Below are positions 1-64,000 of a stretch of DNA of 64,000 bases, piece after piece. The notes beneath the pieces are model-generated. The model searched no databases, was not told the DNA's origin, and worked only from the letters and a program-made list of their open reading frames with translations. How positions within the stretch are numbered: position 1 is the stretch's first letter; the number at the start of each line of letters is the position of its first letter. The DNA lies in IMG/VR virus record IMGVR_UViG_3300005611_000014, positions 6,080 through 70,079 of that record, one strand, 5' to 3'. Both the position numbers and the translations under genes were made by a program. This DNA comes from a virus. Lineage: Duplodnaviria; Caudoviricetes.

Positions 1-150
1 GTAGCCCCAGACATTACACATAGTGCATTACGCACTATAACTGAACGTAGAAAGTATACTGCAGCTACTGTTGCACAATTTCAAACACAAAATGCTTCCA
101 TAATTGCGGAACTAAAACATAACTTATTTTTACACAAAATAATTAAGTAG
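1..150 (+). CDS. 3' end of a gene running in from the left edge (position of N4 gp38, between helicase and DNA polymerase)
   Basis: Frame 1 is open from base 1 (VAPDITHSALRTITERRK...) to TAG at 148-150, 6 nt before the polymerase start. Identity is inferred from synteny only. Confidence 0.6.
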   Translation, partial: VAPDITHSALRTITERRKYTAATVAQFQTQNASIIAELKHNLFLHKIIK

Positions 151-156
151 GATTCT

Positions 157-2754
157 ATGCTTCATATTCGTTTTACAGAATCAAATGACGTACCTGTTGT
201 ATTACTCTGTAGTCCTTCTTCTTTTAAAACAGAATTGATCCAAAAAAACTACCTATCACATTTAGATGAAAAAGGAATCATAGCAGTAAATCTAGAGTAT
301 AACGAAAATAACAAAGCTCCTGTTAAAGACGTAGCTTTACCTTTCTTAACCGAAGAATTACTGCCTACTTTAGTACAATTAGAAACTAAGCTAATTTTAG
401 TTAATGATGCACACTACTTTAAAATTTTAACAAAAGAACGAAAGGTTACATTAGTACACGGTACAGTGTTTCCTTGTAAGATTTCTGGATTTGAGCAGTT
501 CAATGTATCTTACATACCTAGTGCGACAAGTGCCTATTACAATCCAGATATAAAAGAACAAATACTCTTTTCTCTGAATAAAATTAATGACTATTTACTG
601 GGTACACTTACTGACGCGCCTACTATAAATATTAAGAAACTATATAGAGAGCAATTAGCAGAAATAACCCAAGCTCTTAATGAATTAAGTATAGAGCCTA
701 AAGTATTTGTAGATATAGAAGGTTTCTCTTTAAATTTCTGGGAAGCAGGTATTGCTACATTTGCTTTAGCTAAAGATTCCTTAAATAGTGTAGCTATTCA
801 ATGTGACTACGTTATTGATCCTGAAGATCCAAATAAAGGTATCTACTCCCCTTGCCTAGAAATAAGAGAGTTATTTAAAAACTTCCTTATAAACTATAAA
901 GGTGAGCTGGTATTTCACAACTGTTATTACGATCTAGAAAGTATAATTTTTACTTTATTTATGGATGGATGGTCAGACATAGATGGTAGAAAAAACGCTA
1001 CAGACCTACTAGGAAATAAAACACACGATACTAGACTGATAGCCTATTTAAGCCTTAATGGTACAAGTAGACCTAAACTGGATTTGAAAACATTGGCTTA
1101 CCCTTATTTGGGTAATTACGGTATAGACGTAACAGATATACGTCTTCAAAGCTTGGATGACTTACTACATTATAATGGTATGGATACACTGGCTACCGCA
1201 TATGTATACGGTAAGTACTATCCTATTATGGTGGCAGATAAACAAGAAGACATCTATAAGGAGTTATTTAAAGGAGGTATTCCTTTATACTTAGATGTAG
1301 AAATGACAGGCTTACCTTTAAACCCTGAAACAGTTAAAGAAGTTACAGCTAAACTCACAACTATACAAGCAGATTACTTAGCAAAGTTACATAAGTCCCC
1401 TGTAATCATAGATTACACAGACGTACTTATGCGTAAAGAGTCTGATAAAATGCACAGTAAGTGGAAACAAAAAACAGCACCAATAGAAGCGTTTAATTAT
1501 ATTAAATTTAAGCCCTCTTCCCCTGTACAATTATGTGACTTAATTTATAACACACTTGAGTATCCAGTATTAGATAAAACTAAATCAGGTAATCCTTCTA
1601 CTAAAACTAAACATTTAGAAAAACTACTAAATATTACTACAGATGCTGAAAATAAAGAGTTACTTACTAACCTCATAGGTTATAAAGAACTCTCTACTAT
1701 TATGTCGATCTTTATTAATGCTTTTAATAATAAAGTTGTAGATAAAGGCGATGGTAGGGTTTACTTACATAGTAGCTTTAACCAAGCAGGTACTGTAAGT
1801 GGTCGCTTAAGCAGTGCTAATGTAAATCTTCAAAACATTCCAAGCACAGGTACAGATTATGCTTCTCTTATAAAATCCTGTATTGATCCTCCACCGGGAT
1901 ATTTATTTGTAGGTGCAGACTTTGCATCCCTTGAAGATAGAATATCTGCATTAACTACTAAAGATGAAAATAAATTAAAAATCTACATTGATGGCTTTGA
2001 TGGACATAGCCTTAGAGCTTACAGTTATTTTACTGATCAGATGCCTGACATTGATCCTAATAGCGTAGAATCCATTAACTCGATAGCAGATAAATACAAA
2101 CAACTTAGACAGGACTCTAAACCTATTACTTTCCTTAAGACCTATAAAGGTAAAGCTTATGGTTTAATGCATACAGTCGGGTTAGATAAGGATACTGCAG
2201 AGCGTGTAGATAAGGCTTACCATGAGCTTTATAAAACTTCCGATGAATGGGTTAACGCAAAATTAAAACAAGCTACAGAAGACGGTTACGCTACCGTAGC
2301 TTTTGGTTTACGTGTTAGGTGTGAAGCTTTAAAAGGAATCTACCTTGATATTGATAGATTACCGCCTAAACTTGAAGCACTAACCCGAACAATAGCAAAT
2401 GCGTTCGGGCAATCTTATGGTTTATTAAACAATCGAGCAGGTATTAGTTTACGTAAAAAGGCAATGACAAGTCCTTTTAAAAACTCTATATTGTTCGCTC
2501 CTCACATTCATGACGCACAGTATTTCTTAATTAAAGAAGATATAGCTGTCCTTGAATGGTTAAATAACGAACTAGTTACAGAAATGTGCTGGCAAAATTT
2601 ACCTGAAATTCAACATCCCATTGTAGGCTTAGGAGGCCAATTAGACATTTTTTACCCTACTTGGGCTAAATCCGTGTCTTTACCAAATAATGCTACACAG
2701 GATGAAATAAAGGCTATATGCCTTAAACATGCAGAGGAATTAAAAAACCCATGA
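157..2754 (+). CDS. DNA polymerase, family A, with 3'-5' exonuclease (N4 gp39-like)
   Basis: Exonuclease motifs VFVDIEG, FHNCYYDL and YNGMDT. Polymerase motifs TVSGRLSSANVNLQNIP, A (ADFASLEDRI), B (RQDSKPITFLKTYKG) and C (PHIHDAQYF). Confidence 0.95.
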   Translation: MLHIRFTESNDVPVVLLCSPSSFKTELIQKNYLSHLDEKGIIAVNLEYNENNKAPVKDVALPFLTEELLPTLVQLETKLILVNDAHYFKILTKERKVTLVHGTVFPCKISGFEQFNVSYIPSATSAYYNPDIKEQILFSLNKINDYLLGTLTDAPTINIKKLYREQLAEITQALNELSIEPKVFVDIEGFSLNFWEAGIATFALAKDSLNSVAIQCDYVIDPEDPNKGIYSPCLEIRELFKNFLINYKGELVFHNCYYDLESIIFTLFMDGWSDIDGRKNATDLLGNKTHDTRLIAYLSLNGTSRPKLDLKTLAYPYLGNYGIDVTDIRLQSLDDLLHYNGMDTLATAYVYGKYYPIMVADKQEDIYKELFKGGIPLYLDVEMTGLPLNPETVKEVTAKLTTIQADYLAKLHKSPVIIDYTDVLMRKESDKMHSKWKQKTAPIEAFNYIKFKPSSPVQLCDLIYNTLEYPVLDKTKSGNPSTKTKHLEKLLNITTDAENKELLTNLIGYKELSTIMSIFINAFNNKVVDKGDGRVYLHSSFNQAGTVSGRLSSANVNLQNIPSTGTDYASLIKSCIDPPPGYLFVGADFASLEDRISALTTKDENKLKIYIDGFDGHSLRAYSYFTDQMPDIDPNSVESINSIADKYKQLRQDSKPITFLKTYKGKAYGLMHTVGLDKDTAERVDKAYHELYKTSDEWVNAKLKQATEDGYATVAFGLRVRCEALKGIYLDIDRLPPKLEALTRTIANAFGQSYGLLNNRAGISLRKKAMTSPFKNSILFAPHIHDAQYFLIKEDIAVLEWLNNELVTEMCWQNLPEIQHPIVGLGGQLDIFYPTWAKSVSLPNNATQDEIKAICLKHAEELKNP

Positions 2755-3749
2755 TCACTAATAATAATGGTTTATCTCTTTCGATGGCAGCGTGGTTAGC
2801 TAGTAACGACTACGATTACCAACCTGATGCAATCAGTGCTACTTCACTTATGAAGCCTTTACGTCAAATCGTACTAGCTGAACGTGTACCGGAAATACAT
2901 AAACGCGCATTAGACGTAACAGAACTTACTAAAAGCAGAACAGGTACAAGCGTACATGACAGCATAGAAGGTATCTGGAACAACCCAGAAAAATTAGCTA
3001 AAGCTTTTAAAACATTACCTGAAACTCAACATTTAATGGAAGAGTACGATAACGATATATCTGCATTCGTAGATATTAATCCAGAAACAAAAACAGATAA
3101 GCCTATTGTGGTTTATATGGAGCAACGTAAATACAAAACTGTTCAAGGTTTTACCGTATCCGGTAAATACGATTTTGTGTTTAATGGTCAACTAGAAGAT
3201 CATAAAACAACAAGTGCTTATTCATATACCTCTGGAAGTAAAGCAGCAGATTATATACTGCAAGGTAGTATTTATAGATGGTTAGCTCCTGACATAATCA
3301 CAAAAGATACGATTGCTATCAATTTTGTTTTTACAGATTGGAGTGCAAAAACTGCATCTAAAAACCCAGCTTATCCTCAACAAGCAGCTTTAACAGAATA
3401 CTATTCCCTTCTCCCGCTTGAACAAGTAGAAAATTGGATAGAAAAACGTATTCAAGATATACGTAAATTAGACAAACTTGAGCAAGAAGATATTCCTGAA
3501 TGTACAGCAGAAGAGTTATGGATGAATCCTTCTTCATACAAGTACTATGCTGATCCAAATAAAACAGACAGGGCTACTAAAGACTTTAAACAAGATATGG
3601 CTGGCGCGTATGAACATCTAGCTATCAAAGGTAAAGGGATAGTACTAGAAATAAAGTCACCTGCTAAAGCTTGCTCCTATTGCCCTGCTTCTACTATATG
3701 CAAACAATATGTCTCATTAGTAGATCAAGGTTTAATCGAAACCCTTTAA
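2751..3749 (+). CDS. PD-(D/E)xK nuclease, RecB/Cas4-like (N4 gp42-like)
   Basis: GTSVHDSIE helix, SGKYDFVFNGQLEDHKTT catalytic motif, and a C-terminal Cys cluster (EC...CSYCPASTIC). ATGA overlap with the polymerase. Confidence 0.8.
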   Translation: MITNNNGLSLSMAAWLASNDYDYQPDAISATSLMKPLRQIVLAERVPEIHKRALDVTELTKSRTGTSVHDSIEGIWNNPEKLAKAFKTLPETQHLMEEYDNDISAFVDINPETKTDKPIVVYMEQRKYKTVQGFTVSGKYDFVFNGQLEDHKTTSAYSYTSGSKAADYILQGSIYRWLAPDIITKDTIAINFVFTDWSAKTASKNPAYPQQAALTEYYSLLPLEQVENWIEKRIQDIRKLDKLEQEDIPECTAEELWMNPSSYKYYADPNKTDRATKDFKQDMAGAYEHLAIKGKGIVLEIKSPAKACSYCPASTICKQYVSLVDQGLIETL

Positions 3750-3766
3750 CGAAATAAGAGGATACT

Positions 3767-5923
3767 ATGTTTGACCTAGATCAAGTCGAATACCACGAAA
3801 CCAGCGAACAATTAGTTAAAACGCTATGCCTTAAAACCCAAAATGATAATCCTTTATTTTTTAGGGTAATAGTAGCCTACTATTTCTGCAAGATAGCTTC
3901 CATGATGCGCGTAAATATTGCTACACATGAACGAGGAATAATTCCTGTAAACATGTATGCAATATGTCTTGCTACTTCAGGTTCAGGTAAAGGGTTATCT
4001 ACAAATCTTATGGAAGAAAAGCTATTAACGCCTTTCAAAGATAAGTATATGTCAGAAACCTTTAACACTGTCGCAGATCAAAACATTACAAAACTTGCTG
4101 TTAAACGTGCGATCAAAGAAGATATTGAAGAAGACATAGCTAGAGAAAAAGTTCTAGCTGATTTCAATAGAGCAGGTGAATTACTATTTTCTTTTGATAG
4201 CGGTACAACTGCAGCCGTAAAACAAATGCGAACCAAGCTATTAATGGCAGGGGCTGGATCAATGAATCTAGAGATAGATGAGATTGGTTCTAATCTGTTA
4301 GGTAATGTAGACGTACTAACCACGTTTTTAGAATTGTTTGACGTAGGAAACATTAAACAAAAACTAGTTAAGAACACTAATGACAATGTACGTGTAGCAG
4401 ATATTGATGGAAGAACTCCAACTAATCTGCTGCTATTTGGTACACCTTCTAAATTATTAAATGGAGGTAAAGCAGAAGAAGAATTTTATTCTATGCTTGA
4501 TACAGGCTATGCCCGTAGATGTCTATTCGCGTACAGTAAAGATTCCAGTAAGAATACAAGCTTAACTCCTGAAGAAGTCTATGCACTTATGACGGATACT
4601 AATCTTGATGATTACATTGCTGAATTATCGGAAACATTATGTGATCTTGCAGAAGTAAGTCATTTTAATAAGTCTTTATCCATGACTAAAGAAGTCAGCA
4701 TACTTTCTATTTCTTATAAACTTGAATGCGAAAAGAAAGCTAATTCTCTTCCTGCTCATGAAGAAATTCGTAAAGCAGAATTAAGCCATAGATACTTTAA
4801 AGCTTTAAAGATAGCAGGAGCTTTCGCATTTATAGATATGTGGCACGAAATCACAGAAGATCATCTAAAAGCTGCTATCAAGCTTACAGAAGAATCAGGT
4901 GAGGCTTTTGCTTCATTGCTAACTCGTGAACGAAACTTCGTTAAGTTAGCTAAGTATATTGCGGAAATGGGTAAAGAAGTAACACATGTAGATTTAGTAG
5001 AAGATTTACCTTTTTACAAAGGCAGTGTACAACAGAAGCAAGAACTAATGAACTTAGCTATTGCTTATGGTTACAAGAATAACATAGTAATTCAGCGATC
5101 TATTAGTGACGGAATAGAGTTTATTAAAGGCAATAGTTTGAAAGAAACTAACTTAAATAAGCTAATTATATCTTACAGTACAGACTTAGCTAAAGACTAT
5201 GAATACACTGAAGCTCCTTTCAGTAAATTGCATAACTTAACTCAATTACCTTCTCATCATTGGTGTAATCACGCTTTTCTAGAAGACATGCGATGTGAGG
5301 AAAATGCATCAATGCAAGTTGGCTTTAATATGGTAGTACTAGATGTGGAAAACTCTGTAAGCTTAGAGGCTGCAATGTCTCTTCTCCAAGAGTATACATA
5401 TCATATCTACACAACTAAGCAGCATACAGACAAGAATAACCGTTACCGTATTATTTTGCCTTTAAGTCACGTATTACATATGGAAGCGACAGAGTATAAA
5501 GAGTTCATGTCTAATATTTTTGATTGGCTTCCTTTTGACGTAGATACAAGCACCAAGCAACGTTCACGCAAATGGAGAACGTGTAAAGGTACTTATTTCA
5601 ACAACGAAGGTGTATTGCTCGATGCATTAACCTTTATACCTAAAACCAGTAAAAATGATGATTGCCGTAAGGTTATTGCTGATTTACACAGTTTAACTAA
5701 TCTAGAAAGATGGTTTGTAGCTAACGCAAAAGAAGGTGATAGGAGTAACCAGCTAATTAGATATGCACTACTTCTAGTGGATTCGGGAATGGATATAGCT
5801 ACTGTTCAAAATAACGTATTACGTTTAAATGGTAAATTAGATACCTCCCTGGATGAAGCAGAAATAATGGGAACCATAATGGTTACGGCAACTAAGCATT
5901 TTTATAAAAACCAAAACTCATAG
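3767..5923 (+). CDS. Helicase-primase (N4 gp43-like): N-terminal P-loop domain, C-terminal AEP-type primase and PriCT-like region
   Basis: Walker A ATSGSGKG. Primase-like motifs VVLDVEN, YTTKQHT and RYRIILPL. C-terminal GDRSNQLIRYA. Synteny agrees. Confidence 0.85.
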   Translation: MFDLDQVEYHETSEQLVKTLCLKTQNDNPLFFRVIVAYYFCKIASMMRVNIATHERGIIPVNMYAICLATSGSGKGLSTNLMEEKLLTPFKDKYMSETFNTVADQNITKLAVKRAIKEDIEEDIAREKVLADFNRAGELLFSFDSGTTAAVKQMRTKLLMAGAGSMNLEIDEIGSNLLGNVDVLTTFLELFDVGNIKQKLVKNTNDNVRVADIDGRTPTNLLLFGTPSKLLNGGKAEEEFYSMLDTGYARRCLFAYSKDSSKNTSLTPEEVYALMTDTNLDDYIAELSETLCDLAEVSHFNKSLSMTKEVSILSISYKLECEKKANSLPAHEEIRKAELSHRYFKALKIAGAFAFIDMWHEITEDHLKAAIKLTEESGEAFASLLTRERNFVKLAKYIAEMGKEVTHVDLVEDLPFYKGSVQQKQELMNLAIAYGYKNNIVIQRSISDGIEFIKGNSLKETNLNKLIISYSTDLAKDYEYTEAPFSKLHNLTQLPSHHWCNHAFLEDMRCEENASMQVGFNMVVLDVENSVSLEAAMSLLQEYTYHIYTTKQHTDKNNRYRIILPLSHVLHMEATEYKEFMSNIFDWLPFDVDTSTKQRSRKWRTCKGTYFNNEGVLLDALTFIPKTSKNDDCRKVIADLHSLTNLERWFVANAKEGDRSNQLIRYALLLVDSGMDIATVQNNVLRLNGKLDTSLDEAEIMGTIMVTATKHFYKNQNS

Positions 5924-5931
5924 GAGAGAAC

Positions 5932-6663
5932 ATGACTAAAAGAATGGTATTAATTGGAGGCAAGTCTACTACAGGTAAAACAGCTTCTTTACGTAATATT
6001 AATGACCCTAAAGGAGTCATGTATCTTAATTGTGAAACAGGTAAAGATTTACCTTTCCGTTTTCCAAATAAAGATGAGAAATTCCTGTCATTAATTGTAA
6101 CTGATCCTTACCAAGTATTTCAGGCTTTAGACGAAGCTGAAGAAATGGAAGAAATACATACTGTAGTGATAGATACCTTAACTTATTTAATGGGTATGTT
6201 TGAAACACAATACGTTCTAGCAGCAGCCGATACACAAAAAGGTTGGGGCAATTACGCAGAGTTTTTCAAAAAACTACACCAGTATTACTTTGCTAAAAGT
6301 ACTAAATCCATTATTGTATTGGCGCATACTGCAGACATCTATAACAAAAAAGAAATGGTTATGGAGTCTATGGTTAAAGTCAAAGGCTCTACTATGAATG
6401 AAGGAGTAGAAGCCGCATATTCTACTGTTATCGCTACCAAGAAAGTAGCTATTTCTGAGTTAGAAAAATATGACAATCCTAATTTAAACATTTCTGATAA
6501 AGAAAAAAGATTAGGTTATAAACATGTTTTCCAAACTCAGATTACAGAAGACAGCATTAATGAGCGAATACGTGCAAACATGGGTATGTGGGATGATGAA
6601 GAAACCTACATAGATAACGATGTTCAAATTGTTATAGATCGGTTGCATGAGTACTATGACTGA
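5932..6663 (+). CDS. AAA-family ATPase, Sak4-like (N4 gp44-like)
   Basis: Walker A GKSTTGKT and Walker B VVIDTLT. Lies between primase and SSB as in N4. Confidence 0.8.
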   Translation: MTKRMVLIGGKSTTGKTASLRNINDPKGVMYLNCETGKDLPFRFPNKDEKFLSLIVTDPYQVFQALDEAEEMEEIHTVVIDTLTYLMGMFETQYVLAAADTQKGWGNYAEFFKKLHQYYFAKSTKSIIVLAHTADIYNKKEMVMESMVKVKGSTMNEGVEAAYSTVIATKKVAISELEKYDNPNLNISDKEKRLGYKHVFQTQITEDSINERIRANMGMWDDEETYIDNDVQIVIDRLHEYYD

Positions 6664-6805
6664 TCATCCTAAGTTTTGCTGTAACCAGCCCTTAATACCC
6701 TTAAGAAGTCAGTATTGCCTCCTTTGCAGTATTTGCGGGAAAGAATACTATTGGCCTCTTAAACCAAAACAAAAACCGTTAATTAAATCACAAAGGTAAA
6801 CATAT

Positions 6806-7573
6806 ATGTCTCTATTAAAAAACGTAGTAACAAGTGAGAACGTAGAAGAAGAAAAAGATGTCGTAGGTGGAGGAGGTAAAAAAGTTTTACCTTCCGGTAT
6901 TTATGATGCAACAGTCAATCTAGCTTATATTATTGAATCAGCTAAAGGCGCACTAGCAGTAGTACTTGATTTGCTAGTAGGTGAAGATACGGTAAGCCAA
7001 ACTATTTATTTCACTAATAGAAATAAAGAAGCTACCTATACCAAAAATGGTAAAACATTTTGGATGCCGGGACACGCTGTACTCAATAGCTTGTCTTTAT
7101 TGGCTTGCGGTAAGGACTTGTTATCTGAAGATTTACAAACTCCTGATAAAACTTTAATGATTTTCGATTTTGAATCTAAAAAAGAGCTACCTAAAGAAGT
7201 ACCTGTACTGACTGAATGGAAAGACGCTAAAGTAAAAGTAGCTATTATGGATGTACTTGAGCCAGTTAATAAATTAAATAAAGATACAAATGAGTACGAG
7301 CCTTCATACGATGCACAAGGTAACTTAATGACTCGTCAATTTAATGACTTTGTTAAATTTATGCGTCAACGTGATAGCTTGACTACTACCGAAATCAAAA
7401 ATGAAGAAACGGAAGCCACATATGCAACTGAATGGTTAGCTAAGTGGGAAGATAAACAGTCAGATAAGACTACTAAGGTTTCTCAAACAATTGCTGTGGG
7501 CGCAAGTTCTGGCAGCATGGTAAATAGTCCTAGCGGTGCACCTAAGCCAAGTGGCGGCAAGTTGTTCAGCTAA
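6806..7573 (+). CDS. Single-stranded DNA-binding protein (N4 gp45-like)
   Basis: Begins with EEEKDVVGGGG..LPSGIYDATVNLAY, has TIYFTNRNKEATYTKNGKTFWMPG, and ends in a flexible tail with LFS. Synteny agrees. Confidence 0.8.
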   Translation: MSLLKNVVTSENVEEEKDVVGGGGKKVLPSGIYDATVNLAYIIESAKGALAVVLDLLVGEDTVSQTIYFTNRNKEATYTKNGKTFWMPGHAVLNSLSLLACGKDLLSEDLQTPDKTLMIFDFESKKELPKEVPVLTEWKDAKVKVAIMDVLEPVNKLNKDTNEYEPSYDAQGNLMTRQFNDFVKFMRQRDSLTTTEIKNEETEATYATEWLAKWEDKQSDKTTKVSQTIAVGASSGSMVNSPSGAPKPSGGKLFS

Positions 7574-7580
7574 GCTATAC

Positions 7581-7603
7581 AAGAGGGCGTTATGTCCTCT
7601 TTT
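7581..7603 (+). terminator. Probable intrinsic terminator after the SSB gene
   Basis: Stem AAGAGGGC / GTCCTCTT with loop GTTAT, followed by a short T run. Confidence 0.5.
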
Positions 7604-7631
7604 CCTTAACTCTATTTTAAAATGGTGAATC

Positions 7632-7946
7632 ATGATTATTACCTTGAAACAAGATGACATTGAAAACGCACTAATTAACTACGTAAATAGTTTACTGGGT
7701 GCACCTGTAAATCCAGAAAATACATCTATCTCTATTACAGCAGGTAGAGGTGTTAATGGACACTCTGCAGAAATTGAAATCGCTGCACCAAAAGCAGTAA
7801 ATACAAAACGTGTACCTGTTACATACAACCACGCGGCTGAGGTTCCTATCAAAGAAGAAGTAACTACTGTTATGGATTCGGTAGAAGAAACGCCAGAAGT
7901 AGAAGAAGAAGTTACACCTTCACGTAATCTATTTAGCGCAGACTAG
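7632..7946 (+). CDS. Conserved hypothetical protein (N4 gp46-like)
   Basis: MIITLKQDDIENALINYV...ITAGRGVNGHSAEIEI with an acidic tail. Follows SSB as in N4-like phages. Confidence 0.6.
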   Translation: MIITLKQDDIENALINYVNSLLGAPVNPENTSISITAGRGVNGHSAEIEIAAPKAVNTKRVPVTYNHAAEVPIKEEVTTVMDSVEETPEVEEEVTPSRNLFSAD

Positions 7947-8113
7947 TGTTTGTATTCTGGATCATAGGTGTGATTTTGCTATGTATTCTGGGACTATTTG
8001 GAGCAGTATTTATACCGCTCCTTATAGCAGGTCTTGCAACAATAGCAGTATTCGCTTTAATTTATGCTATAGCTAGAGACTATAAAGAATACAAAGATAA
8101 GGGAGACCCCTGA
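7946..8113 (+). CDS. Small membrane protein, 55 aa, about two TM helices (not in the supplied ORF track)
   Basis: GTG at 7946 overlaps the upstream TAG. VFVFWIIGVILLCILGLFGAVFIPLLIAGLATIAVFALIYAIARDYKEYKDKGDP. TGA at 8111-8113 abuts the vRNAP stop. Confidence 0.65.
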   Translation: MFVFWIIGVILLCILGLFGAVFIPLLIAGLATIAVFALIYAIARDYKEYKDKGDP

Positions 8114-11100
8114 TTATCTAGGGGTCAAACTTGCTTCCATTGCCGGAATTTGCAATAAGTTATCTAAGTGTCCCAGCGGTAACAGAGAAGATCTATTCGT
8201 AACCCCTGAAGTGGAAAAAGCAGTATCCATTATATCCGGTGCATCATAACTTAATAGTTGCTGCGCCCATAATGTAGCAAGTACATTGACAGGTTTATCT
8301 ACAAGTTGTCTTAGAATGACTTTCTGTATTCGCAAGAAGAACTTACTGAACATGACAAAACCCATATCGTTAGCGTACTGTAATGCAGCGTGTGTAGGTA
8401 AATCATAGTTAACAAAAGTCTCCACAACGTAATTAATAGCTTCTGCTTTTTCCATCCCTGTTTCTTGTTTGTGTTTATACAAAGCATATCTTGCTACAAA
8501 ATCACTCAATTGAGTAGCATCTCTTAAAACTTTATAAGTTTTAGTGTCATGTGTAATAAACAACTGACTAGTTACTGATTTAATTATTTCCGGTGTACGG
8601 GAAACAATAGGATCAGTTAATTTATCCAAACCACTCAAATATGTAAAATTGTTTTCTTCCATTTCCACATCTTCAATAATAGCTTGAAGTACACCTTCGT
8701 CAATTAAATCCTTAACAGGATTCTTCGCAATTTCTTCCTCAATACGACTAATACGGCTCTTAATATTTAGTCTTTCACTAGATGTTAAACGCTTGTTGGC
8801 TTGTAATTCTAATTCTAATTTTCCTAATGTATTTCGTAATTCTTTATAATCCAGTACTGCTCTTGTTCCTTCCATACTCCATTTAGTTTGTTTGGCTAGA
8901 GAAATACCTTCTACGGTGTTAACAATAAAATTACTTAAAATATTACCCATTAAAACGAAACCAGACTTAACAACAATAATATCTTTAATTAACTTCATAA
9001 TATCTTGCCAGATAACTTCTGCTTTAAGAATAGTAGAATTGTTACCCAGTAAAGCCATACCTCTACCTATTGCATTAACTAAGGATTTTTCAGAGTTTTG
9101 TAATTTATTATCAGCCCACTGACCAATAGTTAATTTACGTTGTCCGAAAACCAAAGGAATTAAACCTTCTCGTACAGGTATGCCCCCTAAAGCAGCTATA
9201 TTAAATTTACTTTCTAAGAGTCGTCTAGTATCAGAAGGAAGCAAACGATAAAATTCTTCATCTCCTGTGAGTAAAGTAAATTCAGTAGACTCTCTGGCAT
9301 AGTTAGCATCAAAATCATCCACTAATAAATCTATAGCTTTGCTGTTAATCATAGCTGAATTATTTTTGTCTATGATGGCACCAAACATATTACCCAGTAC
9401 TTCATCGAAGTGGGTGTTCATTTGCATAACATTCTTTTTCACATACTCTGTACCAGAGTATCTATAGACAGGAGAAGAGTAAGTATAGTCACCTACTGTC
9501 GTTAAATGACTAGGTGTAAGCGTATAATCATGTGCTTGGTTTAATCTATCTGCTTCTGTTTGTACGGCTGCATTGGCTTCGTTACTTAAACCAGTACCCT
9601 TACTTTGCAAACTGGTTAAACTAAATATACCAGACATATATTTACGTAAGCCGCCTACGTCATTTACCATTAAGGTAACGGATTCTGTTGACCCGGTTGC
9701 AGGATCAGGAGGCAACTGTGTTACTTCTTTGTAGTTCTTACGTATAAGATCTGCTTTATCTTCAGGTGTAGCAGCAATAGCTAACGCAACATTAGGATTA
9801 GTTTCTTCTTTTACATATCCTTTAATCATTAAAGATTCTTGATCAAAGAAGTTCTCTTTTTTAGATTTCTCTTTGTGTAAGTTGTACATCTCCATCGTAA
9901 AGAGTAAACCATTATCTGTTTCAGACTTACCTGCTTTTAATTCTTTACGATAGATTTCCTTAATCTTTTCAGCATTTGCTTTATTACTGCTAGTATTCAA
10001 AGTATATAACGTAATGAGTCTATCTATAATAGGCTGCACATCTTCTGCATTGTTTACTGTAACGTGGCTATTATTTACTGCTCTCGCTATGTTATGCGCA
10101 TTATTTAGTGTTCTACCTGCAGCTAATAGCGCAACACCTTCACTATTAAGAGAAGCTAAACTTCTAGCTTGAGCTTTATAATAAGCAAGAGTATTAGTGT
10201 CATTAGTTATTGCACGTAAGTCTCTTTCAGTAGAAGCAATAGCTCTATCCCTAGCAGCTTGGTTAGTAATAACATCATAGACTTGTTTAAAGTTACCTGC
10301 ATTACTACGTAGTAATACGCCTGCATCGGATTTCAATAAACTGTAGTACACTGCATCTTTTTCTTCAGCCGTAAGTATAGAGCCGTATTTGCTTTGTATT
10401 GCTTTGGTTGCCTGCAAAGAAGCATTGGCTCTTTCCCGTTCTACATAGTTAGAGCTATAGCGAAGCATGGCAGTAAACACGGCATTTTTAGAAGTGTTGC
10501 CTAGCATCTCTCTAGCAATACTTTTAGTAAAGCCGTTCTTTGCTATACCCATTCTTCTAGACCATTCATTTAAAACAGAAGCGGTACTTTCTAAAGTTAA
10601 TCCTGTTTTATTTAAAACGAGGTCTAGTGCTGGTGTCACAACAGGTACGTCCTTACCTAATACTTTACCTTCAGGAAATAATTTAGCGAGAGGTGCACGA
10701 ACATAATCACTAAGCGCACCTAACGCTTTGCTGTTAACAGTGTTTATAAACTTAGCAGATTTACTTAACCTAGTTAGATTATCATTTTGGGTATTTACTA
10801 ATTTTTGAGCCAAGATAAGTAAGGTTTCATTTCCATTCAAACCTTGTATACCTAATCGTTTGGCTTCAAAAGCTGAAAGCATATCTCCTAAGATACTTAG
10901 TAAATGGTTAGCTGCATTTACAAAAATGTTTATACCTTTATATTTACTTGGCTCAATTCTACTTAAATCAGTAGAGTTCATGGCTTCAGTAATTTCAGGT
11001 TTAGCAAGGGCTTTCATTAACTTTTCATTTGTTAATCCAAACGCAAAAAACTCATGCAAGTAGTGGTTTCTGTTTTGTTCTAAAGTTACACCATTAACTG

Positions 11101-14100
11101 CTAATTCTTTATTTTGTTTAAACGCTTTAGTATTTCTAAAAATATATTCGTAGAGTTTTTGCGCTTCTTCTTTTTCAGATGCAGTAGGATTAGGATTAGG
11201 ATAGAAATCTTCAGCAGTAATATTACGCTCTGCCGCCATAAATAATTTACGTATTTTCTTAAGCGTGACAGCATCGCCTTTACCATCTAATAAGTGATGA
11301 CTGATATGGTGCAGTAATTCGTGTACATACACTTCCGGTGCAGATAAGAAAGACGTATTAGCTCCTGTAGCTGTGCCTAGAGCGATTTCTATTAAAGGTC
11401 TATCTCTGGCATGGAATCTACCCATAGTAACGTCAGACGTATTATCTATAGCCACATTGATAGGCTTCATAACATTCTGTATCAGCGTATTTACTACGCC
11501 TTTCAAATGTTGGCTATGTTGTGTACTTACGCCCCGTGGATCAGCCATTTCAAGTTGATCGTACAAATTCAAAACATTGTTAGTATCCACTGCTTGAGTA
11601 GAAGATGTATTGAATGTTCCTTGCGAAGAAGTAGAACCAAATAAATCTAATTGATTTTGTTTATCTAAGGCACGTTGTATATCTTTAAGCCCGGTATCTA
11701 CTAAACTTTCTACCTGTTCTTCTTCTGTTTTACCTTTAGGTTTTAAAGGAGGAGTATCACCATCCACTTTATATGCAGCATTATGTAAGAAATACTGATC
11801 CACCGATTTAATCTGATCAAACTTGGCACGATTATTTAGCAAGCTTGTATTAATAGCCTGTGCTTCATTTTTAATTTCTTCAAGAACTGAATCAGTAGCG
11901 TCATAAGGTACTCCATCAAAAGTACTTATTGCTTCTTGTAAAAGACTTGTGTATTCAGGATTATTTAAAGCTTCCGTAAACATGTTATACATACGGTGAT
12001 AAGGGTTATTCTTAACGTCTTTCAATAAATTAAGAATAGTTTTATTCGTATTTATTACACCTTCTCTAGCTGTAACAACAGAATGTCCGTTAGAATCATG
12101 CTGGTTAGTAGCAGGAGAATGAGAAATAGTATCTAAAGTGGTAGCACCATCTATGTTATGGATGGACATTACAGGTAAACCTACACCTAATGCGGAAAGT
12201 GTACGACTTCTTCCTGTACCTGCTAAAGATAGTGAACGTGTAACCTTGTTTTCTATTTCCCCTTTACTATTTTGAGTAACTCTATTGGAAGCAAAAGAGT
12301 AAGTATCTACCCCTTCTTGAATTTGATCCAACAAAGCTAATTCGCTTTCTGTTAAGTTAGGATTGCTGCCTGCTGCTTCTAGTGTAGAAGATAAAGCGGA
12401 AATAAAAGTATAAGGAGTAGGGTTAGTACTTCCTTTCTTAGCTGCAGTGTATTCTGCACCATAAGTACTTTTAACAAAGCTTTTAGGAGAAGCAGCAATT
12501 ACTTTATGTAGGTTCTTTAAAGCTTCTAAACTATCAGCTTTATTGCCTATTTTGGTTTGTGTTCCACCTAATACACTACGCAGCATACCTATCTTAGTAG
12601 CTATAGAGGCATCTTCTGTAGCTGAAGATACGCCTTTGATAGACTTGTATAAGTCTACGCCTTCACCTTCTACAGAGTTAAGTAAATCAAAGTTACGAAA
12701 TACACCAATCTTTTCTACTTGTTCTTTTATTTTTTCTACTCTAGAAGTAGATAGATCAGTAACGATACCGTTGTTTATGTTGCTATTCATTGTTGCAACT
12801 AATTCAACTGCTTCAGCTAAACTTCTAGGACTAACAGTATCTATCTTATTATCTCTAATATACTTCTGTTCTGCAGCACTAGCTTTATTGCTGCCTAGCT
12901 TTTGAATTAAAGCATTAAAGTATATTTTGTAATAGCTCGCTATATAACCTTTAGAGAGAGTAATTGCCATCTTATTCATGGACTCTCTGTTATATATAAA
13001 TGTACCTAGTACTTCATTAGCAGGAGCTTGCAACGATAGTTCGTAGATAGCTTTCATTGCTACACGCATTCTAAATTCTGTATTCTTAGGTAACAATTTA
13101 GGCTTAACAATAGCCTTTTTATTTTTAAATGTTACATAAGGGAAGTAATTAAAATCAGGAGCAACATCAGTAAAATCTCTATAAAACTGATTCACTTTAT
13201 CTACGTACTCATTAAATTCAGTCATTTCTTCTCTAGATGTAGGTACACGTATAAGCTTCTCATACATTTCATCTATATGGTAAGTAACTGCATCTGTTGC
13301 AGCCGTACCTAATCCTGCCCCAAAACCAAACATAGTAGTCGGTAGCTTTCCTGCGCTTCTATCAAAAGAGAAAACGTTAGTAATGCTTTCTTTTAAGGAG
13401 ATTAAAGCAGGGTGTATTTCTTTACGGCTTAATTTAAATACAGCTCTGAAATATTTAACTACCCCTGGAACTGAAGCGTAACCATCCGGTGAGCTTACAA
13501 ATTCACTTGAGCCTATCATGTTATCTAGGTATTCAGGGAAACTATCACCTAATACTTTTGTCCATGCCTCACTTACTTTAGAGTAAATATCTTTATTACC
13601 TTCTTGAGTAATCCATTCATCAAAAGACATATTAGGATCTACGTAGAAACCACCTGCAGCCATTAGCTCAAAGAAGTTAGCACCATTGATTCCCATTAAG
13701 CCAATACCAATAACTACACCGTTTGTAGTACCGTCAGCGTCTACACGTAAAGTGCTTTCAAACTCACCATCAGGATTATATTTAGCTAGCTCACTTAGAA
13801 CGTATAAGCCATCAGCATTCGCACCGTATTTTTCAGCAAACTCTATAATTGTATTCTCATCTTCTGCACTTACTGTTTCTTCAGTACTTGCTCTAGCATA
13901 TGCGTCTGAAGCAGTTTTATACAGTTCTGAGTTATAGACTTCATCAAAAACAGGAGCAATATCCTTAAGCTTCATGTTATTGGTTTTATACCCAAGCTTA
14001 TCTAGAATGCTTGATTTATACGAAAGCATCTGTGCAGTATTTTGTCCATTAACTGTCCGTTTAAAATCGGCTAAACCAGATAAAGCTCTGTGTAACTTAG

Positions 14101-17100
14101 AAGTCTGTGGATTGAATATAGAGCTTTCATAACCAAAACGTCTATGTGTCCACGCAACTACTTTAAGATAAAAAGGTTTAGTACCTTGTTCGGTTGTTTT
14201 ATAGAAATCCAGTAAGTTATCAACTTCCCGTACAAGTCCTGTATTTTTACCATTTTCGATACTGCCTACTTTATTCGCAGGCATTTTACTACGATCCACT
14301 ACAACACCTGTTAAACGGTCTTGTGTTTCTGTAGAGAATTTAACAAAAGTATGGCCTGCGTCATTAAAGGTATTGGCGTAATTAGATGCCTTGAGCATTT
14401 TAGCTCTAGTCTCTTCAGGCAAACCTTTACCTCTGTTATTTTTAGAACTAACTGAGCTATACGGCTTAAGAGAAGGAGCTTTAGCTTTACTCTTTAGATT
14501 AAACATTTCACCTAGTAGATTAGGTGCAGCATCTATAGGATTAGTGTGTACATCTGCTTTAGTCTTATCTACTTGATAGAAGGTAATACTAAACGTACTA
14601 TCATAAGTTTTAGTGTCCGATCCAGTTAAGTCATTTAATACTGCACTAGATACATTAGTAAGTTTAACTAGTTTTTGGTTAGCTAAAAATGTCATAGCTA
14701 GATTACCAATACTACTTTCTAGTCTACTTTGAAAAGAAGCAGAATTACCTTTATCTGCTTTTAAACCAAGAATACGTAGGGTATTTTTACCTATATCTTC
14801 CGCAGCAAGTTCTTTGTTATCACCTGCTTCTTCAATAAATGCTCTTTCTGCTTCAGTAACAGGATGATCTTCGTGTCTACCTAAAATACTATTAACAGTA
14901 GGATCATCTAATACTTTCATGATGCGTTTATCATTATTAAGCATTTCTACTGTTGCACCGTATACTGCAGATATGAAGTTGTCTGAGTAATTTTTATTAT
15001 CTTCTGTAAATAGTAGAGTTGGAGATTTTCTAAATACTTCTACCCTACGGAAAGCATCACTTTCAGCTACTTTAACTACTTTCTTAAATGCTTCTCTAAA
15101 CGTAGCTTCGTTTGCTAGAAACTCAGTAGTTGCAGCAAGTCTATTAGCAGGACTTGTATTTTCATCTATGTTTTTAAAATACTTCTGAATAAAACCTTTA
15201 GTGTTTTCTCTAGCAATATCCATGAATGGCGCAGAGTATTGACGTAAATAGCTATTGCCTTTCTTGGCTAATATACGTGCAGGAGCAATAGCCGCTTTAC
15301 CAGAAGCAGTTAACGGTGAAAGTCTATTTAGGAAAACATCTTTGATTTCTCTAAAAGCAGTGGTGTCTACCGCTTCTTCTTCCTCTACGGTTGATTCAGC
15401 AGCAGGAGTTTCTTCTACGCTGTCTACAGGAGCATCTATTACAGTTTCTGTAGTTGCGGGATTGTCTCCTTCTACGTTTATAACAGTAGTGTTTTTTGTG
15501 TTGGTTTCAGAGAAAGCTGCTTCTTCCAGTTCTCTTTTAGTGTTACGAATAACATTACGTAGAACGTCAATCGCATTACCCTGTTTTTCGGTAGGAACGC
15601 CTCCAGTAGCAGCAATATTGTCCCTTATACTTTTTAGTTTGGTAACAGCCTTATTATACTCTTCTTGAGGAGTACCCGGAGCAGGAAAGGTTATGTCGTC
15701 TTCACTATCTACTTCTTCTGCAGGTACGTCAATAACAGTTTCATTTGTACTGTTACTTTCTGCAGAAATAGGCGCTTCTTCTTCTGGAAGATCTATGACT
15801 GTACTCTGGTTAGGATTAGTAACAGGAGCTTTAGCTAGGTTGTCATTATTCACTGCGGATAGATCTGCAACTTCAAGTATATCGCTTGTTTTAAGTTTCT
15901 CTGAAATAATACGAGTTTCGTCTAAAACGCCTTTAAGTGCAGCAGCTTCTTTTTCCATAGTAGCAACTAGACCGCCTGATCTACCATCTATGTATGCTTC
16001 GCCTGTTAAACCTTTAGTATGATTACGGTAGGCAGCAATAGCAGAAGTATATTCAGCAGACGTTGAACCAAACTTATTATATGCATCATATGCCGCTCTA
16101 GCTAATTGGCTTTTCTTTGTATGCGTATCTGTAAAGCGAGTTAATTCTTCTAAACTCTTATTAAAGCTTTCTGTTTTACCTTGTAAAGCAGCACCTTTAG
16201 CAGAGTCATAGTAATACGCAGCACCACGCCAATTCTCCCCATTAAGTTTACCGCCTTCTAGTATAACTTTACTGGTTTTAGGAATAGAGCCATTACCTGT
16301 ACGATTAAGTTCGTTTATAGCTTTACGTGCTTTATATAAAATAGTTAAGTCAGCTCTAGCTTCAGCACTTAAGTTGCTACTAGCTTTTATTGATTTACCT
16401 AAGTTAGCTAAAGTTTTATCATCAAACACTGTAGGATCTGAACCAAATACAGCATACGCTTCCTGTGTACTAATACCGTTAGCTTTCTTGCCTTCTTTTA
16501 AATCTTTAATAAGAGATGCATTAGCATTTTGCTGGTAAGATGTAACCAGTATTCCTACGCTTGCTTGATTCTTATTAGCTGCGGTTGCTTGTGCAAGTAT
16601 AGCTTTCCGTTCTGCAGGATTAGCATCAGGCTTTGAGAGTATTTCCTTGGCTGCTTTATCTAATCTTTCTGTCTCTTCGTTAGCCAATATACTTGTAGTA
16701 TTAATATAATCTTTAATTACTTGGGGTTCTTGGTTCTTAGTAAATACTTTACTTGCTACTCTACTATCTAGTAATCGAGTAACTACTGCACTTTTATTTT
16801 CTACAGGCGTATTTATTAAATCTTTAACCTTATTAGCTTTAACTGTAGCAATTACTGCATCTGTTAATTCTTTATCTTGCTGTACACCATCTACAATATT
16901 AGCTGCTTTACTTACTGCAGTGTTAGCAGTACTTACTGTACCGGAAGTTGTACCTCCCGTAACTGCACCAACTACCGCACCAATACCAGCTTGAGAAGCA
17001 ACACCTGCATCCAGTTTCTGATTTTCGTTAATGGTTCCTTTAATAGCAACATTGCTTGCTAACTGTCCAGCAGCAGATTGACCAAATTCTTCAGCACCTT

Positions 17101-18181
17101 CGTTAAGTGTACCTTTAAGTGTATCACCTAATATTTTACCCAGACCTTGCTTATCAAGTAAGTTACCTAATAACTTATCTGTTCCAGTAAATTTAGATAT
17201 TAATCCCGCAGCCGCACCAGATAGTAAGAAGGTATTAATAAAGCCATTATTACTTAGATCTCGTACTATTTCTTCGTGGTCTTCTCCTTTAGCAATACGT
17301 TCTCGATAAATAGGAGAGTTTTCCATAAGGAATGCGATGTTCTCTGCATTCTTTTCTGTATATTGGTTTATTTCATTTGCTACCTGTACAGCATTAGATG
17401 AGCCTTCAATGGCAGCAATGGAACCAAGAGCAGCAAGAGAAGCCTTTTTATTAGCCATCTGTTTAGCTTGGTTTCGTATCTGCAGCTCTGCCGCTTTTCT
17501 TGCTTCGCCTGTTATTTCTTTACCAATAGAGGCATAGAGCTTTCCTGATTTAGCAGCTTCGGTAATACTCTTTTCTATCTTTTTACGTACAAATCCTGCA
17601 ACACCAGCAGGTGCTACAAAGCTTAGAGAAGACTCTGTACCCATAGAGAGCAAAGCTGCAGGATTCTTTAATACTTCAGAGCCGCCATCTAACGCTCTAC
17701 CTAAAAAGTCCTGAACATGATCTACAACAGAAGCACTACCTTCTATTTGATCAAAAGCAATATCTCTTTCTTGTTCTTTTCGTTCAATGTTTTTAGCTAG
17801 TCTAGCTTCTTGATAAAGCAGTTTATCTGATTTACCTGAATCCAGTAATTCATTAACTCTACCAAAGCCTTCTAAAATATTAGTGGCATCTTCTATAAAG
17901 CCTCCACTTAATAGGTTAGCTGTACCTGCAACAGTTTCCCCTATACTTAGTGCAGACTTAGTTAGATTTATACCTAAATCCGTAACTCGTTCACCGCTTG
18001 TTCTATTTTGCAGTAATGCGTTTTCTTTTGCCGCATTAGACAAATCTACTGAAGATTGAAATAGTTTCTGTTCTGCGGCACGAGTATTAGCTGCTAAACC
18101 ATCTAAAGTAGCTAACTTTCTACTAAGAGCAGAATCTACTTCCTGTTCTTTTGAAGGCTTACGAGGTAAAAAATCTTCCAT
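8114..18181 (-). CDS. Virion-encapsidated RNA polymerase (N4 gp50-like vRNAP), 3355 aa
   Basis: Size and position match. No Cys seen. Motifs: HRRFGY (T/DxxGR region), A (DADGTTNG), B (RSAGKLPTTMFGFGAG) and C (SIHNIDG). C-terminal VHELLH and a terminal region containing ETFVNYDLP. Confidence 0.95.
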   Translation of the reverse strand: MEDFLPRKPSKEQEVDSALSRKLATLDGLAANTRAAEQKLFQSSVDLSNAAKENALLQNRTSGERVTDLGINLTKSALSIGETVAGTANLLSGGFIEDATNILEGFGRVNELLDSGKSDKLLYQEARLAKNIERKEQERDIAFDQIEGSASVVDHVQDFLGRALDGGSEVLKNPAALLSMGTESSLSFVAPAGVAGFVRKKIEKSITEAAKSGKLYASIGKEITGEARKAAELQIRNQAKQMANKKASLAALGSIAAIEGSSNAVQVANEINQYTEKNAENIAFLMENSPIYRERIAKGEDHEEIVRDLSNNGFINTFLLSGAAAGLISKFTGTDKLLGNLLDKQGLGKILGDTLKGTLNEGAEEFGQSAAGQLASNVAIKGTINENQKLDAGVASQAGIGAVVGAVTGGTTSGTVSTANTAVSKAANIVDGVQQDKELTDAVIATVKANKVKDLINTPVENKSAVVTRLLDSRVASKVFTKNQEPQVIKDYINTTSILANEETERLDKAAKEILSKPDANPAERKAILAQATAANKNQASVGILVTSYQQNANASLIKDLKEGKKANGISTQEAYAVFGSDPTVFDDKTLANLGKSIKASSNLSAEARADLTILYKARKAINELNRTGNGSIPKTSKVILEGGKLNGENWRGAAYYYDSAKGAALQGKTESFNKSLEELTRFTDTHTKKSQLARAAYDAYNKFGSTSAEYTSAIAAYRNHTKGLTGEAYIDGRSGGLVATMEKEAAALKGVLDETRIISEKLKTSDILEVADLSAVNNDNLAKAPVTNPNQSTVIDLPEEEAPISAESNSTNETVIDVPAEEVDSEDDITFPAPGTPQEEYNKAVTKLKSIRDNIAATGGVPTEKQGNAIDVLRNVIRNTKRELEEAAFSETNTKNTTVINVEGDNPATTETVIDAPVDSVEETPAAESTVEEEEAVDTTAFREIKDVFLNRLSPLTASGKAAIAPARILAKKGNSYLRQYSAPFMDIARENTKGFIQKYFKNIDENTSPANRLAATTEFLANEATFREAFKKVVKVAESDAFRRVEVFRKSPTLLFTEDNKNYSDNFISAVYGATVEMLNNDKRIMKVLDDPTVNSILGRHEDHPVTEAERAFIEEAGDNKELAAEDIGKNTLRILGLKADKGNSASFQSRLESSIGNLAMTFLANQKLVKLTNVSSAVLNDLTGSDTKTYDSTFSITFYQVDKTKADVHTNPIDAAPNLLGEMFNLKSKAKAPSLKPYSSVSSKNNRGKGLPEETRAKMLKASNYANTFNDAGHTFVKFSTETQDRLTGVVVDRSKMPANKVGSIENGKNTGLVREVDNLLDFYKTTEQGTKPFYLKVVAWTHRRFGYESSIFNPQTSKLHRALSGLADFKRTVNGQNTAQMLSYKSSILDKLGYKTNNMKLKDIAPVFDEVYNSELYKTASDAYARASTEETVSAEDENTIIEFAEKYGANADGLYVLSELAKYNPDGEFESTLRVDADGTTNGVVIGIGLMGINGANFFELMAAGGFYVDPNMSFDEWITQEGNKDIYSKVSEAWTKVLGDSFPEYLDNMIGSSEFVSSPDGYASVPGVVKYFRAVFKLSRKEIHPALISLKESITNVFSFDRSAGKLPTTMFGFGAGLGTAATDAVTYHIDEMYEKLIRVPTSREEMTEFNEYVDKVNQFYRDFTDVAPDFNYFPYVTFKNKKAIVKPKLLPKNTEFRMRVAMKAIYELSLQAPANEVLGTFIYNRESMNKMAITLSKGYIASYYKIYFNALIQKLGSNKASAAEQKYIRDNKIDTVSPRSLAEAVELVATMNSNINNGIVTDLSTSRVEKIKEQVEKIGVFRNFDLLNSVEGEGVDLYKSIKGVSSATEDASIATKIGMLRSVLGGTQTKIGNKADSLEALKNLHKVIAASPKSFVKSTYGAEYTAAKKGSTNPTPYTFISALSSTLEAAGSNPNLTESELALLDQIQEGVDTYSFASNRVTQNSKGEIENKVTRSLSLAGTGRSRTLSALGVGLPVMSIHNIDGATTLDTISHSPATNQHDSNGHSVVTAREGVINTNKTILNLLKDVKNNPYHRMYNMFTEALNNPEYTSLLQEAISTFDGVPYDATDSVLEEIKNEAQAINTSLLNNRAKFDQIKSVDQYFLHNAAYKVDGDTPPLKPKGKTEEEQVESLVDTGLKDIQRALDKQNQLDLFGSTSSQGTFNTSSTQAVDTNNVLNLYDQLEMADPRGVSTQHSQHLKGVVNTLIQNVMKPINVAIDNTSDVTMGRFHARDRPLIEIALGTATGANTSFLSAPEVYVHELLHHISHHLLDGKGDAVTLKKIRKLFMAAERNITAEDFYPNPNPTASEKEEAQKLYEYIFRNTKAFKQNKELAVNGVTLEQNRNHYLHEFFAFGLTNEKLMKALAKPEITEAMNSTDLSRIEPSKYKGINIFVNAANHLLSILGDMLSAFEAKRLGIQGLNGNETLLILAQKLVNTQNDNLTRLSKSAKFINTVNSKALGALSDYVRAPLAKLFPEGKVLGKDVPVVTPALDLVLNKTGLTLESTASVLNEWSRRMGIAKNGFTKSIAREMLGNTSKNAVFTAMLRYSSNYVERERANASLQATKAIQSKYGSILTAEEKDAVYYSLLKSDAGVLLRSNAGNFKQVYDVITNQAARDRAIASTERDLRAITNDTNTLAYYKAQARSLASLNSEGVALLAAGRTLNNAHNIARAVNNSHVTVNNAEDVQPIIDRLITLYTLNTSSNKANAEKIKEIYRKELKAGKSETDNGLLFTMEMYNLHKEKSKKENFFDQESLMIKGYVKEETNPNVALAIAATPEDKADLIRKNYKEVTQLPPDPATGSTESVTLMVNDVGGLRKYMSGIFSLTSLQSKGTGLSNEANAAVQTEADRLNQAHDYTLTPSHLTTVGDYTYSSPVYRYSGTEYVKKNVMQMNTHFDEVLGNMFGAIIDKNNSAMINSKAIDLLVDDFDANYARESTEFTLLTGDEEFYRLLPSDTRRLLESKFNIAALGGIPVREGLIPLVFGQRKLTIGQWADNKLQNSEKSLVNAIGRGMALLGNNSTILKAEVIWQDIMKLIKDIIVVKSGFVLMGNILSNFIVNTVEGISLAKQTKWSMEGTRAVLDYKELRNTLGKLELELQANKRLTSSERLNIKSRISRIEEEIAKNPVKDLIDEGVLQAIIEDVEMEENNFTYLSGLDKLTDPIVSRTPEIIKSVTSQLFITHDTKTYKVLRDATQLSDFVARYALYKHKQETGMEKAEAINYVVETFVNYDLPTHAALQYANDMGFVMFSKFFLRIQKVILRQLVDKPVNVLATLWAQQLLSYDAPDIMDTAFSTSGVTNRSSLLPLGHLDNLLQIPAMEASLTPR

Positions 18182-18198
18182 ATAACACCTAAGTTAAA

Positions 18199-20007
18199 TT
18201 ATTTTAATCGAGAAACAGCAGCCTTGATTTCTTCTAATGAAGAATCTTTTGTAAGATTTTTCAAGGCATCAGGTATATCTGATTTCTTTATTCCTGTTTT
18301 TATAGAAGATTTTAACAGGTTACTGACATCTGAACTCAAACTATCATATGTAAAAGTAAATGGATCAGCGTTACCTAAAGCTCGCGCAATCTCTTTACTG
18401 GAAACAGGTGAGCCTTTAGATAGAGCTGAAGCCAGTACATCACCTTTACCTGCTCTATCCAGCACAGCATATAGATCCATGATTTCTTTATTCTCACCTA
18501 TATCTACTAAAGAGCGTTTATTAGGTACGAGTGTAGATACAGGAGTATCTGGTTTTTCTACTGCAGGGGTTTCTACTGCTTTTTCAACAGGCTTACTTAC
18601 AGGCTTTGCTTTAGCTGCAATTTCTGTTAAATCTTTTTCTTTTTGTACAACAGAAGTAGGAGAAGTCTTACTTTCCGGTTTACCGTATACAACTTCTAAT
18701 GCAGCCTTATGTGCAGCAAGAAATGAAGGGTTTTTATGAATATCTACAGCAGCCAGTGAAGTTTTACCATCAGTAGTTAATTGCTGCATGTACTCGCTTT
18801 TAAATTGTGAAAGTGCAACATCAATGGTTTGTCTTTTAGTTAAAAACTCACTTTGTTTAGCAAGAAGCTTTTCTTTATTAGCTTGCGTCTGCTTTATATC
18901 ATTCATGTGCGTTTTGACAGAAGATTCCACAGTACTCTGGTCTAGCCAATTATCTACATCATTGGGTGCGCGTGAAAGGATAGCAGTGATGTCTTTCATA
19001 GTAATAGGGCGACCCATTACACCTATCTCATTAAATTTTACTTTTTCTGCAGCAGAAATAATATTTCCTACAATGGCTCTACTGTCTTCAGGAGTGTAGC
19101 CAAACTGTTCACTTAATTTAGTAAAAGTAGTTAAGTCATCTGCTGCTACTGGCTCAGAAGAGTTGAAAGCATCTAGTTCAGCCGTAATTTTAGACAAGTC
19201 TGTAGATACTTTTGCAAGTTCAGCTCCTACCGTATTGGCTTCTAAACCAATTAGTCTTTCGCCTTCACTTAAAGCTGCCGCTTCACTAGTTGTAGGTGTA
19301 CGATCCAAAGTAGTTAATTGGAATTTCGCATCATACACTTCTTTTCTAACATCAGGATCTAAATTAGGATCAGATAGTAAGTTATCTAGTGTAGTCATAG
19401 AGCCATTAATATTACCTGTATTCTGTCCACTAAACAGGGCTTCAGCAACAAACGCTTTATTGCGCTTAATTGTTTTTTCTTTTTCTGCTGTAGCTAAGGT
19501 ATTACGTAGTGCTTCGCCTGAAGGACTTTTAATATCCGCAGCAATACGTTTTGCACCTGTTAAATCACCAGCATTATACAGTTCCTGTGCTTTAGCAATT
19601 GCACCTTTGTACTGATTATCTGCTAATGCGTCTTGCTGAGTAGACGCTCTAAGTAAATCTTGGTTTTTATTATATTGTTTATCCCTTACCTGCTTATCTA
19701 AAGTAGTAAGTAATTGCCCTGCTTTAAAAGCATCAGAACCAAATGCATTTTTTAAGTCTACTGAATTTAGTTTATCTTTAAGAATAGCGGCATCTTCTAG
19801 TGTATTTACTTTACTGACTTCTAAGGCAAAGTCTGTAAACCTTTTTTCAGCCGCAACAGCCTCTTGGTTTTTTACATCAGAATGTAAACCTGTAAGGGTA
19901 GCTACTGCATTATCTAAACCTGCAGTAATTTGTTTACTGGATTCCAGATATAAATTAGAGGCAGAGGCATTACTGTTTGTTTTAACTTGCTGAAAAGAAT
20001 TAGCCAT
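18199..20007 (-). CDS. Virion internal/ejection protein (N4 gp51-like)
   Basis: 602 aa, helical, Ala/Lys-rich, no Cys, immediately upstream of vRNAP. Confidence 0.65.
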   Translation of the reverse strand: MANSFQQVKTNSNASASNLYLESSKQITAGLDNAVATLTGLHSDVKNQEAVAAEKRFTDFALEVSKVNTLEDAAILKDKLNSVDLKNAFGSDAFKAGQLLTTLDKQVRDKQYNKNQDLLRASTQQDALADNQYKGAIAKAQELYNAGDLTGAKRIAADIKSPSGEALRNTLATAEKEKTIKRNKAFVAEALFSGQNTGNINGSMTTLDNLLSDPNLDPDVRKEVYDAKFQLTTLDRTPTTSEAAALSEGERLIGLEANTVGAELAKVSTDLSKITAELDAFNSSEPVAADDLTTFTKLSEQFGYTPEDSRAIVGNIISAAEKVKFNEIGVMGRPITMKDITAILSRAPNDVDNWLDQSTVESSVKTHMNDIKQTQANKEKLLAKQSEFLTKRQTIDVALSQFKSEYMQQLTTDGKTSLAAVDIHKNPSFLAAHKAALEVVYGKPESKTSPTSVVQKEKDLTEIAAKAKPVSKPVEKAVETPAVEKPDTPVSTLVPNKRSLVDIGENKEIMDLYAVLDRAGKGDVLASALSKGSPVSSKEIARALGNADPFTFTYDSLSSDVSNLLKSSIKTGIKKSDIPDALKNLTKDSSLEEIKAAVSRLK

Positions 20008-20014
20008 GTAGCAC

Positions 20015-20443
20015 CTATAGTTTTAATTTACGACTTTCTATTTCATCATTTGAAACAGTGCCTGCTTGTAGTTGATTAGCCTGTTTAGCTAATGAAGCCA
20101 TTCGTGTATTGTATTCACTAGCACTAGATCGTGCATTGAATAAATCTATTTTCTTATTATGTTTAAACTCTTTTTTAGCTTGAGACAAACCTTTAAAACC
20201 TAAGAAAGTTTGACCAAGATTGCCTACTAAGTTTAGTGCAGCCAACGAGTTTTTAAACGCATCTGATCCAAGAAAATCAGTTAGTCCATCTTTTTTACCA
20301 AAGTCTAAACTATTGCTGCCGAAGGTATTAGCATCAGTTTTAAATGCAGTGTCTACTGCAGATTCTGAAGGTTTAGCAAATAAGTCAAAACTGCTAAAGT
20401 TATTTTTTTCTTTTTCTTTAAAGAAGCTGAAATCATCTTCCAT
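20015..20443 (-). CDS. Small virion/ejection protein (N4 gp52-like)
   Basis: 142 aa, no Cys, amphipathic segment LAALNLVGNLGQTFLGFKGLSQAKKEF. Synteny agrees. Confidence 0.65.
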   Translation of the reverse strand: MEDDFSFFKEKEKNNFSSFDLFAKPSESAVDTAFKTDANTFGSNSLDFGKKDGLTDFLGSDAFKNSLAALNLVGNLGQTFLGFKGLSQAKKEFKHNKKIDLFNARSSASEYNTRMASLAKQANQLQAGTVSNDEIESRKLKL

Positions 20444-20452
20444 AAAATCACC

Positions 20453-22990
20453 CTATAAATAGTCATCGTCTATTCTTAAGTTATAATCATGATATACATC
20501 TATTACAGAGTACACGGTACTCGGTATATCTACCAGTTCAGTAGTTCGTTTGTAGAAGACTTCTGGCGTTTTATCCAGTATATACTTTGGACGCTTGGTT
20601 AGCAGTAAATAATTAATGTCTTTATCGCCCATTTCTAAAAACGCTTCTGCTTCCTCTAAAGCGTCTGCATATTCATTTAGTAAATCTTCATGCTTATTTA
20701 TTTCATTGTTAAAGTCATCTAAGTCATCGTAATATATTTCACTTAAAGCCATCATAGAAGCATTAAGTAGTAACATAGCATCTAGTGAAAAGTATCCTAA
20801 GTCTAGTACAGTAAAGTCACCAGTAATAGCTACAGTTATAATTGCAGCTAAAAGTAAAATAAAGGAGTTATCTATTCCTAACTCTTTAAGTATTATTTCT
20901 AGTACTTTGCTGGCAGCATACGTTATAAGTATATTAATAATAAGGTTAATTACAAAATTAAGTAAACCTGCAATACCTGCTCCTACCTCTGGTAATCCTG
21001 CTAAAGTAAAACCTACCATAATTACTACTTGTACAAGACGTAGAAAACTCGCATCCTGATACCACTTAACTTTAACTGAATCTTGTGCGTAGATTACAAA
21101 GCCTGCTGTGTCTCCTAGTACATCTAGTATATCTACTGCGGGTAATTTCATTAATTCCCCGTATAAAATAGGTAGATAGACACTACGATCTAAGTTTACA
21201 TCTCGCGTTGCTGCTGCGGCATCGTTAAGAGTACGTTTAACAAACCTATTCCATTTAGGCTGATACATATGCATCAAACCATGTACAGTTATTTCTTCAT
21301 ACGCAGTATCTGAAATCTGTTTACGTAAAACCATATATGCAGAAGACACACTATTATCTTCATTAGCTACATACTTGCGGCCAGGGGTAACATTGCCGTA
21401 CTTATCAAAACGTGCACGTACAAACTCTGTCTCTGTACCTTCTACTATAGTCTTTGTGCACGCTCCTACCGATCCAATTGAACCAGTAATAGTAACTTTA
21501 TCTATGTAATTACAAAGAAGAGTAACATTAAACTTTTTACTCTGTATTTGTATTTCATTTAGTAGTACGTCTTCCATAACTAGAAAATTATGTTGATACT
21601 CGTGGTTCTTTGTTGCACCAAAGTATTTAGCAGTCCAGTATGCCCATGAAGGATCACCGCTACCCACTTTTCCTACAAGTTTAGTAGAGAGTCTGTAATC
21701 CAGTTCTGCTTTCCAAACTAAATATTCTGCTTTAGTGGTACGCATTTTGTCTTTAAGGTAATCAAAGTACGTAAATAAATATTTTATTGTGGACTCTTGG
21801 TTTGTACCTACATCTGCAAAGTATCCGTAGTATATGTTACGCATAATACTAGGATCATTTCCGTTTTCTGTACTGCTTATAGCATTTAGTAAGTCATCTA
21901 GTTTAAAAGAAGTTCTTTTAAGGATGCTATCCGTACTACGATAAATAGCTTGCTTAGTAGGAAAGCGCCCATTAATTATACCGTAGGATTTATCTACAGT
22001 ATTTGGGTCATCCTCTACTGTTACCCAGTTTTCTTTTAACGGAACAATAGGTAAATACCCTAAACCGTTTACCGCAACACTAGTAGCCAAAGATAGTTCT
22101 TCGTCCGTAGGAGAGGTATAGTTAAATGCGTACATTCTTTCATGGCTCTCTCCATTTAACCTGTAAGCTACAACAGCATACATATCTTCCTCATTTAGAT
22201 ATGTGCCGGTATTGCCTTTAAAAGTAATACCATGTTTTCTCAAAGATAGCGCACCACTTCGCTGAGCAGCTAATCGTTCAGCGTAAGTCATGTTTTTATA
22301 TGTAGTTTCTAAAGCAGGCGTTAGTAAAACAATATCTACTGCAAAAGAACGAGATTTATATGTCTGCCCGCCTTGTACGTAAGTACGAGCGTATATCCCA
22401 TTTTTCCTGTAATACGTTACAGGGATGGTTTGACCTGCCACTGTGTACGATGTGTTTGCAGGAGGAGTCTTTATTAAGTAGTGAGTATAGGGAAAGCCAG
22501 CATCTACAAATTCAAGAGGTTTAACTACATTAACTTCGTTATCTTCAGGATTGATTGCATATTCTGTAAAAGTAGTAGATCGTCCTCCATACACAGAATC
22601 AAACAATGCGGCATAATTGCCTACAAAAGCATCCTCATCTGCAACGGGAAACAAAGAACTTATATAGAAATCAACAATAGTTACGGTATCGCCTACATGT
22701 TTAGCTTCAAGTGCAGGCTGAAGTACAGAAGTAAGATCTGTATCTGCAAACGTATCATACGAACGAGGTAAGCCAAGTAACGGATCATTGAGGGCTATGT
22801 TATATAGCTGTCTAGCTTTTGCTGCAGGCCCAGTACGTAAAAGATCTTTGTATACATATGAATGACCTGCTGGATGCAGCTTACCTTGTAAAGCCAATAA
22901 GGTAGCGTAATTAGGGAGGTCTTCGTTTTTTATTAAAGGAGAGGATACTACATCATAACTGGTTATTGTTTTACCGCCAAAAAAGCTCAT
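20453..22990 (-). CDS. Structural protein (N4 gp53-like) with a hydrophobic C-terminal region
   Basis: Starts MSFFGGKT. Contains YLPIVPL and VKVKWYQ followed by long hydrophobic segments and an acidic coiled tail. Synteny agrees. Confidence 0.7.
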   Translation of the reverse strand: MSFFGGKTITSYDVVSSPLIKNEDLPNYATLLALQGKLHPAGHSYVYKDLLRTGPAAKARQLYNIALNDPLLGLPRSYDTFADTDLTSVLQPALEAKHVGDTVTIVDFYISSLFPVADEDAFVGNYAALFDSVYGGRSTTFTEYAINPEDNEVNVVKPLEFVDAGFPYTHYLIKTPPANTSYTVAGQTIPVTYYRKNGIYARTYVQGGQTYKSRSFAVDIVLLTPALETTYKNMTYAERLAAQRSGALSLRKHGITFKGNTGTYLNEEDMYAVVAYRLNGESHERMYAFNYTSPTDEELSLATSVAVNGLGYLPIVPLKENWVTVEDDPNTVDKSYGIINGRFPTKQAIYRSTDSILKRTSFKLDDLLNAISSTENGNDPSIMRNIYYGYFADVGTNQESTIKYLFTYFDYLKDKMRTTKAEYLVWKAELDYRLSTKLVGKVGSGDPSWAYWTAKYFGATKNHEYQHNFLVMEDVLLNEIQIQSKKFNVTLLCNYIDKVTITGSIGSVGACTKTIVEGTETEFVRARFDKYGNVTPGRKYVANEDNSVSSAYMVLRKQISDTAYEEITVHGLMHMYQPKWNRFVKRTLNDAAAATRDVNLDRSVYLPILYGELMKLPAVDILDVLGDTAGFVIYAQDSVKVKWYQDASFLRLVQVVIMVGFTLAGLPEVGAGIAGLLNFVINLIINILITYAASKVLEIILKELGIDNSFILLLAAIITVAITGDFTVLDLGYFSLDAMLLLNASMMALSEIYYDDLDDFNNEINKHEDLLNEYADALEEAEAFLEMGDKDINYLLLTKRPKYILDKTPEVFYKRTTELVDIPSTVYSVIDVYHDYNLRIDDDYL

Positions 22991-23005
22991 GCATACCCAC
23001 TATAT

Positions 23006-23031
23006 AAGAAAATACCGGGTGTTACCCCGGT
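23006..23031 (-). terminator. Probable intrinsic terminator overlapping the end of the gp54-like gene
   Basis: On the minus strand: ACCGGG GTAACA CCCGGT followed by ATTTTCTT. Confidence 0.55.
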
Positions 23032-24149
23032 GTAGAATTAGCTAGATTTATTGCTGTACGTAAACTATTAATTACGTCATCTACGTTACCTTTATCTAAA
23101 CCGTCAGGAATAGGCACATCTGGGTTGTTACCTATAAGGATAGCGTAAGGATCAAGTAAAGCATTTAATAGTTTTTGTTTAGTATTAGATTCATACCCTT
23201 TACGTTGTTCTTCAAATAACTCTAACTGTTTACCTACAACACCACTTACTGCAGAAGCATCAGGTAATGTACTAGAGTGTTGTGCTTTCTCAGTATAGCG
23301 TTTGGCTTCAAGTAAACTAATTTCTTCAGTAATTTTACTTTGCTGAGCAATAAGCATATCAATCTCTTCTTGTACCTTGAGATTGTCATCATTCATGTGA
23401 ATGAGTTTCTTAGCTGCTATTAGTTCTTCTTGTATTCCTACTGCGTTCTGTGTACCTAGTAATGTAGTTTGTGCTGCAATTCTAGTATTCTCTGTAGCAA
23501 GATTAGAAGTTTCTGCTGCAACTTTAGCAGTTTGTGCGATTTTTAAATCTTCTTCCGCAGCAAGTACCGCTCTTTCTACAGGTTCTTTAAGCACTTGCTC
23601 TGCAGCAATAAGTAATTGTTGATCCAGTATTAAGTTTTCTTTACTTATTTTGGTAACTTCAGCATTAGTTTTATTGGTTCCCGCTATAACATCAGCTTCT
23701 TGTGCAATCTTAATAGCCTCTTCTTGAATAAGAATATTCCTTTCAAGAGGTTCTTTAAGTAGCTGTGCTTGCGCGATTGCATTTTGCGAATCCACTAATG
23801 CAATTTCAGAAAGCAGTTTTACGTTTTCATTAGTTTTTATTGTAGCTTCTAATGTTAAAAGATCACGTTCTAGCGCTTCTTTTAATAGTTGAGCATCAAC
23901 CAAATCTATTTGCTTTTGGGTTAATTCAGCTTGCTTATCTGCTTGCTGTTTACCTAATACAAACGCAACAGCTTGAGGAACTAATGCATTAACTGCGCCT
24001 AAATAAACATTTGCGTAGTCTGTACCTGTAATTCTAGCCTTCTTAAACTGCTCATCTAAGCTGACAGTTAAAGACTTCATTAGTACATCTAACGTACCTG
24101 TACCATTAAGTATATCGGTGGTTAGTTCAGCATTAGTTACCTCAGCCAT
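23022..24149 (-). CDS. Structural coiled-coil protein (N4 gp54-like)
   Basis: N-terminal GTGTLDVLMKS...RITGTDYANVY, a long heptad coiled coil, and GVVGKQLELF near the C-terminus. Confidence 0.75.
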   Translation of the reverse strand: MAEVTNAELTTDILNGTGTLDVLMKSLTVSLDEQFKKARITGTDYANVYLGAVNALVPQAVAFVLGKQQADKQAELTQKQIDLVDAQLLKEALERDLLTLEATIKTNENVKLLSEIALVDSQNAIAQAQLLKEPLERNILIQEEAIKIAQEADVIAGTNKTNAEVTKISKENLILDQQLLIAAEQVLKEPVERAVLAAEEDLKIAQTAKVAAETSNLATENTRIAAQTTLLGTQNAVGIQEELIAAKKLIHMNDDNLKVQEEIDMLIAQQSKITEEISLLEAKRYTEKAQHSSTLPDASAVSGVVGKQLELFEEQRKGYESNTKQKLLNALLDPYAILIGNNPDVPIPDGLDKGNVDDVINSLRTAINLANSTPG

Positions 24150-24151
24150 AT

Positions 24152-24697
24152 TTACTCTCCTGTTCCTTCAGCCATAGCTTGACGTTGAGCCAATTCTTTA
24201 AGCTCTTTAGGTGTAAGAGGAGGCAATACTTCAATAGCATAAGTATTAACTTGTTTGCTTCTAGTTACTTGGTTTCCATTAATCTTCTCAGTATAAAAAA
24301 CTAAGTGCTTTTTATTTTTAAGAACATTATAAATAATTTTAGGGACATGCCATGCAACATCAAATGGAATGTATTTCTTATGTGTACCAGACGCACTATT
24401 AGATGCAGTAATTAGCGTACCTTGCCACGCTTTTTTGTTTTGATCCATACAAGTTACACGGATACGTATTTGTGCTGTTTGTTCTTTAACTAGCTGCATA
24501 CGTCTTTGTTTTTTACTTAACTCAACGGGGGCTTCTTTAGTAGGTACATCTTCTTCTACTGCAGCATTAACTTTACTTTTTAATTTAGCTAAGCTGATAT
24601 TAGGGTGATAACTAATACCTAATTTATCTGCTCGTTCTTTTAGAGTTTCTAACTCGTCTTTTGTATTTTCAATTTCGTCAGTCATATGTGTATCCAT
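24152..24697 (-). CDS. Conserved virion-module protein (N4 gp55-like)
   Basis: ELETLKERADKLGISYHPNISLAKLKSKV (LEM/HeH-like), IRIRVTCMDQNKK, and the C-terminal LPPLTPKELKELAQRQ. Confidence 0.75.
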   Translation of the reverse strand: MDTHMTDEIENTKDELETLKERADKLGISYHPNISLAKLKSKVNAAVEEDVPTKEAPVELSKKQRRMQLVKEQTAQIRIRVTCMDQNKKAWQGTLITASNSASGTHKKYIPFDVAWHVPKIIYNVLKNKKHLVFYTEKINGNQVTRSKQVNTYAIEVLPPLTPKELKELAQRQAMAEGTGE

Positions 24698-24726
24698 CTT
24701 TTAAAAAGGGTGAAACCTTTGTTATT

Positions 24727-24757
24727 AAAATACCCTCCTACTTTTGTAAGAGGGTAT
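24727..24757 (-). terminator. Intrinsic terminator after the major capsid gene
   Basis: On the minus strand: ATACCCTC-TTAC AAAA GTAG-GAGGGTAT followed by TTTAAT. The capsid gene ends TAG TAG TAA. Confidence 0.7.
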
Positions 24758-24775
24758 CGGGATTAAAAATTACTA

Positions 24776-26098
24776 CTAGATTTCAGCAATAGTTTCTAAT
24801 AGTGCAATACGTTCTTCACGTAAAGACATGAAGCCATAGTACCACTTAATAGACATGAAACCTTTCTCACCGAATGGATCATGTGCACCATATGCTGTAT
24901 CAGACTCAGGCTTAACATGTTTAATTTTAAACTTAACCTGTTTACCGTCAGTCTGGAAACCAATGGTAGTAAATGATTGATCGCCAATCACTAACATCGG
25001 GAATACATCATAGCGACCACCTGTAGCACGATAACCTAAGTTAGCGCCTGTTTCTGCTGCACCAGCACTTGCCCAATGCATCATTTCAGGTACTACGATA
25101 ATACGGAAATCACCTACAGAACCAATTTCACCTCTAGCTAAAGTTGTACCGTCTGCATAGTGACGAGCAGCAACGAAAGCAGGATTGCCGAAAGTATCGG
25201 TCATCTTTTTAATAGTAGGAATTAGTTCACTACCTATGTGCATAAACAACGCATCATCGATGGTTTTCGTATCAATCATACGTGAACCAGTAATGATATT
25301 TGTATGCTTAGGGCAACGGTTATTATACAGGTCGATTGCAGTACGCATTAAATCTTCATACGTAATTAAAGATGGATCAGCACCTTCACCTGTGATTTCA
25401 GTACGATCAGCAGCAACACCGCCCCAACGATGAACACCCGCAGAGTTGAGTAAGTCAATCTGTAGCGTATCTTCGTTAATTTCGTTAGCTGCTAAAATCA
25501 TTTCACGACTAACATGCATTTCCAATTCAGCATCTGTATCGAATGCCAAACTTTCTGCAGTATACTCGTCAAAGATACCGTATTTAGCTATTGAGCCTTC
25601 TAGATCCAAGCGAGTAAAACCTACTCGGTTAACTCTACCGCCATTTTCAGACAAAGTAGGAAGTTTACCTGTAATACTGCCGACATCTTTAGATGACCCG
25701 TACAAGTTACCACCATTTTCTACAACAGAACCATTAACACCTGCTGCAGTACGTGCTTGACCTTCAGTTGGATACGAACCATCTGCGTTAGCACCAGCGC
25801 CATCAGTTTTACGAGTACCGTCATTTAAAAATGCATCGAAAGTGCCTGCAACAATTACTGCACCTGCAGCGTCTAAGCCTTGGTCGTTGACGTTACGATC
25901 ATCAAGAATAGGCATGTAGTGATACTGCTTAATCTTCTTACCCATATGCTTAGGCATAGTGCGTACATCTGCTTTCTGCGAGAAGTACTGTTCTTTTGCA
26001 GCTTCTTGTAAAGCTTTTGCGTAGTACAAGTCGGTTCTAAATTGTGAGCCTACACTGGATTGTGAACCCCCAGCAGGGTCTTTATATTGCATAGTCAT
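24776..26098 (-). CDS. Major capsid protein (N4 gp56-like)
   Basis: MPKHMGKKIKQYHYMPILDDRNVNDQGLDA, NLYGSSKDVG, LPTLSENGGRVNRVGF and DPFGEKGFMSIKWYYG are typical N4-type capsid motifs. Confidence 0.95.
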   Translation of the reverse strand: MTMQYKDPAGGSQSSVGSQFRTDLYYAKALQEAAKEQYFSQKADVRTMPKHMGKKIKQYHYMPILDDRNVNDQGLDAAGAVIVAGTFDAFLNDGTRKTDGAGANADGSYPTEGQARTAAGVNGSVVENGGNLYGSSKDVGSITGKLPTLSENGGRVNRVGFTRLDLEGSIAKYGIFDEYTAESLAFDTDAELEMHVSREMILAANEINEDTLQIDLLNSAGVHRWGGVAADRTEITGEGADPSLITYEDLMRTAIDLYNNRCPKHTNIITGSRMIDTKTIDDALFMHIGSELIPTIKKMTDTFGNPAFVAARHYADGTTLARGEIGSVGDFRIIVVPEMMHWASAGAAETGANLGYRATGGRYDVFPMLVIGDQSFTTIGFQTDGKQVKFKIKHVKPESDTAYGAHDPFGEKGFMSIKWYYGFMSLREERIALLETIAEI

Positions 26099-26110
26099 AG
26101 TTATTCACCT

Positions 26111-27208
26111 TTACACGTATTTTGACCAATCCAAGTTATCTAACTCTTCTGGTGAAAGAGATAGAGGATTGAATGGCGTTTGTTCAGTTTTAGTGGTTCT
26201 ACCTCCGGTTAAGGAAGCTTCTTTTTTTCGATTTCTTAGCTTAGGGTCTACACTTTTCTTCTGTGCAGGTTTTACTTTTACTTTCGCAGGTATACGTTGT
26301 TTCTGTGCCTGTTCATGTAAAGCTTCACCTACATACTTATACGCTTCTAAGTCAGTCATACCCTTAAGGTTTCCTAGAAGTTTTTGCTTCTCCATAGCTT
26401 CCGTGATTTGCGCATACGTTCCGTTGTCTACATGCTCATTGATCACTTCAATCATGTGAGGGTTCTGTACAAGTACTTGTTTACTAGCTGTATCCCACTT
26501 ATTGCTAACAATATCTATAGTTTCGCTATAAGAAGCAGTGTCTCTAATATTTGAGAGTACTTCTTCTAGTTCTAACTCAGAATCACTAGTAGTGTAAGTT
26601 TCTGGTGTATACTCGCTATTTTCGGATAAATCCAAATCGAAAGGATCTACGCCCGATTCTTTAAAGAATTTAGCTATTGCTTCAGGTTTCTTCTTACTTA
26701 AGTCTATAAGTAAGTTTAGTTTGTCCTGATCCAATAAATCATTCTTCTCTAGTGTTTTTAATACTTTTAAAGACGGCTTAAGTGCAGACATTTTCTTGCT
26801 ATAGTTAGCGCCCATTTGCATTAAACGAACTGCTTCTTCAGCATTATCTATCTTTACGGTTTTACCATTTGCTTTAAAAGGACTAAACACCTTTTCATAT
26901 TCCGCTTTATAGTCTACTTCGTTTGAATCAGTATCTTCTACTTCTTCATCAGTATCTTCAGCGCCATCTATATTTTCGTCTACTTCTTCTTCAGAATCAA
27001 TACCTTCGTCCTGTTCCTCAGAAGCTTCTTCTTCTTCTGTCTCAGTATCCTCTTCCGCATCAGTACTTACTTCCTCTTCTTCAGTAAGTGTTTCTTCTTC
27101 TTCCGAGTCTACTATTGCTTCTTCTGTATCCGTTTCTACTGTATCGCCTGAAAGTATAGCTTCGTCAATTTGTTCTTCAGTCATTGCTAAAGGACTTAGT
27201 TCACCCAT
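26111..27208 (-). CDS. N4 gp57-like protein (probable scaffolding protein; often annotated as tape measure)
   Basis: Very acidic N-terminus, PFKANGKTVKIDNAEEAVRLMQMGANYSKKM, directly upstream of the capsid gene. Confidence 0.8.
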   Translation of the reverse strand: MGELSPLAMTEEQIDEAILSGDTVETDTEEAIVDSEEEETLTEEEEVSTDAEEDTETEEEEASEEQDEGIDSEEEVDENIDGAEDTDEEVEDTDSNEVDYKAEYEKVFSPFKANGKTVKIDNAEEAVRLMQMGANYSKKMSALKPSLKVLKTLEKNDLLDQDKLNLLIDLSKKKPEAIAKFFKESGVDPFDLDLSENSEYTPETYTTSDSELELEEVLSNIRDTASYSETIDIVSNKWDTASKQVLVQNPHMIEVINEHVDNGTYAQITEAMEKQKLLGNLKGMTDLEAYKYVGEALHEQAQKQRIPAKVKVKPAQKKSVDPKLRNRKKEASLTGGRTTKTEQTPFNPLSLSPEELDNLDWSKYV

Positions 27209-27219
27209 GCTAATTCTCC

Positions 27220-27555
27220 TTATTGACGTAACTCTTCTAGAGCTTCTTCATTATCAACAAGGGCTTTATCTGCCATGTCACCTTGAACCAGAACGCTTCT
27301 AAAAAACTGTTGTAATTCCCCTACAGCGATTATTGCGTTGTCTAATCTGCGTTGATCCGCAGGATCTTCTTGGCTAGGTTCTGCTTTCATTAAAACCAAG
27401 TTAGAAGCGTATGTTTTAAAGTACCCTTCTACAATTACTTCCGTGAAGTCAGTATTTTTAGTTAAACGGTTTAAGGCATCTCGCATTTGAATTTTAGCTT
27501 TAGCCTGTTTCATGGATAGTTCTACTTTTTCTAACTCGGTGCTTGCGTGTTCCAT
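27220..27555 (-). CDS. Conserved hypothetical protein (N4 gp58-like)
   Basis: DALNRLTKNTDFTEVIVEGYF motif. Lies between portal and gp57-like genes. Confidence 0.75.
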   Translation of the reverse strand: MEHASTELEKVELSMKQAKAKIQMRDALNRLTKNTDFTEVIVEGYFKTYASNLVLMKAEPSQEDPADQRRLDNAIIAVGELQQFFRSVLVQGDMADKALVDNEEALEELRQ

Positions 27556-27596
27556 AGTGTATTCCTTCGTGTGTCCTCGATAATCGAGATAGTAGT

Positions 27597-29732
27597 TTAT
27601 TTAAGTTTAGATATGCTTTCTTTTAGTGCAGCTAATGCCATATTAGCTCTTGCTTGTTCCCCTTGCTTTTCTAACTCCCTAGCTTGAGTGGTTCCTGTAC
27701 GTTGTTCTACAAAATCCAAATCAAGTTTATCTGCGGTACTGCTTAACATTTTCTGTTTAGCTTGCTCTGTTCCTGCTTTAGTTTGGTTAAGTATAGCAGT
27801 AGATTGAGACTCGTAAGCTTTTCCTGATATTTGCTGTATCTGTGCTTTAAGTAATTCTACTTCTAGCATAGCTTTTTCCTGCTCTATAGGATCAGGTTGA
27901 GGCTGGTACATTTTAATCTTTTTAGACAACTCTGGCATTTTACGCAAATCTGCTATTTCCGCTAAAACCAGTTGTATCATTTCTAAGCCTAGTGTTTGCC
28001 CGGTAGTTTGTAGCATGAAAGCCAATTGTTCCGCTTTAGCATTATCTGTTTCAGCCGTACTAATAGTCAGTCGTATATCAATAGATCCTGCTAAATCTTC
28101 ACTGTCTATCTGTTCAAACTCTTCATTAGTTATACGTACTACTTCTGGTTCATCTAAAAATACAGCATTCATCGCTGTAAATTGTCTACCTACCTCTATA
28201 ATACCCTCTGCTAAACGTAAAAGGATTTCTAGGTCACGTTTACTGGTGGCATCAAGTGCACTACGAACACCAGTAGCAGTATTACCTAATGCTCCACCGC
28301 TTATACCATTATGGAAAGCTTTTACTCCGGTAAGTCCTTCTGCTTCGTTGTTTTGGATATTGAGCATATATTCAGCAGAACGAGGAATATCAGCAAACTT
28401 ATGAATAAAGAAAGCTCTTTCAGGATGCGTATTCGGGTTAAATTCATAATCCTCTCCTGCTTTGTACCTTTTAAGGTTTGTGTAATCTAGAGCATCTTTG
28501 GCTACACCTCGTTGACCGTTGGCATTTTTAGCCATTAAATCAACCATACCTCTAGTAACAGCCCCAATTACTTTTTGATTATCTTCAAGTAATTCTCCAT
28601 CAGGCTCTCCATAAACAGAGTCCTCTACAGGAAGATAAGGAACCACAACAAAAGGTAATTTGCCGTGAGGATATGGATTGTCTGCCAAACGAATTAATAC
28701 ATCTCCAACAAAACTAGCAACGATAGGTTTAGTTACGCCTGAACCATCTATATCCCAGTAACCCCAATACTCATGTACTACTATTTTCTTTCTAGGTTTA
28801 TCCTTAAACATAAAGCTAGAAGGATTAGCTAATTCTGTCGTGCTTGCACTAAGAGGAGAAGCGTTATCTATATTTATATATTCCAAGTTTGAATATATAC
28901 CTGCCTCTTGTAAGGCACTTAGTGAAGACTCAAACTGATCAATAATAAAATTAGCTTTTGTATAATCCCCTTCACAAGTTGGATCAATAATAACATTACG
29001 CAGTGGTCTAATTTCAGCAGTAGGATGGTTAGCTATTACCGTTACTTTGTCTACTTCCTGTTCTCCTATTTGTACAGGAATATACGGTACACCGTCTGCC
29101 ATAGATAACTGTATAGCATCTACAACATATTTATCTTGCTTACGTTCAAAAGTAATAGGATCAGCTTGGTAAGCTTGTATTACTTCTTCTAAATACGCTA
29201 TATATTGTTCGTCATCAGTTTCTTCAAACTGGTAAATAGGTTCTATTACCTTCTCTACTTTATCTTTATATACCCAGCCTGTTTTAATAATACTTGTTCC
29301 TTTATTAACAGCACTTCTTACATACTTATTAATAAAAGGTACTTTACGTAATTTATTATTAAACTGGTGATTAAGAACTAATTCATTCTGTTTAGCTGCA
29401 CGTACATCTTCGTAAGTAACAGGATCTGCTTTGAAGATATTAACGCTACTTAAGAAAGGTTCAGATAAAGCAGAGTATCTCCATTCTGCCTGCTTACGTA
29501 TAAGCTTAGGTTGAATAGTGGATTTATTTTTAGGTATTTTTACTTCAGCAGAAAGTGTACCTTTTAAATTTTCTTCCCACTTAACGACTTTAGAAACCAC
29601 GTTACTGTGATCTGCTTCAGCAGAAGTTAAATCTGCTTTTAAATCTGTAAGAGCTGGCGGATTATTCCACCCAGTAGGATGTATCGCAGGAGCTTGCTCT
29701 AACCGTTTATCTTTATTTAAAGGTTTTGACAC
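27597..29732 (-). CDS. Portal protein (N4 gp59-like)
   Basis: PKLIRKQAEWRYSALSEPFL, EYWGYWDIDGSG, LPFVVVPYLPVEDSVYGEPDGELLEDNQKVIGAVTRGMVDLM. Confidence 0.93.
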   Translation of the reverse strand: MSKPLNKDKRLEQAPAIHPTGWNNPPALTDLKADLTSAEADHSNVVSKVVKWEENLKGTLSAEVKIPKNKSTIQPKLIRKQAEWRYSALSEPFLSSVNIFKADPVTYEDVRAAKQNELVLNHQFNNKLRKVPFINKYVRSAVNKGTSIIKTGWVYKDKVEKVIEPIYQFEETDDEQYIAYLEEVIQAYQADPITFERKQDKYVVDAIQLSMADGVPYIPVQIGEQEVDKVTVIANHPTAEIRPLRNVIIDPTCEGDYTKANFIIDQFESSLSALQEAGIYSNLEYINIDNASPLSASTTELANPSSFMFKDKPRKKIVVHEYWGYWDIDGSGVTKPIVASFVGDVLIRLADNPYPHGKLPFVVVPYLPVEDSVYGEPDGELLEDNQKVIGAVTRGMVDLMAKNANGQRGVAKDALDYTNLKRYKAGEDYEFNPNTHPERAFFIHKFADIPRSAEYMLNIQNNEAEGLTGVKAFHNGISGGALGNTATGVRSALDATSKRDLEILLRLAEGIIEVGRQFTAMNAVFLDEPEVVRITNEEFEQIDSEDLAGSIDIRLTISTAETDNAKAEQLAFMLQTTGQTLGLEMIQLVLAEIADLRKMPELSKKIKMYQPQPDPIEQEKAMLEVELLKAQIQQISGKAYESQSTAILNQTKAGTEQAKQKMLSSTADKLDLDFVEQRTGTTQARELEKQGEQARANMALAALKESISKLK

Positions 29733-30022
29733 GTTTCACCTACTATTAAATTAACTGTTACGGAATCACTACGAGTAGCAGTAGTATACTCTAATTTGAT
29801 AACTTCTACTCCTTGCGCTAAACCAGTTACTCTAACTCCCACGATAGATTTAAATCCTTTAAGGTTATCGCTAATAATCCCGTTCTCTATGGTAGTTAAA
29901 GCATTTAAAGCAGAAGGTACTAGACTAAGTATATCTTCTCCTTGTGCCCACTCGTATAAGTCTAATGTATACAAGTCGGTTTTACCTATTTTTAAACTCT
30001 TATGCCAAGTAAGTGTATACAT
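29717..30022 (-). CDS. Hypothetical small beta-rich protein at the distal end of the inserted cassette
   Basis: 101-aa ORF overlapping the portal start, with a plausible Ig-like strand pattern. Function not recognised. Confidence 0.55.
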   Translation of the reverse strand: MYTLTWHKSLKIGKTDLYTLDLYEWAQGEDILSLVPSALNALTTIENGIISDNLKGFKSIVGVRVTGLAQGVEVIKLEYTTATRSDSVTVNLIVGETCQNL

Positions 30023-30045
30023 TAAATTGTCCTGATTGACTCATG

Positions 30046-33000
30046 TTAGTACTTTGTCCAACTATTATACTGTAGATGTCTACTTTCTAGCGGTAAGTAT
30101 AGATGATTAAGGGAACTTATAACAACATCAGGTAACTCTATTGTAACTATTACGGTAGCTACAGTAGCCGCAATGGTTTGTACTATTGATGCATCCGTAC
30201 TGCTTATAAAGTCTAAGTATGCGGCAGTACCTGCACCTATAACGTCTGCACTACTGCTATCATTGGCCGCATGTATAGGTATATTCTTATCTGTTTCTAA
30301 ATTTTGACTAGTACTGGTATCTATGGCTGGTACTAAAGTAGCGTAGAGTGTGCCGGGAGATAAGGTAAATGTAACTACTCTTGCTGCACTCACATCTACA
30401 GCAGCATCTAGCAAAATAAGTTGCCCTATGTTAGCAGTAAAAGCCTCACTGTTACCTACTTCTAGTGCAGATGTAAGAGATATGTCTACTGAACCAAGAG
30501 AAGTAATTAAACTTGCTGCAGTACTTGTATCTGTACTTGGGCTTATAGCTCTAACTAAGTCACTAGCTAGATAAGCAGATATGCTAGTTTCTATAGAAGA
30601 ACCAAGATCAACATATAAATCAGCAGGTGCATCTATGATAGTCACACTGGCTGTTCGCGTAACAGTTACGCCATCACCGCGCGTGGCTGTAATAGTAATC
30701 GGATATGTGCCTACTGCTAAGCCCAACATATTATCTACTTCGCTTGTTGCAAATCGTAATACACTTTCTGTTGCCGTAACTACACTACCTTCCCCGGACG
30801 TAATGGCTACATTGCCACCAGTGTTTGTAACATTGTAAGTATCTGCGGCTAGGCCATTAATGTAATAGTTGACCGCATCTGTATTAATTAATCCGGAAAT
30901 ATCAAAGCTAAGACCGGTTAAAGGAACAAGCGGATTTTTGGCAAAAACTAAACAGTGCCAAGCGTTCTGTAGGTGTAGCAGTACCCCTTGTGCATTTACG
31001 CCAGCATCAAAGAGAACTTCGGTATCGGGTACAACCACTGCACCTGTGTCGCCAACAGCCAGAACAGAAACAAAGGCATTCTCTATTGCAGGAGTAACCG
31101 CTTCTGTTTCAATATGCCATTTACGTTGATTGCTCGGCATATCAGCTTGAGAAGCGCCGCTCCATAGCATTGATTCATCTACAATCGTATGGGTTAGTGA
31201 CGCATCAGATAGCATCTTAAGTTGCATCTCTTGACCTGCATCAGAGGCAACATAATATCCATTTACCAAAGTAGGCTGTGTTTGGAAATGTTGAATGTGC
31301 TTAACAAAGCGAGTGTAGTTACCTCCCCCATGTGCTTTGTATTGAACCAGATCAGCAACTTGTGTTGGGTCAGTGATGGTGTGGTCATAAACTATCAACA
31401 TATCCTGACCGATTAAGGCCAATTGACGTGTTACTAAATCTGCATAGTTTGTGCCATAGTACCCTGACATATTGTAGGCGTCTGCTGCTTCCCAAGCATG
31501 GAAAATATAGTCCGTACTTTGGTGAACGTGTGTCAGTGTGCCATTATCAACCGGGCGAAGTGTCGGACTTGAACGTCCATCTTCTGCGTTTTCAATTAAT
31601 AAGGTATTGGCTGCTGGCCCCGAATCCGCCGTATTTCCATAACCTATTGCTGCTTTACTTAACCAAACACCTTTTCTGGCTAAGTTAAAAGAAAGCACAT
31701 CGGATGGTTCCTGATGATCAACTTTAAAAGCTGCCGCCCAACCAAAATACTGAGTAGCATCGTTTGTCCAGTCTGTTCTGGCCGCAATAAAGCCCGTTCC
31801 GTCTGCCGCCCAAATGGTATCTTTATTTAGAGCAGAAGGTGATTGTCCTGCCTCCCCTGTCTCGAATAACAAACGGAAGATGCCGGTATAGCTTGAGTCA
31901 TTTGGCGGTGTAATTTGAGATAACCAATAGTTACCTAGCGCTTTTGTATCAGCATCGGTACTTGCGGTCATTAGAAACAACATGGTGTTGTAGTATCGTG
32001 CATCAGACAGATCAACATAATCTGACATGGCTTGCACTTGACCGTAAGCGTTTAAGTCCGTGAAGCCAGCTAAGGTATTGTGAACAATGCCCTCAACTAA
32101 CTCGGTAATTATTGTCTGAGAATAGGTATCGCTAAGGTTCTCACGTCCGACTAAATACAGCTCACCAACATGCTGCATAGTGCCGATAGAGTAATCACGT
32201 CCTTCGCCCCACATACCGCCATCAAAGACACCATTAAGAATGCCATCAAATAGCTCTACCTGAGTAAAGTCGGCAATCCATGTAGAAAGCGTAGGTGCAT
32301 AAGCATCCCCCTCACTTTCCAAAATTGCCAAAATCATATTGAGATTACCTGCTAAGCTAGTTACCTCATCAGTGTCTTCTGACCTGAATGAACCACTATT
32401 ATCAACATAATCTATCCAATACTGTGCCCATGTAACGAAGTTAGCAATAATGGTGGTACGTTCACCAGAGGTAAACTCATCACGCATCCAACTGTAGAAC
32501 ATACAGGCCCAAACACAGCCTGTTCTAAAACCATTACGTGAAGTATATCCACCTAAGTCGCCACCGACCCAGCCCCCTGCACCACCATTGTTATATTCGT
32601 CATTAAACAGACTAATACCGAAATCACGATAAGCCGTGTTTGGAGTAAGCGTGTGTGCTAAGGCGTACGCACAGGCGAACTCCCACCGATTGTAAGGTGA
32701 GCCATTAAGGTAAGTATCACAGCGTCCAATTAAATTGTCGTATATGGTTGAATCACTAGCTACCCGTGACTCAATGGCAGCTAGTCGGGTGCTCGATAAG
32801 AACAACTTACTATTTAATGTACCAACTACGTCTGCTGTTGGCCCCCACTCACCATCGTATATTCGGTATGTCGCTGAACCCCCTGCGCCTGATAACGCTT
32901 CGACTAAACCTGTCGCAATATCAAACGTCACATTGTTTATATCTGTGACATGTACCCACTGACCTACGCTCGCACCATCATTAGCATAAACACCGTCTGG

Positions 33001-33894
33001 GTGAATAGATGTAATCTGCCCATAGAGATGCCCTGCCTCTGGTTGAATTTGGATTGTCGTAGTGCCCGTACTCGTCCCATCATTTAAAGTTAAAACAATA
33101 TCACTCAAAAACGTATGAATTGGGTAAGGGTCTGTAGTTTTAAATGTAACTGGATCAATTACATCTACAGTAACTACCGAACCTGTATCGCTGACAATAT
33201 TCCAATCACCTGCCGTACTGCTTACCGATGTAATTGCGCCTGTAGCATTACTGTATGTAATTGCAAGTTGGCTGTTGGCTGTTGGCGTAGCGGTAGAAAT
33301 GCTATTTACAGTTAAGGATGCAACTGTAGATGTGCTAACACTATTTACATAAAAACCAACCTGGTTAAACTCTATTTCGCCCGTTACGTTTGCAGGGGTA
33401 TCGTAGTGCGTTGTTGTTCCTGTTGGCTCTTGCCCTGTGCCAACAGATGAACCGTTTAAGAATAATTCCCATGCGCCTGAACTGTTTCGAGTAACGCGAA
33501 AAATGTTGGCTGTGTTATTTAAAGTAATTGAAGCATCTGCTGGGCCAATAGTATTCTGAAAAGAGCCATAATTTACGTCTACAAATGACACGTTAAAGGA
33601 CGCACCGGTTCTATCGCCACCTGACGCCTGACCAGAGTTTACTCTAATTCGGCATCGAGGATGTGCCGTTAAACGAGGCAACTCTATAAACAAATTTTGA
33701 TAGTCTGATTGCGCTTCAGCTTCAAAGGTAAAGTCAAGGGCTGCGAAATCGTCATTATTAAGTGTTCCAGAAATCGCTACGAGAGTCCCTGTACTTAAAT
33801 CGACGCGATCATTGGTATCGTCTAGGGTGGCTGCACTTCCACCCCATCTTGAGTCTAAACTGGCTTGATCAAATAAATCTATAAAAGTAGGCAT
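30046..33894 (-). CDS. Multidomain protein: LamG-like N-terminus, heparinase II/III-like (alpha/alpha toroid plus beta-sandwich) polysaccharide lyase fold, C-terminal DTSTA repeats
   Basis: ACMFYSWMRDEFTSGERTTI, GGMWGEGRDY, GTGFIAARTDW, DHQEPSDVLSFNLARKGVWL and AANTLLI match the heparinase II/III-like pattern by eye. Confidence 0.65.
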   Translation of the reverse strand: MPTFIDLFDQASLDSRWGGSAATLDDTNDRVDLSTGTLVAISGTLNNDDFAALDFTFEAEAQSDYQNLFIELPRLTAHPRCRIRVNSGQASGGDRTGASFNVSFVDVNYGSFQNTIGPADASITLNNTANIFRVTRNSSGAWELFLNGSSVGTGQEPTGTTTHYDTPANVTGEIEFNQVGFYVNSVSTSTVASLTVNSISTATPTANSQLAITYSNATGAITSVSSTAGDWNIVSDTGSVVTVDVIDPVTFKTTDPYPIHTFLSDIVLTLNDGTSTGTTTIQIQPEAGHLYGQITSIHPDGVYANDGASVGQWVHVTDINNVTFDIATGLVEALSGAGGSATYRIYDGEWGPTADVVGTLNSKLFLSSTRLAAIESRVASDSTIYDNLIGRCDTYLNGSPYNRWEFACAYALAHTLTPNTAYRDFGISLFNDEYNNGGAGGWVGGDLGGYTSRNGFRTGCVWACMFYSWMRDEFTSGERTTIIANFVTWAQYWIDYVDNSGSFRSEDTDEVTSLAGNLNMILAILESEGDAYAPTLSTWIADFTQVELFDGILNGVFDGGMWGEGRDYSIGTMQHVGELYLVGRENLSDTYSQTIITELVEGIVHNTLAGFTDLNAYGQVQAMSDYVDLSDARYYNTMLFLMTASTDADTKALGNYWLSQITPPNDSSYTGIFRLLFETGEAGQSPSALNKDTIWAADGTGFIAARTDWTNDATQYFGWAAAFKVDHQEPSDVLSFNLARKGVWLSKAAIGYGNTADSGPAANTLLIENAEDGRSSPTLRPVDNGTLTHVHQSTDYIFHAWEAADAYNMSGYYGTNYADLVTRQLALIGQDMLIVYDHTITDPTQVADLVQYKAHGGGNYTRFVKHIQHFQTQPTLVNGYYVASDAGQEMQLKMLSDASLTHTIVDESMLWSGASQADMPSNQRKWHIETEAVTPAIENAFVSVLAVGDTGAVVVPDTEVLFDAGVNAQGVLLHLQNAWHCLVFAKNPLVPLTGLSFDISGLINTDAVNYYINGLAADTYNVTNTGGNVAITSGEGSVVTATESVLRFATSEVDNMLGLAVGTYPITITATRGDGVTVTRTASVTIIDAPADLYVDLGSSIETSISAYLASDLVRAISPSTDTSTAASLITSLGSVDISLTSALEVGNSEAFTANIGQLILLDAAVDVSAARVVTFTLSPGTLYATLVPAIDTSTSQNLETDKNIPIHAANDSSSADVIGAGTAAYLDFISSTDASIVQTIAATVATVIVTIELPDVVISSLNHLYLPLESRHLQYNSWTKY

Positions 33895-36800
33895 TATGAA
33901 TCCTCCCTTAAAATTCTATTCCAAGTCCTTACTGAGTTTGAGCGATTTTGCCAGTTCCAGAGTCTTGGTGTGTTAGATATAGCGGCACATGTAGCATTCG
34001 TATATCCTGTAATAATATTATTTATTCTATTCAATAGCTTTGCTTTATTGGTAGAATTTGACTCGAATTTATAGGCTAAAGCTAAAGGCAGTACAGTTTC
34101 AATGTTATGACTATCTGAATACCAAGGATACCAATCGTCACTTGCTAATGTAGCATCATCAGCATAAGCACTGGTGAAATAGACCAAATCTGTACTCGTT
34201 GAGCCTGTTGTATTACATCCATTTGCTCTAGGATTAATACCAACAAAAGCAGTTTTTCTATCGTAAGTTGCGCCATTAAAAGTTGTAGTGAATCCATGAT
34301 TTTCTATAGCATTACCTAATAATCTAAGCATTTCAGGCACATCAGTATTCCCCGTTACGTGGTACGCTTGCCACAAAAAGTCTGCTATATTTTCAGACAT
34401 CCAAGCCGAGAATGCCCTATCATTTGTATCACCAAGAGCTTGAGAGCCTTCACTTTCCGCACCTTCATGGACATTAAAGCTATGCGTAAAACCACCGCTT
34501 TTAGGAGTCCAACCATTTGCAATATCCCAAGCTTTTTCTGTTTGTTGCATATCCTTTAAAGAAGCAATTCGCTCATTTAGATGGCTTAAGATAGTCACAT
34601 CGCCTGTAATTTCATAAGCAACGACCTCAGCCAAGCCAGCTAGACCTGCACCACGCTCTGTGAAGCCTTCTGTCTCTGAATTATACAAATCTCTAGTGCC
34701 ATATTGATTCCAACCTAAGTCAGCTTGTAATGCCATTTCATTAATTAGACTGTTATCCCATTGTGATTTATCACCTACTAAAGCTAGAGCCAATTTAGCT
34801 TGTTGTGGTGCTATGTATTTACCATCAGCACAAGACGTTGATCCATAAGTCCAACAACCATCACCTCCTGCTGCTGTAGGTGCTGTACCATCATTTCTGA
34901 CATAAGTGAAGTAGAACTGTTTAGATAGAAAAGCTTCTTTTAAAAACTTCACATCGCCTGTAGTCATATAGGCTTTAAACATTGCACTTGATCTATCAAA
35001 CAACCAGTTCGCATTTGTTGACGTTGAAAAGTTTAACCCACCAGCCCAATTATCAAATTGGTCTGATTGAAAAGTTCTATGTGAATCTGGACTTACAGGG
35101 GCTGGGTCAAAAGGTGGTACTATTTCACTATCAGCAAGATACTGAGTGTCATGTAGGGCGAATATTCTAGGATATAAATGATTATTCTTATCTGCTCCTG
35201 CTGCTACCCAACCATTTGAATGTGGCTGCTCTGTGAGTCTAGCTGTACTGAAACCAGTGTCATCAATAGTGACTGTTACATTACCACCAGTCATATCAAC
35301 ATTTTGAAGTTGAATGGTCGCTGATCGAATAGAGTTATCAGACCACCACGTTAATCCGTCTTCAACATAAGCTGCTACTTCTGAGCCACCAATACTAACT
35401 TTGATTTCATCTAAGCTAGTTACTTCGCTTTCTGCGAAAGGCAATGCAAAGGTTACAAGCTCTGTGGCTGTTGGTGTTACTGCACTATCAGCAACTAATG
35501 TCATCGTTGTACTTACATCATTTGTAGCGACATAAGTGGCTGGTGGTTTAGTCGCACCTTCGTCAATCGTTTGCACTTGTCCTGTAGCGTATATTGCTAC
35601 GTTTCGATCCACTGATACATTAGTGAATTGAACTAATGCACCCCCGTTAGGTAACTGCATATCAATATCAACTAAAGCATTATTACCCAAACCACAGTGT
35701 TCATGCGTAGCACCATATTGTTCAGCAACATATATTTCACGAGTACAAAGAATGTTTGGTGTTCCAGCATCTTTAACTGTTACGCGAGTGTGAAGACCTT
35801 CATAAGTAGGCGCACCTCTAACAACAAAGCCAAGCCAATTATTACTATAGCTGCCAGTATTTCTCCAAACTGCAATAGTGTCTTTATTACTTGATCGTTG
35901 AGCGTTTGAGCTGATTAAATCAAGCAAACCATCATTATCATAATCACCATGCGCTACAACAGTCTTAGATGCACCTCCACTAGCAGCAACTCTCCCATCT
36001 GTCGTACTTAGTACGTTATCACAAGCAATAGTTTCCTTAGTCCAATTTCCTGTGCCCCCATTCATGATCAAACCACAAGGCGCATCAAAACCACCTCCGG
36101 TTAGCCAATCCGCACGTATGTCATCTAAACCATCATTGTTAAAATCCCCTACGCCTAAACCAGCATAAGTAGTTTGATACGTGAGAGAGTTCAGGCTTAA
36201 ACCAGCTAATTCAGTAGTTGATACATCAGTAAATACACCTGATCCATTGTTTTGTAATAACCATATACCATCTCCATCTAAATCAGCATCAGCTAGGTCA
36301 ATTGCATTATTGCCACCTTTCTCAACACGTATCTTGAAGATGTCCATATCCCCATCATTGTCATAGTCAATTGGTACTTGTTGATGTGGGTTGCTGTGTT
36401 GCGCGTCATCTGTTGAGTATGACGTATCAAACATTGAAGCACTTGCGGTGAAGTTTCCTTCAACGCCTGCTTGCATTCCACCCGCACTACCAAACCAGAT
36501 AATGTTAAGCTGTGGATTAACGATGTCAGGATATGAGTCATTGTTTGCATCGAATACAAGAGAAGTAGACCAGGCTCGCGTTAAGTTTGGCTCATTCAAT
36601 GTCGCCCAATCCGGTGTCCAAGCTACTGTCTTCTCCGGCCAATCATATATGGCCCCGTAGTCGCTCGCATCAACCGGCTTATTGAGTACATTATCATTAA
36701 AACCAACACCGACTAGAGGCGCACCAATCAACTCAATATCACCATCACCATCAAAATCAATAGGTAGGCAGCGATCTACTGTATATAAGCAACCTGTAGT

Positions 36801-37565
36801 CCCTGTGTAGGTTCCATCTCCGTCATACGTTGCAGCCAATGAAGGGTTGCCATCTACATCACCACCTAAAATATCAACATCGTTATCACCATCCAAATCA
36901 AACAAGAGTGTCCAGCTTGTTATGCGTCTATTCGCTGGGCCTGTTGCTGAATAATCATTATCTAAATAGGTATATGTACCCTGACAAACGCCACCAACAT
37001 TATCTTGAATATATATACCATCAGGATCATCAGTAGCGTGTGAAGTGATGAAGAAATCAAGACACATATCATTATTTAAATGTGCAACGTCAGCTTCAAA
37101 AGGAGCCACTACTGGACTTTGGCCTACTTCTAAATCTGGCATAATAGACAGCGTTGTCTCAGCAAATGCAATCGCACCACCTGCGCTATTAACATAGACT
37201 TGTCGAGTTGCTGTATCTGTTAATGATCCACTATCAGTACACGTATATGTAGCAACATAAGTGCCCGATGAACTCATGTTCAGAGATGGGCTAAATGTTG
37301 GTGCGGGAACTGTAATTGCGCCGTCTTCGCTATCCGTACACGTTGCGCCAAGCTCGCTGTAAGTATCACCTACTGTGTAAGTGACATTAGAGCCATTCAA
37401 TATGATCACTGGAGGTTGGTTACTTTGAGGCTCAGGTATACATGAACCATGCCCAAATTTGCCATTTCCACAATCCACATTGAATACAAATATGTCATTC
37501 TGCGGAATAACCACCGCAAGCGCAGGAATCGAAAGAAGCATAAAAAGCAAAGTGCGTAAAATCAT
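33894..37565 (-). CDS. Signal-peptide protein: DUF5011-type Ig domain, FG-GAP/VCBS beta-propeller, ASPIC/UnbV domain, and a PcRGLX/YetA-like barrel plus (alpha/alpha) barrel
   Basis: MILRTLLFMLLSIPALA signal. PPVIILNG...TYSELGATCTDSEDG. Seven DxDxDGxxD-type repeats. NNWLGFVVRG...HCGLG. VTFALPFAE...WSDNSIRS. Helical C-terminal domain (MFKAYMTTGDVKFLKEA). Confidence 0.7.
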   Translation of the reverse strand: MILRTLLFMLLSIPALAVVIPQNDIFVFNVDCGNGKFGHGSCIPEPQSNQPPVIILNGSNVTYTVGDTYSELGATCTDSEDGAITVPAPTFSPSLNMSSSGTYVATYTCTDSGSLTDTATRQVYVNSAGGAIAFAETTLSIMPDLEVGQSPVVAPFEADVAHLNNDMCLDFFITSHATDDPDGIYIQDNVGGVCQGTYTYLDNDYSATGPANRRITSWTLLFDLDGDNDVDILGGDVDGNPSLAATYDGDGTYTGTTGCLYTVDRCLPIDFDGDGDIELIGAPLVGVGFNDNVLNKPVDASDYGAIYDWPEKTVAWTPDWATLNEPNLTRAWSTSLVFDANNDSYPDIVNPQLNIIWFGSAGGMQAGVEGNFTASASMFDTSYSTDDAQHSNPHQQVPIDYDNDGDMDIFKIRVEKGGNNAIDLADADLDGDGIWLLQNNGSGVFTDVSTTELAGLSLNSLTYQTTYAGLGVGDFNNDGLDDIRADWLTGGGFDAPCGLIMNGGTGNWTKETIACDNVLSTTDGRVAASGGASKTVVAHGDYDNDGLLDLISSNAQRSSNKDTIAVWRNTGSYSNNWLGFVVRGAPTYEGLHTRVTVKDAGTPNILCTREIYVAEQYGATHEHCGLGNNALVDIDMQLPNGGALVQFTNVSVDRNVAIYATGQVQTIDEGATKPPATYVATNDVSTTMTLVADSAVTPTATELVTFALPFAESEVTSLDEIKVSIGGSEVAAYVEDGLTWWSDNSIRSATIQLQNVDMTGGNVTVTIDDTGFSTARLTEQPHSNGWVAAGADKNNHLYPRIFALHDTQYLADSEIVPPFDPAPVSPDSHRTFQSDQFDNWAGGLNFSTSTNANWLFDRSSAMFKAYMTTGDVKFLKEAFLSKQFYFTYVRNDGTAPTAAGGDGCWTYGSTSCADGKYIAPQQAKLALALVGDKSQWDNSLINEMALQADLGWNQYGTRDLYNSETEGFTERGAGLAGLAEVVAYEITGDVTILSHLNERIASLKDMQQTEKAWDIANGWTPKSGGFTHSFNVHEGAESEGSQALGDTNDRAFSAWMSENIADFLWQAYHVTGNTDVPEMLRLLGNAIENHGFTTTFNGATYDRKTAFVGINPRANGCNTTGSTSTDLVYFTSAYADDATLASDDWYPWYSDSHNIETVLPLALAYKFESNSTNKAKLLNRINNIITGYTNATCAAISNTPRLWNWQNRSNSVRTWNRILREDS

Positions 37566-37966
37566 TACTGTTGTACTCCGAAAGTGATTTCAGGAGTGAT
37601 GACTGTGGCATCTAAAGCAAGATCACGGTTTGTAATTTGATCAGACACTAACAACAGATTTGAGTCATCATATAATGCTACCCACAAATCTACTGAGCCA
37701 CCTGATACGGCTACGTCTATTGCGCTATTGTGTTCGAGACTTGGGATAGTTAAGTTTCTACTATTAGCATTGATGCCGTTACTTAACGTAATCGTTCCGC
37801 TATTAATAGTTAAAGGGGCACTGATACGTTTTCCTCCTGCGCCACTCAAAGAGGTACAATCAGCCAATGAAGTAGGTTCGGTTTGAAAAATAGCGTAATT
37901 GACCGTAGCAGCACTAATCGTGACTAAACCATTATCAATTACATGGGCAGATATTTTCGTGGTCAT
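37565..37966 (-). CDS. Hypothetical cassette protein (probably virion-associated)
   Basis: Likely starts at ATG 37966 (MTTKISAHVIDNGL) behind GAGAGGAC; the track start at 37996 is upstream. TAATG coupling to the next gene. Confidence 0.6.
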   Translation of the reverse strand: MTTKISAHVIDNGLVTISAATVNYAIFQTEPTSLADCTSLSGAGGKRISAPLTINSGTITLSNGINANSRNLTIPSLEHNSAIDVAVSGGSVDLWVALYDDSNLLLVSDQITNRDLALDATVITPEITFGVQQ

Positions 37967-37968
37967 AT

Positions 37969-38589
37969 TTAAGTCCTCTCTACAGCTTGCATACAAAAGT
38001 AGGTGGACACATGTGTATACACAGAAGCCGTACCTTCATTGGTATCGGAAACAAAAACCTCGAAATAATCCCCAGGTATGACATCCAATATCGGGGATAC
38101 TAGGCATACTGATTTTTCAGAGTCACCGTCTTCTCCTGATTCCCAGCCAGCAGCTACGCCTTTACCTGTTTCTCCGTTCTTCCTGATACTAAACAGTTTC
38201 GTGACTTCCGATGGTAAAAGAACCGAAGTACATGAGAAAGTAAGTTGCACCCGTGTAACATTGGCGGGGACAGTTAATCTGGTAGGATTGCCTACTGACC
38301 AAATACTATCTGTATCTATACTCACAGAACTCCATGCTAAAGGTAGCCCTCCGCTATTACCTGTTAAATCAATATCTAGGGTAGTCGCCCCAGCATTTAG
38401 GTGGGTAACAGCACATGTAACGGCATCAGTTACGCGATCATTCGCAGTTTGGCCTAGCAATAAACTTGAAACTTCGTTTAAGGTTACAACTCGCGTATTT
38501 CCACCAGACTCAACAGCGATATAATCAGCACCCGTTAAGGTATATGCACCTTGAGTCCCTTGATGTACAGTAAAAGAAGACGCACTCAT
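37969..38589 (-). CDS. C1q/TNF-like jelly-roll domain protein, paralogue of 39773-40396
   Basis: LPLAWSSVSIDTDSIW...TRLTVPANVTRVQLT and LVSPILDVIPGDYFEVFV. Confidence 0.55.
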   Translation of the reverse strand: MSASSFTVHQGTQGAYTLTGADYIAVESGGNTRVVTLNEVSSLLLGQTANDRVTDAVTCAVTHLNAGATTLDIDLTGNSGGLPLAWSSVSIDTDSIWSVGNPTRLTVPANVTRVQLTFSCTSVLLPSEVTKLFSIRKNGETGKGVAAGWESGEDGDSEKSVCLVSPILDVIPGDYFEVFVSDTNEGTASVYTHVSTYFCMQAVERT

Positions 38590-39776
38590 AATGGTATAAG
38601 CCCCGTAATTGGTTCAAATAAAATTTCAGGATCAAGATAAGCTAAACGATTAGTAGAACCTACCATGTTATAGTTAGCAGGAGTCACAATAGCCGGTGTA
38701 CTATTAGCATGTAATTTATCAATCACAGCGCGTATCTGAGTACGGGAAGTCAATCTTTGATAACCTTGAAGCATACAAGCAATGACTCCTGCGGCATAAG
38801 GTGAGGCGAAACTTGTACCCGACCACACCAGATAACCCCCGTAATACTTCATATATACACTCTGTCCGGGCGCATAAACATCCATAAGATCGCCAACCCC
38901 TGTAGCAAAAGCATCGAACAGCATAGGGTTATCTGCCGCACTCGAAGCACCTATAACTAAGTTATCAGGATCGGCATGACCAGGGTAAGGTAAACTATTA
39001 TTAGAAGCGTTATGGTTTTCCCGCCAATTACCTGCGGCTATACAACATATAATACCTGCATCATTTAGCGCCTCAAACCCTGCCTGTATGCCTGCATTTG
39101 GTGTACCAGAAGCGGATAGGTTAAATACGGCAGGTCGATTTGTAGCAGATCGACTATTATAATGAGCCAACGTTTGGTTAATAGCATTGATGACTAGCTC
39201 ATCTAAAGCAGTTCTATCACTAGGGTCATGCGTACAGTCCCAAATTAATGCTTTTCTGGCTAAACCTATCGTGTTACCCGCAGCGCAAGATGCTACCGAT
39301 GTTCCGTGTTTGGATAGGAAAGTAGGAGACCACCCGTCTGTACCGGGTACGACCCCTACACGCCCATTAAACTCATCTGGATCATCATATACACCTGAAT
39401 CACATATATATATATCTACCCCTTCGCCATCCCTACGAGACTCAAAGTTAGTAGTAATATTCTTAATAGGATGGTTTACACCAAATGGGTTTCTACGTCT
39501 AACTAAACGTGCTAAACCCCAAGCCCCTTGTTGTAAATCAACCGTATTCGCATCAACAATAATAGGAGAATTAACATAGGATAAATGCAATTTCCCGCAA
39601 GGGTCTATACTGGATATATAAGGTAAAGCAGCCAAAGGGAAATTATCTAACTCATGGGTAGTTATAAGGAACAATTTTGGAATATTTTCATATTCTTTAA
39701 AGCCAATAGACTTAGTATTAAGCTCCTTAATGAAGTCCTGTCTGTGCGTTTTATCTGTGAGTTTTACATAGATCAT
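38586..39776 (-). CDS. Subtilisin-like serine protease (peptidase S8) with a short N-terminal prodomain-like region
   Basis: Complete triad: IYICDSGV (Asp), KHGTSVASCAAG (His), SGTSFASPYAAG (Ser). Oxyanion Asn in IAAGN. Also FNLSASG and MDVYAPG. Confidence 0.92.
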   Translation of the reverse strand: MIYVKLTDKTHRQDFIKELNTKSIGFKEYENIPKLFLITTHELDNFPLAALPYISSIDPCGKLHLSYVNSPIIVDANTVDLQQGAWGLARLVRRRNPFGVNHPIKNITTNFESRRDGEGVDIYICDSGVYDDPDEFNGRVGVVPGTDGWSPTFLSKHGTSVASCAAGNTIGLARKALIWDCTHDPSDRTALDELVINAINQTLAHYNSRSATNRPAVFNLSASGTPNAGIQAGFEALNDAGIICCIAAGNWRENHNASNNSLPYPGHADPDNLVIGASSAADNPMLFDAFATGVGDLMDVYAPGQSVYMKYYGGYLVWSGTSFASPYAAGVIACMLQGYQRLTSRTQIRAVIDKLHANSTPAIVTPANYNMVGSTNRLAYLDPEILFEPITGLIPL

Positions 39777-40396
39777 ATATCTATCTGCTCCAATACCCGC
39801 ATACTAAAATGATTCCCTGTATTAGTAAAAATGGCTAAAGCCCTATTGTTTATGTTATCTACTGTTACCTCAAAATAGTCACCTTCTTGTACGGAGAGTA
39901 CAGGACTAACGAGTAACGTACTTAAACCAGAACAGCGAGAGGAAACAACCCCTTTCGTGTATTCACCGTTTTTTGTAATAGAAAACAGATAATCGAATGC
40001 GCCACCTGATATAGCCAAACAAGCAGTAAGTTGAACCTTTGTAGCCCCTCTAGGGACATTTAATCTTTTTGCTGCAACACCAGACCAGCAATTAGCTGTA
40101 TCTGTTATAACTTTACCCCATTGCAAAGGAATGCACGTTATAATCCCGTATGCAAAATAAGAAACAGAGGCATCCGTAGGATGTTCATTCGCTCGTTGTA
40201 GATTTAAAGATGCACCTTTAAAACCTTCAGAGGGTTGGACTATTTTAGTTTGACCATTAAGTAGCTTGTTCACGTCTGATAATGTCGCCACACATTCGCC
40301 AGAACCATCAGCGTACTCAACAGGTAGAATATCACTAAGGCTTGGTGAGAATACAGGCTGCGCCTGCCTAATAGTAGTTAAAGCCTTGTTTGTCAT
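39773..40396 (-). CDS. C1q/TNF-like jelly-roll domain protein, paralogue of 37969-38589
   Basis: IPLQWGKVITDTANCW...KRLNVPRGATKVQLT and LVSPVLSVQEGDYFEVTV. Confidence 0.55.
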   Translation of the reverse strand: MTNKALTTIRQAQPVFSPSLSDILPVEYADGSGECVATLSDVNKLLNGQTKIVQPSEGFKGASLNLQRANEHPTDASVSYFAYGIITCIPLQWGKVITDTANCWSGVAAKRLNVPRGATKVQLTACLAISGGAFDYLFSITKNGEYTKGVVSSRCSGLSTLLVSPVLSVQEGDYFEVTVDNINNRALAIFTNTGNHFSMRVLEQIDI

Positions 40397-41781
40397 AGAA
40401 TTTTAAACCCATCTGTACCAGTTATTTGCATATCTCCTGCTAATAACCAAGCTTGTGTTACAGTTAGTTCGTCCAGTTGTGATCTACCTAAACGGGAACC
40501 AAATGGAGCAATTCGCCACGAACCATTTTTGTTAATGGGGTAGTAAGTAGTACCGTTTATAGTTAATTCTATCTGTGCAGTACTGTCATTAAGTAAGCCG
40601 AACAAGTCAGTATTGTCATCCCCTGTTACAAGGTCAGGGAATATAATCTCGAATACATCGAGCGTCCCACCACCGGATTCCACACTAGATGCTAAGTCTG
40701 GGAGCGCGTTCGTAATATGCGCACTTGTCCATGCAGACCATTCGCTCGCGTCTGCGCCATTCTTACCTCGAACGCGCCATCTGAAATCAGTATGAGCAGG
40801 CCATGTTAAAGCCATTTGAGATTGTGATAGGTTAGTAAACGATGTCACCACATTGGTAATCAGATTTTCTACTTCCACGTCCCATAAATCAGGTGCTACT
40901 TCTCCCCCACCTCCTCCTGTAAGAGAAGCAGTTAAACTACTTACAGTACCCGTATCTATAGCTACAGTGAGAGAAAGATCAACACTACCTTCTAAAGAGA
41001 CAGTTATTGCTTCAGCAACACCTGTATCGCTCGTATTTATTAATGTGGCAGTAACAGGAGTGTTATCTGCAAGGCTCTGGAAACTTTGCCAGCCTGTCCA
41101 TGCACTTGTTTTACCTGCATCAGCACCTTGTACCCGCCACTCATAATCTGTGGATTGGTTTAAACCAGTTAAGGTATAAAAGGTATCCGTAATTCCATTG
41201 ACCGCCGTAGCACCTTGACCTACAACACGCCATTCCAGATTGTAGGTTGAAGGTGTTAAGGGCGTAGCAACATGTACTTCACGGATTGCCGTAGCTGTAT
41301 TACCTGCGGCATCTGTTACTTGATACTGTATTTGATAAATACCTTGGGTATTATTATCAACAGTACCCGAAGTACTAATAGAACCTGTTAAGTCGCCATC
41401 GGTATCATCTGTAGCTGTTGCACCAAGTTCTGTATACGTATCACCTATCGGTAAAAGATAAGGATTAGCGCCTGTTATAGTAATAACCGGATCAGTAGTA
41501 TCCGTAACAACCTGAGCCGTTAATGTACCTGCCGTACTGGTATCCGTGGCGGCTGTTAAAGAAACAAATTGATCCGTTGCAGCAGACGTAGTAAAAGTAG
41601 TCCATGCTGACCACGCAGACCATGATAATGCACCACTTGTATCATCTACTTGACGTACACGCCATTGATGTTCTTGACTACCTGCTAAACCAGTAACAGC
41701 ATACTCGGTAGGACTAATGCCCGTATACCGAGTTACGCTGCCGCCTGTTTCTTTTATCTCAACGTGATACGTATAGGCCAT
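40393..41781 (-). CDS. Ig/FN3 repeat protein: three truncated FN3-like repeats with WSxW motifs, one DUF5011-type Ig domain, and DTSTA repeats
   Basis: HQWRVRQ...WSAWSAWTTF, YEWRVQG...SAWTGWQSF, FRWRVRG...SEWSAWTS. Also DTTDPVITITGANPYLLPIGDTYTELGATATDDTDGDL. Confidence 0.8.
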   Translation of the reverse strand: MAYTYHVEIKETGGSVTRYTGISPTEYAVTGLAGSQEHQWRVRQVDDTSGALSWSAWSAWTTFTTSAATDQFVSLTAATDTSTAGTLTAQVVTDTTDPVITITGANPYLLPIGDTYTELGATATDDTDGDLTGSISTSGTVDNNTQGIYQIQYQVTDAAGNTATAIREVHVATPLTPSTYNLEWRVVGQGATAVNGITDTFYTLTGLNQSTDYEWRVQGADAGKTSAWTGWQSFQSLADNTPVTATLINTSDTGVAEAITVSLEGSVDLSLTVAIDTGTVSSLTASLTGGGGGEVAPDLWDVEVENLITNVVTSFTNLSQSQMALTWPAHTDFRWRVRGKNGADASEWSAWTSAHITNALPDLASSVESGGGTLDVFEIIFPDLVTGDDNTDLFGLLNDSTAQIELTINGTTYYPINKNGSWRIAPFGSRLGRSQLDELTVTQAWLLAGDMQITGTDGFKIL

Positions 41782-41784
41782 CTA

Positions 41785-42516
41785 TCAATCCCAGTTAAGC
41801 AACGCGCCACTCGATGTGATGCTTTGAGTTTGAAGATTGGTAGGTATGCTAACGGTTTGTTGAGCAGGTGCACTTGTAGGAGCAGCATCACCATTTGTAC
41901 CAATAGCCAAAATATTAAATAACATTTTCGATTGGTTCTGACCGTATTTAATAGCTGCAGGGTAGCCAGTTGCAGGCTGAGAGCCGTTGGTTATGGCTTC
42001 AAAGTTCCAAGTCCCCGGTTCATTTGAAATCAAGTCACTTGCATGTTGCCAAAAACGACCATAAACGTTATTACCTGAAATCCTACCTCTGAATCCAGTG
42101 TGATTAGCGAGATTGACATCGGGCGGTATCGTATCAGTAGTTGTTGTTGTATAGGTTCCCCACTTGTTTCGAGTAACCACACCTCCTAGGCTTTGATACA
42201 AAATAGCCCAAGACGGAGTAAAGCCTATAGAAAGTGAAGGCCGAAACGACATACCAATTGAAACTTGACTATCTACGCTTGATGCTGCGATTTGCTGTAA
42301 CATCAATATTTCACAATCAGCAACAGGAGCAATGTCATTGAATGCTACTTGTGCGTGATTACCGCTATTCACACTACTCTGGAAAAACTTACTACCGCCT
42401 ATATCTACTACAGATAAGGCAGCAGCACCATTAAGATACAAGGTGTAGTCGTAACCTAACGTTTCAATGTCGGTAGTAACTGCAAAATCTTCCGCATTAA
42501 GCCAGTACTGAGCCAT
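41785..42516 (-). CDS. Beta-sandwich (lectin-like) protein ending in the first strands of an FN3 domain
   Basis: Beta-rich body with FRGRISGNNVYGRFW...EPGTW. C-terminus PTNLQTQSITSSGALLNWD. Confidence 0.55.
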   Translation of the reverse strand: MAQYWLNAEDFAVTTDIETLGYDYTLYLNGAAALSVVDIGGSKFFQSSVNSGNHAQVAFNDIAPVADCEILMLQQIAASSVDSQVSIGMSFRPSLSIGFTPSWAILYQSLGGVVTRNKWGTYTTTTTDTIPPDVNLANHTGFRGRISGNNVYGRFWQHASDLISNEPGTWNFEAITNGSQPATGYPAAIKYGQNQSKMLFNILAIGTNGDAAPTSAPAQQTVSIPTNLQTQSITSSGALLNWD

Positions 42517-42518
42517 AA

Positions 42519-42989
42519 TTAGCTACCTGTATAGAATGTGCCTGCATTAATATTTAAGTTATTGCCGTTAGTGGTTACTGAAATATCATGAGCAGTTAAT
42601 GGAATAAGTGTACTATCTGCTCCTGCTACATCAGGCGCATAACATAAGATAGCTTTACTTAGTGTATTATCTCCTGCGCCACCATCTCCTGCAGAAGCAA
42701 TCTGCAAAGCAGGTATAGCGGAATACTGAGTGTCTGTATTGTTATCTACAGTAGGTGCAGAAAGATCTGCATCAGTTAATACTATACGGGCGTAGTTTGT
42801 AAAATCTGCTTCGACACTTGATCCAGCTAAAATAGCAGATAGTGTTGCAAGATCTTGAAGCACCAAATCTGTTGCAGTAGTTTTAAGTAATACAACTATA
42901 ATACCGCTAGTTGCAGGATCGTTTGCTACAACACGATCTACGTAAGAGTTAACGCGACCTTTTGCAACATTAAATGTAATATTTGCCAT
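42519..42989 (-). CDS. Conserved phage hypothetical protein (MANITFNVAKGRV family, probably virion-associated)
   Basis: MANITFNVAKGRV...EADFTNYARIVLT...DSTLIPLTAHDISVTTNGNNL resembles a family I recall from tail regions of unrelated phages; not verified by search. Confidence 0.55.
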   Translation of the reverse strand: MANITFNVAKGRVNSYVDRVVANDPATSGIIVVLLKTTATDLVLQDLATLSAILAGSSVEADFTNYARIVLTDADLSAPTVDNNTDTQYSAIPALQIASAGDGGAGDNTLSKAILCYAPDVAGADSTLIPLTAHDISVTTNGNNLNINAGTFYTGS

Positions 42990-43051
42990 AGTAGTAGAGC
43001 CTCTGGTTTGTACTTAGTTTAGATACGTATCAACTTCATAGTATAAGTTAA

Positions 43052-43537
43052 TTATTTTCTTTTTAAAGCTTTATATTTAGTCTTAAGTAACCCTATCATA
43101 TTTTTTTCTTTATAGGCTTCTAAAAACTGTTGCCTTGGTGCTGCTTTATCAGGTAAAGCCAAATGAACCCATGAATTAAACTCAAGTATACACTGATCTA
43201 CTTCTTTACTAAGTTTACTGCTTTTTATAAAGATAGCTAACTCGTATGGAGTTATACCTGTAGCTGTTATGTCTACAGCTAACCCTCGTAAGTGTGCAGA
43301 GTTACGTGCACCACCTAATATACGATTTAATTTTTTACTCCTAAAGCCGCTACTTATCTGTATATACACTTCCCTGTTATAGTAGTTACATAAACTATTA
43401 CGTAAATGCTGTAAAAAGAAAGCTAACTTAATAATATTAGTTGTTTGTGTAGTATTAGGGCTATTATTTATATTGTGCTTGATAGCAGTACGGGAGTCAG
43501 TAAACTCCTTCTTTGTGAAATTTGTAGTTATTCGCAT
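43052..43537 (-). CDS. Endolysin, peptidase M15 (M15_3, Zn-dependent)
   Basis: NFTKKEF, ISSGFRSKKLNRILGGARNSAHLRGLAVDI (His and Asp Zn ligands), and ILEFNSWVHLA. Confidence 0.9.
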   Translation of the reverse strand: MRITTNFTKKEFTDSRTAIKHNINNSPNTTQTTNIIKLAFFLQHLRNSLCNYYNREVYIQISSGFRSKKLNRILGGARNSAHLRGLAVDITATGITPYELAIFIKSSKLSKEVDQCILEFNSWVHLALPDKAAPRQQFLEAYKEKNMIGLLKTKYKALKRK

Positions 43538-43550
43538 TTAGCTGATTCCA

Positions 43551-43793
43551 TTAAGGGATAAATAAATATTTTACTCCACACTCATTTAAACCCCAACCGT
43601 ACTCTCGGTAAGGGATAGAGCTTCTATGTTCGCAGAATGTACTAAATCTACTCATCTTATATTCCCCGCCTAGTATGCCTATTGGATTTGGGGCGTAAAA
43701 TTCTGGCGCATCTTGTTTCTCTAGGTGCATAGATACACCTCCGTAAAAGGTGCAGCCTTGAAGCAATACTATCAGGAGTAATATTTTTTTCAT
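43551..43793 (-). CDS. Small lipoprotein
   Basis: MKKILLLIVLLQGC lipobox, followed by amphipathic beta-strands and a terminal KYLFIP. Confidence 0.7.
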   Translation of the reverse strand: MKKILLLIVLLQGCTFYGGVSMHLEKQDAPEFYAPNPIGILGGEYKMSRFSTFCEHRSSIPYREYGWGLNECGVKYLFIP

Positions 43794-46700
43794 TTATCTG
43801 ACCATCTTGATATACGTTTCATGTTCGCTCGCACCAGAGGTCGGAAACAATACTCGACCCAAAACACGCTCATCATCGCTGCTTGTCCATGTTACTAAAC
43901 CTTTGTCTAGGTACGTACAGACATTTTGCCCTATAGCTGATGCTCCATAGATTTTCACTTTAGATATTCCTGCCGTGCATACTAGACAAGCGTAATGTGT
44001 TGAGTCATAGGCGCTAACATCTATAGGGTAGAATAAATCTGCCATCTCAGAATCAGGTATTCCCCCTATAGGCATTACCTTTTGTATAACACCAAAATGC
44101 TTTATGTCATACGTGCCATCAGGTAAATCCAGTAAAATAATAGGCATATCCGCCGTATTGGAATCATCAATGCCTGCTGCAATACATACTCGGTATTGCG
44201 CCTCCCCTCGTCTAGCAGACGCAGTGGCTCCGGGTAAAGTATCTATAATAGATTGAGGTATAAGTCCTGCATGAATGCCTCTAAAGCTACCATAACCGCC
44301 ATTCCTTGCATTAAACGCTAAGCCGCCAATAGTCTGACCTAGAACACCTGTTCCGTAGTCACTACTCCCTTTCATGCCTTGCATTTTTCCGTAACCAATT
44401 ACACCTTGTCCTCCCCATCCTGTGCTTTGAGAATATATACCTGACTTATCTATTCCTACCGTAGATACAGCCAAACCTCTACCCTCATAGGTTCCGCTTC
44501 CTATGACAGCTCCGTAGGTGATGCCGCTTAAACTTACGTTACCTATTTTTATATTTTGTTCAACGCCATTGCCGCTATCCCAATATCCTTCAAGTGAATT
44601 GGTGATAGAGTTTATTACAACTCTTTCAACGGAACCGGAGGCAGTTTGCAATGTACTGCCTGTAATTGTGTTACCGCTTATCGTTCCACCTGTAATAGTA
44701 GGTGAAGAAATTGATGTATTGGCCTTAACGCTTGTTGCTTCAATCGTTCCTTTAATTTCAAGCGTTGTTCCGTTCCATGCCAGATAATTATTTGCGTCAC
44801 CATTCAGGTAAAAGAAACCTTGGTTATCCATATAGGATTGCCATTGGCTTCCATCATAGTAACCCAAGTGAGTAGCTGTAATATTCAGTCCTTGTGTTGT
44901 TTCAGGAACTAATTGGTTCGGATAACCTAGTAATTCCTCTATAGTAGGTTCACTGCCATCTATAAGGTCTATCCTAGGTCTAGCATAAAATACTTCCGTA
45001 CTAGCGTTTGCTGCTGAAAGATCTACCCCCATTTGAAGGGTAGTTGTACTAGCTTGAAATTTATAATCCCCTAAAGATACTCCTTTTGCTCCTGTAGATT
45101 TTTCATAAAAGGTCGTATTACCTGTGTAACTGTTGAGCGTGGTATCTTTAGAAAGTACAGTAGTTACCAGCAAACACCACTCATCTATAGGTAAACTGAC
45201 CCCTTGTAGTGCACCGATCCATGTATGATTAGATGCTGTTTGGATATTTGTAACAGGAGTATTTATTCTAAGTCTAACTTGTCCGCTAGATACTGTTCTT
45301 TTAGCCCAGATACTTAGCCTATAAGATTTTGTATTATTTACATTAATAGTAGGTGTTAAAAACCCACCTAAAGAAGACGATCCTGTATAAACCGTTTTCC
45401 ACAGTATTTCTTCTACATTATGTGGCCCATTACCTAGTACACGAGATTGATTAGAAGAGGAAGTAAGAAATACAAAGTCACCTATATCTCCTGTTTGTCC
45501 TGCTTCCCATATAGAAGAATCTATTAAGTTATTTAGTAACAATGTATCTGAAGGTTGACCATTTATATTACTACCCCATGTTGCGCCTACAGTTGCACCG
45601 TCTGCAATACCTGCAAGCTTTGATCCTTCAAGTGCATTAATAGTACCTATAGAAGTAGGTTTATCAGTTAAGTTACCATAACCGTTACCGCTTGTTATGG
45701 TGATTCCGCCTTTAAAAGTAGCTGAACCATCTGAATATACGGCAAACTTCGTATCACCACTTTGCACTACACTCATTAAAGCGGTTTTACTGTCTAGTGT
45801 TTTGGCTCCAAGTACAGCAGAAGCACCACCACTTGTAGCAGTTAATGTGCCCGCTACAGTAATATTACCTGCTGCAAGTGTTCCGCCTACAATAGTAGGA
45901 GCAGTAATTGTAGTACTTGCTGCAATACTGGTAGCAAGTATGTCTCCTCTTACAGAAAGCGTTGAACCATTCCAAATTAACGAATTAGTACTACTGCCAT
46001 TATTAAGGTAGAAATGCCCTGCATTATCCATGTAGGTACGCCAAGTACCTGCATCTAAGTAACCCATACGAGTATTACTAACAAATAACCCTGTACCGGA
46101 AGGAGTTTCTAAAAAAGCGGGAATAGCGTCTAAATTTACGCCCCACTCTGCACCAACTGTAGCATTATTTGCAGGCTTACCTGTTCCGCTTACTTGGGTT
46201 GCCCAATCTGCTGTACTTGCTGTAGCTAAAGCACCCTGTCCTACTATTTTGTTTGCATCAATTAAAGCATCTGCATAATCTGCTACAGAACCTGGAAAAG
46301 AATAGCCTGTTAAGCTGGAAGTAAAGGTTATTGACCAATTATCTGCCCAGTTACTTATAGCTTGGTTTAAGTAACTAGCTTGGAAGTCTCTAACAGTTAC
46401 GTTAGGGTATTCCCAAACAGTAGTAGTTTCACCTATAACTATGCAACACTTTCCGCTAGGGTTAATACCAAATCTAACGCGATTATCTGAAGCAGTAGAT
46501 CCAGTTATTTGAGCAAATGTGTTATCCCACCTAGACGTAGCAGTTTTATTGTATCCACCTACAGCTAGAGTTAACGATTCACCTGTAGCATAGTTATATA
46601 CATCCACAAACATACGCATCATAGTGTTTGTCCATCCTTGCGGAAGATTCACTACAATAACTCCGTTTACTGCTCCTCCTGTATAAATACTTGCTCCTAC

Positions 46701-49466
46701 AGGTCTAGGAATAATAGTTACATTATTCTCCGTTCTATTATTTAGTAATTCGCTGTCACTGGGTTGGCCTGTTAAGTTGCTGCCCCATACAGCACCTACA
46801 GTTGCATTATCGTCCGGTTTACCTGTCCCGTTTATTTGTGTTCCCCAATCTACAGAGTTTGCTTGAGCCAATGCACCGGCATTAGCAAAATCGCCAATAC
46901 TTATTGTGCCTTGGTTAGCTAAAGTAATGTTGCCTGCTATAGATAAAGTTGACCCATCCCAAGAAAGATAGTTGCTTGCATCCCCATTTAAATAAAAATT
47001 ACCTGTATTATCCATGTATGATTGGAATTGCGTACCGTCATAAAAACCTAAATGAGTAGCTGTTAAGTTCAAACCTGTGCTGGGTGTATCACTTAACCTA
47101 ACAGGTATATTTCCTAAATTTGTTCCCCACGTAGCACCTACAGTAGCTATTTCAGTCCATTCGCCCGCAGAATAACCTGTTGCCCTGTCTGCTGTTGCAC
47201 GTTTTACCGATGAACCATCACTCCATAAGTCACCAATATCGTATGGGCCAGTAGGCTGTACTACAAAAACTCTACGCTTACTATCTGCAGTATCTTGTGC
47301 TGTGCTTGCATTTTTTAGTGCAGCAATAATCCCAGAGTCTGCAGCTTGCAGTGTCCAAATATATTCCCATCCTGCTACCCCACTAACTTTCTGAAAGCGA
47401 TAAGCTGTTTCATTTGCAGTGTTGTAGTATAGATCTCCTACATGATCGTCTTTTATTAAGTCGGTAGTCCAACTGTTTGCAGGAGCATTAGCTAATGTAG
47501 GATTTACAGTGTAAAACCAACTAGTAACATTACCGTCTATTTGATCTAGTATTTTGTCAGTTAATGTCTGTAAAGCGAAAGTAGCATCTGCGTAATTTTT
47601 AGCAGCATTTTCTGCAGCATCTGCTTTTGTTTGCGCTCCACTTGGAGTTTCTGCACCAATACCTGTTGTTGTAACCTGTCCTGCGCCTGCACCGGATAAT
47701 GTACCGTTAGCATTAATAGTTATACTTTGGTTATTTATTACTTCTGTTCCGGTCAAAGAAGCAATATTGGCAGGCATATCTGTAAAGCTAGAAAACCCAG
47801 TACTGTTTTCCGTAATAGTAATTTTTCCTCTAACTTCAAACGTATCATTCGTTACGTTGTAAACTAAACCATTAATACCATCACTAGTTATTCCAAAAAT
47901 TACGTCAGTACCGTCATTGTAGAAACCTACTCTACCTTCGAGACCATTTACATCTGTCTTCACTTCCCATCGAGCTTCAACACCGTCTACAGAAGTAGTT
48001 AGTGTGCTTATGTCTGAAGTATGATTACCTACTGTAGTAGAAAGAGTTGTGTAATCCCCTGCAATAGCTAAGATAACACCCTCTGTCGTATCTACTCTAC
48101 CGGATAAGGTGGAAATTGCAGTAGCGTTAGCACCAACTTGAGTAGTTAAGTCTACGTAATCCGTATCTTCAGTATAGTATGTAGCATTAGGGGGCGTAGC
48201 ATTAGGGGGTGTTTGCGTAGCAATAACGTCATAGTAGGAGCCACCATAAGAAAAGAAGTCACCTATTTGGTAATTATAGTTTTCATCAAAAACCGCTACA
48301 GATAATCCTGCTACGGTAGCCTGTACTGCTGTTACGCTTTCACTTAAAGCTATAATTCCGTCTTCTGCTTCTGTCATACTAGTAGTTAAACTAGTTGTTG
48401 CGTCTACTGCTACATTTACTAAATTATCTAGATCTGTATAGTTGATTTGTAATGCATTTATGTCTACAGAATGCGCATTAACTAAATCGTCTATTAAACC
48501 TACTGTTGTACTTAAGGTATTTTGTGCACCTGTTACTACAGATACGCTATTATTTGTATTACTTAGCGCGTTATTTAGTGTAGTGACATCCGATGCTACA
48601 GCTATATAGTCCTGCTCTGTTTGAGTAACCCTGTTTGTTAAGGCAGTAGTAGCGTTACTTTGTGCAGTAACACCTCCCTCAGTATTTGTTACTCTGGCTT
48701 CTAATGCAGTAATATCTGAAGTATTAACTGCAGTGGCATTTTCAGTATTAGTTACTCTATTAGTTAAAGAGGATAAGGCTATACCTGCTGCATCAATATC
48801 ATTTATAGTATCTGTTATACTGGCTGTCAGAGCTACAATATCTTCCGAAATAGATTCTATACTTGCTTCGGTTGCAACAGTACGCGAATTTAGTAGACTT
48901 AGGGCAGTAGATGTTGAACTAATTTCGCCAGATAAAGAGGTTTGAAGTTCTTCTACGCTTGTGCTTAAGGTTTCTACACCGTCTTCTGTAGTTACTACAC
49001 GGGTATCTAGTAAATCTAGAGCTGTACCTTGAGTAGTGGCTGTATCTAATATAGTAACTTGCGCAGTTTCTAAATCCGTAACCCTGCTTTCACTAGATAT
49101 TACCAGAGTATCTGATGCATCCAATCTATCTAATATAGTAGCTAAATTATCAATGATACTTAGAATACTCGTATTAGTACTTTCTTGGTCTGAAGTGAGA
49201 CTAGTAGTAAATGTAGCTATTATTTGCATTAATGCATCATTAGCATCTGCAGCATTTGTTGTTACTTCTGCCCTTAATGCATCCATTTTTGCGTTTAACG
49301 TAGCAATATCGCCTATAATATCTACATTAGCTTCCGCAATATTAGCTGCAATACTGTTAATGCTATCCAGATTATCCGCAACTAATTTTATGGCATCGTA
49401 TGCTGTACCTACTAAATCCTGTACTACACCTACTTCGCAAGCAGGTAGTGTTGGTTTTAAACCCAT
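43794..49466 (-). CDS. Tail fibre / receptor-binding protein, 1890 aa, modular
   Basis: N-terminal virion-anchor region and a long heptad coiled coil (LTNRVTxTE repeats). A CBM5/12-like YQIGDFFSYGGSYYDVI motif and a DUF1983-like VDGVEARWEVKTDVNG. Internal repeats. C-terminal FRGIHAG chaperone-like domain. Confidence 0.8.
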   Translation of the reverse strand: MGLKPTLPACEVGVVQDLVGTAYDAIKLVADNLDSINSIAANIAEANVDIIGDIATLNAKMDALRAEVTTNAADANDALMQIIATFTTSLTSDQESTNTSILSIIDNLATILDRLDASDTLVISSESRVTDLETAQVTILDTATTQGTALDLLDTRVVTTEDGVETLSTSVEELQTSLSGEISSTSTALSLLNSRTVATEASIESISEDIVALTASITDTINDIDAAGIALSSLTNRVTNTENATAVNTSDITALEARVTNTEGGVTAQSNATTALTNRVTQTEQDYIAVASDVTTLNNALSNTNNSVSVVTGAQNTLSTTVGLIDDLVNAHSVDINALQINYTDLDNLVNVAVDATTSLTTSMTEAEDGIIALSESVTAVQATVAGLSVAVFDENYNYQIGDFFSYGGSYYDVIATQTPPNATPPNATYYTEDTDYVDLTTQVGANATAISTLSGRVDTTEGVILAIAGDYTTLSTTVGNHTSDISTLTTSVDGVEARWEVKTDVNGLEGRVGFYNDGTDVIFGITSDGINGLVYNVTNDTFEVRGKITITENSTGFSSFTDMPANIASLTGTEVINNQSITINANGTLSGAGAGQVTTTGIGAETPSGAQTKADAAENAAKNYADATFALQTLTDKILDQIDGNVTSWFYTVNPTLANAPANSWTTDLIKDDHVGDLYYNTANETAYRFQKVSGVAGWEYIWTLQAADSGIIAALKNASTAQDTADSKRRVFVVQPTGPYDIGDLWSDGSSVKRATADRATGYSAGEWTEIATVGATWGTNLGNIPVRLSDTPSTGLNLTATHLGFYDGTQFQSYMDNTGNFYLNGDASNYLSWDGSTLSIAGNITLANQGTISIGDFANAGALAQANSVDWGTQINGTGKPDDNATVGAVWGSNLTGQPSDSELLNNRTENNVTIIPRPVGASIYTGGAVNGVIVVNLPQGWTNTMMRMFVDVYNYATGESLTLAVGGYNKTATSRWDNTFAQITGSTASDNRVRFGINPSGKCCIVIGETTTVWEYPNVTVRDFQASYLNQAISNWADNWSITFTSSLTGYSFPGSVADYADALIDANKIVGQGALATASTADWATQVSGTGKPANNATVGAEWGVNLDAIPAFLETPSGTGLFVSNTRMGYLDAGTWRTYMDNAGHFYLNNGSSTNSLIWNGSTLSVRGDILATSIAASTTITAPTIVGGTLAAGNITVAGTLTATSGGASAVLGAKTLDSKTALMSVVQSGDTKFAVYSDGSATFKGGITITSGNGYGNLTDKPTSIGTINALEGSKLAGIADGATVGATWGSNINGQPSDTLLLNNLIDSSIWEAGQTGDIGDFVFLTSSSNQSRVLGNGPHNVEEILWKTVYTGSSSLGGFLTPTINVNNTKSYRLSIWAKRTVSSGQVRLRINTPVTNIQTASNHTWIGALQGVSLPIDEWCLLVTTVLSKDTTLNSYTGNTTFYEKSTGAKGVSLGDYKFQASTTTLQMGVDLSAANASTEVFYARPRIDLIDGSEPTIEELLGYPNQLVPETTQGLNITATHLGYYDGSQWQSYMDNQGFFYLNGDANNYLAWNGTTLEIKGTIEATSVKANTSISSPTITGGTISGNTITGSTLQTASGSVERVVINSITNSLEGYWDSGNGVEQNIKIGNVSLSGITYGAVIGSGTYEGRGLAVSTVGIDKSGIYSQSTGWGGQGVIGYGKMQGMKGSSDYGTGVLGQTIGGLAFNARNGGYGSFRGIHAGLIPQSIIDTLPGATASARRGEAQYRVCIAAGIDDSNTADMPIILLDLPDGTYDIKHFGVIQKVMPIGGIPDSEMADLFYPIDVSAYDSTHYACLVCTAGISKVKIYGASAIGQNVCTYLDKGLVTWTSSDDERVLGRVLFPTSGASEHETYIKMVR

Positions 49467-50164
49467 CCTTTTGCCCTTATGTCAGAAGAATTTGCGGAAT
49501 CGCCTACTAACCCTTTACGTTTATAGTCTCGTTTAAGTATTTGATACTTATTCTCTAAGGTAATAGCTTTATTTATTAGTTCCTGTGTACTGTGTTTTGC
49601 ATACACCTTAGCTGTAACAAAAGTAAGCAGAGCTTCAAGTAAAGCATAAGGTAGGTTAAAGGTTTGCTCGCAGTTTATGTGATGTACATCGCTATCCAGC
49701 TTGTTAGGGGCGGCTCGATACATAACATATAAGGCATTATTTTCATTAGGACATCGAACTTGTAATGTATCTACTTCAGGAATAAAAACACTAGTAGGGT
49801 CTTCGCTATCTTCTATAGGAATTACTTCACCTAATTCATTAAATACTTCGTCTATTCTGAGAACTCGCTCATAAAGAGGATTATCTACAGTATCTATAAT
49901 GTACTTATTGGGTTCAGTAGAAGCAGTATTTGTAATGCAGTACTCTTTACGTAGATGATAAAGATGTACGTCTTCCATCATCTGTACATACGCTTGCTGT
50001 GTACGTAGAGGAAATTCGCTATATAGATCCAATAAACCTAGATTAATAAAATTTACAATTTGTTTGTAATTAAACGTACTAACCCCTTCTTCTAAATTTA
50101 AACCAAGATTAGTATTACTTAATTCTCCACTAATTAGGTGGTCAAAAACTTCAGATAATTGCAT
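49457..50164 (-). CDS. Head-tail connector/adaptor (N4 gp67-like)
   Basis: MQLSEVFDHLISGELSNTNLG...INLGLLDLYSEFPL. Lies between terminase and tail fibre. Confidence 0.75.
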   Translation of the reverse strand: MQLSEVFDHLISGELSNTNLGLNLEEGVSTFNYKQIVNFINLGLLDLYSEFPLRTQQAYVQMMEDVHLYHLRKEYCITNTASTEPNKYIIDTVDNPLYERVLRIDEVFNELGEVIPIEDSEDPTSVFIPEVDTLQVRCPNENNALYVMYRAAPNKLDSDVHHINCEQTFNLPYALLEALLTFVTAKVYAKHSTQELINKAITLENKYQILKRDYKRKGLVGDSANSSDIRAKGWV

Positions 50165-50199
50165 ACGGGGCTACCTGCTACTTAGATGTAAGTTGTATT

Positions 50200-51819
50200 C
50201 TACACAACGTATGAGCTAATACCTAGTGGTTCATCATCATCCTCCCAATCTTCCCATATACCGTCAGCATTCTGCTTCATATTGATGGTTTCTGTTGAAG
50301 GTTTAAATACAGGCATCACTGCTAACATGGATATAGTATCTGCAAAGTCATCATGCTTACTTTTAAAACCCTTCATTGAAACTAATTTAAGCTCATCCAT
50401 GCATTCCAGCATAGCAAAACTATTACGCATTTCTTCTGGAAAATTCATAATTCCTGCTTTAAACCAGGGCTGAATAAGCACAAATCGTTGATGTTTATTA
50501 CCTGTAGGATTAATACCTTCCACGCCACTATTCTTGTCAGAAGCCAAGGGAAAGAAAATATTACGTGCTAACATTTGCGTTTTAATCCATGAAACAAAAC
50601 CTTGCTGCTGTCCTGACACCTCGATACCTACAGACATCGGTTTATATTCTTGAGCTAATCTAAATAAATCATCTATATTTTGATCCATTTTCTGTTTAGC
50701 ACATACTCCGTCTACCCAGAACCAATGTCCTGCATTATTATATGCCCACACACTTATTACGCTAAAATCATTTGCTGCTTTGTCTTTAGTCGCAAAATCC
50801 GTAGTTATATAGTAATTGTAGTTACCTTTCGCAGATAGTAACGTTTGACGAGAATACCACTTTATTTCTGCATCTTGAATTAATCTATCTTCTTCTGACA
50901 TAATTCTCAGCATTAGCTCTTGGTTAAAGGTATCAATCTTTCCTAGTTTAAGGGCTTTATTATATTGTTTATTGACATAATCATAATCAAATCTATCAAC
51001 CCAACTTCCTCTAAATTCCTCTCTACTACAAGGAAATTTTTCACAAACAGGGAACACATTTACAGCCCATGCACCTGACTCAACTGCTTTGTATAATGGA
51101 TCTCTTGCATTAAAGGGTGTGCCGTTCCATATTATTCTTCTTCTTTTAGGATGCAAGGCATAATCTATAGCATTGTATACCGTATTTTCAATATTCTGTA
51201 TTACCGTAGGAGATTTAGCATCTAAGTCACTTATTAAGTCATCCAGTAAAGCTATAACAGGTCTACTATTGTTTTCCCTTGTACCCCTAACTCCTGTTTT
51301 AGCGCCATGCCCTGTAACAACAAGCTTAGTACCATTCTCTCTATGAAATTCCCACGTAGTGTCAGTGAACCGTATATGCGTTATATACTTTTTTAAGAAA
51401 TCAGAGTTTTCATATCTTAACTCTAAACTCTTACGCATTTTCTTAACACCGTTATCCATACTATCGGATACATACAGCATATACGGCACTTTACCAAATC
51501 CTTCCAGTACACCAAACACCGCAATATATAATATCAGGTACTCAAATAATGTGGTCTTGGCTAATCCTCGATGACACAAATTAATAATATCTTTTGCTGC
51601 AACATTTACATATTTATCTGCCATTCTGTAATGCACAACAGGTGTTACGTTTTCTGTTCTTCCTCCTTCAACTAACTTAATTAAATTAACAAACTTCAAA
51701 GAGAAATCACTAGGAATATACGTATTATCTATTTCGTAATTTACTTCATTTAAGTATTCTTCTACAGTTTTAGCAGTATTCTCTTCTTCATCTGTATATG
51801 CTGCAATATCAGTCGTCAT
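50200..51819 (-). CDS. Terminase large subunit (N4 gp68-like)
   Basis: Walker A CHRGLAKTT and Walker B IALLDDL. GTPFNARDPLYKAVESGAW. Nuclease motifs ITTDFAT and HDDFADTISML. Start placed at ATG 51819 behind GGGGAAG (track start 51843). Confidence 0.93.
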   Translation of the reverse strand: MTTDIAAYTDEEENTAKTVEEYLNEVNYEIDNTYIPSDFSLKFVNLIKLVEGGRTENVTPVVHYRMADKYVNVAAKDIINLCHRGLAKTTLFEYLILYIAVFGVLEGFGKVPYMLYVSDSMDNGVKKMRKSLELRYENSDFLKKYITHIRFTDTTWEFHRENGTKLVVTGHGAKTGVRGTRENNSRPVIALLDDLISDLDAKSPTVIQNIENTVYNAIDYALHPKRRRIIWNGTPFNARDPLYKAVESGAWAVNVFPVCEKFPCSREEFRGSWVDRFDYDYVNKQYNKALKLGKIDTFNQELMLRIMSEEDRLIQDAEIKWYSRQTLLSAKGNYNYYITTDFATKDKAANDFSVISVWAYNNAGHWFWVDGVCAKQKMDQNIDDLFRLAQEYKPMSVGIEVSGQQQGFVSWIKTQMLARNIFFPLASDKNSGVEGINPTGNKHQRFVLIQPWFKAGIMNFPEEMRNSFAMLECMDELKLVSMKGFKSKHDDFADTISMLAVMPVFKPSTETINMKQNADGIWEDWEDDDEPLGISSYVV

Positions 51820-52516
51820 CGACTTCCCCTGTATCATTATCAATGACCAATTTAGATTTTGCTACATCATCTGCAGTCATTAACTTATTCTGCAACATTT
51901 CTTTCTGCTGCAATACTAACGCTCTAGTTGTTGCCTCTAAATCTTTAATAATATCTGTAGAACGTGTACCAATATTAATATCTACACTTGTAACTTCCGG
52001 TGGCTTAAGCTGAACCAATAAACTATCTGCTGCATCTTGCTGTACTTTCTCACTTTTAGCAGTACGCATTAACGACACATTTTTCATAATAGCCTCCTGA
52101 TAATACTGCATATTAAGTACATGCACAGGCATTATTGTTTGCCCCATTATCATTTGAACCAATTTACCTCGATTATACGAACTTACATAACTGGATATTT
52201 CTTTATCAGTATAACCATCCTTAACCATACTAGCGTATCTTTCCGGTTGTGCTACGATATACGCTTCTTTATTGGTTTTATTCAACATCTTGGCGCTAAC
52301 ATACTTAACTGCAGCTAAATAATCTGTCAGCTTAAATCTACCATCTTGCAGCACAGTAGCAAATCCAACAATATTCTCCGCATAATGTTCTGCAAACATT
52401 GGATCAACACTTACACTATTAATTGCATCTACAATTTCATCTCCAACACTATTCTTCAACCGCTTAGGCAGCATTGCTATAAACGCTTCTTTAGTTACCG
52501 CTACATCAGTCATCAT
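51809..52516 (-). CDS. N4 gp69-like protein (putative terminase small subunit)
   Basis: DYLAAVKYVSAKML...YIVAQPERY...VSSYNRGKLVQMIMGQT and SEKVQQDAADSLLVQLKPPE. Directly upstream of the terminase large subunit. Confidence 0.75.
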   Translation of the reverse strand: MMTDVAVTKEAFIAMLPKRLKNSVGDEIVDAINSVSVDPMFAEHYAENIVGFATVLQDGRFKLTDYLAAVKYVSAKMLNKTNKEAYIVAQPERYASMVKDGYTDKEISSYVSSYNRGKLVQMIMGQTIMPVHVLNMQYYQEAIMKNVSLMRTAKSEKVQQDAADSLLVQLKPPEVTSVDINIGTRSTDIIKDLEATTRALVLQQKEMLQNKLMTADDVAKSKLVIDNDTGEVDDD

Positions 52517-52865
52517 TCATTCCTTCTTCTTCACTAATCCAAGTTTCTCTTACTTTACTCGCAGGACAAGTAGAATACCCGATATACAAAAAATACACCC
52601 TTGGTGCTATCTGTTCTACTAATATCAAATCTCTATCTTTTAACTCTTTCTTTCTTCTAGCCAATACTACCTTACTTATATCCAACGCTTTCATTATATA
52701 CTTATCACTAAAGTTCTGCCCATTTCTTAAACCAAGCATATAACCATACAATACTTTAGCTCCATCACTTAAGTTTCTATCTACAAAAACTCTCTTATCT
52801 ACTCTAGTAAACTGACTAGACGGATATAGTCCTCTTATAATCATATCTTTACTCTCACAGTCCAA
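52506..52865 (-). CDS. Winged helix-turn-helix DNA-binding protein
   Basis: LSDGAKVLYGYMLGL...SDKYIMKALDISKVVLARRKKELKDRDLI. First gene of the late strand. Confidence 0.7.
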   Translation of the reverse strand: MDCESKDMIIRGLYPSSQFTRVDKRVFVDRNLSDGAKVLYGYMLGLRNGQNFSDKYIMKALDISKVVLARRKKELKDRDLILVEQIAPRVYFLYIGYSTCPASKVRETWISEEEGMNDD

Positions 52866-53381
52866 AATACTAAATATACTCTTATTTATCCTCTATTAAT
52901 ACTGTACATATATACAGTGTGAGGTGTCATATATGATACCTGACATAAGGTATACTTTTTGAACCCCTATAAAAACGATACCCTATATAATACTAACTAC
53001 ACCATCCAAGGATACTGTCACAAGTTGCGCCCATCCGAAGGCTGAGGCTTACTTGTTTCCTTAAACCCAAAAACCCCAGCTCACTCTAGTCGTGATCCAA
53101 TAAATTAAGGCTGTATTCTTCTTCCTGTGCTCTTTTTAGTAGATAGACTACTGTTGGTTCATATATTAATTAAAAAGCTCTTAGAGAGCTTATACGTAGC
53201 TTGTAGTAAATTCATACTTTGGATTTTTGAAATATTGTAATGTAGGTAGAGGTGCAGCTTCTGTCTCCAAATACAGTAATTTCGAAATACCCCCCCGGTC
53301 ACTTTCTATTTTTCAAATTCTGATAACACCACCCCTTATGTCATTGGCAATCATGCCTCATATATTTAATGGAGAAATACT
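52866..53381. other. Late/early strand-switch region, expected location of the genome ends / direct terminal repeat
   Basis: No long ORF. Divergent gene blocks on either side. In N4 the termini lie between the terminase-side genes and the first early gene. Exact ends cannot be read from this sequence. Confidence 0.6.
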
Positions 53382-53600
53382 ATGTCTATATTCAAATCAG
53401 TAAGCTCAGTTGTAAACAAACTAGGCAATACTATAGAAAAGTCTCTAGATTTCGTAGATACCAGCGTTTCAGCCCTAAATGAAGTGGCTAAAGCAGGTGA
53501 ATTCGAAGCAAAAACTCTTTGTAAATCAAGCGAGTACGAGTACGAACAGAGTATGATCAAACTTGATTCACTTAAAGAATCTTCAAAAACCCTCTTATGA
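53382..53600 (+). CDS. Early hypothetical protein, 72 aa
   Basis: RBS GGAGAAATACT directly before ATG, and followed by a terminator. Confidence 0.75.
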   Translation: MSIFKSVSSVVNKLGNTIEKSLDFVDTSVSALNEVAKAGEFEAKTLCKSSEYEYEQSMIKLDSLKESSKTLL

Positions 53601-53611
53601 GGGTTATTTTT
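53588..53611 (+). terminator. Intrinsic terminator
   Basis: AACCCTC TTAT GAGGGTT followed by ATTTTT. Confidence 0.7.
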
Positions 53612-53771
53612 CTTTATAACACCTTATACACAACACCTTACACCTTAAGACAGAGTGCTAGAGCAGTGTTTCCTTCTACACAAACCCTTTCCTTACCCTT
53701 CATTCCGCTTTCCCTTTTGTCAATGGTGATCAATTCCGATTGCTATTTTATTAATTAATTTGGAGAAATAT

Positions 53772-54047
53772 ATGTCAATTTCAATTAAAGAAAGAGTTAA
53801 AGCTAATGATTCTGACTTCGCTAAAGCGGAGGCATTTGCGAATGGTGACTTAGTTGCCGTTAATAGCAAAGGTGAAGAAGTTCGTTTGCGCTTAGCAAAG
53901 GGATTAGCTTTAAGATCTGATCAGTCTAGTAATACTAAGGCTTGGTTGGATCATGCAAAGGCTAATCCTGACCATGAGTATACCTTAAAGGTCAAAGTCA
54001 ACTTTAATGTTGATGGTTCTGCGGATTTGGAAGATTTAACCTTCTAA
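53772..54047 (+). CDS. Early hypothetical protein, 91 aa (position where N4 carries gp2-like early genes)
   Basis: RBS TGGAGAAATAT before ATG 53772 (track start TTG 53760 is upstream of the RBS). Acidic end ADLEDLTF. Confidence 0.7.
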   Translation: MSISIKERVKANDSDFAKAEAFANGDLVAVNSKGEEVRLRLAKGLALRSDQSSNTKAWLDHAKANPDHEYTLKVKVNFNVDGSADLEDLTF

Positions 54048-54055
54048 ACCAAAAC

Positions 54056-54088
54056 AACTCTAGTTCTTCGGAGCTAGAGTTTTATTTT
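54056..54088 (+). terminator. Intrinsic terminator with a cUUCGg loop
   Basis: AACTCTAGTTC TTCG GAGCTAGAGTT followed by TTATTTT. Confidence 0.85.
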
Positions 54089-54113
54089 AATAAAGACAGA
54101 TTGGAGAAAGAAT

Positions 54114-54236
54114 ATGGTAGAAATTATATGTGAAACGCTGGTAGAAGCGATGGAACATGTTGGTAGAGATCAATGCCAGCAAATAAAGAGAGTAAATAAT
54201 AACTGGATAATGACATTGTATTATCCAGAAATGTAG
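54114..54236 (+). CDS. Small early protein, 40 aa (not in the ORF track)
   Basis: RBS TTGGAGAAAGAAT-ATG. MVEIICETLVEAMEHVGRDQCQQIKRVNNNWIMTLYYPEM. Bracketed by two terminators. Confidence 0.65.
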   Translation: MVEIICETLVEAMEHVGRDQCQQIKRVNNNWIMTLYYPEM

Positions 54237-54258
54237 AGAGGTTATCCTCTCTTTTTTT
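54235..54258 (+). terminator. Intrinsic terminator
   Basis: AGAGAGG TTAT CCTCTCT followed by TTTTTT. Confidence 0.8.
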
Positions 54259-54274
54259 ATGAGGGAGACAGATT

Positions 54275-54790
54275 ATGTATAAACATTTAAAAGATAGGCA
54301 TTTAGATGTACGTAGATACAGAGGAGTCGTTGTTACAGATGAAGTAGTAACATTTCCTTTATGGAATTTAGTAGGACAAATGGTTGGTTATCAGCAGTAC
54401 AGACCAAAAGGAGATAAGCAAGAAAGACGTAATCCAAAGCTAGGTAAGTACTTCACGTATTTGCCTAAAAATAATCATGTGACAGCATGGGGATTAGATG
54501 TATTAAATTTAGAAGATCGTAGAGTGTATTTACTGGAAGGTGTATTTAAAGCCTGTAGATTTCATAACTATGGACTAAATGCTTTAGCTGTATTGGGTAA
54601 TAATCCAAAACATTTAAGCGAGTGGTTAAGGAGTTTAGGGTATCACGTACATGCAGTATGTGATGGTGATACGGCTGGACGCAAATTAGGATATTTTGCT
54701 AATACTTGTACGTATTTACCGGAAGGTATGTATGTAGATGATATGAGCGTAGATGAGTTTAATCAATTACTTGGAGAAGTGACATGTTAA
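54275..54790 (+). CDS. Stand-alone Toprim-domain (DnaG-like primase fragment) protein
   Basis: PLWNLVGQMVGYQQY, VYLLEGVFKA (Toprim Glu), ALAVLGNN and VCDGDTAG (DxD). RBS GAGGGAG. Confidence 0.7.
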   Translation: MYKHLKDRHLDVRRYRGVVVTDEVVTFPLWNLVGQMVGYQQYRPKGDKQERRNPKLGKYFTYLPKNNHVTAWGLDVLNLEDRRVYLLEGVFKACRFHNYGLNALAVLGNNPKHLSEWLRSLGYHVHAVCDGDTAGRKLGYFANTCTYLPEGMYVDDMSVDEFNQLLGEVTC

Positions 54791-55518
54791 AAGAATTAAC
54801 CCAAATAATAGAAGAAGATTTACTTCCTGCTTCTGTAAAGAAAGAAGTAATTAGTAATATTGATAAGATAGGTAATTTTACTGAATTAGAGACAGATATA
54901 TTAGTTACTTTATTAATTAAAGATAAGAGTGTGTCTATTCAACAACTATTTGGTCTACGTAAGATAGAACAAGTAAGTGCAGTAATAGAAGCGTTGGAAT
55001 CACTGGAACAACAAGAAATAATAGATATAAGAATAGTGTCTGAGAAAACTGTATTTATAGATTGTAAGTATGGTTTAGAAGGAGCTATTAAGGAGAAAGT
55101 AGATAATGCTATTTATCCTAAACCTTTGATTATTAAGCCTAAAAATATTAGTAGTGTTAAAGCTAAGATTGGTTTAAGTAGTGATAAAGAAAGCATATTT
55201 ACTAGAGGACATGATCCTTTTAGAAGGAAAACTGTACCTTTAAATGTAATTAATATCTTACAACAGACAGCCTTTACACTAGATGAAGTAGTGTGTAGTA
55301 CGCCTGAAAGAAATAAGAAGTTATTTACTAAGAAACAGATTGCTGCAGAGGAACAGCATAATGAAGAAACCAAGAAAGTTGTAGATTACCTTATGGAAAA
55401 CGGTAATGAGTTCTACTTTAAATGGAAATATTGTCATAGAGGAAGAATGTATCCTAGTGGTTATCACATTAACCCTCAAGGTACTGAGTACAAGAAAGCA
55501 ATGTTAAATCTTAAATAA
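54784..55518 (+). CDS. RNA polymerase II subunit 1 (N4 gp15-like)
   Basis: FYFKWKYCHRGRMYPSGYHINPQG...KAML (T/DxxGR motif region). Directly upstream of the second subunit. Confidence 0.85.
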   Translation: MLKELTQIIEEDLLPASVKKEVISNIDKIGNFTELETDILVTLLIKDKSVSIQQLFGLRKIEQVSAVIEALESLEQQEIIDIRIVSEKTVFIDCKYGLEGAIKEKVDNAIYPKPLIIKPKNISSVKAKIGLSSDKESIFTRGHDPFRRKTVPLNVINILQQTAFTLDEVVCSTPERNKKLFTKKQIAAEEQHNEETKKVVDYLMENGNEFYFKWKYCHRGRMYPSGYHINPQGTEYKKAMLNLK

Positions 55519-55531
55519 TTGGAGAAGTGTC

Positions 55532-56527
55532 ATGCAATCAATAGAACAGTATACAAACCAGCAGTATATCGAAATATGTTTAGCAAATACGGTTAGAGGT
55601 ATGGATAGAAAGACTTGGACTAAACGTCTAGGTCTAGCGTATGAAATACTAAATAAAGATTGCTCTGTAGCTGAGCTGTTAGCAGAGTATGACGTAAAAG
55701 AACCAATCATGTTTAGAAAGATTTATTCATATATTAAATCCAATAAACCTGTAGGTGAGTTTACTGGATCGTTGGATTTCACAGCTAGTGGTTTGCAGTT
55801 ATTAGCAATTGGTACAGGATGTATTAAAACAGCCGAGAGAACCAATTTAATCTTCACCAATAACCGTGAAGATGCGTATGAGTATGCTGCAAAAGAAATG
55901 ACGGAGACACTAGGAGAAGAGGTCACAAGGGATATTATTAAAAATCCTTTAATGACTACGTTCTACGGCAGTACTCAAAAGCCTTTAGAGTTGTTAGGTC
56001 AAGAGGCAATGCCTGCTTATCAAGACTTACTAGAGAATAGCTTCACAGGAGCGTATTTAGGCTTCCAGTTAATTCAACAGTGTTGGAATAAAGAAACCAC
56101 TAGTCATGAGTTCTATATGCCTGATGGTTTCCATGTAGTACTTCCGGTAACGGAAGTGAAGACAGTGGAAATAGAGTATGAGAAGTGGGGCGTTAAGATT
56201 CCATATTCTTACTCTGTAGAAACCAAGCAAGATAAAGGTATTAGTCTTGCTGCTAATGTAGTTCAAGCTATGGATGGCTATGTATGCAGGGAAATAATAC
56301 GAGAATTGCATGAAGATGGTGTTCCAGTATGGCCTATTCATGACTGTTTCATGGTTAAGATAAAGCACATGGAGCATTTAAGACTAGTGGCTAGAAAAGT
56401 ACTAGCAAAAGTATGTAAGCAGAATCTGCTAGTAGATATATTAAGTCAATTAACAGGAGAAGATCAGGACTTTGAGAAAGTAGATTTAAGCCAATCAATA
56501 GAAATGGCTGAATACATATTATCTTAA
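55532..56527 (+). CDS. RNA polymerase II subunit 2 (N4 gp16-like)
   Basis: Motif A LDFTASGLQLL, motif B RDIIKNPLMTTFYGS, AANVVQAMDG and motif C PIHDCF. Confidence 0.92.
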   Translation: MQSIEQYTNQQYIEICLANTVRGMDRKTWTKRLGLAYEILNKDCSVAELLAEYDVKEPIMFRKIYSYIKSNKPVGEFTGSLDFTASGLQLLAIGTGCIKTAERTNLIFTNNREDAYEYAAKEMTETLGEEVTRDIIKNPLMTTFYGSTQKPLELLGQEAMPAYQDLLENSFTGAYLGFQLIQQCWNKETTSHEFYMPDGFHVVLPVTEVKTVEIEYEKWGVKIPYSYSVETKQDKGISLAANVVQAMDGYVCREIIRELHEDGVPVWPIHDCFMVKIKHMEHLRLVARKVLAKVCKQNLLVDILSQLTGEDQDFEKVDLSQSIEMAEYILS

Positions 56528-56555
56528 ATTACCCAGTCTTTACCCTTTACCTAAA

Positions 56556-56599
56556 GCGCATGTACAAATAGTAAAATATTTGTATGTGTGTCTTTTTTT
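56556..56599 (+). terminator. Terminator after the RNAP II genes
   Basis: TACAAATA GTAAAA TATTTGTA core stem, extended by G-U pairs and followed by TTTTTTT. Confidence 0.65.
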
Positions 56600-56742
56600 C
56601 TATAGATTTATAGAAAGTAGTAAACCTGAAAGACTAAAATGACGTTTTTTATAATCCAGACGGCATACAGACTATAGACTAACTACTGTTTTTTCTCTTC
56701 TTTTTTCCTGTTTTTAAATAACAAATATAAAGGTATAAAATC

Positions 56743-56904
56743 ATGAAAGAAAAACCAAATACTAACCTATTAGGTAAAGGCGTTCAGACATTAAGAAGTA
56801 ATGAAGCTCTCTCTTCCGGTCATATCTTTAATCAAAAAGAAAAAGACAGACAAAGAGAAATTCTACGTCAACAAACTGAAGAGTTTTATAGGAGAAAACA
56901 ATGA
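56743..56904 (+). CDS. Small hypothetical protein, 53 aa (not in the ORF track)
   Basis: AAGGT RBS, MKEKPNTNLLGKG...EEFYRRKQ, and ATGA overlap with the next gene. Confidence 0.55.
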   Translation: MKEKPNTNLLGKGVQTLRSNEALSSGHIFNQKEKDRQREILRQQTEEFYRRKQ

Positions 56905-57092
56905 TTACTCTTAGTAAAAATAAAGTAAATACACAATTTAAAGAACTAAATAAAAAGAAACTTATTACCGTTTTAGGTGAATTAGACAGTACAGGACACG
57001 TGGTAGATACGTATGAAATACCTACTGCTTGGCTTACTAGTGAAACAAATATGTCTGTTAAAGTAGATAGACAGATATTTACAAAGGTGTGA
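56901..57092 (+). CDS. Hypothetical protein
   Basis: RBS AGGAG and ATGA coupling. Confidence 0.6.
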   Translation: MITLSKNKVNTQFKELNKKKLITVLGELDSTGHVVDTYEIPTAWLTSETNMSVKVDRQIFTKV

Positions 57093-57093
57093 T

Positions 57094-57600
57094 ATGAAAA
57101 AATTAACTCTAGTCTTAGAAATGGAAATTGAAACAACACCTGTTGCTAAGGCTAGAGCTAGACACCGGGTAGTGAATACTAAAGCCGGGGGATCATTTGT
57201 AAGTACCTATACTCCTACTAAGACGAGAGATTTTGAAGCATTGGTTCATCGCTGCGCTAAAGATGCTATGAAAGCCAATGCGCCAGCAACAGAACCAATT
57301 TGTTTAAATATCTTATTTACTTTCGCTGCTCCAACTAGTTTTCCTGCTTATATAAAAGAATGGATAAAAGCATCAATTATAGGACACACAAAGAAACCAG
57401 ACTTAGATAACTTAGTAAAAGCTATTAAAGACGGGTTAAATAAGGTGGCTTGGGTTGATGATAGTCAAGTTATACGGATGGAAGTAGAAAAACATTACGG
57501 TGAAAAAGACTTAATACAAGTAGAAGTATTCACTGTAGATAAGTTGTCATATGTAGGGCAAACCAAACAAATAATGGAAAGCTTACTCGCTAAACTTTAG
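57094..57600 (+). CDS. rusA: RusA-family Holliday junction resolvase
   Basis: PVAKARAR, TYTPTKTRDFE and KKPDLDNLVKAIKDGLNKVAWVDDSQV with the catalytic Asp residues. Confidence 0.88.
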   Translation: MKKLTLVLEMEIETTPVAKARARHRVVNTKAGGSFVSTYTPTKTRDFEALVHRCAKDAMKANAPATEPICLNILFTFAAPTSFPAYIKEWIKASIIGHTKKPDLDNLVKAIKDGLNKVAWVDDSQVIRMEVEKHYGEKDLIQVEVFTVDKLSYVGQTKQIMESLLAKL

Positions 57601-57610
57601 GAATTACGCT

Positions 57611-57832
57611 ATGAGTCATGAATTAGCGATAGACCTCTTATTAGAGGAAATTTATATAATTACGTTGCGGCTAGAAGTTATAGATGCACGACTAGAAAAA
57701 GCTACAACATGTGAAAATGTAGAAGACAGAGCATACAGAGAGATAGCTTGTATGAACCAACAAGCAAGATGCTTTGATCGTATCAATACCTTAACAGAGA
57801 GTATACATGCTCTAAGGAAATGTGATGTTTAG
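57611..57832 (+). CDS. Hypothetical protein
   Basis: 73-aa ORF with a TAGGA RBS in the co-directional gene run. Confidence 0.55.
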   Translation: MSHELAIDLLLEEIYIITLRLEVIDARLEKATTCENVEDRAYREIACMNQQARCFDRINTLTESIHALRKCDV

Positions 57833-58022
57833 AGGGTATGTATATAGAACTCCTTTAGTTAAAACAGCGTCTACGCCTCTTAGATTTGCAGATATTACTT
57901 TATATACTGCTGAGGAATTTAATGAACTAACAGATAAGCAGAAGGCCAGAATAGTAAAAATACAAGCTGCAGATAAAGGCGTTCTTGAAACAATATTTGG
58001 GAAAGAATCGTGCACAACTTAG
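57822..58022 (+). CDS. Hypothetical protein
   Basis: 66-aa ORF overlapping neighbours on both sides. Confidence 0.45.
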   Translation: MMFRGYVYRTPLVKTASTPLRFADITLYTAEEFNELTDKQKARIVKIQAADKGVLETIFGKESCTT

Positions 58023-58198
58023 AAACAATTTGTGTTTTTCTTCTTCTTTTTTGCTTCGCATTTTTAGCAGGTGCAACACTTTATCAAGATGCAGAGTATA
58101 AACGTCAACTTATTGCTGCTATTAAAGATAAAGGTAATAGTGAACCTAACGAAGTGCTAGATCCTATTTTAGACAAACTAATCAAGAAGGAAGAATAG
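58010..58198 (+). CDS. Small protein with one N-terminal TM helix
   Basis: ICVFLLLFCFAFLAGATLY followed by a charged tail. Confidence 0.55.
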   Translation: MHNLETICVFLLLFCFAFLAGATLYQDAEYKRQLIAAIKDKGNSEPNEVLDPILDKLIKKEE

Positions 58199-58199
58199 T

Positions 58200-58382
58200 A
58201 TGAGTGACTATACTAGTGTCCAGATTAAACGAGTACTGAATAACTTAACGCCTACTGATCAAATTACTTTAATAATGGCGAGCCAAAAAGTTAAAACAAA
58301 AACTTTAAACATCAGCACAGCTCAAGCCGAGGCTATTTATGAAATCCTTACCAACAAAGAAAGATGCCAAGATAATCCTTGA
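58200..58382 (+). CDS. Hypothetical protein
   Basis: AAGGAAG RBS, 60-aa ORF. Confidence 0.5.
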   Translation: MSDYTSVQIKRVLNNLTPTDQITLIMASQKVKTKTLNISTAQAEAIYEILTNKERCQDNP

Positions 58383-58860
58383 AATACTATATGCAATAGA
58401 CGGTATAGTGTTTTCCTCTGTCCAAGAAGCCTGCAAACATTACAAAATAGATCCTTCTACGTTCTATAAACGTCTAGCTAGAGGTATGAATACTTACGCA
58501 GCAATGACCACTACACCTGAAAAAGCAATTAAAAAGCGGTGGTCAGCAGAAGAGATAAATTATCTTAAAACCATGGCAGTACATAAGACAGCTAAGCAAA
58601 TAGCTTATTTCTTAGAACGTAGTCCTAAGAGTGTAGAACGCAAAGCACAGAATTTAAACATCTCTCTTGCTCCGCGCAAAGTAGAGTGGACAGATTTAAA
58701 TCCAACGCAACGTATGTTCTTAGTGGACTTAATAGATTGTGGTCATAGTTTATCCACTATTAAACAGAATCTATACCCTATGTTCACAATAGAATACTTA
58801 CAGAAGCAGTATAACAAAACTATGAATGAGGCAATGAATAATGTACGCAATACGTTCTAA
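58339..58860 (+). CDS. Multi-HTH DNA-binding protein
   Basis: IDGIVFSSVQEACKHYKIDPSTFYKRL (small HTH), then RWSAEEINYLKTMAVHKTAKQIAYFLERSPKSVERKA (Myb/GcrA-like HTH). Confidence 0.65.
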   Translation: MKSLPTKKDAKIILEILYAIDGIVFSSVQEACKHYKIDPSTFYKRLARGMNTYAAMTTTPEKAIKKRWSAEEINYLKTMAVHKTAKQIAYFLERSPKSVERKAQNLNISLAPRKVEWTDLNPTQRMFLVDLIDCGHSLSTIKQNLYPMFTIEYLQKQYNKTMNEAMNNVRNTF

Positions 58861-58972
58861 CGGTTTATGGGTTATTAGATACCTTAACGCTAATGGCGAA
58901 GTTAATGAAGTTGCTGGTAAAGATTTAGTAGCAACAGTAGCTCTTTTATTTAGAAGTTATAACTATGTCTGA
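58841..58972 (+). CDS. Small hypothetical protein, 43 aa (not in the ORF track)
   Basis: GAGG RBS, MYAIRSNGLWVIRYLNANGEVNEVAGKDLVATVALLFRSYNYV. Fills the gap between neighbours and overlaps both. Confidence 0.5.
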   Translation: MYAIRSNGLWVIRYLNANGEVNEVAGKDLVATVALLFRSYNYV

Positions 58973-59321
58973 ACAGTCTTTATATAAGAACCTACAACAC
59001 TTAGTAGTTAAAGCTAAACATGAAGAGTTGCTTAGAATATGTAGCAAACACACTAATGTCCTTAACTACTATAAACACTTAGCTGAAACAAATAAGAATA
59101 CAAAGAAACATATTAATAAGATAGCTGCAGAAGTTAAATGTAGATTACGTCAATGCTCTGTTATTTATTTACTATTTACCGTAGACGGTGAACACACTAC
59201 TACTGCTAAACAAGCTAAAGCAGAAAGATTAATGGATCAAGGATATGACCTAGTAGGTACGTATACTTATCCTTTTTCTGCACAAGATTGTAAAGATGAT
59301 ATTGCTTGTTTCCTTTCTTAA
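58965..59321 (+). CDS. Hypothetical protein
   Basis: 118-aa ORF in the co-directional gene run. Confidence 0.6.
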   Translation: MSEQSLYKNLQHLVVKAKHEELLRICSKHTNVLNYYKHLAETNKNTKKHINKIAAEVKCRLRQCSVIYLLFTVDGEHTTTAKQAKAERLMDQGYDLVGTYTYPFSAQDCKDDIACFLS

Positions 59322-59338
59322 AATTTACAGGAGTTTTT

Positions 59339-59722
59339 ATGGATTACGATTTGATGCTTGCGCTTATTGAAGCCAAGAAAAACAATAAGCCTATTTACTA
59401 TAGAAAAAAGGGTTCAAACAACTGGATACGTTTACCTGTGGAGGAATCTTTTGATTTTATTCATATGGATTACTCAATGGAACCAGTTATTCCTAAACTG
59501 CTGTATGTGAATATCTACTCCGATGGAGAAATATACGCACACACTTCTGAAGAGAATGCTGCAATAAACGCAGACATTACTACAAACGCAGTGTATTCAG
59601 AAGAATATATAGCTTTGCGTACAGTACAGCCGTTAATTGAACACCTTGTTACTGATCCGGTTATGTTACCGTGTCATATAGATGCTGCGCTAAATGTAGT
59701 GCTAGGAGCTATTCGTGGGTAG
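59339..59722 (+). CDS. Hypothetical protein with a common phage N-terminal domain (paralogue of 60383-60703)
   Basis: ATG 59339 behind CAGGAG (track start 59306). ALIEAKKNNKPIYYRKKGSNNW...FDFIHMDYSMEP. Confidence 0.65.
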   Translation: MDYDLMLALIEAKKNNKPIYYRKKGSNNWIRLPVEESFDFIHMDYSMEPVIPKLLYVNIYSDGEIYAHTSEENAAINADITTNAVYSEEYIALRTVQPLIEHLVTDPVMLPCHIDAALNVVLGAIRG

Positions 59723-60386
59723 TATAAATATTCGTGATGCTGTAATGGACTCTCTAGTTTATCTAGAAAATACAAATACATTGGATGAAATAGTAGCAGA
59801 GCAGGTTACTGAACTAATTAAAGAAACTATACGTGAATCCTTGAAATCGTATAATCCAGTAGGTAGTGCGATACAGGATTCTATTAAAGAAGCTATGAAT
59901 AGTAGTGCAGCTAGTTTAGATTTACCTAGCTATAACGTGTATATAGCTCAACTGGTTAATGATTGCTTTACCGACACTTTGCAAAAAGAAGGAAAAGAAC
60001 ACCTTCAACAACTGATTGCTAATACTGTTGGTAATGTACCTGTCAGTTCTACTTTTACTTCCTTACTTGAAGAAATACAAACAAAAATGGAAACTTTTGC
60101 AGGAGGAGAAATAAAAGAAGAAACAAATGAAGATGCGTCAGCAATCTATTTAACTATTCCTGATGAGTACAATGAATCAATTAAAGTTAGTCTTTTTAAC
60201 TTTAGTACAGAGAATAAAAACCATTACCGTATTTGCTATATAAGTACTAATAGAGATGTGATTACAGGTTTTACTGCAAATAGAGTTTCTACCTATCGCT
60301 CAGAATTAGTTAATCGCCTTTACGCTTATTATGCTAAAGGTACGCTCTTTGAGAAAGACCACAACGTACAGGGGAGCCTACCATGA
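59715..60386 (+). CDS. Hypothetical protein
   Basis: 223-aa ORF with GTG start behind AGGAG. VKDIV-like N-terminal helical region (IKETIRESLKSY). Family not recognised. Confidence 0.65.
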   Translation: MGSINIRDAVMDSLVYLENTNTLDEIVAEQVTELIKETIRESLKSYNPVGSAIQDSIKEAMNSSAASLDLPSYNVYIAQLVNDCFTDTLQKEGKEHLQQLIANTVGNVPVSSTFTSLLEEIQTKMETFAGGEIKEETNEDASAIYLTIPDEYNESIKVSLFNFSTENKNHYRICYISTNRDVITGFTANRVSTYRSELVNRLYAYYAKGTLFEKDHNVQGSLP

Positions 60387-60703
60387 ATATGAGTATAGAT
60401 GACATGATCATCGTATTGGAAGCCTATAAATTAGGTAGACCGATACAAAAAAGAGCACCTAGTATTTCTGAATGGACGAACGTGCTTGAAAATTATGAGG
60501 AAGAGTTTGACTTTCAGTACTACGAGTATCGTGTGAAACCTGAACCACGTTACGAGGTTAGGACTATTGCCGATAAACAGTACGTAGACATTCAAGCTTT
60601 GAGGGACGTACTTCCTTTGATAGCAGTAGTAGGTTTACCTTCAGAACATGTTTTTAAACATATTAAGGAGGCAATAGACAGTGCTAACTCTGAAACAGAT
60701 TAA
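60383..60703 (+). CDS. Hypothetical protein (paralogue of 59339-59722)
   Basis: IIVLEAYKLGRPIQKR...EW...FDFQYYEYRVKPEP. GGGGAG RBS. Confidence 0.65.
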   Translation: MNMSIDDMIIVLEAYKLGRPIQKRAPSISEWTNVLENYEEEFDFQYYEYRVKPEPRYEVRTIADKQYVDIQALRDVLPLIAVVGLPSEHVFKHIKEAIDSANSETD

Positions 60704-61025
60704 TGATCACATGACTCGCCCTAAATCTAGGCTGTTGGCTTCAGATGGTTGGGGTGATACATCATTAGATATAAGCCATAGTAATACCAATACATTTTAC
60801 ACAGGCGAAGTTGAATCCTTATTTGAATTAAGGGTAACAACTAGGTTAATAACACCAGCACCTTATGATCATAGAGTCAGTAAGTATGCTGCCGAGGCTA
60901 TCCATAAGCATTTATTTCATGATTTAGAAGAAAGACTCCTTATAGTCAGACATAGAATGAACTTCTGTACTAAAGACGAAGCCATGCAATTATTGGATCA
61001 ATTAATTAATGATATAAAAGGATAA
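60681..61025 (+). CDS. Hypothetical protein
   Basis: 114-aa ORF with GTG start behind AAGGAGG. Confidence 0.6.
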   Translation: MLTLKQINDHMTRPKSRLLASDGWGDTSLDISHSNTNTFYTGEVESLFELRVTTRLITPAPYDHRVSKYAAEAIHKHLFHDLEERLLIVRHRMNFCTKDEAMQLLDQLINDIKG

Positions 61026-61031
61026 ACCGTA

Positions 61032-61232
61032 ATGGCGAATCTTTACTATTACCGATGGAAAGTAGAACTTTATGTAACAGGTTCTGCTCATAAGCGTATT
61101 TATACAGGTTCTGTCCAAGCAGGACGAAAATTCACAAAAGAAGAAGTCTTCGATTTAGTTAAAGAAATGCATCATGGACTACTTGATGCAGCAACTCTAC
61201 TAGAAGTAACCCAAGTAAATAAGGCTTCTTAA
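61032..61232 (+). CDS. Hypothetical protein
   Basis: AAGGA RBS, 66-aa ORF. Confidence 0.6.
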   Translation: MANLYYYRWKVELYVTGSAHKRIYTGSVQAGRKFTKEEVFDLVKEMHHGLLDAATLLEVTQVNKAS

Positions 61233-61720
61233 ACTAATCTCGCTGGCCTGCGGATAGGTGATGGTGCTGACCTAGCTTTGCCAAAAGCTGAAGAGTAGAC
61301 CCGTCAAAATTACCCTGACGTTAAGACTGATGAAAACGTATTCGTACCTTTCATCGAGGCTAGGTGTGGGAACCTAGCTACCTATTGAGCCATACAGCCC
61401 GAATCCCAATTTGGTTAAGACTGTATGGCAATAGTCCGTTGGAAAATAAAAAGTCAGTAAAGTTGCGTTCTAGTAGTGCGGTAATACTTTGCTGATGCCG
61501 TAAGGCATATACTAGATAAGGGCGCTCTTACATATCTGAGCCAAAGACGGCAATCAGGGTGCAAAGCCCTGTCCCTTTCTAGAGGTAGTTAGATAAGAGG
61601 AGACTACTGTGGCTACTACAGTCATAGAGATTGTTGCTCATTTGAGTGATTCTTAGTTTCCCGCCTCATTTTATGTAGGTCTCTGGTGAGAGTATTAAAT
61701 TCAATTCCAGTCGCCTACAC
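61233..61720 (+). ncRNA. Candidate large structured non-coding RNA (unassigned family)
   Basis: About 490 nt with no ORF in the track apart from the doubtful 5' extension of the next gene. At least eight hairpins or helices, including a GNRA and a TTCG loop. Strand is assumed from the flanking genes. Confidence 0.5.
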
Positions 61721-61763
61721 CCTATTTTTCTTCCTTTTTTCCTTTCTTATACGGAGGTACACA

Positions 61764-62294
61764 ATGCGTACAACTTCTCACTTATTACAACCTTCATCTA
61801 CTACAACAGACGCGCTTATTGCAGAAGCACAGCTTATTGCAGTAAATGATAGATTTTTCTATCAATGTTTGGGTGTAGAGGAAGCTAGAGAACAAAACGC
61901 CCTTCTTTTAGAAGAAGAAGTAAATATAGCGGTAAGAAAATGCGCAGACTTGCGTAAATACTCACCTATTTTAAAAAGAAACATAGATTTATTCACTCAA
62001 CAATTAAATCTACATTATGAATTATTAACTTATATCCCTAAAGAGGAAAAACCAATGCCTACTATTACACTTACTAACCACGAAGAAACTTCACCTTTAT
62101 CTACTGTACTTATTTGTGCAGGAAAACGCCTAGACGCTATGTCTGAAGGGGATATAGTGAATACTATTAACGATTATCAAAACCAAATAGACAAACTGAA
62201 AACAGTTAAAGTTAAATCAACAAAAATACAAAAATCTATCACTACTTTGCAAGCTCAACTTACAGAATTAGTTGCTGCTTACGATGCAATGTAG
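61764..62294 (+). CDS. Hypothetical protein, possibly two fused genes or two products
   Basis: ATG 61764 behind ACGGAGG (track GTG 61686 lies in non-coding structure). A second in-frame RBS/ATG sits at 62055. Confidence 0.65.
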   Translation: MRTTSHLLQPSSTTTDALIAEAQLIAVNDRFFYQCLGVEEAREQNALLLEEEVNIAVRKCADLRKYSPILKRNIDLFTQQLNLHYELLTYIPKEEKPMPTITLTNHEETSPLSTVLICAGKRLDAMSEGDIVNTINDYQNQIDKLKTVKVKSTKIQKSITTLQAQLTELVAAYDAM

Positions 62295-62321
62295 TTATTT
62301 TTTTTTTAATTGGGGAAAATC

Positions 62322-62595
62322 ATGTCAGAATTTAAATCCTTTAAACAAGCAGTAGATGCACAGTTAGTTTTAATGTCCAAAGATACATTATTTACTACAG
62401 ACGTAAGTAAAGATGAAATTTGGGATACTTACTTAAGTTCTTTTCCTGAAGGTACTAATCCTACCTTCAGAGAACGTACTGAGCATGATTGTACATGCTG
62501 TAAGCAGTTTAGCTGTACTTGAGCAAATTGAAAACAAAGAACTACTTAATTCTTCGGCTGACGATATTAAAAAACGTCTTGCAGAATTAGATTAA
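62322..62595 (+). pseudogene. Deletion remnant joining the 5' end of one conserved phage gene to the 3' end of another
   Basis: Frame A reads MSEFKSFKQAV...FPEGTNPTFRERTEHDCTCCKQF and stops shortly after. A different frame from 62512 reads AVLEQIENKELLNSSADDIKKRLAELD-stop with no start of its own. Confidence 0.6.
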
Positions 62596-62627
62596 TACTT
62601 TATTTTCTTACAGAGGAGTGCGTTCTA

Positions 62628-62810
62628 GTGGCTAAATACATTATATGGAGTGATCACATTGCAGGTGTTACTACTTACGAAGAATTAGTTAAGTTAGAAC
62701 AGCACACTTCTGTGTCTAGTGTGGTAAGTACAGATGATATAGAGCAATTAATTAATGCTATTCTTAACGAAACTGATCACTTATTGTATTTTAAGGAAAT
62801 AGATGAGTAA
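62628..62810 (+). CDS. Hypothetical protein
   Basis: GAGGAG RBS, GTG start, 60 aa. Confidence 0.6.
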   Translation: MAKYIIWSDHIAGVTTYEELVKLEQHTSVSSVVSTDDIEQLINAILNETDHLLYFKEIDE

Positions 62811-63138
62811 GTATAAACACTATTATTCTGAAGAAGAAGAAGCCGTAATTAAACAGTATGCAGGTAAAAAAACTGCTGCTGAAATAGGTTTAATGATCGG
62901 AAGGACACGCCACAGTGTCCTTAACTGGGCTTGCAAAAACAACGTAAGCCTGCGTCAAGTAGGCCAGTACCATTGTAAAGCCAAGCTGTCTGATATGCAG
63001 GCCCAAATGGTAACAATACTTGCCGATGCAGGTTATACGGATACAGAAATAAACAAAGCATGTTTTCAGCATGTTAGCAGAGGCTGTATTAGTAACATCA
63101 TGTCTGGTTCAAACAGACAAGTGTATGTAAACAAGTAG
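62803..63138 (+). CDS. Double-HTH DNA-binding protein
   Basis: YSEEEEAVIKQYAGKKTAAEIGLMIGRTRHSVLNWA, then KAKLSDMQAQMV...HVSRGCISNIMSG. Confidence 0.7.
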   Translation: MSKYKHYYSEEEEAVIKQYAGKKTAAEIGLMIGRTRHSVLNWACKNNVSLRQVGQYHCKAKLSDMQAQMVTILADAGYTDTEINKACFQHVSRGCISNIMSGSNRQVYVNK

Positions 63139-63161
63139 ACGTTTTGTCGGAGTAGAACTAT

Positions 63162-63320
63162 ATGAAATTTTTATCTTCTAGTGATGTGCAGGGTAAATTT
63201 ACAAGATTTGGAAAGCTGCTTTATTGCAGAACACCCTATTCAAATTTCAATTATGGTCAAGGTGTAGCTAACAAAATCGCATGGCGTTTTTACTGGATTA
63301 CACCAAACAACACTAAATAA
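63162..63320 (+). CDS. Small hypothetical protein, 52 aa (not in the ORF track)
   Basis: CGGAG RBS, MKFLSSSDVQGKFTRFGK...WRFYWITPNNTK-stop. Confidence 0.45.
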   Translation: MKFLSSSDVQGKFTRFGKLLYCRTPYSNFNYGQGVANKIAWRFYWITPNNTK

Positions 63321-63344
63321 TGTCGAACAAGAAGGAGTTAGGGA

Positions 63345-63548
63345 ATGGCTGATATAACAATGTGCGTAAATAGCGTTTGTCATGCTCGAAGTTACTGCTA
63401 CAGGCAGCAAGCAAAGCCACACCCAACACGACAAAGCATGGCTGACTTTACGCCAAAAAATAACGTATTTGGTGAAGGCTTTGAGTGTGATAATTTTTAC
63501 TCGATGCAAGAAAACTGGTTTAAAGAACAAGATGCTAAAACTAAATAA
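63345..63548 (+). CDS. Small Cys-rich, probably metal-binding phage protein
   Basis: MADITMCVNSVCHARSYCYRQQAKP...ECDNFY. GGAG RBS. Confidence 0.65.
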   Translation: MADITMCVNSVCHARSYCYRQQAKPHPTRQSMADFTPKNNVFGEGFECDNFYSMQENWFKEQDAKTK

Positions 63549-63565
63549 TGTCGGAGTAACTAAAT

Positions 63566-63835
63566 ATGGATTTCAATCAAGCATACGAAAAAATCAGCAA
63601 TCTTGAGAAGAAGGTTGCACAACTTGAAGCCGAAAAACTAGAACTACAAAGCGATGTAACAACCAAGATTATTTACAACCAAAAACTTAGGGATGAATTT
63701 CTTACTCAAGAAAAAGACATACTGAAAAAGATAGAAGTTCAGGCAAACCAAACAGGCAACAAAGGTTTATTTATGCGCATACGTTGGCTGTTTTTTGGAT
63801 TTGATGGTAAGCCATTTATTACACTATACCGCTAA
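63566..63835 (+). CDS. Coiled-coil hypothetical protein
   Basis: CGGAG RBS, heptad pattern ISNLEKKVAQLEAEKLELQ. Confidence 0.6.
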   Translation: MDFNQAYEKISNLEKKVAQLEAEKLELQSDVTTKIIYNQKLRDEFLTQEKDILKKIEVQANQTGNKGLFMRIRWLFFGFDGKPFITLYR

Positions 63836-63860
63836 TTTGTCGCTAAGGAGTGACTTGGAA

Positions 63861-64000
63861 ATGAAAAAACAAACGATTAGATGGATTATAAATAACAGTG
63901 GCACTAAACCAAAACGGCATACCCACTATCTAATAAAGACTAACTGGCGCAAAGCGGTGGCGTACTGGGAAAAAGATGAGGATGGTAATTTTCACTGGAT
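63861..64000 (+). CDS. 5' part of a gene running off the right edge
   Basis: TAAGGAG RBS, MKKQTIRWIINNSGTKPKRHTHYLIKTNWRKAVAYWEKDEDGNFHW, open to the window end. Confidence 0.55.
   Translation, partial: MKKQTIRWIINNSGTKPKRHTHYLIKTNWRKAVAYWEKDEDGNFHW

Follow-up and report, generated by a model that had tools for sequence, protein, structure and literature searches.

Positions 61383-61572 (+ strand) of the window, a 64-kb stretch from the 70-kb genome of an N4-like phage, are on sequence grounds the gene for a structured non-coding RNA of about 190 nt, belonging to a phage-specific family that is absent from Rfam 15. That this segment belongs to a real family of conserved structured RNAs is close to certain, and we lean towards the wider statement, in which the family member is also a trans-acting RNA directed at tRNA or the translation machinery; tRNA or the translation machinery as the target, taken by itself, is a tentative assignment. 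Phage non-coding RNAs are sparsely charted, and the family represents a conserved case outside Rfam.

The RNA gene is located in a non-coding gap of 531 nt (61233-61763), extending from the stop codon of a 66-aa ORF (61232) to the ATG (61764) of a 176-aa ORF on the + strand, the latter preceded by a GGAGG ribosome-binding site (61753-61757), and no longer gap is present anywhere in the 70-kb genome. With a G+C content of 0.45, as compared to 0.37 genome-wide and about 0.33 locally, it is the richest of the genome's non-coding stretches. None of the six frames is open across the gap, the ORFs on either side are complete with stop and start codons of their own, and a promoter and terminator scan returned no + strand call within it. 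For the proteins encoded on either side (P0003 and P0004), searches of 5.8 billion proteins, of IMG/VR and of cultured phages gave no relatives, and the RNAPII relatives of the window phage are at most 38% identical, the nearest of them (locus L003) being devoid of a comparable gap and of a match to the covariance model of the family described below (R1). The conserved RNA is placed among the middle genes on the + strand, and ARAGORN detected no tRNA or tmRNA in the whole 70-kb genome.

Congruent with the original prediction, which had proposed a structured non-coding RNA from the letters of this region, the gap folds to -166.1 kcal/mol on the + strand (z = -3.72), a value that none of 100 shuffles equalled, as compared to z = -1.13 for the - strand. 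Among 852 G+C-corrected 150-nt windows covering the genome, two from the gap rank 2nd and 4th (+ strand). The assignment to the + strand is made because of this difference in z (-3.7 against -1.1), and because the tRNA neighbours of the family, where present, always share its strand. All inverted repeats listed earlier were recovered where they had been placed, among them AGCTTT/AAAGCT (61274-61289), CGTCA/TGACG (61302-61320), GATGAAA/TTTCATC (61329-61355), GCTAGGT/ACCTAGC (61359-61378), a long helix (61382-61434) and GTAGG..CCTAC (61675-61718), as were the duplicated GTTAAGACTG and ACCTAGCT. When the gap was folded piecewise, 61383-61572 emerged as the strongest part (z = -2.67), with about -1.9 for each flank.

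Comparative data single out the same segment. While blastn at E <= 1e-5 was empty, the first relatives surfaced at E <= 10, and from 26 other phages, with the window left out, we built the 140-position covariance model R1. This model finds one match only in the 64-kb window, at 61383-61572 (+), with 94.4 bits, E = 1.1e-20 and coverage of model positions 1-140 out of 140. In IMG/VR, 30 loci fit a strict sequence pattern and 85 a looser one (at least 85 contigs), and all 53 new loci were confirmed by R1. Homologues in other phages and covariation among them, on which the original prediction had made its case depend, are thus at hand, with about 90 loci compared and five covarying helices.

Members of the family are 121-242 nt long, the smallest (L043) measuring 121 nt, with a core of about 130 nt that comprises the five helices and about 27 invariant unpaired bases. 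From 5' to 3' the order is WUGAG, hairpin A, the junction CAAUAGUC, a long-range helix, CAAAC and a terminal hairpin. Hairpin A combines a variable 9-bp stem with the invariant loop CCCGWAUCCC-N4-6-UGGUYAAGA; the long-range helix, 5 bp with a bulged U of the form G(U)CNNN / NNNGC, surrounds a variable region that holds a GNRA hairpin and insertions of up to about 100 nt; and the A-rich strand CAAAC is followed by the terminal hairpin with its 7-nt loop UGGAAAG (UGSAAAG). Conservation ends 3' of the terminal hairpin in every member.

Each of these parts can be placed in the window. Hairpin A (61389-61429, +) has the 9-bp stem GCCATACAG / CTGTATGGC and the 23-nt near-invariant loop CCCGAATCCC-AATT-TGGTTAAGA, and positions 61398-61420 and 61429-61436 fit the family loop and the CAAUAGUC junction base for base. 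Across the family all nine pairs of the stem covary, with 98% of alignment cells paired, and the loop bases are unchanged in 29 of 29 sequences. The junction AATAGTC, invariant throughout the family, continues into the 5' strand of the long-range helix (61430-61439, +), with G61434, the bulged T61435 and CCGT at 61436-61439; the 3' strand is ACGGC, preceded by an A-rich AAAG (61543-61551, + for both), such that GUCCGU (61434-61439) pairs with ACGGC (61547-61551), the window having a U-A pair instead of the usual G-C. Of the cells in this 3' strand, 98% are paired across the family, and individual members show CCGG/CCGG, CTGG/CCAG, CCAG/CTGG or CGGG/CCCG in place of the CCGT/ACGG of the window. 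The variable region contributes the hairpin TCAGTAAAGT / ACTTTGCTGA (61454-61495, +), which is present in both the MFE and the centroid folds, includes one U-G pair that would become A-C on the opposite strand, and marks the insertion site of the 'long' members (L015, L018, L028, L031, L034 and L037). Next to it, the GNRA-tetraloop hairpin ATGCC-GTAA-GGCAT (61495-61508, +; TGCC-GTAA-GGCA at 61497-61508) corresponds to family helix 3, in which each of the four pairs covaries and the paired fraction of cells is 92-94%. Finally, the covarying family helix 5 is the 3'-terminal hairpin CAGGG-TGCAAAG-CCCTG (61555-61571, +), whose loop reads TGCAAAG as compared to the consensus TGGAAAG.

In a MAFFT alignment with a hand-drawn structure (A1), 89.7% of cells pair, compared to 63% in shuffled alignments and 31-40% with slid partners, the score for covariation reaches 0.68 where the control has 0.19, and 25 of the 28 pairs vary on both sides. 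For 36 sequences in an alignment fitted to the model (A3), these values rise to 94.9% of cells pairing and a covariation score of 0.82 versus 0.21; the shuffles behind the covariation figures preserve column composition and ignore phylogeny. A covariation scan for additional tertiary or pseudoknot pairs found none outside the five helices, the invariant bases give no covariation signal, and the helices are nested, a crossing helix being unsupported.

The family is phage-specific and nearly absent from bacterial genomes: 185,579 bacterial species genomes yielded three pattern matches, of which one adjoins a gene for terminase and another is surrounded by PHROG phage genes. Carriers include N4-like, T4-like, Ackermannviridae-like, siphovirus and jumbo phages, with one copy per genome and with hosts in at least three phyla (Proteobacteria, Actinobacteria and probably Bacteroidota). 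Cultured carriers are the Sinorhizobium phages phiM12, M7, M19 and N3, Aeromonas TSW001, Acinetobacter TCUP2199, EAb13 and Mystique, Eggerthella LE2-3 and Serratia phiMAM1, with a divergent form in the Ackermannviridae, rendering the question of function directly testable. The family is missing from N4, LUZ7 and Alteromonas phage PT15-A5.

Regarding genomic context, 16 of 39 loci have a tRNA or tmRNA no more than 1.5 kb from the RNA, and in all of them the two share a strand. In three of these (L023, L039 and L040) the RNA begins 0-5 nt past a tRNA, L039 having the order tRNA-Ala, family RNA, tmRNA, and for some members the next feature is a tRNA or a terminator-like U-run. The remaining 23 of the 39 loci are without a nearby tRNA or tmRNA, as is the window phage, and placement in a tRNA operon is accordingly frequent across the family, not defining, and absent for the member in the window. 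No protein family recurs in more than 4 of 40 loci, and a conserved partner protein gene was not found.

RNAs conserved in this way usually turn out to be ribozymes, to bind ligands or to work with a universal cellular machine, and the recurrent placement in operons of tRNA and tmRNA genes directs attention to translation or to the biology of tRNA, an actively studied area of phage-host conflict that includes tRNA-cleaving defences and phage tRNA arrays. Covariation, strand and context suggest a discrete, stable RNA that would act in trans; where it follows a tRNA in an operon, its 5' end may be generated by tRNA-type processing, and the terminal hairpin would shield the 3' end. Considering that there is no conserved neighbouring protein and that hosts from three or more phyla are involved, the invariant unpaired bases would most likely form a compact tertiary fold, with which the RNA would contact some host component conserved in all of them. 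Candidate partners are tRNA itself, a tRNA-processing or tRNA-repair enzyme, and the ribosome, and the outcome could be that phage translation is favoured or that a tRNA-directed host defence is blunted. The basis for this target is gene neighbourhood, at under half of the loci.

A related possibility, which we consider unlikely, is that the RNA serves as a decoy or inhibitor against a host anti-phage system attacking tRNA or translation, such as anticodon nucleases, and travels with the tRNA genes that phages would carry to the same end. Tentatively in line with this, the family is phage-only, occurs in tRNA arrays and has no partner protein gene. To the eye, the loop pieces CGAAUCCC and UGGUUAAGAC also seem to resemble parts of tRNA T- and D-loops. 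Defence nucleases are however diverse and lineage-specific, whereas the unpaired bases of the RNA are invariant across phyla, which argues for a universal target, and the family shows no linkage to genes of defence or anti-defence.

Quite unlikely, in our estimate, is a new class of functional RNA with tRNA as its direct substrate or docking partner, the former in the manner of a small ribozyme, which phages of many lineages would carry in order to process, protect or re-route tRNAs during infection. Its core would be the invariant AAUAGUC junction together with the bulged-U helix and its A-rich strands (P4-like), and the two UGG-containing loops could hold the tRNA elbow or the CCA end. Very unlikely is the neighbouring proposal of a self-cleaving or otherwise catalytic RNA that would cut tRNA-operon transcripts, similar in role to theta ribozymes. 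It would account for the density of about 27 invariant unpaired bases per 130-nt core, which is typical of ribozymes, for the several members that begin 0-5 nt past a tRNA, and for the conserved bulged U of the long-range helix, flanked by A-rich sequence in a way reminiscent of RNase P helix P4. The HDV-like theta ribozymes, phage elements that adjoin tRNA genes and are tied to tRNA maturation, provide a precedent for phage ribozymes beside tRNAs (PMC10879173). These are however nested double pseudoknots of about 50-70 nt, composed of P1-P1.1-P2-P3-P4 and cleaving themselves at the 5' end, whereas the family RNA comprises 121-242 nt and five nested helices, a distinction drawn by comparison of folds; moreover, about half of the members have no nearby tRNA, and none of 14 members matched a ribozyme model of Rfam, the HDV types included, at E <= 10.

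The original prediction had envisaged a single RNA of about 490 nt, on the scale of GOLLD or ROOL, and a version in which the whole gap of approximately 490-530 nt is one large RNA, with the 190 nt as core and the flanks as peripheral domains, is given little probability here. In its support, enrichment in G+C extends over the entire gap, whose fold has z = -3.72, G+C peaks in the 5' flank (0.46), and a 7-bp GATAGGT/ACCTATT pairing could join the 5' hairpins to the start of the core. Nevertheless, across about 90 phage loci conservation is limited to the 190 nt at 61383-61572, the z of about -1.9 for each flank is modest in comparison, and the flanks have no relatives. Moreover, in L028/L042 and in most other carriers the core directly adjoins a tRNA or coding sequence, the 121-nt form L043 exists, and the Rfam models of GOLLD and ROOL are unmatched. 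GOLLD (RF01998) and ROOL (RF03087) resemble the family as phage-associated structured non-coding RNAs of unknown function that are sometimes near tRNAs, but exceed it in size some 3 to 5 times (about 600-800 nt, against the conserved unit of 190 nt here) and are also common in bacterial genomes, where the family is almost absent.

The flanks themselves (150 nt and 190 nt) are lineage-specific, weakly structured sequence. On the 5' side (61233-61382, +), four or five short hairpins private to the window phage, with G+C 0.46, fold with z = -1.91 (9 of 200 shuffles equal); blastn against 50,697 phage records was empty at E <= 10, R1 with filters off gave no match, and ARAGORN at lowered thresholds called no tRNA. 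This flank may serve as a leader, or may be a small RNA of its own that is specific to the lineage. A degenerate second copy of the RNA, at which the GTTAAGACTG repeat had hinted, found no support, the flank having no R1 match with filters off. The 3' flank (61573-61763, +), likewise private, is a trailer doubling as the 5' UTR of the next gene and contains a branched hairpin (61599-61660, +), a hairpin (61675-61718, +) and a 30-nt polypyrimidine tract (61719-61748, +); its z is -1.92 (12 of 200 shuffles equal), neither blastn on phage records nor R1 with filters off found relatives, and the terminator scan made no call. In L028/L042, the closest RNA-carrying relative, the flank hairpins of the window are absent and a coding gene stops directly 5' of the RNA. 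The alternative pairings suggested earlier (ACCTAGC occurring twice, and ATAGGT with ACCTAT), as well as the GTTAAGACTG duplication, lie partly in the non-conserved flank and found no comparative support. For annotation, R1 sets the real RNA gene (61383-61572) apart from the private sequence on its two sides.

In the window the RNA precedes a gene of like orientation, the 176-aa ORF that starts at 61764, which evokes a cis-acting leader such as a riboswitch or attenuator, and in L011, L033, L008 and L043 a ribosome-binding site and start codon follow within 15-40 nt past the terminal hairpin. Such a role is highly improbable, as the downstream genes are unrelated between loci, many members are followed by a tRNA, tmRNA or terminator, and in the window 190 nt of unrelated sequence separate the RNA from the start codon.

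Descent from a cellular RNA, as a reduced form or fragment of RNase P RNA (the P3-P4 core) or of tmRNA (the region before the resume codon, with AAUAGUC), is exceedingly unlikely as well. In E. coli tmRNA, AAUAGUC is 5' of the resume codon, and in L039 the RNA adjoins a tmRNA; frames after AAUAGUC are however not conserved in length and take their stops from the GUAA tetraloops, no tRNA-like domain is present, and ARAGORN and Rfam gave no tmRNA, two-piece and tag-template-only forms included. As for RNase P, its P3-P4 region (RF00010) and the family share a hairpin, an A-rich junction, AGUCC with a bulged U and a distal CCGGC after A-rich sequence, AAUAGUCCGG ... AAACCCGGC being similar to the bacterial GAAAGUCCGG ... 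AGAACCCGGC down to the bulged U; the Eggerthella and Ackermannviridae forms have GGAAAG at the junction, and both RNAs are tRNA-linked. The likeness is confined to the P4-like stretch of 7 plus 8 nt: the helix strands are 60-110 nt apart in the family and about 280 in P4, the family lacks P1, P2, P5-P18 and the specificity domain, and its long-range helix covaries freely, unlike P4. Models of RNase P (RF00010, RF00011 and relatives) and of tmRNA remained empty at E <= 10 for 14 members, and R1 scores near 0 on E. coli rnpB with filters off.

The reading as a new RNA, distinct from tRNA, tmRNA, RNase P RNA and introns, held up in Rfam 15 and ARAGORN: there was no real match for the window and 13 other members even at E <= 10, and none for 15 loci at gathering thresholds. 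A tRNA or degenerate tRNA cluster was discarded, with ARAGORN empty at default, ps90 and ps80 settings, spurious calls at ps70, and RF00005 empty at E <= 10; for group I and II introns, Rfam was equally empty at E <= 10 and the adjoining ORFs are intact. A search of paper texts for literal family sequence returned chance matches only. From the same source, IMG/VR, a catalogue of 10,006 candidate structured RNAs (csRNAs) has been assembled by covariation in viral intergenic regions (PMC10690425), and its tables may already contain the family under a number; the text of that paper describes no motif with the family's features.

A further parallel is provided by T4 rnaC (species 1) and rnaD (species 2), which like members of the family are phage-encoded, structured, about 120-140 nt long and situated within a tRNA operon, sharing the strand of its tRNAs, and which are referred to as 'RNAs of yet unknown functions' (PMC9697503; NC_000866 annotation). 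Membership in the same family was rejected, as the tRNA region of T4 contains no R1 match and there is no sequence similarity. Furthermore, rnaC ends in a tRNA-like T-arm, which the family RNA lacks, and unlike rnaC and rnaD the family occurs across many unrelated phage groups.

The non-coding gap at 61233-61763 (531 nt) is bordered upstream by a 66-aa ORF and downstream by one that starts with an ATG at 61764 behind a GGAGG site, and is the longest of the gaps of the genome as well as the richest in G+C (0.45 vs. 0.37). No open frame crosses it, all six frames being broken. Every inverted repeat of the original prediction was found at its position, and the predicted energy of the plus-strand fold is -166 kcal/mol, a value reached by none of 100 shuffles (z = -3.72, as compared to -1.13 for the minus strand). 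Among 150-nt plus-strand windows of the 64 kb, ranked by excess structure, the gap also supplies two of the top four, and the observation of a structured gap is confirmed. The proposal of a single RNA of about 490 nt with alternative pairings at 61233-61720 stands as regards a structured non-coding RNA, but not as regards size, the conserved unit being 190 nt. The conserved RNA is smaller than proposed, but far more widespread than one genome could reveal.

Synteny offered no route to relatives, as the genes around the gap are orphans: within 59715-62294, the ORFs of 223 aa and 176 aa on its two sides have no relative but themselves among 5.8 billion clustered proteins, and the nearest N4-like contig has no comparable gap. 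A blastn search at a permissive cut-off (E <= 10), with the gap as query and 50,697 phage records as target, gave matches to 61383-61439 alone; these lie in unannotated DNA of the Sinorhizobium phages phiM12, M7, M19 and N3, adjoining tRNA-His, and of three Acinetobacter phages. Three compared sequences display compensatory stem changes, with identical loop and 3' junction sequences, and a strict pattern derived from them, CCCGNATCCC-N3-6-TGGTNAAGA-N5-14-AATAGTC, recovered 30 IMG/VR loci, a looser loop pattern 85. A covariance model, R1, built from 26 other phages with the window left out, returned a single match in the 64-kb window, at 61383-61572 (+), with 94.4 bits, E = 1.1e-20 and all 140 model positions covered.

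Aligned members start with WUGAG, followed by hairpin A, whose 9-bp stem of free sequence closes an invariant loop, CCCGWAUCCC-N4-6-UGGUYAAGA; after it stand the junction CAAUAGUC, also invariant, and G(U)CNNN, which forms the 5' side of a long-range helix. Next comes a variable region, usually a GNRA hairpin and one more hairpin, to which 'long' members add an insertion of 50-100 nt; then CAAAC, NNNGC as the 3' strand of the long-range helix, and, after 2 or 3 bases, a terminal hairpin whose loop is UGGAAAG. The core spans 121-242 nt. Two marine metagenome contigs (L043:1777-1897 and L044) carry a minimal 121-nt member lacking the GNRA hairpin and every insertion, which would suit probing or structural studies well.

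In a plain MAFFT alignment, with the structure drawn by hand, 89.7% of cells were paired, vs. 63.0% after shuffling and 31-40% with partners shifted by 1-3 columns; covariation scored 0.68 vs. 0.19, and both sides change in 25 of the 28 pairs. The model-fitted alignment (36 sequences) reached 94.9% paired and a score of 0.82 vs. 0.21. The long-range helix occurs as CCGG/CCGG, CUGG/CCAG, CCAG/CUGG, CGGG/CCCG and CUG/CAG, and as CCGU/ACGG in the window. A scan for covarying pairs beyond the drawn helices found none.

Each locus or genome has a single copy of the RNA. Members with full scores come from several N4-like contigs of uncultured phages (the window phage, L028, L037 and L023), and contigs with such members range from 11 kb to 448 kb; R1 scores are 99.6 bits for the phiM12 group, 90 for the Acinetobacter phages, 85 for Aeromonas phage TSW001 and 58 for Eggerthella phage LE2-3. 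No family RNA is present in N4, LUZ7 or Alteromonas phage PT15-A5. A divergent form, at about 40 bits (about 37-48), is found in some 25 contigs of 155-160 kb and in the Ackermannviridae Salmonella phage CRW-SP2 and Serratia phage phiMAM1, with hairpin A kept, UGGAAAG as junction and a different terminal loop. In CRW-SP2 (L047:1491-1672) and phiMAM1 (L046:1499-1660) the UGGAAAG heptamer follows hairpin A, where others have CAAUAGUC, and the terminal loop reads UCUAGCA. The two elements look swapped, hinting that junction and terminal loop may meet in three dimensions. The strict pattern had three hits in 185,579 species genomes of bacteria and archaea, always on metagenome-assembled-genome contigs, one with a terminase gene at a distance of 2 kb and one with PHROG phage genes.

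The flanks of the core are only modestly better folded than shuffles (z = -1.91 for 61233-61382 and -1.92 for 61573-61763, vs. -2.67 for the core), and blastn, also at E <= 10 against the 50,697 phage records, detected no relatives of either. The duplicated GTTAAGACTG was ruled out as a relic of duplication, since R1 with filters off found no second, degenerate copy in the flanks. In the closest carrier, an N4-like contig (L028/L042) whose DNA polymerase and another protein are 36% and 51% identical to those of the window phage, a coding gene stops directly before WUGAG, and unrelated sequence lies past the terminal hairpin. The 5' flank, with its high G+C, could accommodate a private small RNA. 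The 3' flank ends in a hairpin (61675-61718), a 30-nt near-pure pyrimidine tract (61719-61748, CCCTATTTTTCTTCCTTTTTTCCTTTCTT) and the GGAGG ribosome-binding site of the next gene; the tract may serve as the tail of a terminator or to enhance translation, and the flank may act as a terminator or 5' UTR. A terminator scan of this flank called none.

Regarding gene context, in 16 of 39 loci the RNA has a tRNA or tmRNA gene at most 1.5 kb away, on the same strand in every case, and in three (L023, L039 and L040) the RNA starts 0-5 nt past a tRNA. In TSW001 it sits within a tRNA array, and in Ackermannviridae immediately upstream of the array. On the Flavobacteriaceae MAG contig CAYMIJ010000019.1 (L039:1190-1900), of phage type with a terminase large subunit 2 kb downstream, tRNA-Ala, family RNA and a complete tmRNA stand head to tail on one strand, an arrangement that looks like a phage 'stable RNA operon'. 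No conserved partner protein was found, as no protein family is common to more than 4 of 40 loci. The family is a conserved, covarying, strand-specific, phage-specific and single-copy RNA fold, without a partner gene and often in tRNA operons.

From this setting, we infer a stable RNA that would be released through tRNA-type processing and shielded by its terminal hairpin, the invariant loops and junctions presumably building a compact tertiary core. Its target would be a universal component, because the hosts span Proteobacteria, Actinobacteria and probably Bacteroidota; that this is a tRNA, or the translation or tRNA-processing machinery, is a doubtful guess. Less probable than such a stable RNA are a catalytic RNA or a decoy; the helices appear nested, which agrees poorly with HDV-like theta ribozymes (PMC10879173). 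A cis-regulatory element is likewise of lower probability, the RNA being followed by a start codon in some members and by a tRNA or U-run in others.

The RNA was not recognised as a tRNA, tmRNA, RNase P or intron in the original prediction, congruent with the absence of tRNA and tmRNA calls in the whole genome (ARAGORN, also at lowered thresholds), of real matches of Rfam 15 to the window and of Rfam matches to 14 members (0 of 14), both at E <= 10. Descent from RNase P is similarly improbable: the strands AAUAGUCCGG and AAACCCGGC, with a bulged U, resemble the helix P4 consensus of bacterial RNase P, however the helix covaries freely, the remainder of RNase P is absent, and no model matches either way, Rfam RNase P models missing the family and R1 missing E. 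coli rnpB. AAUAGUC also precedes the resume codon in E. coli tmRNA, but tmRNA descent, with a tag frame, is disfavoured by the unconserved length of the frame after AAUAGUC and by stops that derive from GUAA tetraloops. The T4 stable RNAs rnaC and rnaD have no sequence kinship with the family. Literal sequence searches of the papers available gave no match; the family may already figure among 10,006 viral structured-RNA candidates, all unnamed, that have been catalogued in print (PMC10690425).

In Acinetobacter phage TCUP2199 (L007:190-1809), the family RNA is only a single unit within 1.6 kb of gene-free DNA, which also has T-arm-like pieces (GGTTCGATTCCC) not scored as tRNAs by ARAGORN. The window phage itself belongs to the N4-like podoviruses and has a 3,355-aa ORF of virion-RNA-polymerase size along with both RNAPII subunits (phrog_2166, phrog_2051), the latter at most 38% identical to any other, making the phage very isolated. 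The window comprises bases 6080-70079 of a 70,079-nt IMG/VR record, and the same sequence recurs on the 85,143-nt ENA contig k141_181293 (ERZ27252103), whose extra 15 kb may reflect a concatemer, a terminal repeat or an assembly join. Early promoters of the N4 type consist of DNA hairpins. The top over-structured 150-nt plus-strand window of the 64 kb, 53851-54000 (z = -2.83 after G+C correction), is located in the early-gene region, directly past a strand switch.
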